From NCBI GenBank assembly GCA_040954595.2, contig CM082585.2, forward strand, positions 8,815,649 through 8,879,648: DNA of 64,000 nucleotides, read 5' to 3'. The stretch is from Balanoglossus misakiensis (Eukaryota; Animalia; Hemichordata). The number at the start of each line of letters is the position of its first letter. Positions within the stretch are counted from its first letter, which is position 1. The position numbers and the translations under genes were made by a program. The notes beneath the pieces are model-generated. The model had not been told where the DNA came from, ran no database searches, and saw only the letters and a list, made by a program, of their open reading frames with translations. Shown piece by piece: positions 1-64,000 of this stretch.

Positions 1-17554: not shown

Positions 17555-18577
17555 ATGACTGCTACGCCTACCTACTCTACCTCCAGCGTCAGTGCAACGA
17601 CTGTTTCATCCAATTCGACCATGGTTTTGACTAATATCAGAACAGACAGAAGTGAAACCGTTGCTGCCTCGCCTGTCTCCCTATCACTAGCGCCCTCTGA
17701 CCAGAGCACGACCACGGAGTGTGATGACTGTAACGGTGACAACCTCCCGCAGGTAATCATCATCGTCTCAGTTTGTGGCGTAGTGGCTGTAGCCGCGGTA
17801 GTCATGGTGATTGTTTGCTGCGTTTTCCGCCGAAGGTCCAGGAGATCCAGTGCCAAGACGGAGGTTTCCGGTGAAGCTGGGTCGGCGGGGAAGAGCACTA
17901 GGCCCAAGTCTGAAGGGGTAGAATTCTACGCCAACACGCCTGCTGAACACGGGAGCGCTCAGGATGATGGATCCGGGATCTGCTTGGACGCAGGTCCCAC
18001 CAACGCTTGTAATGACCACAGCTTGCCATATGAAAACGTAGCATCAACTTTAAAGGAGGGTGAGATGGACGACGAAAGCAGTGACGACGGAATGTCGTAT
18101 GAAATAGTGGTCCCTCGACAGCAAATTGATGACGATGGTTTGAAAAGCGAGCGTAAATATGGCGGCGTCTCGCGCCAAGGAGACCAAAACCACCCCGGGA
18201 AAGATGGTAGATCGAAGGACAAAGCTAAAATTGGCATGTCGTATGAAAATGTGGAGCCCAACCAGACAGACCCGAAGTGTGCGCAAGTCGTTAAAACTGC
18301 GGGAAACGACGCCGCCGGAGAGCGGGCTGACGACGACAAGAGCCCGGCGCACAAACAGGGATCGAGACGGAAGGCCCTGCTACCGCCAAAACGACGCAAA
18401 AACAAAAAAGCGGAAGTACAGCCGCTGCGATACGAATCGGTTGTGGTGGACGAAACACAAGTCTCCCATGTAGAAGTGATCTTGAAACATCCGATGGCGA
18501 ACCGCGAGTACCTGAATGTTGGACACGAACGATGGAAAGCGAGCCCCCAATTCCCGCCGAAGATGCCTAAGAAGTAA
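17555..18577 (+). CDS. Single-pass type III membrane protein with multiple cytoplasmic tyrosine motifs (transmembrane adaptor-like), 340 aa
   Basis: Single coding exon after acceptor TTTTCAG at 17520. S/T-rich N-terminus without signal peptide, TM VIIIVSVCGVVAVAAVVMVIV, CC-RRRSRR stop-transfer, and a low-complexity tail with YANT, YENV x2, YEIV, YESV, YLNV. Confidence 0.85.
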   Translation: MTATPTYSTSSVSATTVSSNSTMVLTNIRTDRSETVAASPVSLSLAPSDQSTTTECDDCNGDNLPQVIIIVSVCGVVAVAAVVMVIVCCVFRRRSRRSSAKTEVSGEAGSAGKSTRPKSEGVEFYANTPAEHGSAQDDGSGICLDAGPTNACNDHSLPYENVASTLKEGEMDDESSDDGMSYEIVVPRQQIDDDGLKSERKYGGVSRQGDQNHPGKDGRSKDKAKIGMSYENVEPNQTDPKCAQVVKTAGNDAAGERADDDKSPAHKQGSRRKALLPPKRRKNKKAEVQPLRYESVVVDETQVSHVEVILKHPMANREYLNVGHERWKASPQFPPKMPKK

Positions 18578-19778
18578 TTTAGGAAATATGTTGCACTGCG
18601 ATAATTTTGGAGTCAACACGTATGAACAAACGATTGCGGTTGAATAACCTGGTGATTTGCAAACGACAAGATCCAACTATTATGCCAAATTCTACGCAAC
18701 AAGTCTGGAAGGGATTTATGACATATTAACTGGAACCGATATCCTAAGCAAAATCCATAATATACATGCTCGTGAGTCCAATATTATCACGTGGGTATAC
18801 CCCGGTCAACCAATGGAACTAATTTAATTCATTCACCGCTAGCAATAAGTTAGTTTTCGTGTTTTTATTTTTGGAAATATGCGAAGTCTTTATACCTAGC
18901 TGTGTATCGAGTCTTAAAAGTGTAAGAACTGAAACTGCTTGTCAGCTTATCTTTTGGGGCGGGGCAACTAACCCGGAACCAGCAGAACACAGAATTTGAC
19001 ATGTATTTCCAACAACGTGTATTTCCAAAGTTCAAAAAGTGTTCAATGCATACTAACAGTTCAGTACAGCTTCGAAATACTGAGATGGCAAAAACAACTT
19101 TACAAGCAGAGATTTTGGGAAAACTTACAGGTATTGCGTATTAGTACACAATTTTAGTGTAATAGTGTTAATCATCTATCGAAACGTGTAGTAGAAATAC
19201 AGTATTCAAATTTCTTGACCTCTGATTCTGTCATTAGTACTATCAAGGTGAATGAGTGCAAAATCGTTGGGTTAAAGAATTTATCGAGAAAATGAAACGT
19301 GGTCGTTGGTGTGTGTTATCTGAAATCATTACAGATTATTATCCTATAGGAATGTGTTAGTCACCTTCGACCATGTCTGTATGCTAGATTAAAATAATTT
19401 TGTGATGAAAAGAGATATGTACAAAAAAGGTTATTTTCCCCGTAAACAAGACCAAAACTACTGAGCTACCATCACGTGACTATGGGTGACGCCCATCACT
19501 GATGTCATGACGTTTACATTGTCTGAATTTTCATCTTCTGTGATGGGTCCATATAACACCATAAAAACTATTCTTAAAACAATGCAGCATGACGATAATG
19601 CAAGTAAAAGCTCGGTGGAAGAACAACTGATTCTCACACTGCAAATCTTGGTAAGTTTTTGGCTACGTTACAGCTAAATTATATCACAAATAAACACGGT
19701 AAGAAAACATTAGCCCTATGGGCTTTACTCGAGTTTCAAAATTCAGCCATCTAAACTATTGTCAGGTTTTTTTTCAGT

Positions 19779-20594
19779 CTATATTTCAGTTTCCTTCGTG
19801 TCTGGTTTGATTCGCCTGTCCCACATGTCTCTGTATAGCGGTTTGCTCGATTCGATGCTGGCTCTGACAATCGGTGGGAGTTTCGCCACGTTGACGGCAC
19901 CAACAGACGACAGGGCGAAATCGAAACCCGTACTCTTGAGGGCGTCTTCGTACATGAACGTTGCGTCCTGCAGGGGCTCCGGCCACGACTCGATCTTTCC
20001 GGCGCCGGAGTTCCACGTCAGCATGCTGTCGGAGTACTTAATGCCGACCGCGTCGCAGTACTTTCTCAGAATCTGTCCCGGAAAACGGATGAGATCATCG
20101 GAGTCGATGACGACCGGGTGCTGGCCGGTGACCTCCGAGACATACTTGTAGAGGTCGTACAGTTCGTCAACGCCGGACATCTGAACTGTCCTCTCGTCCG
20201 GTCGGCGGGACTCGGTGCCGCAGAACACTTTGTACAGCGACGCGATCGATTTCTCCGGGTTTCTGATCAGAAACGTGTGAGTAACGCCCTTCGGTAAGAC
20301 GCTGAAGTTCCCCTGAAGGCTAAAAGCCATCTCCTTGGCGAACACAACCGACTTGTCCGGGTCGCATCTCTCGAGCTTCGACTGGATCTCGCGATAACTG
20401 AATTCGGACAACCCTTCGTCTTCTTCGTCCATGTCCTCGTCTCCGAAGAGATACGACGCGTAAAAGTTCTCGTGGTGCACGACGGTAGACTTCTGCGTTG
20501 CCATGGCGAACTCCACGGGCAAGGAACGCGTGCGTGGGTACGACCACAAAATCACGCGAGTTTGCCTCACGTTTATGTCGTTCACGCTGGCCAT
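19779..20594 (-). CDS. P-loop sulfotransferase-like protein (family often annotated branched-chain aminotransferase-like, N-terminal domain only)
   Basis: 271-aa uninterrupted ORF with LWSYPRTRS, FAKEMA, HTFLIRNPEKSIASLY, PVVIDSDDL, YCDAVGI..DSMLTW and ALKSTGF; high GC3. Probable 5' UTR intron just upstream (~20627-20857). Confidence 0.88.
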   Translation of the reverse strand: MASVNDINVRQTRVILWSYPRTRSLPVEFAMATQKSTVVHHENFYASYLFGDEDMDEEDEGLSEFSYREIQSKLERCDPDKSVVFAKEMAFSLQGNFSVLPKGVTHTFLIRNPEKSIASLYKVFCGTESRRPDERTVQMSGVDELYDLYKYVSEVTGQHPVVIDSDDLIRFPGQILRKYCDAVGIKYSDSMLTWNSGAGKIESWPEPLQDATFMYEDALKSTGFDFALSSVGAVNVAKLPPIVRASIESSKPLYRDMWDRRIKPDTKETEI

Positions 20595-22794
20595 TCTCCT
20601 ATTCTTCTATTATAGTTCCCAACACCTGGATTCGTGAAAACAGACACATACATCATGAGTAATTGTACCCAAAGAACATTTAATGACGTCACATCGATCA
20701 CAAGTGCGTTATTCAGAACAAGACAAGGGAGGTCTGTTCCTCGATTTGCTTTGAAATGTTTCATGGAGACAGAACGGCAATCTGTCAAACATTCACACGG
20801 AGACGGCTGTATTACAGCATTTTGGACAGAAGGCCTCGTTAAGCGTTGTGCATATACCTTCACCTTGTAACCACCTGTTAGATCACGCGAGAGTAGCTGT
20901 GGAAACGCCCCTTGCATCATGGAGGTGAGGGCGGTGTCCCCGTGTGGCGCTTGCAGCAGGGTCACTCATAGCTCAGCGGTCAACCACCAAGAACTTGACG
21001 ATGACGTCACAAGATACCGCCCTCACCGCCATGTAAAGCGGCGCTCCCATGCGACCTCGTTGGCACATAATTTTGGTCAACCTTTTGCCTTGAAGCGCTA
21101 AAAGGGGTCAGCCGCGCAGATAGCGGGTCATCTGGGCCATCCTTCAAAGGGCTGTGGACCCACCATTAAAAACATGGCCTCCAAACGCCCACCCGCAGAT
21201 GCCAACTTTAATCTTTCTTTCCATATTGGATTTCTCTCCTTTCTGGTCTGGACAGCATCTCCTTTTTAGGGCGATGGCAATAATTGGATAAACAGCGTAA
21301 GAAGGGTAGTCAGAGGAGTGTGTATGTCTACTTAGTTTAGCATTTTCTAGGTCATTTCCAGGGCCTTGTTTATCGCCTGTCGACCTCCAGTAACCCCATT
21401 TCGCGGTTGCTGGTAAGGGCAGTAGTTCGAGTCGATTCCAATTGTTTTTGGACACAAAAAGACCACTTAAAGCGCATTACATAACGGATAATGAAAGACA
21501 AAACAGTAGCTTCTGTGTCTTTATTTAGCGTCAGCACCTATACTCGTAAACTTGTTCTACATACTGGTATATTGATGTCAATACTCCAGTACAACCAATT
21601 TTATATTCAATTGGAGATACCCTCGTGAAAAATCGACGCATGTTGTTCGTATGTCAGACGGGAATTAATTTATGGTAGTTTGGGCGCGGTCGGGTCACAT
21701 CGCTTTTCTAGACCCGTAACAAAAATAATGATGATACACAGTATTAGAATCACTAGCTGCATCATTATCTGATATTTTTTAGTCTTTTCTGATGATACTT
21801 GGTCAATAAGAGTAACTTATAATCTCACAAAATATGATTTTGATCATAAATTATGATAATTTTTCTGTGGACATATTTATATTTATAACTAATATGCAAC
21901 CAAGTGCGCGCATGCGTTCAGTGTAAAAACCTAACTTTTATGTCATGGATATTTTTTTTCTGAACCGCAGTAATTATTATGTTTGGCACGTGGTAGTTCA
22001 CATAACGCGGTGATAAATCTTGAGGTCCGACAGCAGAGTCGTGTAACTGGAATGTCAGTCCGTCGTATGTTGTTTGCAAGGCGTGCAATGCTTACATAAT
22101 CAGATTTGTTACAGATCGAATATTCTGAAACATAGGGGATATATTTAGGGCCATTATGTCGTTATCAGTTGAGTCAGGGATGAGGTGTGTCCTGCTATGT
22201 TTATCCATGGACGTAAAAAGAGAAGGACTTAGGACTGTCCATTGAGCTATTGTTCAGGTGATGGTTGCCGCCGCTCCGTTATCTCCTAATACTCCGTAAT
22301 ACTTTAATCGGATTATACCCGTAATTTATTCAAGAGTGGGTTCGGGTACTATATTCGGTACTGTTCGGGTGTTTCCGTTGGAGTCAAGTGATCATATAAA
22401 CATCAGGCTGCATGGAACGCGCATGTGCGTGACCTTTGACTTTGAACCATCGAGGAGATTTGGCCCGTATGCACCAAATCTACGCTGAAAAAAACATGAA
22501 TTGCGTCTTTGGCCAAGCTGGTAGCTCTTGTCATGTAGTCCACAAATTACAACATACATTAAAGGTTTTATGCCGATCGAACAGATATTGTAGGCACCGT
22601 TTGGTTTACCGGCAATAGCACAGTCCAGGGTTTTATCAATGTCGCTAAAAATAGATTTGCGCGAGTGCGCATGCGTCCGGCAACAGTGAAATGCGGACAA
22701 AAGCGGACATTGACGTAGCATCGACTGAGCGAAGCACGTAGCGATAGCGTTGCTCTTTTTACTTTTAAAAACTTTGTTTTGGTTTACTTCCGCG

Positions 22795-23073
22795 ATGGGC
22801 GCTACTAAACATTGCTGTTACGGACATTGCACGAGTGACTCGAGGTACACCGATCGTGTTGAAATGAAAGATGTTTTCTTCATCCGATTTCCGAAGCCAC
22901 ATCGAAATATTTTGAAATGTCAAAAATGGATTTATGCTTGCGGGAAACAGGGTTTCGGCGTCGACAATGTCAAAAAGGACACCTATATTTGTAGCCTCCA
23001 CTTCGTAGGCAGGAAGGGACCAACAAGCGACCATCCCGACCCCATATCAATATTGCAAATATCTCTGGTATAG
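22795..23073 (+). pseudogene. THAP zinc-finger first exon of a truncated transposase
   Basis: MGATKHCCYGHCTSDSRY...FFIRFPKP...CQKWIYACG...YICSLHF...DP: C2CH THAP signature with the P, W and F residues. No catalytic domain follows. Confidence 0.85.
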
Positions 23074-23455
23074 TCATGTCAACAACACTACTTTTATCAG
23101 TAAGGACCTGTGGCAGCCCCCCCCCCCCCCCCCATCGCCCACACAGCCTAGCCCGTAGTTTATTTCCGCGCAGTATATTGCGTTGGTCTATATTTTTATC
23201 GCCTATTCGACACTTGATCTGAGAACATAAATAAAAAACACACCAGAGCATAACAACAACGTTTCGAAGAACGACGAGAGTGGACCTATAAACCGGGGTC
23301 GCGGTGCACAACATCGTTGGCGCGCATACATACGTGCAGACTACACAAACACAAGTGGGGAAATATTGAACAGGAAAATAATCTCACAAGAAATAATAAG
23401 TTTAACGATTTTTTTCTTGAAATTCTATTGCCTTAAATTCATTTCACATCAATAT

Positions 23456-23680
23456 TTAGTATGCCTGCTTCCGAAGAAGCCGGTCAATGCGGAAGTAAAC
23501 AATAATTACGATGATGAACTTGAATGAACTCATCAGCTCCACTTTTTTCCCACTTGTTTTTATACCTCTACATTTCAGCCACCTTTTAATTTGCTCAACA
23601 GAGTGCTTCTCAACAGATGCATATGCAAGCTTTGCACCAGGAACATTCAGTGAAATTGGTTCGGTCGACGCCGGCATCAT
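23456..23680 (-). pseudogene. SAP-domain first exon of a truncated transposon accessory gene
   Basis: VPGAKL...SVEQIKRWLKCRGIKTSGKKVELM fits the SAP pattern (L..WL..RG...SG.K.EL). Convergent with the THAP ORF. Confidence 0.75.
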
Positions 23681-23862
23681 AATGTAAACAAACAAAGCTC
23701 GCTCAGCGCAGCCAGCTGATGGGGCGGTCCTGGGGGCAATCGACGCGTACCCGCGACTTTGTCCGCATTTTCGAACTCATGAATATTCATTAGATTTTGA
23801 TGACGTAAACCCTGAACTGTGCTATTCCACTCGAAGTCGACGATTGTGGACGCGATCATTTA

Positions 23863-24300
23863 ACGTGTAATCCTATGGCGATAAAGTAACCGCACATCGC
23901 GAAAATTGGCAAAATCCGAACGTGGATAGCGAAAATGGCCATGTGCTTCTGCCTATAAGACGCACATTTTCTGAAAGTTTATTGCTTCGTCTCCACTTTA
24001 CTGCAAAAATTAGACGTAGGACCCTTGTACTTTTAACGTGAGAGTGATTTTAAAATGTCTTGTTTTTGAAAATGCTTTGATGGTTTACGTGTAATCCTAT
24101 GGCGATAGAGTAACCGCACTTCGCGAAAATTGGCAAAATCCGAACGTGGATAGCGAAAATGGCCATGTGCTCCTGCATATAAGACGCACATTTTCTGAAA
24201 GTTTATTGCTTCGTCTCCTCTTAAATGCAAAAATTAGACGTAGGACCCTTGAACTTTTAAAGTGAGAGTGATTTTAAAATGTCTTGTTTTTTTAGCATGC
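23863..24300. repeat. Tandem duplication, 224-bp period, inside the transposon
   Basis: ACGTGTAATCCTATGGCGATA... starts at 23863 and again at 24087. The copies are highly similar through ...GATTTTAAAATGTCTTGTTTTT. Confidence 0.92.
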
Positions 24301-26526
24301 TTATAAAGATCGGTTCGCCATTTGGTCAAATATGCGTCGATTTTTTCTGTTTTCACTTCTTTATGTCCGTTACATCGAGACAAAAAAATGGTGATAATTT
24401 TACAGTAATTTACCACTTCTGTGTGACTTAAACAGCAAGTTTTCGTGAGTACTGCTGAGAGTACCCGAGGGGGTGTGTCACTGCGTACGTTGACACCGGC
24501 AACGGTCACCCGACGTCAAAGGACAGCGTAGACAAAGCGAATACAATAGGTGTGAATGGGCTTAAGCAGCAGTCCTAAGTCCTTCTCTTTTTACGTCCAT
24601 GGTTTATCCCATCTTGCTATTACTAGTAATCGTGGTTGTACGCGGACAGATTGCCATTGCAAATGTACCAGTATGGGGTGACGCGGTTTGACATTCAAAA
24701 GGGTGATCACCTACGCATAATGATCGCCTGACCACACTGAATTTTGTTATAGTTCACTTGGGCGTGTAAGTCAATGCAACAATGGTGGTTTACGATATAT
24801 GATAGTTCATGCTCCATTTTCGTTTAAATTGGCTATATTAGGCGCCGTGTTAATATCATGAACGTCAAAAAATGCACTACTGTCCCCATTTTAACCTTTG
24901 ACAGCGCACGTCTATTAAAAAATAGCACAAGGGTTGTTTACGCTGGCGTTAATACCTTTACAGTGCGCGGCGATTGATCCTGCCGAGGCGTCACCAATGA
25001 CGCGGACGCGCACGCCAGTTGGACCAGCGCGCAAGTGTTGCGGACGCCAAGCGCTCTTGCCGGACCACTCGAGATTTCAGGAAACCTACCTGATTACTGG
25101 CCACAATCTGATCGCAAGATCCCGACACTTGTCCGCCCCACGAAAGGAGCTGTATTCTCCGGAAGAGGCTGTTTAATTCTCCTATCTGGTAGAGGGCAGC
25201 GTACGCCGATGCCCGGAGCTTTGCATATTTAACCCGTGGAATGCACGCAACATAGGGGGGAGCGCGACGATATATTTTACCGATTGTGTACTCCCGGTAT
25301 ATGTATGCAAATCGTATTCAGGAGCCCTCAAGTGGAACCGACCGAAATCAACTCTCCGGGACTGAAACGCACAAAACGGGCCTGAACGACGAATAACACC
25401 GTACCTGAAAAACAAAGGAAGCGACGCCCCTTCTCTGCCCAGGTACCGCAATCGCCGGTCGCTATAGTAACGGCTCGCAAATTCTTCACGAATCTTGTAA
25501 AGTGTAATTGCACGGGGAGGTGCACGACAACCACTTGTATTAATCAGATTACAAGGTACATGTACTTCGACGATGTGTACGCGTACGTGATGTGCGAGGC
25601 AGTGACTTAAAACGTCGGGTCACGGCGGCGCTTCGACTCAAATATGCGAGGATTGCCACACCAAAACGAGGCTGCGGTTTTCTTTGCTCTTCTTCAAGTT
25701 ACTCCTATTCCAACTCAGTCACTCAGACACTCCAGTCAGAATTTAAGCGTAGCTTCGTCCTTGTAACTGTAATTTATTGTTTCATAGTGGTCACTGTAGG
25801 CATATACATGTAGTGTCCTTCAATACAGTCTCACTATATGAAGGAATCTGAAATTCTTACTACCGCTTCAGTGCTAATGTTCGGCGGGATCGCAGACACT
25901 GGCAGATGATAAATGAGCTCGAGTAACATTTTCTCAGACAAGACAAGACAAGAAGAATTCTATAAAATATTTCTGTGACTATGTCTGAATTCCACGGGGC
26001 ACCTGTCACCATCTTTCTCTTTCAAGTTGCCACATCCACAGGCAGATACAAATTGTTATTTGCGTTATTTCGATGACATCACTTCTATAAACATGTAGAC
26101 AACAGATAATGCAATAATTGTGCAGAAATTGAGCTCGCGTGGACTCAAGTTAATCTCGTCTATGCGAAACAGAAACGTGTGTTTGAGACTGACACGACCG
26201 CCCTCATCAGTTGAAAATTGAAATAAATTTTGCATTGTTTTGAGTAGAGAAACAAGAAACAAACGTACGTAGTTTGAGTTCGTATAATTCTTATTCCGTT
26301 CAGATTCAAAATGATTTCAGATTCTAGAGTTGTTGGAAACGGGTCGGCATATTTCAACAAGGAAACATGTATACAGATAAAGTATATTGAATTTGACGTA
26401 AGTGTACATAACTCGGATCCCCAAGGCGAAATATACAAGTGTAACACAAGTTTGCTCTCCTAATCTTGTATTCACGATGACCGTTCCTATCCCAATATGA
26501 ATGTAAGGCTGGTTCTTTTCGTCAAA

Positions 26527-27502
26527 ATGGCGAGCATTCATCATGCGTTCATCGTAGTTGGTCTACTTCTTCTCGCTCACGCCGCCTATTCAGCAACTCA
26601 ACGTAAGTAAGATGTCGTAAAAACGCTCTGGATGATTTCTGTATCATATGTTTGTATTTGGTGGCTAGTAAACCAGGCGGGGACATGAAACTGCAATGAA
26701 CAATACTGGCGACTGGTATCACATGTTCGACTAGTGTTAAGACCCTTCCCTTCTGCTTCTTCCGAGACTAGTTCGACAGTAGAAATGTTGTTCATTCATT
26801 AATTTGCTTTTCTTCATCTTGTATACAGATAGGGCCTACCTCAGACTTACAGAGCAAGACTTTACAAGTTTACCAGCTGACGTAAGTGGGTTATGAACAA
26901 TGTTTAACAGACTCTGGTACCACTGGCCACAGTTGCTTCAAAAATAGGGTTAGGGACTTTAGGGGTAGCTCCATTGGTGTATGCAGGCTCCCAAATAACA
27001 GCCCATTTTTTTCTCTTTCCAGATATTTCTACAGTGTTTAGTTAGTCTCCTGCTGACAACATACGGAGTTGTTCATGTCGCCGGTAATTTCAGAGAAATC
27101 AAAGCCTCGGCCGACTTGGACAATAGGTCAGTATGTTTATGCTGGGTTCCTGTTAGTAGTTAGTATCTGTTCACTAAAATTAAATAGTTCCCTAATGTCA
27201 GAAACCAGTGTTCCCACTCACGGCAACACTAGTACTGATCCCTCTCGGTAAGAATATTTCCCCTGCCTTCTCCAGTACAGTAGAATCTAATTAGTGGCTG
27301 TGACAATTTGGAAGCTATCTATACCATTGACAACGTCAGAGCTGTACTTGTTACAGCAGAATGGTTAGCATTCACTAATACTCTGCAGAGATACTTATGA
27401 TTGAAATTTCTTCTCTCCCACAGGTCATTTGAGACAGCCAGCAACCGTCCGTCGTTTCACATGTTCTTGCACCGAGGGAGAGTTCTGAATGCTGCACTGT
27501 AA
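26527..27502 (+). CDS. MMGT1: ER membrane protein complex subunit 5 / membrane magnesium transporter 1, 103 aa
   Basis: Exons 26527-26602, 26829-26881, 27023-27126 and 27424-27502 splice in frame to MASIHHAFIVVGLLLLAHAAYSATQHRAYLRLTEQDFTSLPADIFLQCLVSLLLTTYGVVHVAGNFREIKASADLDNRSFETASNRPSFHMFLHRGRVLNAAL*. Absent from the ORF track. Confidence 0.96.
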
Positions 27503-30500
27503 GGGGATCCATCCATCCATCACTAGAAGCAGTGGCTGGACTGTGAATGGTGGATAAATAACAGAGGCCAAGCAGATAGGTGTTTTTGATTCGTGGATCT
27601 ATGAGTGATGCTGTCATGAAGGATGTGTTGACTGAAACCAGATGTGCACAGAAAGAATGGAATGTGCTTTGGATGCTACAAAACACTTACTTTGGATTCT
27701 GTCTGCATAGCAAATAGAATGCAGACTACAGATATTGTGCAGAAGGATTTTTTTCATGACCTGTACAGTTAAAATATTGTTCAGATTCAACCCAGCCCCT
27801 TCCCCCTAAAAATCACTGCATCTGTCCATGCCATGGAAGACGATGAGACTGTACTACATAGTGTGGCAATGAAGGGTAGATGCCTCTCATCATAAACTGA
27901 TCTTGTTAAACAAATCTTGCCTGGACAGACTGACCATTCACAGAATACTGTTAGGAAATAGCGCAGGGAATGATTTTAATAAATTAACATATATGAGTCT
28001 GCAGTCCAGGTGTGTTCATGCAGGCGACAGCCAATCAGGGATCCCATCCTATGGGTTCCGACTTAGGTATAAACTACGATATGGTGGTGCGCCATCAACG
28101 GTGAAATAAAAAATCCTTTCTCTCTCTCCCTCCCTCCCTCTCTCGGGGTGACTACGAAATTATAGGTCACTGAAGTGCGTCTCCGAACGACAAAAAAATC
28201 ACTGAATGTACATGGCTCCAACAACGATAATACAACGATAGTCAGCAGATACCCTCTTATCAGAAGTTCACTAAAATAACCTTGTTGGTCTAATGTGACG
28301 TGCTGTTGTCAAGGACAATGCAAAAATGTAAAGTCGCGCCTAGTCTCTTCAGTTCAAGGTGATAATATAATAAATATGTATGTCGCCTCACTGGTATACC
28401 ACTGTTTATATTGTGAATTTGTAGAGCTTGTGCAAATTTGTTTTCCAATGCAATTGCCCTCTTTAAAGCGAACTAGATACATCGATCGAGATCTCTACGT
28501 ACGCCAGAATGACAAAATGCTGGCATTCTCAATCTGTGTATTGAATGGAATTTTATAAACATACACACGCCGCCATTACCATCTGATCGCTATTATCCCC
28601 GCATACAAGCGCTTCACGCACCACTTAACCCTGCTGTTGTCAAGAGTCTATTTTTATTCCACCCTTTCGTTTTACGCTCATACCTTTCGAACTGCCCGCA
28701 AGCCATTTATTCACCAAGCTACAACAAGTGGTGTTTGTATGATGCCAAAGCCCCCATCAGTTCATTTCAATTCGATTCAGCATCGTTGTGTGTGCGTGGG
28801 CGGCTTTGAATGTCATTCCACGAAAATTCAGCTCTGGCCCGTGCGAAAATGCACTTGGACACTCTTGAGAAAATATTACCTGAAAACCAGCTTGTACAAT
28901 CATGCAGTTTCCACTTTCACGACATCAATGCCTGTAACTTTTGTCTTGGTTGTTGTTTTCGCTTATTATTCATCGTTCAAATTTTAAGCTATATGCGATA
29001 CTGTAAGCGGTGGCGCCATTTTCAATCGCGAAGTCGAGTCCAAATATAATATACACCAAGTCAGTCATCCGGTGCTTTTAAGGAATCACTGAAACTAGAA
29101 CTTCTAAAAAGGCATAGCAGACGAGGGGTAATTGCGCCGTTTAACATAATAATTCCCCCCGCATTGTTCAGACGACATTCCCCGCTGGCGACCTCGGTTC
29201 TCCAGCATTGTGTGGCGATTCATCTGCCTAATTTGGTCCGGCTCAAGTCTTCGCCGGCCATTGTCCAGGCAATTTGAATGAAAGCTAGCCAAACAATCTC
29301 CGGGATTTTTTTGTTATTGAATGGTCCTCGCAATGTGAGTGGGAAGGCTGTTTTAGCCTCCAAAGTTACGCAAGGATTGTCGCTTTTGTCCATTCTCGTC
29401 TAAAAATACTGCACGTCGCCCATGAAGCGCTGGTGGCATTTGTTGCGCGCGATTCACTGATTATTTGTGCACTTGTGTGACTTTCGGTGATTTCAAATTC
29501 CTCCTTTGTCCATCGTGAAAGGATGAAAGCACGGATTCTGTTGTTTCAGAGGTCGAATAACAGCGGGGTTTTTTATATAAAAAAACACTCGGTGAATGTG
29601 TAGGACGAGGTGAGACTACGGGCACCAATTCTCGCCATGAGTTTAATAAAAACACCGACGTTTTTGTCCCATGTTGCTTCCGATTGGCCGAAGTTGCCGG
29701 ACCTTGAGCGTCAAAACACACAGCTTCGGTGTCTTCCAATTGTCTCGATTAGAATTCACTGCTTCGGTCAGTGTAATGACAATAACTGGACGAGAGAGTT
29801 CAACGACACCCGACGACGGTAAATCGATAGTTCAAGGGTACAACAAACCGGTTGAGTGACCGATGACAATACCACAGAATTGGCGTTACATAAAACGCAC
29901 ACCATAAAACCGACAATTCATGTTTGAAACGGTACATTATTTAATATGGAATAACGATAACCGAATCATTTAATGGTACTGTTATCTTTTAAAACGAATG
30001 TCGAATAAAGTGAAAAAAATCTTACGGTATATCGAATCGATTAATTTCGTCTGGTGTTCGAAAATCGAGACTCGGATGACGCATAAAAAATGTACAAAAG
30101 CAGTAAAATTGATCTCACAACTCGTGATGGAGGTCACAGCGCGATCTGTCTCGACGGGAAAAAATTGTCTTCCATCCAGACCAAGGATCTCCTTCAAGAG
30201 ATGAGAGGACGAATTACACGCCTATTATCATGTATGTAATCCCCTTCTTAGGGACGTTGCCACGGTGATGAATGAAGGGCGCCAAGCTCTTGGCATTGAC
30301 GTCATGCAAATGATGAGGGGGGGGGGCATCTGTAACTTGCAGGAGTGCGTATCTCTGTGTGTGTCAGAGTTCGGGGTTTTTACTAATCCTAGAAACACGT
30401 GCAAAACATCGTGCATAAACCACCTCGTTTTTGCTGTCACATCATACACTGTAAGTCTGGAGTGTGCTGTAATAAGACTGACATATCTCTAAGATATGGC

Positions 30501-31884
30501 ATTACGCAATCACTGCACTCAGCGTACGATTTGTATTACTACACTGCGTCAATCTCATCCTATTAATTAAGCTAATCGATGCCGATATGTTGGCTTCAGA
30601 AAACACCACAGGTCGCCACAGTCTAGACATTCTTTTCATGGGAACTTGGTGATTAAAAAAAACACAGACAGAATTATATCACAATCCCTTGCAAGAGAGG
30701 AACTGTATTGTTATCATCACTAGAAGCTCTGTGAAATAAGTAAATAAATGTTATCGCAAGACATGCAGAAGCTGGGGGCCGTTATATCATAATGCAAACT
30801 CATGTTAATCTGTGAATTGATTCAGTTCCGCAAATTGTTTTGATTATTGTAACGGTGCTGGTTGTATAATAGCTATAGTTCCCTAGGGCTTTGGAGATAA
30901 ATATCGATCCAAGTGGGTCACTTGTCTCGATTGTCCTAGGTATAAAACCATGCAAAACAGAGTTTAGGTCTTCAACTTCGCTGACCACAAAGTCCTTACG
31001 CTTTGATTTGTCTATTGAAGTCAAATTACGGTTGGCAACCGGAGGATGCGCGAATGTCACGTGTCTGGACACGAGGGATGCCTTTCGGCCATTTTGTCCC
31101 GCCTTTAGTTTTGGAGCACAAAATTACAAATTTTGCGATCGGCAGAACCTTTTTAAATTGATCGATATAGGCTTACACTCGTGTACTCTCACATCCGGGA
31201 TACATATACTCTGTTGATTGCAACAACCACCTGTTAATTCATATAGCCAGACTTCAGCTCTCTATGATTGGTATACATTGATATTATGGCCCTGACTCGA
31301 TACACTGTGGCCAGTGCGTAAGACACTTCTTTTCCGGTATTCTCTTGTTGTGACGTCACACATTCTGTTCTGCTACCCTTCCTTAAATTTTTTAGACCAA
31401 GGCCTGAAAACTCGTTGGCTGCCGTCTGACGCCCGGGTCTTGCGTAGGTTGTGAAGCCAAGTGGAAACGTTTCCTTTGTCCCGTGCTTTCGACACAAGGT
31501 CGTCAAGGTGTCCATGCTATAGTGATCTTAACTTATTCCGTTGTTAGGCTATGCAAATCATTTGATCAGTTGCTGCCTCCGCGGAATGTGGTTCCCACAT
31601 GAAGGAGGCGACACAGTAACATAGTAAACAGGAAATTGGCAACATGTATGCCATTTCGGTGTTGATCAAAAATTAAAAACCTTGACACCACTTAACCGCT
31701 ACGCTCCCTGCGTTTGTTGATGTCTGTTTTCTTAATGAGTTCACTTACGATCTTCATTGCGGGGGGGGGGGGGGGGTCAATGTTGACTCTCTAGCTGAGG
31801 GTGCGCCAATGGGTGAAAGTTAGAAATGAGTAAACACTAGTAACATTCTGCTATATTCAGAAGCAATAAGGATGTTGTCAACTA

Positions 31885-31980
31885 TAGAATACTATATTTC
31901 ATCTATACAAAACTTCTATACTAAACTATATATTATAGTATACTATACTGTATTATGCTATACTATACTATTCATTATAG
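31885..31980. repeat. Degenerate (TATAC)n low-complexity repeat
   Basis: tatactatactgtattatgctatactatactattc. Confidence 0.7.
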
Positions 31981-33857
31981 TCTCGCAATATGCATTATAC
32001 AAATTCGCTACGCAAAGAGCAGCACACATATTTATGTTGTTCAGCAAGTTTTTGAAGACTAAATTGCCAACCAAACTGTATTTATAGCTCACATATTTTG
32101 TACAATTGACACATAATAAACATAACCCGGCCTGCTTTCATTCGTTATCACGGACGGGTCAATTTCAAGTACAGTCAGATAGCCATCAAATGACCATTTT
32201 AGTTTAGTCTATCTGAAGTGTTGTCCATCAAGTATGATACATGACCAGATCATAAACCTTGATATCGACTGCGATGCTAGGTATGTGCACAGTCCCGTGG
32301 CCTGCTTAGCTGAACAGTATACGTGCCAGAATCATGTCATTGAAGTGTGCGTGTTACTGGTGTGGAAATAGAGTTTTGATGATCAACCATCATAATGGCG
32401 GTCAGCACAACCAAAATACTCATAAATGATGATTAGTTTTGCCGTTTTCCAAAATTGACTGTTTTATATATTCGGGAGTTTCCCTACTAACCGTATAAAT
32501 GTCTGTTGCCGTGTTGCACAGTCTATTTGCACATCCCACCCTTATCAGCTACTTAACCGACTCATATACCCTCTGCGCATCAAGCGAGCATGCGTCATAC
32601 AGCGCCCCAATTACGAACGTCGCTGCGTCCGTAATTAACTAATTAACGAGTTAATTGTTAACTTCAATTACGTGACCAATTTCAACCCATTTACGTCATT
32701 CGTGTTGTTTGACTCATTGTTTCGAAACAGACCTTCGTCTTTCCCTCGTGTTTTTAGAAGTCAACTCATGACTTACAGAGATAACTGGTCTCGGTGGTAA
32801 CACTAACAAAAACAACACCAGACGCTAAATGACGTCATCTATACGAATCTGATACTGACTAAATTTCTAACTCCGGTGTACCTCCATCTTTTATTTACCG
32901 CCCCACTGACAAAAATCAATATAGGTAGGAGCTTACCCTGAAATTGAAAACCGAACTATTGAAAAAATGCAATAATAACCTTATCTGATTAACTCGGAAT
33001 TATCTGATACGTCATGTGTAGTGGAACAGAAGAGAATAGGAAAAAAGTACCCAGCAGAGAGAACTGCTGTTACACTGTCCGCTCTAAATTCTAGTCCACC
33101 GAATCATTGAGCAGTTGATTTATAGTCAGTAACAACCCAAAAATTCGTTTTCGGTTTCAGCGTGACAGCGCAATTCCTCGAAATAAAGTGTTCGAATTCC
33201 TAGAATATGGACTCATCGCTTGTCGCGAGTAAAAAATAAGTATCCGAGAATTTCAAGTATTTGAGTCATTTCTGTGACGGTCTGTCAATTGTCTCTGCTT
33301 TGCGAGTAAATCAAAACTTCTCCATCCATTTTGGTCATAGACGGGGTCCCCTATGATGAAGGGGTTGTATAATACTAAGCAATTTTGTCTAATTAAATTA
33401 GACTTAGAAATTGTCCACACGCATATAGCTATTAGACATATGAGCGTGCACGTTTTGGCTCCGATCATGACCTACTGTTGCTCATTCGTGATACGTCATC
33501 ATGAACGCGTTGCTAAGTTTCTATGGAGTGCCGTCTTTAGTATTAGTCTAGTAGTGTGACTCTAGAAGCCTGTGGATTTTGATAGCGTATGTTTTTAATT
33601 TATCGCTCACTTATGTAAATGAGATACATCGCCGTGCGCCAATGACCGGTGCGATCCGGTGGTGTACCTGTGTATACGTCACCGTTTATTTGTTAGTCTG
33701 ATAAGGTCCCTCCCACCCTAAACACTGACAGAGAAGCAAAAAGAGTCCACGCTGTATACTGTATACTCACTCATAGGCGTACACTAACACGCGCAACCAA
33801 GTAATCCAGTAGCGACCAGCTGCCGCTGTGTATATTATATATACTACACCCAAAAAT

Positions 33858-36800
33858 ATGCAGGACTACGGGAAACGGGACAACGTGTTCCAGCGGTGGA
33901 TGAAGAGACAGCCGGCGAACGCCAACAAACACGCGCACAACGGCCACTTCGGCCGACCCGCCGACGATATGACTTTTTACGCCCAGCATCTGGGCACCCA
34001 GCTCCACACTCGGGAGCCCGATCTGCAGAAAGTGACCACCATCGTCAGGCGCATGATCAACCACGCGAAGTCGACGGGGAGAAAATTACCCAAACACGCC
34101 ATTTCGGTCAGCAGCAAGTACATCACAGTCGAGAATGTGGGTGAGTAGATTTTTTGACAGATAGACTAAACTTTCAGCGACTTGTCGTTCACCAGTTCTT
34201 TTGTTCGGCAGCTGGACGGAATATCTTAATGTTAACTACCGTAGGTGAGTGTTTATTTTTGTGGCACCTTAGCCGCGCGCCTCGGCTGACACTTGGAACG
34301 CAGGTACAAGCCGGCGCTCGACTCAACTCTAACATTTTGAAAATTCATGGCTGATTTTTAGAGATCGCCGCACCACACAGTGCGTGTTCACTTGGGCGAT
34401 GAAAACTTCGCGAAGCCTTCGCTGTATAAAGCCACCCTTTGTTGCCCAAGCCGTAAAACAATTGGATTTATACCGTGGAATGTGCGACTATTATTATCAA
34501 AGGGGCTATTCACGCCACTTCAAAAGCCCACATTCATCTACACGGTTATGTATTGACAAACCCACGCGTTTGATTCAACCCTTGCCTCTCCGAAAAGCGG
34601 CAGATTCAGTATTCATTTTTTCAGTCGAGTTCACCGAAAAAAATCCACTTCTATCTAGGCCTAATGTCCGAGAATCGGACGAGTAGGAAGCAAAAAACGA
34701 ATCGACGACCTTGCGAAAGCGAAGTTGGACAGTTAAATTTGCTTTTCCAGTTGCATAACAAGACAACTGTCCACAGTTGGCCGCGAGGATTGTTGGAAGT
34801 TTCTATTGTGAGCTTGATGGCGTCTTTGTTACAAGTAAAACCAGCGAAATGTAAACTACATTTTCTCTCGATCTGTGTGTCTTCTTCTATTCTGATACGG
34901 CAACTCAAATATGGCACGGTCTGGATGCTTGTGGGCGACCCCCGAGATTACTTTACGAGTTTGCCTCGGGGATAAAAAAAAGTAGTCATGCGGCGGGGTG
35001 AGCGTGAACGACTCCGAAAGGGCCAGTGTTTCTTACAGGTCTCCCAAGTCCAGTTTCCATGGAAACCTTGCCACCATTAGCAAGAGAGACGCTTAGGATA
35101 CGAACGCGCTCTATATTCCAAGGTGAATTGGGTCGAATTAAGACCGTTGTCACATACATTTAGTACAGTCAGGCCTATTGTGATTTTCGGCGTCCGCAAA
35201 CTTTACGGGACAACGCGTATAAGTTTATCGATTCTCTCACTCATCTGAACCCGTTTTTCTCTAAACTAACCCTTTTATTTCGCTTCGTGCGACCGCCATA
35301 CACCCGGGTGATTTGAGAGACACCCCTTCTGTTTTTTAACCGATCACGAGACACAGAGACAACGCGGCTCTTTCACGGCGAAATTCTCCGTGGCAGTAAC
35401 ACGACCCCTCCCCCACGTACCTGCCGTACAAAGACTTTACAAGGGACACTCGGGTTACAAGTTTAACAGTGGCTCCACTGTTCTCTGCTGCAGTGTCTTG
35501 TGTCAGTGTGACCTGCCACCTGGCGAGACCATTGCCACTAATATTTCCATCGTGCACGGGAACCACCTGTTGCACGTTGGCCATTGCGCAGATGCAATTG
35601 TTAGGGAAATCAGAAGTCCCACCTTCCACGGACAGTGGGTATGCAATGTTGCTTCGGGGAGTTCTGGGAACAAGAAATTGAAGCCGATGTACACAAATTC
35701 CAAAAAGTGGGGATAACACATTACAGGCAATGGCCCGTTAAAATTGTCCCTTACAACGCGAGAGTCGACACGTAAACTGGACAGTGGACAAACACAACAG
35801 CGTGCGTGGTCAACTAGGCTATCTGTATTATTGTATGCCAGTCCTATTTCATGATTACAAACCGCTTTTGTCAGTGCAGAAACTCGAAAAAAGCACACAA
35901 TAAAAGTGAAAGAACGTGATGGCGTATGACAAGGGCCGAAACGTCCAGCAGCACGCGATGGTGGATGTGAATACGGCGCGAAATTGCCTGTGACGAATGG
36001 TCCGAATATTTTGGCCGATGGTTTGAATTCCTCCCGTGCAATGGACGGATCGTGTTCCGCGTTCTGAAGAAAACCATTCGTTTGGGTGACGTGGACGCGA
36101 GTCGGTTTGCAGTGGCTTTCGTGTGTATACGAATATGCGCTTACTTCTACAGACACATCTGGCGAGAGAATCCTCAATCTCATCCGTGTTCCATAACTTG
36201 TTTACTTTTCATTGTTCGTTCCACATCAAAGTTCTGTGCGGGCATGGCAGCAATTCTCATCGTGCGCATTTAACTGTTTTCAATCCTGCATGGTAAAGAA
36301 TGCATCCTTTATTAATCGTGACAAAGTACGCAGAATTTCCGGTCCTTAAATATTAGAAACCACCAAATTTATTACATATGTTGCTCAAATGCTTTGCCAC
36401 AGTGCATAACCTCGTTTTATCTCCCAGTAATTTCATAGGTTAAATCGAATACCAGGCATTCTTTGATATTCTAACTCTGGTCATTGTCCGAACACGTTTT
36501 CCGGGACATAAGTTCGCGGAATTGGCCCTAATGAATTAAACAACAAGCGCGCAACATGAAATCGGCACGTTTCGTAAGATTATGTATCTGTGGAATTTGG
36601 ATTCTAACCCTTTGATCTGATGCTAATCTGTGATTAACGGTAATTAGTTTTGTTTGTTTCATCGGGGGTCCGTGGGTGAGCTTTTTTTATCAGGACACAT
36701 GTGCCCCCTTTTTGAACTCGGTCGTTCTTAGAATAGGTTTAAAGTTTGATTTCACTTTGGTTTTGCTCTCCCCGGATCAGTCGACTGTGGAGGGGTCTTG

Positions 36801-39800
36801 TCTAGTTTCCCTGTCGTGTTTGCATATTAACACTGATGGCGGAATGTTATATTGCCAGTGCTTCAGGCGACGCCTTGTACTTAGGTTTTTTATAGTCGGT
36901 GCCCCACAAAGAACCTGTGGTGTCTTTCTGTTCCCTTGGAGTCATCGCGATCGTCGAATCTTGTCGAAAAAACATATCCCCCCCCCCACCACCTGTCCGT
37001 TCAAGCTCCGAGTTCAAGCACAGACACCGGACGTCTTCTACTTTCTCTTCGCCATGTCAGTAACATCTGCTCGGCCATCCCGAAAGTCACCTGTCCAGGT
37101 CAGAGGTCGTTTTTAAAAAAACATCAATCGCCAATGCCGGCGCCTGACTTTTAAAGTTTTACGGTAGCGCGCTCATCTATGTCAGCAAGTGCATTCTTTC
37201 GCCAAAGCAATTGTATTGTGTGACCATTAGCCCCAGTCTATTATATCAGATGAGTTGTGCATGTTGCCCGTGGATGGTTAATTCAATACTGTACTGCACT
37301 GTGTGGACTATACTGATATACGGCGATCGGTTGTTAACTAATTGACTTGTACATTATACTACAAGGATAAATAGTTACCCCTTTTATGTGCATGGCCAGT
37401 GGTTGTAGCGTTTGCCAGACTGAGTTCTTTTGTGTGTCGCACAAAATGTCATTTCCATCATAAGTTTATTAAAATTAATATTAGAAACTATTTCATGAAA
37501 GCTTGTGAAACTATCGTTATCGTGACGTCACAGCCTGATTTACATCTGGCACTTTAAAAGCGGAATTAAAACTAAGTTGGATATATATTTGGTCAGTGTT
37601 TAGGGAAGTCGTGCGTATTGACCAGCTAAATGCCATGGCAACAACGTGTAGTCCCATGTTCCTACCGATTAGTTTAGGTTTTTTTCTTATCTCAGGAATT
37701 CTGACAAGATGTAACTGCTATCGCTCTGTCAACAGGGCAGTGACATATGCCATGACCAATGCTCGTGGCTGTCGTCACGATTTTATTTAACACAAAGCCG
37801 AGTCGGCGTTGTTTGATGTACAGATGATGACCATCTGAACTGGCAAGTGACTCAGGTTGGAATGAATTACCTGCGAAGATGTAGATAAAATATGACTGTG
37901 TATACAACAGCATCGTCAGGTTTATTCTTAGAGTTGACAAAAATGACATTATTAGGGGGTATTCTGCGAACTTATCTTCTCAGCTACGTCTGGGGAACCC
38001 GGCCGGAGATTCTTGTTAATATTAAATTTGACCCGTTGCTTGGTCTGTACAGCGGCCTGTTATTTTGAACATTTGTGAATACAATGCATTGTATTTTCGC
38101 GGGCATTGTCAAGTTCGTAGAGTTCACGCGATCAGACCAACAAACAAGCCACCCCCAGCCTTCGACAAAGGCACGTATTTCTTGATGACGTAGAACACGA
38201 CAGCAAAGAGTACAGTTGGCCCCACTGCAGCGCTTCACATCACCATGGCAACTGACCGACTCGTAGTTCATGACTTCGATTTATCGACACGCGCGGCATG
38301 GAAAATCCGGCCGTTTCTAATCTAAGTCAACGTTTTATTTTTAAAATCACAACATTAGAAATATTAAATCCGTTGCCTTGCCGATTTCCATCGCGAGAGG
38401 AAACCGATGTTTTTACGTCTGGCAACCAGCCTCCAGACAGAGTTACAAAAATCACCGACCCTTACTGAAAAGAACAATTTCGTCACATGCATTCTTTGGC
38501 TCGATCTAATCATCTTTCAATTACGTCGATTTTCTCTCAAATTATATTTTCGATTACACACCAGCCGTCCTTGTGCGGTTGAATGCAGTGACGTAGTTGA
38601 CCGGACGCACCCTGGTGCACCGTTTCATGCGCGCAAGGGGAGGGCTGTCCTTGTCATGCGCAACAAAACATTTTGCCTTTTTTGATTGGTGCATGTATCG
38701 GTGTTATTTTGCATGCGGTGGGATATTTACGAATCGGCTCATTCTCACTCCCACGGTGGTCTTCCGGAACGTACAATATCACTTAATACTGCATAAAGAT
38801 AGTTTCCAACAACAGGTCATTTTTGGATTACTTTAAACACGAGATGGCACGACATATTGAAATTGTCATTTGTGATTTCCAGTAATATAAAAAGCGTCAC
38901 AAAAAAGTTCCAGTCGAAGCACAATCGCCTGGTCTTAAAACGCACACAGAAACTTAAAAATACATGACGATATACCCAAATCGCGACAGATTAAATTCTA
39001 TCCAGGGGCGTAGTTCATTCGGTTAGTCGACATGGTAAAGTATGCTGCATCTCAACAACGTTAACACAATGCATCAATGTATGATGATACCGGTGCAAAC
39101 CTACAACGCACACTTGACCCCTGACCTGTTTTATGTTCCGAAGTTAGCCCTGCAGTAAAGCGGAGAGTATATTCCTACTCATTTTGGCCTACTTTGCCCG
39201 GGCCGTAGCTGCGACCTGGTTTTACAGGCGTTAGTTGAATTGCCAAGCAGTAATTACCTCCTTTGAGCAGAAAAAAATACAACCTGGCTACTCCACAAAG
39301 ACGGTAGATTTACGATATTTAGTTCTGTACAAAAGACTCTATAACCGAGCAACCAAGCCGGGGAAGTCCCCTTATACTACGAAGCAGAGTTAATCGCACT
39401 AACTTCTCCAATTGATATCAGTCGTGCGCCCACGAGGAATCTGTGTTGGTAAATGCTTCTCCCTTGACCCAGAGTTTGTTTAGTAAAAACAGGAAATATT
39501 AGTTCCATATGACAAGATACACATTAAACTTCCAGGGGAGGCCACCGCATTCCAACAGGTTGTCATAAGAGATCATAATATATGAGGTCGTACTTCTTCG
39601 ACAACAATCGACCCGAATCTATGTAGGTTTTATGGTCACATTCATTGTTGGTTTTCTGTGTCAAGGTTTGCGATCAAATTAACCCTGTACGTGTGATGGG
39701 TTTATATTCGCCTATCTGTGTAATAAGTGGATGGTTATCGCCTCATAGACATCACCTGATGGCTGATAGTCTGTTGGTGGTGATGGACAACGAGATACGG

Positions 39801-42800
39801 TGACGTCATGCGCAGAGCAAGTTTAAGTTTGCCATTTTCTGAGTCGCACACTTAAATCGGGATTTATATGACAACGGGAATTTGGATTCAGGTTTCCGAA
39901 TCTGTTGTAGAAAAACACGTTTACCTTTTCCCTGCATTCTGCTTCGTCTCTTGATGGTCCGCAGGAATTTGTTTTGGGTGTTTTTTTCCCTTGTTTTCAA
40001 AAACGCAATTCCCCACACACGGACAATGTTACCGTGAAGCCATGGCTGGAATGGCACCCTCTCAATTCGCAACATTCCCCAGACGGTTTGTGTGCTGTGT
40101 CGAGTTCTTTGACGACCGCGTTCAAATATTTAGGAAGGCCTTTAAAATAAATACCTCCAGGGGGAGATTTTGCTACCACCGCCACAATAAAAACCATGTT
40201 GCTGTCATGATGGTAAATTATGTACTGGTCTGACATCTGCTCACACGATACGGCCCAATGCCCAAAACGACATTTATCGTCGTAGGGCCGATGTGCATTG
40301 TTGTCCCTGTCGGGAATCTCAAAAATGCCGATGACTACTTGTTGCATGCTCGCTGCGGAAACGGGTTATTAAACAGGAATTTTTTGAGTGTTTTGGGGGT
40401 TTGTGTGCGCTCGCGTCCCCTTTCCTCGCGCAGCTACGGAGGCATCCAACTGTGATAGATAGATGTGGCAATTTCCGAACAGAAAATTTGATTGGCTGAA
40501 TGATTATCTGCAACGACAAAGAATTTTTACTCTTCAGCAACAGGTGGTTGTCACGGCCCGGCCGTCACGCTGTCTCTTCACCACCAAATAACTTTTTAAA
40601 CGTCGCTGATTTAAAATGATGGCTTCATTTTGGTCATCCTTCGACCTGTGTAGTCGCCGATGAGTCTGATATTTTTAGTGGGGCACTTCGAGAAAACTCT
40701 AAAACGTACAAACAATCACTTGAGATTCACTGTCTGTTTTGAGTGTGAGGTGATCCGCAACACTGGCCCTACTTGTCCTAAAATGCAAGCTGGGAGAAGT
40801 TCACGGTCGAACAGTTTGAAATAAAGAAGTTACAGAAGGCAAGTCGAGGAAGGAGTTTGCGGGACGTTCGCCCTATACACACAAAATAGAGTCGCGTCCC
40901 TATAAGTCATGTCGATCCGACGCTCTATTTGACACAGGTGCCAAACGAGGCTACCAGAGACCCTCTTTCCAGTCTGGTCTGCGGCTGTGCAAACTTGCTA
41001 CCCGAGATTCTGGCCAATTTCCAAAACCGGCAATCCCAAAATACTTTTCCACGGTGTATTAGCTCTAGATCTGAGGGACAACTACTTGGCCACGAAAATT
41101 CTTCCGACTGAACTGACCCGAGAGAACGCATTCCATTTGAGAAAGAATTGCAAATTTGCCACTAAAGCGAAATTTTTGCGTTGAAACTGGTGACACCTGT
41201 AGGTCACACCAGTTTGCGAGGGGATTTACCTGAATATGGGCACGCATCCAATAATACTGAACCCCGTATACTGACAGAGTTTCCGATTTCACTCTGTTTA
41301 CCCTGTGATTTAAACAACAGAAGGTATTAATTGACGAGAAAACGTCCCCTCTGTACGTCACACCGGGAGTGACTATACTTTGTTTGCGGTGCTGGGTCTC
41401 ACGAATATAATTTGAGCTTGAAAACTTGAGACCCCCGACAAGCAGCTCAAAATTCACAAATTACGCCAGTCTTTCCTTGGCTGTGTGATACGATTACTTT
41501 TACTGTAAACAATTAGAGATAGGGCGAGGAGGTTTACTTACTGTTACGTAGGTTACGTTTGGGTATGTGCAAGACTCATGGCATTATATATGCCCCGTAC
41601 ATCAATAGAAAATACAAGGGGTAAATCGTTTTGCCAATCACATGCAGGGCCCATTACATCTGAATAACTGAATTCTAGTGGACCATGAAAGCTTCTTTTG
41701 GATTTTAATACGCCATATGCACTAACACTGGATGGATTGAACACCGTCTATGGTTAACTTGGTCGCTATTCTTGCAGCAACCTGCAGGGATTGAAAAGCC
41801 TGGCTTCCTGAATGACCTGGACGCCAAACAAGCATAACGGGTCGAACGCAGTCATTGCAAAACGATTTAACGATGCTTTAAAAATGTGCGAAATGGCGTG
41901 TAACAATGGACTGGAATTCTTTAGCCGGCAGGGGGGTTGCTTTCCAATGTCGCATGGTGGCGCTAACATAGCAACGAAAGCTCTGGTCACCCATGGTTAT
42001 AAGTACATGTAATACAGCTGTATTTCTCGAATATCGCACTCACGCCGTTTCTCTTTATATTTATCGTTCACAGGAGGAGAAGAGAGGCCGTCGGTCCTAC
42101 CGCTGTATCTCGTACAATACTGCGCTTCGGACGTGGTCAGCCCCAAAATCTTCGTCTTCATCGCCTCTGTCCAGCAGGCCTTCCAGGTGAACGTGTACTT
42201 CTGTCAAAAGAGGGCGAAAGCCGAGGCGTTGACGGTGGCCTTCGCCAAGTGTTTCAAGCGCGCGTACAGAGACTGGGAGAGCAGGGCGCGTGAACAGTCG
42301 GACAGACAAGGCCACATGAGAGCAAGGAATCCAGGTAAGGGAACGAGGATGGGACCATCTCATAATTGTTATCCTGAAGTATGATGTCCACTTTGTTTTC
42401 GAAGCATACATAACGGTGCTCTTAAATTGAAAATAAGATTGAACGAAGTCACATCGTGTTAGTTATCTCTTGCTAAATACAATTCAATCATCATTTGTGC
42501 GTGTCTCTCTCTTTTAGCAGACTATTCGCGGGGACTTCCGCCGAGCCCGACATCCTCTGGCGGCAGCAGCACGCCGCCTTCCCCGCAGTCGCCGGACACC
42601 CCGCGCTCCTCCGAGGAGGCGCCTAAGAAGAAGGCCATCCAGGTGTTCGACATGTACAGCATGAACAATGTCTTCGCCAAGCGCAAGACCCTCAGCAAGA
42701 AACCGGAGTTCCTGAAGATCGGAAACGACTACGGCACCCTGTCCAAAAGCAGTGACGTCAGGAAGTACTTGGAGTACGGGGACTACGATGTGTCGCCGGA

Positions 42801-42837
42801 CGATCCCGAAGAGGAATGGTCCCAGTACTCGTATTAA
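33858..42837 (+). CDS. PTB/PID-domain adaptor, LDLRAP1(ARH)-like
   Basis: Exons 33858-34140, 42074-42334 and 42521-42837 (NAGNAG acceptor) join in frame: MTFYAQHLG...ISVSSKYITV...LYLVQYCASDVVSPKIFVFIA...YFCQKRAKAEALTVAFAKCFKRAYRDWE. Followed by an S/P-rich linker and VFAKRKTLSKKPEFLKIG. First intron is 7.9 kb. Confidence 0.85.
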
Positions 42838-44600
42838 AGGGGGAGAGGAGGGGGAATCGAGAGATAACCGGACATCACGAACTCACAGAAACTGAGCATT
42901 ATCATGGTGCTAGAACGTCACAACGTGTGTAAATACGGGGAAACTGTTTTCTATATTACTGCATCGGTCGTCGCTTAACTCGTGGACTGTGAAAACCAGT
43001 GACGTAAACACTTATGCCCTTTGAAAGTATCAGAAACCACCATCACCACAACACGTGAGGCGGGTTGGATCACGGCTACTCAAGGTTTTCTGACACCTCG
43101 AGTATCTACGGATGATAACCTGGCTTCAAGAACCTCAAAGGGAGGCCTTGTGATTCTAACGACGGACAATTTGGCATTCACTATATTGTAAAATGGACAT
43201 TTCTGGATTCCCTTGTCAGCCTATTTATTTTTTTAATGAATCATGTACATTGTAATTCAGAATTGAAAGTCGAGCGTCGTTTCTATTTAAAATTAGAAAT
43301 ATAGAGGGCAGTAAAATGTTGGGAAATATATGCTTGACAACACGTCTTCTCTTGATACAGTTATTATGTGTTACTATAAAGGTAATAATATAATATAGAG
43401 TTAGGCCCTAGTACAGATCCTATTTAGAGCAATTATAGCATAAGATTGGAATTCTATGCCAAATTTATACATATTTTGGGGGAACCTATTCGTTCTTATA
43501 CACATGACAATTTAGACTCATACGTGTCAACATTATATTTATATTTCTACGCCGTTATTTACTGTAATGTCAACACTGACAATTTTGGGTCTAAAGGGTA
43601 TCATTTTATTTCTCCGATGTGAAACTTCTCTTGTCAGTTTAGAAGTAGGCGTTTGTTGCCAAGCTAGTAAACATATGCCGATCCTCATATTATAATATAA
43701 CGATCATTTAGTATGTTTTGTTAAGCTTTAAGTTTCTTTTCAGTTTTCAAATATCTATAGAAGCATTTGTCAGTACACAAAGAATTCGTAAAACAGTAAC
43801 GCGAACATTACCAGCGCCCCCAAGCATTGAAATCAACGTTTTGGTTCAACAACGTCTACCTCTCTATCCGGGTCTTTTTCTTCACTTTGCATATTACCTT
43901 GTCACTTTTTGTATGGATGCATTTACAAATATGTTATTTTACTTTAAGCATATTCCATTACTTTTATTTGTCATTTTACCAAAAGTTGTCAAACACAATA
44001 AACGAATTTTATTATGCAATCTTGCTGGTTAGTAGTCGCGAATTATTTGAAAGGCGACGATCGATATCGTCTTTTGCGCATGTGCCAAACCACAGACTCC
44101 ACTTGTGAAGTGCTCGTATCATGATCCACCCAACCTTTGGTACATGTATCTGCAAAGCTGCGCATCCTCTGTAAAAGGACAATGTCATATTTCGGGGATG
44201 GTAAGTACGCCTTTACTGACTGTCCATTAATGCACGTTAATAGTTCGCTTACTCCTCACAACAGTCAATTTGAAAAGGGATGCGGGTACTCTCGTCTGCC
44301 ATTTTGATAACAGGAAGTGACGGATGTATATATTACGTAAGTATCAATGCATCCTTGGAAATCTGGGATGTCCCAAAAGAACGCACCGGGTGAACCTGTC
44401 ACCTGTTGCACTTAGTAATATAATGTAAATGATGTGTAATATGTCAGGGCGCCCTCAACGACTCGAAACGCATAGTATTTGGTTTCATTCTGGTGTTTGT
44501 ACTTGTCCCGTGACAAAAAGAGGTTGACTTTAGTTCGTATGTTCATTGTCGTTATTACGACAGCGTGATAGTGCTGTTAATTTTCTTGGGGCGAGCAGAA

Positions 44601-45200
44601 ATGACGTCTGCGACTGACGAAGTCGGGAGCTTCGAAGTGCAGTATCTGGGAATGGTGGAAATTCTACACACCAACCCGCACGGCCAGGGCTGCGTGGACA
44701 AAGTTGTGGACCAGCTTGAACACAAACTGCGATCCGGTATCATCATTCCGAAACTGATTTTGGTGCCGTCGGGTCGGGGACTGGACGTGATCGACGTCAC
44801 GACGAAGCGGGAGGCGTATTCCGCGTTTTACCCGCTCCAGAGTATATCCCATTGCAAGGCGGACAAGAGATATTCTCGGGTCTTTGCGTGGACGGTAGTG
44901 ACTTCGGAGCGGTCGAAGTTCCACTGTCACGTCGCGGCCTGCTCTGATAAGGAGCAATCGCAAAAATTGGCCATTGCAATGAGCCACTTCTTCGCGGCAT
45001 CCTCGAAGGAGCGGAAATCACCCGGCGAGAGCCGCGGCAACGGTCGGTCACACCCGCCCGACGAAATCGGCGGGCGACACGACCACGACGGGAACGCAAA
45101 CAGCGTACCGAGCGACGGAGAAGCGCAGCGGAAAATGGCGAGATTACTGTACGAAGCGGAGCAAAAAACTTCATCCAAGATGCGAGATAATCATAAGTAG
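44601..45200 (+). CDS. Intronless PTB/PID-domain protein, FAM43-like
   Basis: FEVQYLG...GQGCVDKVV...YPLQSISHCKADKRYSRVFAW...FHCHVAAC...SQKLAIAM: PTB pattern with the GxGCxD and VFAW motifs seen in FAM43. Confidence 0.82.
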   Translation: MTSATDEVGSFEVQYLGMVEILHTNPHGQGCVDKVVDQLEHKLRSGIIIPKLILVPSGRGLDVIDVTTKREAYSAFYPLQSISHCKADKRYSRVFAWTVVTSERSKFHCHVAACSDKEQSQKLAIAMSHFFAASSKERKSPGESRGNGRSHPPDEIGGRHDHDGNANSVPSDGEAQRKMARLLYEAEQKTSSKMRDNHK

Positions 45201-47797
45201 ACTGGTATACATATTCACTTTTGGTGGACCTGCTATAATGTTTTGCTATTATGAAGTCATACCAGTGTTGTCTTGGGATGTACGCAGGTCTGGTCTGCAA
45301 ACTGTGAACGGAGGAGACTAGCTTACAAATATACAACGGACATTGATAAAAGACATAGTAACACGGTTTATTATCTAATTTATAAAGTGACCCATTTTTA
45401 TCTGTTCTGCGGCACCTTATCTTGAGTGGCGTGTTCGAAAAGTTGAGGGTCAGCGCATTTAACTTATTTCTTCCTTATCACCGACGCACCACATGGCATA
45501 TCTCGGTCTCACAGCGAACGTTTGCAAACACCAAAAAACGCGTCCTCGTAAATCTAGCCTTATTTTATTTGCCAGTGCCACTTTTTGGTCGACAACAGAA
45601 ATATTAATCAACAAATATCAGTCATGTGACACACGAAGCGCAGAAACGCATGGCATTCATCCGGTATCAAACCGGCGATGTATTTTCACGTTTGCTGTTG
45701 TGTACGTCATCATGGCCGAATATGTGCAGTTGGTACGTGCCGTTTTAGGGGTGATCTAATTATATATTTATTTAGTTCGAAATATATTTTATAAGCAAGA
45801 AAACAATCCTATCCTATTTTAAAATGTTAATTTATTGGCTCCCTAATTAAACGTTTAATTCTATGTCGGTGAAGTAGCATAACTACTGCAACTGAAGAAT
45901 TTATATCCTCGATCATTTTTGATCAATTTTCTCGACGTGTTTTTTTCCTTTGCAAAATTATTCGCTCTGAGAATATCAGTAAACATGGGTAGAAAAAAAT
46001 GTGAAGCTTCGTTTTTTTTTTTCCTCAGTCGCGGCAACTTATATCTTTTTATGGGTGCCCATTGAACTTAGATATGCCGGTATTTTAAGCAGTCACGTCG
46101 ACAAGTTTTCAATCACTGTGGCCTGCAGGTTGTACAGTAATAATCTTCGTGTAATTAAACACATGGCTGTCCAAAACACGCTATGTAGATAATTTATAGC
46201 AGTTTTGATCCGCTTTTATATTCTCAGGATATTAAAGTAGTTTGATTGCATGCGCGAACTGTTTGCACTGCTTGGTAAGTTTTACTCGAGAGCGCTATAG
46301 ACTGTGCGTGCTTTTCGCCTCGTATACTCGCGCGACTTCTTTCTTTGCAATCCTTATCTTGACCCCTACATGACCTAACGTCCTGGTACAAATGTACGTG
46401 TATTTCCGTTGGTACGATCTAGTCCATCCGTTTCATTGCAGAGTCAGCAACGGTCTACCGTATTCACTTGATTCTGCGCACTGAATCGCTACTGTAAACG
46501 AGCCTCGTTTTCAAGCAAACACTTGCACATTCTGTCAACATTACACGACGTTAGTGTTTGGCGTAGAGATTTGGCTATTAGTCTAAATGTACAGTCGTGA
46601 AGTGTCATGATGTGGCTCCAATAGCAAATTTATGGCTTTTTCGACATAGTTGTAATGTATCGTTACGTCTACCTTTTGAGACCACGTGACTAGAGAGCAA
46701 CGACCTCGGCAAGAGTCGTTCATCTTCGATGAATCGTGAGGTATGGATGCCAGAGTACGGGTTATCAGTCAGTATTTATACAAAGGTATAAGGTCCCTGA
46801 TGTCACTCTACAAGCAACTTAATACGATATTTCTGTTTATATTTCACGTCATGGGTTTTAGGGGTCATAACGAGACGCGGGAAAAAGTTCAGAGCAACAC
46901 AACACAGCAAGAGCTCGACTATCATTGTGTTGAGAATTCACAAAAATCACCGCTGGTCTTGTTTTCTCTATTAGGAACGTGTCTACAGTCTGTAAACGCG
47001 CATTTGGCTACGTTTACAATGTGTTATCGCGTTGCCAAACGGAACTTCGACCAGTTGGGAAATGAATATGATTGTTGGTTTTTATTGTGTGTAATACTAG
47101 TAATTCTGTGGATGGCTTGCTAACCCTAACGTTAACGTTCGTCATTTGCACTATGTCAGCCAGCGCCCTCCCTCGCCTGTGTCTATCCTGCTATCGCCCT
47201 CTTCATGTGCCGAGCCTCAACGTCATCAAACACTTACATATACATTTGTATGGTAAAACCACGCACTACTGAATTCCATCATCAGTTGTTTCATCAAATC
47301 TTTAATTGTAACACATTCATATTCTAAACATAACTATATTTCGTGAGAGATCTACCCCATCTTAGTTTTTATATATGATGCTCTCGCTTTGTGCTGAATG
47401 TCGCATCAAACATTTTCCCTATACCAGCACAATTTCACGCGCCATATTCTCCACGACAAAGCAATACCTCGGTACAAATTACATAGTCATCGATGCAATT
47501 GTTTTACATTGTCACTGTTTTTATTACACTGCCATAAAAACTATATCAAGGTGACTTGTACCAGCAATTACACTGCCAATGGTTAGAATTATCCGCGACG
47601 AGTGGCATCATTGTTATCGTTTGTACTATTAAAATTTTAGTTTTGGCCCGACCGTGGCATGGTCTGTGTGTCCAGTTTCCTGTAATTAAAAACACGGGAG
47701 ATTGCCTAGTTGAAATATGCACATAATGGTGCTCATTTTATACGGGTGGAAATTGGATAAGAGGTCAGTCGGTCGCGTTGGACCCTTGACTGTAACA

Positions 47798-50700
47798 ATG
47801 GAAAGAGAGAAGGCGCGACGATCCGCCCCGGTGGTGTACAGGGCTTCGTGGTTGTTCGACTGGTATCGCGCTCAGGAAGACCGTGAAAACTCAGCCAGGT
47901 AAACAAGTTTTGCGGGAAATTTTTATTGGTGAGAACGTCAACCTCTTATGTGTGTTACAATCGATGATTGGCACACGTAGAGACATTTTATCGAATTTGA
48001 CGCTCTATCTCTCGACGTGATGCGAAGGTTAAATGGAGCAGAAGAACAAAGATAAACTTTGTTATCGGGTTGCAACAAGTCCCCGATGGACTAGTGATCA
48101 AGTAGGGTCATTTTTTTAAAAATGACGATAAGATATATTTCAGAAAAAGGTGTCAATAAAGTGATAGTTACATGGAAAGCTAGAATAGATGATTTTCCGC
48201 ACATTGTGAGATCTCGCGAGACCAAGTACTACAAGTCGGGGTTTGCATGAAAGTAGGATAGGTTCAGAGTTTAATGAAATAAATCCAAATCTAGTGCAAC
48301 ACGGTGGGGCATGTGCGGTCAAAGCGTTCCGCGAATATGTGATTAAAAATGACGACATACTATTATCATGCAAATTAACCCTGGTCAATTATGGTTGTTT
48401 GTTTGTTTGTAGGCATTCATTTGAAAGTGTTCTGCCACCAGACGCCGACTGGAGCGTCACATCTGCGAGAAAGATGGAAAAGAAACGGAATAACGATTTA
48501 ACGACGGTGGACGTATCCCGTAAGGAAGGCGGGAAGGACGGAGCCGGCCAGGAAGGTGCCCAAGCGCCGCCTTCGGATCTGGGCAAACTCGTCAAAGAAT
48601 TCGCGTCCTCCACCACGGCGCACGGCGTCTCGCTCATCGTCGCGTCGCGGAGCGCGTCCGGGAAACTGTCCTGGACGCTCATCGTCTTCGCCGCGCTCAC
48701 CGCATTCACCATACAGACGCTGTTGCTCGTCTTTCAGTACCTAGAGTTCAACGTCAACACCAAGGTAATACATTTTTTTCATCCTTTGTTTCTGGATTTT
48801 GAATCGCCGATAAATATATTGTGGGCGGATGAACTCGAACACCGTCAAAGTGAACTCTACCAAAAGATTTATTTTCAAGATGCGGGGAAGTTTTGACAAA
48901 AGATGAAAACAGTTTTTCATGGCAAATTACATCATCCAATTTACTCCGATATGAGATGTATTGGTGGCAAGGTCTCCTTGAACAGTGGGAACAATGCTGG
49001 TAGTGTGGTTATAAGCATAAAAGTCGCACATGTGCAGTTCAGACGAACCTGCCCCTTTAAATGTCATTCTGTGCTGTGAAGTATTTCGTGACCACATTAT
49101 ATCTATACATAGGCTTCACAACCACATCGTGTACGCAGTACTTCAAAGCTGCTGGTCGGAAGGATTGTGAGCAAAGTAAAGACGGGGATATGTAATAAAA
49201 TCTGCTGTTCACCTTTATAATTTTATATTATTAACAATCTTTTAGATCCATGTTGAGGAATACTAGTTAACAATTCGGCTGGGGGGATCGAATGAACCAA
49301 TCTTAGTCTATCGTGTATTTTCAACATGCGCCTGACTCAAGGGACACATAAGCGTAATGATTAGGCAGAACTTCGAAATTAATGTGAAGATTAGTTGATA
49401 AATATTACTTATAGGATTACGGCCGTTTGAGCTTAATATATATTCACTGATATTGTCATTAGATAAGGTATGGCAGGAAATGAAAATATTACATCTATTT
49501 ACAGGGTCTTATGACCTTGGAGATTATCTCCAAATTAATATTTAGAATTCCCCAATGGCAACTGAGCGCGTCAATCCATCAATGCGATGTCATCGATTAC
49601 ATGAATAGTGCAGGCTTGTCTTTTGAAAAGAAGAATGTCGTATTTTGCATGTTGTATTTCTATTACCAGTTACTTGAGATAATGTTTTACATTGGATCAT
49701 TATCAAATGACTATATATGGTTATTTTAGATGATGAGATTCATGCTTGCATGGGCGCCACAATGTAATACGGTGAGGTAACCGTTTTGTTGTCCGTTTTT
49801 CCTTGAGTTTTGGATGTCCTGGCGAGCACGACCTTTTCGAATACCATAAGTACACAGTGCAATGAGGGCCAGCGTCATCGATGCCTTTCTACTGACTGCA
49901 CTCACGCAACTTTTCTGTTCTGAAAACATTCATTTATTGGGATGTTTTTGACAGGTTCAACTGGTGAGCGCTCATGAGCGTCCCTTCCCGAGCGTCACCT
50001 TGTGTAACACGAACAAACTGCGCCGCTCTGTCGTGTTGCGGTCCGACTACAGAGAGCTACTGGCTGTTGACAGTCGCCTGGTGGTTCCCCATTACGGTGA
50101 GCTAAAGATTCAAATTAACTTGTCCGCCTAGCCTTGTCTTGTCTTGTCTAAGCTCACCTACATTGTATGCTAACTATCACATTTGGTTTTCTCTGGCGTT
50201 GTAACCCCCAGGGCCTTGCTCCGATCACGACTTTCAGTGCGGAAACGGCACATTCTGCATCAGAAAGTATCTGGTCTGTGATGGTGTCAATCATTGTCTG
50301 GACATGAGTGACGAAGAAGGCTGTATCTATGGTAAATATGTGTGACGTCACGCCGGGATTTTGAAAACGGGATCTGTGGATAATTTGAATTTTTCAAATT
50401 CAGAATTCAGAATAAAACACCCGAAAAACTAAATCGATCTCTCGCCCTGGACAAGATCGATCGATGACGTTTAACAGTCGACGGTGATAAGTTTGTCTGG
50501 TCGTCGGGTTCATTTGATAGAAGTCAGGAGGCGAAAGGATGAATAAAACGGGAGTAAATATCCGGAAAAGGAATGTTTGGCAATTTAAAAGAAAGGCAGA
50601 CCGGATCAATACTGTCTGAATCAGTTAATTGCGTGTATTCTATTTACACTTTATTTTATCGCCAGACATCTAATTGTTTGTTTTTTCTTTCTCTCGTTTT

Positions 50701-53522
50701 GTCACTTATCGCCAAGAACGTTTATATCTTTTCTCAGGGCAATGTGGTGATGGACAGTTCAAGTGCGAAAGTGGAAGCAACTTTGGATTTTGCATCGACA
50801 AGGATTTAGTATGCGACGGGAAGGCTCACTGTTATGGCGGAGAGGATGAATATAACTGTGGTATGTCTGTTTGTCTGCCCACCCTCTCTTCTGTTTGTCT
50901 ATTAATATACAGGATCAAAGGTCACCCTAATACACATATACAGTACTAGTACATGCCCATACATGGTAAAAGGTCGATCATTCGTAGAGCTCTTTTTTGA
51001 TTGGCTGCCTAACGGAAACCTTCCATGGTAACTGTGGCTAAATTTGCATAGATGACCATGTACTAACAAATTTCATCATTGGCATATGAACAGAAGCACC
51101 AAAATTGTACTTTGCTTTCAATTTATTTGTTGGCAACACGAATAATTATCGGTCGGATTTTGTTTTTGTTTTTTTCACATGTTTACTGCTGGACTTCTGA
51201 AGAGTGTTCCAGTACTCAGTTTCAATGTGAGTTCACCAAACGATGTGTTTCCAGAAACTACATGTGCGATGGCGTCTTTGACTGTACTGACGGAAGCGAT
51301 GAGTTCAGCGATCAATGCAGTAAGCCACGTTCCTACCTATCACAGTCCCTCCATTTTTAATACACTGCTAATAATATCTCCAGCATGCATGTAAAGAGGT
51401 CCATTGTCAGACGGTGAATACACCACTAATCACAGTTATTGTTGGAACTGTTTTGATATTTCATTGCATAGTGTTAGTTCGCCGTTGTACTTTATTTGTG
51501 TCCTGTTGTATCACAAAGGAAGTACAGGGGTGACATGTAACCCTTGAACTTATTATGTAACACAGTGCAACCTTTGTACATGTACTTCCTTTGTGTCCTG
51601 TGGTGTCGCGAAGGAAGAACAACGGTGACAGTGTCTCAGTTCCACAGTTTCACCCTTGTGATTCCCCTGTGACACACTGTCACCCATTTCCTTCCTTTGT
51701 GACCCAGCTATTCGACCCTTTTCAGCGACGAACGAAGGGAATGTGGCCCTTGGCAAGGCGACCATCCAGAGCAGTACAGAGCTGTACGAGTCGGAGAAGG
51801 CTGTCGACGGCTACACAGAAGGTTACAAGCTGCTGCAGAGCTGCTCGGCCACACAGCAGGAGTTCGAACCCTGGTGGGCAGTTGACCTTGGCGATTCTTA
51901 CAAAGTTCACGAGGTCATAGTTTATCGGCAAGAGGAAAACGATTTTGACTATGGAGGTAATTTGGTGCCTTTTCCCAATCTCCGACACAGACTATGATCG
52001 CCGCCATCTTGCCTGTTGTTAGGACAGCACACCGTCTTATGGCATTCAATTTGACTGTATACATTTTTTTGTAACCAGCGTCTCTGGTTTGGAACATGCG
52101 CATAAGACGATCATGGCCCTTTAAGCTTTTTAATAATAATAACGCCACTGATAAAAATGATTGGTAAGGAGCATTTAATGTCCACAAACAATTTGTATCA
52201 CGGACATTACCAGGTGCAAGACTGTTGAACATCTTTTGATTGGTTTATATTCATCTGTAAAGGTGGGGGGCGTAGATTGACCCTGTGCTGGGATTTACAG
52301 AAAGCTTTCCCTCTGTATTGTGAACAGATGCCAACCAATACGGAGGCAGTGTCGTCGTCGGTTACGGCCGCGGAAAAGACGTCGTCGGCGAAGAGTGCGG
52401 CACGGACATCTTCTATTCAACTGGCCGGGAACTCTCGTCCAAGTGCGGACCAACCATCGGCCGGAACGTGCTGGTCATCATCGCTGGCACCGTCGATAGA
52501 CTGCGACTGTGTGAGGTGGAAGTTATGGCCTCTGGTAAGTTTATGGGCGGCCGTCCTCTCTCGAATACTGATGAACTCTTATTCCTAGTTGAGAGAACGT
52601 TTATTGTTCATAGACCAAAAACCCAACCCAACCGAGGACAATCAAGGTGGAAGAGTATTAGTACCAATCGTACCGAATCATTAGCATTGAACTTCATATT
52701 GTGTGTTTCCGCCCCGTTATGTTTACAGCAATGTGGGTCATCAACGCAGCCCTCCACATGCAAGCGGAGCAGAGCAGCGACTACGAAAACGCCACCACGG
52801 CGTCGCTTGCCGTCGACGGCATCAAGAACACCAACTTCTGGTCGTGGAGTTGTTCGCACACCGAGCTGGAGTTCGAACCTTGGTGGCGGGTGGACCTGGG
52901 GAAACTCTACACAGTCTACCGTGTGAAGATTGCCAACAGACAAGATTGCTGCAGTAAGTTGTTTGAAAGCACAACCTTTTCTCAACAGCTTCTCGCGTCA
53001 TATCTTCCGCAGAAAAAACAGTATTACCACAACTATTTCCATTTTACAGGTGACAGGTTGGCCAACGCAGTTCTAAAGATTGGAATGAGCAAAAACCTGA
53101 CATCGCAAGCGATCTTTGGCGTCATCACGAACGAACAGTTGTTGAACGACAGTTCGGTCATCACCGTGGCTGGCGAGTCGCCGCAGCTGGGCCGATACGT
53201 CAGCCTACAGCTCGTCAACCAGACGGAATATTTGCATCTGTGTGAGGTGGAGGTCTACGGAATACGTAAGTCGACATGGTCGCGTTATGTCTCATCCAAG
53301 ACGATTGCGGCCTGGGTCAGATCACGGTGGTCAGATGTGCAGCAAAGGCGACTGTCCTTTGAAATATTTCCACGTTTGTGTGACGTCTTTTGGAAAACTT
53401 AAAATAGATGGCTTCAACGACCACTTTTAGATTATGGTGAATTCGGTAAATTGTCATCCATGTAACTTAAATTTTAGATATTATGTTTTTCAGCCCTGCC
53501 GCTCTTATATTTGATGTTTGTT

Positions 53523-53558
<36 letters not shown>

Positions 53559-56500
53559 TTAACACATCCCTGTTATTTCAGCCTTCATAGATGACCTACC
53601 AAACGTGGCTTTGCTGAAGCCGGCAGAGCAAATCAGTATGAGCAGCAAGGGCGTCGCTTCGAGAGCCGTGGACGGCAATCCAAACAGGGACTACGTCGAA
53701 GGCCAGAGTTGCATACACACGAGACTAGAAAATGAGCCGTGGTGGAGGGTCGATTTGCTGGTCGAGCACCGGGTGTATCGTCTGTCGTTCGTCAATCGAG
53801 GCGAATGTTGTGGTGAGTCAGACGCCATGAAGGGTATCTGTGATGAGTTCAGAACAGCCGGACTGTAAAGAATGTCGATATTCAGACGAAGTACTTATGC
53901 GAAATGCGATTACATAATTCTATATAAATTAGCATACTCGATGGCATAATATCACATTTAAAGGGTGGCGATTGATTGGTCTTTGAAAACCACCAATCCA
54001 GAAGTAGAATAACTAAGCATGCGTATCTCTGTCAACCAACCAGGTGAAAGAAGCGATGGCGTCGTCTTCAGAGTTGGCACGAGTTTGCAGATCAAGCAGA
54101 ACCCAATATGTGGCGGCCCACTGGGAATGGACGACCTGTTTAAGCCCGTCCACCACGTGACCTGCCCAGTGCCCCTGATTGGCCGATATGTCACCGTGCA
54201 ACTGGAAGGCAAGGTGCAGTGGATGAACTTCTGTGAACTGGGCGTCCAGGGTGAGGGTAAGTATCGGGTCGGATCTTCTTTTCGACGAGAACCATTTTAT
54301 TTTTATTTACCATTTATTATATTTACCATTTTTATTTATATTTATAAGAATTGTTTTCCTCCGCACCATCTGCAAGTTTAAAATGCTAATTACAACCACG
54401 AGAATTTGTATATCTTCTACCCAGAGTATATTGATCACGAGTCTTCACTCTATCAAGTCAACCCGTTACCACACTTCGAAGAAATGGCAAACAGGATTTT
54501 AGTCGGCTCCCCCTCGATAGATTTCCCAATAATGTCTCTGGAGAAATGCGCTCACAAGTGTATGAAGACCAAGGATATACGGTGTCTGTCGTTCAACTAC
54601 AGAAGAGTCGAGAGACGATGTTCTCTGTTGGTGTCCAGTAGAGTTGGTGACAGCGCCACGGAGTTGTTGCCTCACGACGACTACAATCATTACGAGCGTC
54701 TGGCTGATGGCGGTTTGTATTGTTTTACTCTATTGTCTCTGTTCTGAGAGAGAGCAAGAGAGAGAGAGAGAGAGAGAGACAGACTGACTTCTGTTCACAA
54801 CATCAGTGAAAAAAATTATGTAGCTATGTCGTGCGAAATTAAAATAACTGAACAGCATTTTTGGAATGCTCTTATCGGTGCGAGTGTGCAATTCAGCGGT
54901 AAAATAGATAATGGCAATACTTTCTTTTGTTGTGTAGTTATCGACTCCTTGCATAACGGCACTTCCTGTCCCGGAGGATACTTCCGGTGTGGCTCAGGAG
55001 AATGCTTGCACGCTTACAGGGTGTGCGACATCTTTTCACACTGTGTAGACGGTAGTGATGAAATGAACTGCATTCACGGTACGTGACAATCGGGGTACTG
55101 CCATTTTTCGCACAAGTGGGTACTGTCTCGGACAATTGGTTCAACAGTTCTTCGCATCCCCTAAGGTTGAATTATAGATGAATACATTCGTTGGTTGCCG
55201 TTGCGACCATGTGTTTCCTAAGGTATTCCTACCCGCACAAAGCCAATCTCAAACTGCAGAGACAGGCGGCGTCTTCACATGCTGTTTTTACCTTTGGTCC
55301 CTGCTGATAGTGTAGAACGCGAACAGTGGACACCAATGCAAAGACAAAGACGCCGCCACATCTGATTTCAATCAAATTGGCACAAGGTCTGAAAATAAAG
55401 AATTCAATCTTATTTTGGGTGACAAAATACAGTCTTTTTTCTCTTGGCGTGGGTGGGGGGTGGGGCTCAACCAAAACTGACCATAACTACCACGTCTTCT
55501 TACCAATTATGTATTTCTTATCTTTACTTATAAAGACCATGAACCTCAAGTACCTCTGACGCCGTCCTCGCCCTGGTTCAAACAATTCTACAACATCACC
55601 GAGGACCCCGAGGTGTTCGAGCGCTTCCTGTCCGAATATCGCCCGAAGCACGAGTACCAGGACGTGAAGGGCGAGGACCCACCGGACTGGATGGGCTTCA
55701 AGTCGTACAGCCTGACCCCGGACTACAGCAACTTTGACGAGATACTCAAGCTGAACGCGGAGGAAATCCGCAAGCTCGGGCACCAGAGCCAGGATTTCAT
55801 CTCGCAGTGCTCGTTCCACGGAGCTGAATGCGACGCCAGGTAATGAAATGTTGAATATTTGAAGAGTTGGCCAGCACGCATGGCCACTCTGCACAGTGAC
55901 CGTGTACATGTACAAGCCTACACCTGCCAAATCCAGCGCCTGGTACCGCCACTTAGCAATGGCCTTAGATGGCCCTATCGCAATTCTCACTTGTCTCTTA
56001 AACGTGGTGTCTCGTTGATGTCGACGACGACCACCTTATAAACGATAAAGATAAATGGAACCCGTTTTGACGGTACATTAACCGACTGTCTGTGTACCCT
56101 GTCGTTTTCAGCGATTTCCTGACTTTTCAAGATCAGAAATACGGCAACTGTTTTACTTTCAACCCGAACGGAGACCGTTTTGTGAAAAACCAAGGAGCAA
56201 AACATGGTAATGTAACCTACATGGTTCAAAACCAATAAGCATTTTCGAGTTGAGTTCATGAATAATGAGTTGGAGCTGTCGTTTCCATAGCCACTGCACA
56301 TGCATCGGATGTATATCTTAATTTTAATCTATACTTTACATTGTGTGTAATTATGATTCGGACCATGAAAATGTTAATTAAATATTAATGCCGTAAGCTC
56401 AATGGACAAACAGTAAAGATTTTTATCACACTATTGGGAACAGGACGGTTAATAGACAAGTCGCAGTAGAGCCTGTCAATTTAGCTTTCTTGTTGTCAGC

Positions 56501-59358
56501 ACAAACATCTACAGATTGCCTACCTATTTTAAATGACCAAGTGTCTTTTAAATGACCCAGTGGTATTTCTGAGTTTTAAAAAATATTATCTATGCCTTAT
56601 AAAGCGCAATTAAGATAATACGGTTTCTGCTCGATCTACAGGTTTACAGTTGACCTTGTTCACGGAACAAGAAGAATACACAAGCGTCCATGGACGGGAC
56701 TCTGGTGTCCGAGTGATCATTGTGCCCTCCGAGATGACGCCGCTGCCCCAAACGGATGGTTTCACGATCACCCCTGGATCTATCACCTCAATAGCTGTCA
56801 AAGAAGTTAGTAATAGTAAACCCTTTCACCACTTTGGTTTGGTCCATATCCACTGTTTTCTATGGCAGAGGTGGACCTCTGTAGAGGGAACTGGGAAACT
56901 TAACCATTTTATCATAGAGAATTTCAATAAAGCCAATCGCAGATTTTCAGTGGGTGGCTCACGTGGTCACCCACCCGAGTGAAAACTTGCTATTGGCTCG
57001 ATCTCAACGTTTCTTTGTAACTGTGGTGAATTTACATATAGATGACCGTAAACACGTCTCTCTTGATGGCTAATCTTCTGATATTCTTACACAAAGTCTC
57101 AGCTTAAAAGGATGTACTACCCTTGGGGAAACTGCACATATGGCGAAACGGAAGACATTTTTAAGATTGATGGTTTTCAAAATGAATATTCAATACAGGT
57201 AAGCCTATGGCCGGCTTGGCTTGACCATATCGATAGAGATGGTCATTTCCTTCCCATTCATTTCACTTTATATGTCTATCGTGATTTGCTGGTTGTATAT
57301 CTCTCCCATCTTGCCTTCCTCCATTTATCTGTATAGACCCCTTTGTCGTCTGTTTTCATCTAGAGTCCGGGGAATGGCATCACAGAATGTTGATCACTTC
57401 GGACATAGGATTTTATAAGTGTAATAATGACCTGCTTATATATCTGTACACAGGCATGTGAAATCGCGTGCGTGTTGAACGCCGTTGAGAGGTACTGCAG
57501 GTGCACGGATTCCATTCACAGAAACGGCAGAGTGTGCAGACTAATGGACGAAGAAGAGGGTAAGCCATGTATTGTACACAGATAAAAATGGCGGCTGGTA
57601 GATCTATAGGAACGATGGTCAGAGCAGCTCATCAATTTTTTTTTTCAATGTACCCATTTAATTCTCCAACAGATCGCTGTAAGAACCTTATACATTACTT
57701 CGCAAGATATAACATGTTGCAATGTGACTGTAGGCAGCCGTGTAGGTGAGTTTTGCCTTCCAGATCGTCATGTGAAAGGCCATGTCATGTTATCGTTCAT
57801 TTTGAAAAGTAAATAATTCATGTGAAAATTTTCGATAATGGATGGCTTGATGAATTGTTCACCGGACTGAACACTAATTAACCAAATGTTAATCTTGTAA
57901 TTATCCTTCTCCGTGTCGCGTGAGTAATACATGTATTAGAAGTAAGCGCTGTCGGTGAAATTACTCTCCAATTGGGAGTGGTAACGTTATGATTGTAATG
58001 ACAATTATCAAAACAGTCGGCCTCTCTTTTTTTTTTCATTTTTCAAGGGAAAGGCAATTTTCCTTGACGATGTCGCAATCGCAGTGGCCGTCTGACTGTT
58101 ATCTAGTAAGTGTCACTTTTCGGAAGAAATTAAAAGTTGCGGCAAATCGTTTTGGATTATTTGATTCATGACTTGATTCGCGGGAAGAGACGCCGCCGGC
58201 CTTAATGGAAACGCGACAGCCCGCTTTGTGTGAAATTAAATTATACCTTTCACAGGTCTTAATGTGGACAACATATCTTCTTCGCTTTCATTTTCATCCA
58301 TGTGTGTCAAGCGACACTTCCATTTTCCTGTTGACGTGTTAGACGGAAAACATAATTAAGTATACATTTATCGTAAATGCTCGCCCATTAAGTGAAGTAA
58401 ATTATTTTTTCAGTCATATTTGATTACACCCAGCCATGATGTCGTTAATGTAATTCGACAATAATGTTATTGTGAATGAAGGAGACGGTGCCTTTTCATG
58501 GCAATAATCCAGACGGCTGCGTCTAATAACGTGTCAGAGGCTTATATGGCACCGTAATATATGTTCTAATTTTCGACGTGTGTCTGTGTATAAAAGCGGC
58601 GTTTGCTTTTTTAAGCTTTATAACTCATCAAATGTCAAAGTCAGATAAGTTATACCTTACTTTGTCCGAGAACAAGCGACCAATTTATTGAAAATAATTC
58701 TGTCGTTTCCATAGGAACACCTGCTACGAAGTATGCACAACAAAAATGATAAGACAAGAAATGTGAACGATGCCGTGTCTGCGAGGTGAGACGTTTGCAG
58801 ATTGATATATCTGTCTGGGTGTGTCGGTTCAAAAACAGATCAGTCCGCCTAACGAACCATCCATCCAACCAACCGACCGACCGACCATCCATCCATCCAT
58901 CCATCCTTCCATATGCATCTATGCGTTCCGTTTATTTAGTAAATTCTGACATCCTATATCACGGTCACTCGACACATATTAGTACATTTATTTTTCCCTT
59001 TTTCCCAGATCAAATTTTGTTCGATTGGAAGTATACCTAGAACGACTGAGCTACGAAGTAACATCCGAATACAAGGCTTATTCAGTAAGTGCAATCAGTG
59101 TCTATTAAATTCAAAATGGATCAATTACCCTACTCGAACATTCAGCTGTTTCGATGAAATCGTTGAAAGGTGACGATATTTCCCCCCGTTTTCTTTCAGT
59201 GGGAAGACTTGCTGAGCGACATCGGCGGCACACTCGGTCTCTACATCGGCCTGTCCGTCATCACGGTGTGCGAATTCATCAAGTTCTTCGTCGACCTGTG
59301 TCGCCACTGGTCCGGTACGAGCAATCCGAGCGAAGGGGTGACGGTCATCCAAACTTGA
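47798..59358 (+). CDS. DEG/ENaC channel subunit with LDLa x3, F-type lectin x3, PAN/Apple and LDLa modules inserted in the ectodomain
   Basis: Channel motifs [12 protein letters not shown]1, [48 protein letters not shown], thumb cysteines, SQWPS, LEVYL and TM2 [22 protein letters not shown]; stop 59356-59358. Eleven module exons between 50212 and 55078 splice in frame. First exon 47798-47898 is in frame (alternative start 48474). Confidence 0.93.
51486..51703. repeat. Tandem ~95-bp palindromic units forming two hairpins
   Basis: CACAAAGGAAGTACA (51512-51526) / TGTACTTCCTTTGTG (51581-51595) is a perfect inverted pair. Second hairpin 51605-51703 has arms GTCGCGAAGGAAG..GGTGACAGTGT / ACACTGTCACC..CTTCCTTTGTGAC. 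Confidence 0.85.
53519..53560. repeat. (TTTC)n microsatellite
   Basis: tttctttctttctttctttc... Confidence 0.9.
54745..54784. repeat. (AG)n microsatellite
   Basis: gagagagagcaagagagagagagagagagagagac. Confidence 0.9.
56817..56903 (+). mobile_element. piggyBac-like MITE, copy 3
   Basis: TAAA|CCCTTTCACCACTTTGGTTTGGTCC...TGTTTTCTATGG...GGACCTCTGTAGAGGGAACTGGG...TTAA, homologous to 2770-2862. Confidence 0.62.
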
Positions 59359-59763
59359 GTATAGAATCAAGGTGGAACTGACAGGCTAACGTCGAAAGGA
59401 AAGTGGTTGACTGCGGTATTACAATGAAGACTCAACATAATTTGATACAGACTATAATTTCTTCACGTGGTTTGTAAATGTGTTAAGTCAATGCTGATGT
59501 ATAGATGTAGAAGAGTATAAAGGTGCGTGTCTCGTCGTGTAAACGCCATGCATAGATATACAATTGTCCGTTCTTTTTGACGTTGAGGGCGTACTATCAA
59601 CACGTGGCTAAAAGCGCTGGTAGAAATACGTACATGTATATACATTTAAATTTGCAGCATAGTTTAATAATTCACGTCAGTTAATATTTTTAGTATTTGA
59701 ATTTTTTCTATGTGCTTCGTCTTTTAAAAAGCAAGTAGAATCAATCACTAGGTGGTCTTAGTT

Positions 59764-59880
59764 ATCAATCAATCAATCAATCAGTAAGTCAGTCAGTTAG
59801 TCAGTCAATCAACCAACCAATCAATCAACCAACCAACCAACCAACCAACCAACAAACAAACAAATCAACCAACAACAAAA
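59764..59880. repeat. Compound (AATC)/(AGTC)/(AACC)/(AAAC) microsatellite
   Basis: atcaatcaatcaatc...agtcagtc...aaccaaccaacc...aacaaacaaac. Confidence 0.92.
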
Positions 59881-60729
59881 AAACTCTGTTGCAGCATGGA
59901 CGGTTGCAGTAACCAAGCTTTAGTAGTTTGGAGTCCAAGCAATATTTTGAGTGTATTGTCCACTTTCTCCACGACACAGCTGTACTTTGCTAAATTGCAA
60001 TAAGCAATTAAAAGTTTTACATTTTTACAAAAATCTCTCGTTCGATTTTCTATATATAATTTGGCAAGTGACTAGTTGGGTTTTACCCCTCTCCAAAAGC
60101 ACTGGGCGATTCCACCAATCCACCACTCTCGTTAGTTGCTATAAAGTTAGGGTTACACGTCACCCCCGCCTTTTTTCTCTTTCTGAAGAAAAGATCAACC
60201 TTGTTTTCAAACTTTCCCCCAGCCAAACTAGTCAACGACGTCACATGGGCAAATTTCCCATGCCCTCCGATTGCCCAACATTGCCACAATGATCAGCCTG
60301 ATTTCGTCATTATGAGCTAATCCCTTCTTCTCTCTGCGCATGCACTTCTTCCAACCGTTATATCGCCCTCTCGCGTGCTGTCTGTGACCCGGTCGTTCAT
60401 TCTGATATAGGGGTGTACGGGTATCGAGCTTGAGCTCCCCGAAGAGTTACTGTGAAGAAGTGAAAGAAGTTGGATGAAATATTCCACAATATATATTTGA
60501 GTAGATAGATCATATCATATTTTACTTGTATCCTCCTTCAGAAAACCTGATACTATAGTATTGTCCATTGCCACACCCCTAAAAGGCAATCGGAAGTTGC
60601 CGGAAATGACGTTAAAGAGCACCCACAAATAGCAGAGCAGCTCTGCCAGCTTTTGTTGTAATTTTTTCTTTCTTTCACCACAGTCGAATCTCCAAGTATA
60701 CACTACTTTTTCCTCAATATTTTATAGTT

Positions 60730-63950
<3,221 letters not shown>

Positions 63951-64000
63951 TAATTATCCATACATGTACACCATTCTTTAGATTGGAAATTAAAAACTCT

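Follow-up and report, generated by a model that had tools for sequence, protein, structure and literature searches.

A DEG/ENaC subunit with a lectin and receptor cassette in its finger: a candidate glycan-tethered channel in the acorn worm Balanoglossus misakiensis

DEG/ENaC channels are trimers, and the finger is a gating site in ENaC and FaNaC. The FaNaC finger has been described as binding the agonist and moving the thumb (PMC11026163). ENaC is reported to sense shear via tethers of glycans and extracellular matrix (PMC6955349), and a tether model has been proposed for MEC-4 (PMC10148893). Gating of DEG/ENaC channels via extracellular tethers is debated, partly because the tether is usually a separate protein and is lost in heterologous expression (PMC10148893). 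Here we describe a hemichordate DEG/ENaC gene with a lectin and receptor cassette inside its coding sequence.

The window, a 64-kb stretch of the B. misakiensis genome, holds this gene (Table 1) and, by tblastn with five query proteins, no second channel gene and no minus-strand copy. The coding sequence of 3915 nt is translated into 1304 aa with a single, terminal stop, and all 23 introns are of the GT-AG type, in line with the original prediction of a complete, uninterrupted DEG/ENaC subunit. The hallmarks of the superfamily (PF00858) are present, namely the pre-TM1 HG (residues 104-105), FPxVTxCN (FPSVTLCN at 162), YGNC (YGNCFTFN at 1014) and a G-x-S filter, and two hydrophobic segments, near residues 119-145 and 1264-1287, flank a large cysteine-rich ectodomain. 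In a Pfam search covering 20 of the 24 exons, ASC was matched on exons 2, 3, 16 (weakly, E 0.077), 17 and 24; exons 8, 12, 15, 18, 19 and 23 gave no Pfam match, and exon 10 gave only an unrelated faint one. The orthologue protein matches ASC with an E value of 3e-76.

Table 1. Exons of the B. misakiensis gene and the parts of the protein that they encode
Feature	Position	Strand	Description
Whole gene, DEG/ENaC subunit with modular finger insert	47798..59358	+	24 exons, 1304 aa
Exon 1	47798..47898	+	Start codon and short aromatic N-terminal motif, common to both orthologues
Exon 2	48413..48764	+	Cytosolic N-terminus, HG motif, TM1
Exon 3	49955..50096	+	beta1-beta2 (FPSVTLCN), finger helix alpha1; phase-1 insertion site at end
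Exon 4	50212..50331	+	LDLa1; highest conservation among cassette modules
Exon 5	50738..50860	+	LDLa2 (Pfam)
Exon 6	51203..51319	+	LDLa3 (Pfam)
Exons 7-8	51726-51956, 52328-52534	+	F-type lectin domain 1 (FTP1); fucose triad lost
Exons 9-10	52729-52953, 53050-53265	+	F-type lectin domain 2 (FTP2); canonical H...RxDCCxxR
Exons 11-12	53582-53812, 54044-54256	+	F-type lectin domain 3 (FTP3); triad intact, Asp replaced by Glu
Exon 13	54425..54712	+	PAN/apple domain (Pfam)
Exon 14	54938..55078	+	LDLa4; cassette ends here (Pfam)
Exon 15	55536..55839	+	Clade-specific rest of finger (GEDPPDW motif), up to beta3
Exons 16-17	56112-56206, 56642-56805	+	Palm and beta-ball (YGNCFTFN)
Exons 18-21	57097-57198, 57454-57559, 57673-57745, 58048-58105	+	Cysteine-rich thumb to WPS motif
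Exon 22	58715..58785	+	Knuckle region
Exons 23-24	59009-59084, 59200-59358	+	Final strands of the palm; TM2 (GLS filter); short C-terminal tail; stop

The presence of a lectin and receptor cassette within the channel gene is confirmed. It comprises 11 exons (4-14), as first counted, and sums to 2112 nt or 704 aa instead of 2103 nt or 701 aa; the orthologue alignment shows no 3-residue gap in the cassette, against the smaller figure. The insert begins after residue 198, past helix alpha1 and 22 residues beyond the ...KLRRS motif that it had been thought to follow directly, and about 90 additional clade-specific finger residues lie C-terminal of LDLa4. All 11 cassette exons are of phase 1-1 with lengths that are multiples of three, so that an exon-skipped form of 600 aa would also be in frame. 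Pfam and lectin-structure matches agree on the proposed module order of three LDLa, three F-type lectin domains, PAN and a fourth LDLa. Ldl_recept_a is found on exons 4, 5, 6 and 14 (E 5e-12 to 1e-8, all four above cut-off), each repeat with six cysteines and an acidic D-x-S/E-D-E cluster, and PAN_1 on exon 13 (E 2e-10, above cut-off) with its four core cysteines. Exons 7, 9 and 11 match F5/8-type models in Pfam and have solved F-type lectins as their best match (FBP32, E 8e-12, 3e-26 and 4e-27), and this similarity in sequence and fold to AAA and FBP32 bears out their identification as genuine F-type lectin domains. No DNA self-match indicative of recent duplication was found among the lectin exons; the repeats detected lie outside exons.

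The lectin domains differ in their prospects for sugar binding. Taking the fucose motif as H...R-x-acidic-x4-R/K (PMC5712786), with a His/Arg/Arg triad, we find it in canonical form in FTP2, with Glu in place of Asp in FTP3, and missing from FTP1 of B. misakiensis. Across 14 proteins the triad is absent from every FTP1 and retained in 11 FTP2 and 11 FTP3 domains, with at least one intact triad in each protein. The cation motif h2DGx reads AVDG in all three domains, and only in FTP3 is its final position Asn. FTP2 and FTP3 are predicted to bind fucosylated surfaces. Since FTP1 lacks the triad throughout, a trimer would carry at most six likely sugar sites, and the nine lectin domains envisaged before overstate them.

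Orthologues carry the same design. RefSeq models of Ptychodera flava (XP_070539351.1) and Saccoglossus kowalevskii (XP_077867809.1, LOC100368436), each of 1303 aa and each named only "uncharacterized protein", share the length, domain order and N-terminal motif and align end to end with the B. misakiensis protein, and all 24 B. misakiensis exons match the P. flava protein in order (tblastn). Identity is 482/704 and 382/704 in the cassette and 379/491 and 321/491 in the channel core for P. flava and S. kowalevskii, respectively. Such colinear models in two genera support the placement of channel and cassette on one predicted polypeptide and make an artefact of splicing or of a nested gene unlikely. 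In P. flava, Gln replaces the binding His of FTP2.

The gene had been treated as a single unusual one; it proves to be one member of a multigene family whose heads are interchangeable, with many paralogues per genome. In trees built without reference ENaC or ASIC rows, the lectin-headed channels (12 RefSeq proteins and that of B. misakiensis) form one clade (100/99), nested within a larger hemichordate-echinoderm clade (98/96) whose other members carry LDLa arrays, kringle/PAN, CUB, TSP1, SRCR, ShK or HYR at the same site. The best match of a neighbour, P0022, is ENaC beta and that of P0001 is ASIC1; these are hints only on an ENaC-side (clade B) placement. The pore motifs HG and DIGG..GL..G.S are kept throughout the clade. 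The interval between TM1 and FPxVTxCN, which would contain the position of ASIC H73, holds no conserved His in 13 sequences, and by this residue the channel does not fit the ASIC subfamily. In that subfamily a His of the wrist is described as conserved (mouse ASIC1 H73; PMC10507113).

How the head sits on the channel is suggested by predicted structures, in which the insert follows alpha1, as expected from the finger location originally proposed. The interval is likely that of the gating GRIP domain of ENaC (PMC6197857). A relative with two LDLa, P0045, folds as a single DEG/ENaC (pLDDT 91.3, pTM 0.83; TM-score by target to ASIC1 about 0.73-0.77 in Foldseek) with LDLa1 at pLDDT 89-94. Conservation among 11 proteins also peaks in LDLa1 (0.65, versus 0.63 for the TM2 region). 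The full-length orthologue gave no fixed module arrangement, as a flexible tether would, at a pTM of 0.39 that may stem from its 21-sequence alignment alone; its PAN domain was poorly modelled, and its Foldseek alignments with ASIC spanned only about 300-350 columns.

On this evidence our leading, though tentative, explanation, to which we give somewhat less than an even chance, is that this DEG/ENaC subunit, with its intact pore sequence and the receptor stack in its finger, works as a glycan-tethered cation channel. The subunit would assemble as a trimer and conduct ions; LDLa1 would form the docked base of the head, FTP2 and FTP3 would grip a fucosylated ligand of mucus, the glycocalyx, microbes or gametes, and finger and thumb would move when the tether is loaded or cross-linked, so altering opening. 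Because the putative binding domains are separated from the channel body by several loosely linked modules, tethering fits better than allosteric gating. Against a sugar tether stand the degenerate FTP1 and the loss of the FTP2 His in the nearest orthologue. Moreover, the F-type lectin is missing from most members of the wider clade, so a function shared by all heads need not involve sugar. RefSeq isoforms of one paralogue omit between one and three of the three N-terminal LDLa, so that some forms lack the base of the head.

Nearly as plausible, and ranked close to tethering, is a head that solely anchors, clusters or recruits, holding a glycosylated surface, a protease or a secreted partner while proteolysis, a peptide or ions open the gate. 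The LDLa, SRCR, CUB, kringle, PAN and TSP1 found in the clade are modules with which extracellular proteases and receptors typically dock, and its heads vary freely on a conserved core. The insert also lies at the protease-regulated site of ENaC (PMC6197857). However, a furin-type R-x-K/R-R is not conserved, since the B. misakiensis protein has none and just 3 of the 14 proteins carry one, and mere anchoring does not require placement within the gating finger.

Less likely than either is direct gating, in which a soluble fucosylated oligosaccharide bound to the lectin domains would act allosterically to open the pore, in the manner of FMRFamide on FaNaC. The agonist site of FaNaC is likewise in the finger (PMC11026163), tandem F-type lectins are reported to form three-fold trimers that could match the channel symmetry (PMC5712786), and the triads are retained. 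Yet three LDLa and a degenerate lectin separate the intact sites from alpha1, PAN and LDLa4 separate them from the remaining finger, and the model offers no rigid path. We consider it improbable that the protein is a non-conducting or merely modulatory subunit, acting as a scavenger or adhesion receptor with two membrane passes or lending its head to heterotrimers, as its LDLa-rich ectodomain and the many paralogues might suggest, since the residues that line the pore and form the filter rank with the best conserved (59/64 and 49/64 identical to the two orthologues; 0.63 across paralogues). A gene-model artefact, in which an independent lectin gene would lie within an intron of a channel spliced directly from 50096 to 55536, can draw on the in-frame skipped form, on a stop two codons past the exon 14 donor on read-through and on an AATAAA at 55394 in intron 14, but is very improbable given an intron 3 of only 115 nt with merely three open codons upstream of exon 4, the same fusion in the RefSeq models of two genera, and the PPDW-type finger motif without intervening LDLa in none of 138 sequences having both channel halves. 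A search of the clade for a cassette-free isoform (18 matches of 30-715 aa; the 138 two-half sequences) found none, a weak negative. Several RefSeq models (P0002, P0006, P0027, P0029-P0034) begin within the cassette or without the N-terminal half, showing that this annotation is imperfect.

A broader and rather unlikely extension is that acorn worms and echinoderms possess "receptor-channels", a family whose heads, varied by exon shuffling and alternative splicing, determine what opens a common DEG/ENaC pore. The lectin branch would then be glycan-activated, and touching mucus, microbes or gametes that bear fucose would directly cause depolarisation. Because the candidate tether of B. misakiensis is in the subunit, its ligand class predictable and its binding removable by point mutation, the question of tether gating becomes directly testable, and the family offers natural head-swap variants upon one core. 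If demonstrated, the predicted grip of the lectin-headed design on fucose-bearing surfaces would couple ion flow to the recognition of sugars; should glycans open the pore, a deuterostome would have innate-type sugar recognition joined with fast electrical signalling.

The view that a DEG/ENaC architecture with F-type lectin and PAN is not known agrees with our literature search, which found no published description in the texts that it covered. Beyond these, the F-type lectin domain survey of Bishnoi et al. 2015 reportedly describes a hemichordate expansion and may list this fusion. In term look-ups, LDL and lectin terms scored zero in DEG/ENaC papers, including the FaNaC structure paper, and the lectin term zero in hemichordate genome papers.

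Compared with described systems, the B. misakiensis subunit shares with vertebrate ENaC (alpha/beta/gamma) the DEG/ENaC fold, an extra domain after alpha1, the WPS motif and the G-x-S filter, but the ENaC GRIP is a small protease-cleaved beta-domain whereas the insert here is 704 residues of shuffled modules. For the core, ASIC1 and FaNaC, the latter with its ligand site in the finger, match best in both sequence and fold; the solved relatives lack any lectin, LDLa or PAN module, and the 13 sequences compared above have no conserved His between TM1 and FPxVTxCN. Eel AAA (1k12), striped bass FBP32 (3cqo), oyster bindin and Drosophila furrowed likewise have tandem F-type domains with calcium and fucose motifs, but in the accounts covered these lectins are soluble proteins, acrosomal ones or adhesion proteins with a single membrane pass, and none belongs to an ion channel. 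Amphioxus DEG/ENaCs with F5/8C, kringle or Link modules, and mollusc and acoel ones with one or two LDLa, carry modules in the same finger interval; the tree places them outside the 35-row clade, and they do not match our local F-type lectin profile. In the C. elegans MEC-4 touch complex, a DEG/ENaC is proposed to be linked with the extracellular matrix (PMC10148893); there the matrix link is described as consisting of separate proteins, in contrast to the candidate tether of B. misakiensis, which lies within the pore subunit.

The channel gene, rebuilt from sequence, comprises 24 exons (3915 nt, 1304 residues), with GT-AG ends on all introns and a sole, terminal stop. When 20 of the 24 exons were scanned with Pfam, ASC was matched in exons 2, 3, 16 (weakly), 17, and 24, LDLa in exons 4, 5, 6, and 14, F5/8-type models in exons 7, 9, and 11, and PAN in exon 13; six exons had no match, and one more had only an unrelated faint match. 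Among solved structures, exons 7, 9, and 11 are closest to F-type lectins (FTP). These matches bear out the domain order originally predicted for the finger cassette (exons 4 to 14: three LDLa, three FTP, PAN, and a fourth LDLa), and exon boundaries amend its length from 2103 to 2112 nt (704 aa) and place its start not right behind a motif quoted earlier but beyond helix alpha1, with residue 198 the last before the insert. Each of the 11 cassette exons is phase 1-1, as exon shuffling would lead one to expect, so a cassette-skipping form would be in frame. Pore motifs are intact and conserved among relatives; no conserved furin site was found among the 14 lectin-headed proteins compared, and no conserved wrist His among the compared channel sequences.

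Several smaller features accompany the gene (see table). The cytosolic motif in exon 1, possibly a sorting or binding signal, is shared by the window protein with its two orthologues alone, the rest of the N-terminus being divergent. Intron 9 is in frame and stop-free, so its retention would add 32 residues. Read-through beyond the exon 14 donor meets a stop after two codons; speculatively, intronic polyadenylation in intron 14 would yield a pore-less, TM1-anchored lectin. The intron repeats common to other parts of the window are short and dispersed.

Features of the channel gene and of the rest of the window
Feature	Position	Strand	Basis or remark
XPG-type exons	within 300-14000	-	
Dyskerin-type gene (DKCLD, PUA)	within 300-14000	+	domain matches
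Acyltransferase-like exons	within 300-14000, beyond dyskerin-type gene		by eye, no Pfam match per exon
Sulfotransfer_5 protein, single ORF	19779-20606	-	domain match
THAP and SAP domain fragments	22729-23776		domain matches; may be part of a transposon
Second PTB-like gene, upstream of PTB/PID ORF	within 42000-45200	+	by eye
PTB/PID-domain ORF	44514-45200	+	domain match
Lectin-headed channel gene	47798-59358	+	rebuilt from sequence
Exon 1, aromatic motif YR(A/S)SWLF(D/N)WY	47837-47866	+	short, cytosolic
Intron 9, within FTP2	52954-53049	+	96 nt
Intron 14	55079-55535	+	
AATAAA in intron 14	55394		
Intron repeat	51986-52124		shared with 7261-7393
Intron repeat	56819-56895		shared with 2772-2849
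Exons at window end, presumably DDX3/PL10-like	63086-64000	+	by eye

An exon 15 query against longer proteins gave three matches among 43 candidates: Ptychodera flava XP_070539351.1 and Saccoglossus kowalevskii XP_077867809.1 (both 1303 aa) and a partial P. flava paralogue. The two full-length orthologues, known here as gene models, are colinear with the window protein end to end, and all 24 exons find their counterparts in the P. flava protein in the same order. By summed alignment rows, identity to the P. flava and S. kowalevskii orthologues is 68% and 54% in the cassette and 77% and 65% in the channel core. That the fusion is a modeling artefact, such as a nested gene, is very unlikely: intron 3 is 115 nt and the reading frame ahead of exon 4 stays open for just three codons, leaving little room for one. 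Judged from these sequences, the lectin-headed channel is real and conserved.

To survey relatives, the C-terminal channel half was used as a query, which matched 26 of 2776 candidates (716-2281 aa) and, among shorter proteins, 18 of 2875; a 50%-cluster search added the best 150 of 4992 matches. Of the 195 collected proteins and the window protein, 196 sequences in all, 138 have both channel halves; 55 of these have at least one LDLa between the halves, and 18 have F-type lectin domains: the window protein plus 17 from P. flava or S. kowalevskii, of which four are isoforms of one gene. A Pfam scan of 60 cluster matches, picked by rank and length, found extra modules (LDLa arrays, kringle, SRCR, CUB, TSP1, ShK, HYR, F5/8) in 27 of the first 30 and mostly ASC alone in the second 30; named carriers are hemichordates (Ptychodera, Saccoglossus, Glandiceps) and echinoderms (Anneissia, Patiria, Acanthaster, Amphiura). 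Four hemichordate channels (P0011, P0013, P0016, P0017) carry PAN plus four or five kringles in the finger, resembling the module set of plasminogen/HGF. RefSeq isoforms of a P. flava paralogue (P0010 cluster) lack LDLa3, LDLa1-2, or LDLa1-3; two Patiria proteins (P0056/P0181) differ by a single LDLa. Such whole-module differences between RefSeq isoforms suggest that splicing also varies the heads combinatorially.

A tree of 53 selected rows used just the core that lies downstream of the finger and omitted P0037 (without the anchor motif) and the partial P0002. In it, the 13 lectin-headed rows fall on one side of a single branch (100/99), within a group of 35 modular hemichordate-echinoderm rows (98/96), and the window and Ptychodera proteins are sisters (99/92), so that the window probably comes from an enteropneust near Ptychodera. 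Three other trees gave similar groupings. With a midpoint root and rows that exclude reference ENaC and ASIC, the tree gives grouping, not direction. A neighboring branch (P0022, P0023, and relatives) has finger inserts of ~180-220 residues in which no Pfam module was found. Outside the modular group lie mollusc and acoel channels with one or two LDLa and, on a separate branch, amphioxus-type channels (P0019-P0021, P0073, P0084, P0093) with ~1000-residue F5/8C, kringle, and Link inserts, possibly acquired independently.

The lectin-headed channel belongs to an apparently undescribed modular family. The architecture is already in RefSeq as "uncharacterized protein", and we found no description of it in literature searches or in the accessible parts of PMC9949801, PMC9234716, PMC10507113, PMC9822975, PMC10148893, PMC11026163, PMC4729200, and PMC11175523; it may have been listed earlier in supplements or subscription journals, most of which lie beyond this literature. 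Within the text available, PMC10507113 mentions uncharacterized ambulacrarian channels without domain detail, and PMC5712786, with reference to Bishnoi et al. 2015, notes that F-type domain architectures have expanded in hemichordates.

The F-type fucose motif is a His followed by Arg-x-acidic-x4-Arg/Lys (PMC5712786, in part). It occurs in FTP1 of none, FTP2 of 11, and FTP3 of 11 of 14 proteins, counted on profile match columns only, with three domains partial and insertions ignored in a few rows; at least one predicted sugar site is kept in all 14. The window protein has a canonical FTP2 and, in FTP3, Glu in place of Asp; its closest orthologue no longer has the FTP2 His. From these per-domain counts, a trimer would display at most six likely sugar sites, and their persistence in both genera suggests that sugar binding is under selection.

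AlphaFold2, run on residues 100-1287 of the P. flava orthologue with a 21-sequence alignment, gave a model (mean pLDDT 66.7, pTM 0.39) in which the TM helices, the palm and thumb, and the lectin barrels take shape, PAN is poor, and the modules lack a fixed arrangement; Foldseek matched this model to ASIC1a (7e-25), FaNaC, and FBP32 (3e-22). The two-LDLa Saccoglossus relative (P0045) folds confidently (pLDDT 91.3, pTM 0.83; LDLa1 89-94, LDLa2 lower) and matches ASIC1 across ~550-600 columns. This relative's model supports, for the family and not for the window protein itself, modules inserted in an intact fold.

As a putative function, we tentatively favor a glycan tether, in which intact lectins would bind multivalent fucosylated surfaces and load would travel via the LDLa base into the finger. 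Nearly as likely, the head anchors the channel or recruits a partner without gating, because most relatives bear protein-docking modules, not lectins. A glycan-activated receptor-channel is doubtful. Direct gating by a soluble sugar would require a rigid path, which the model lacks, and seems improbable; a non-conducting receptor is unlikelier still. For the tether, precedents in the available text are ENaC, which senses shear via glycan-matrix links (PMC6955349), and the MEC-4 model (PMC10148893). According to the accessible part of PMC11026163, the FaNaC finger binds agonist and moves the thumb, and the ENaC GRIP domain likely occupies the same post-alpha1 interval as the cassette (PMC6197857, in part).
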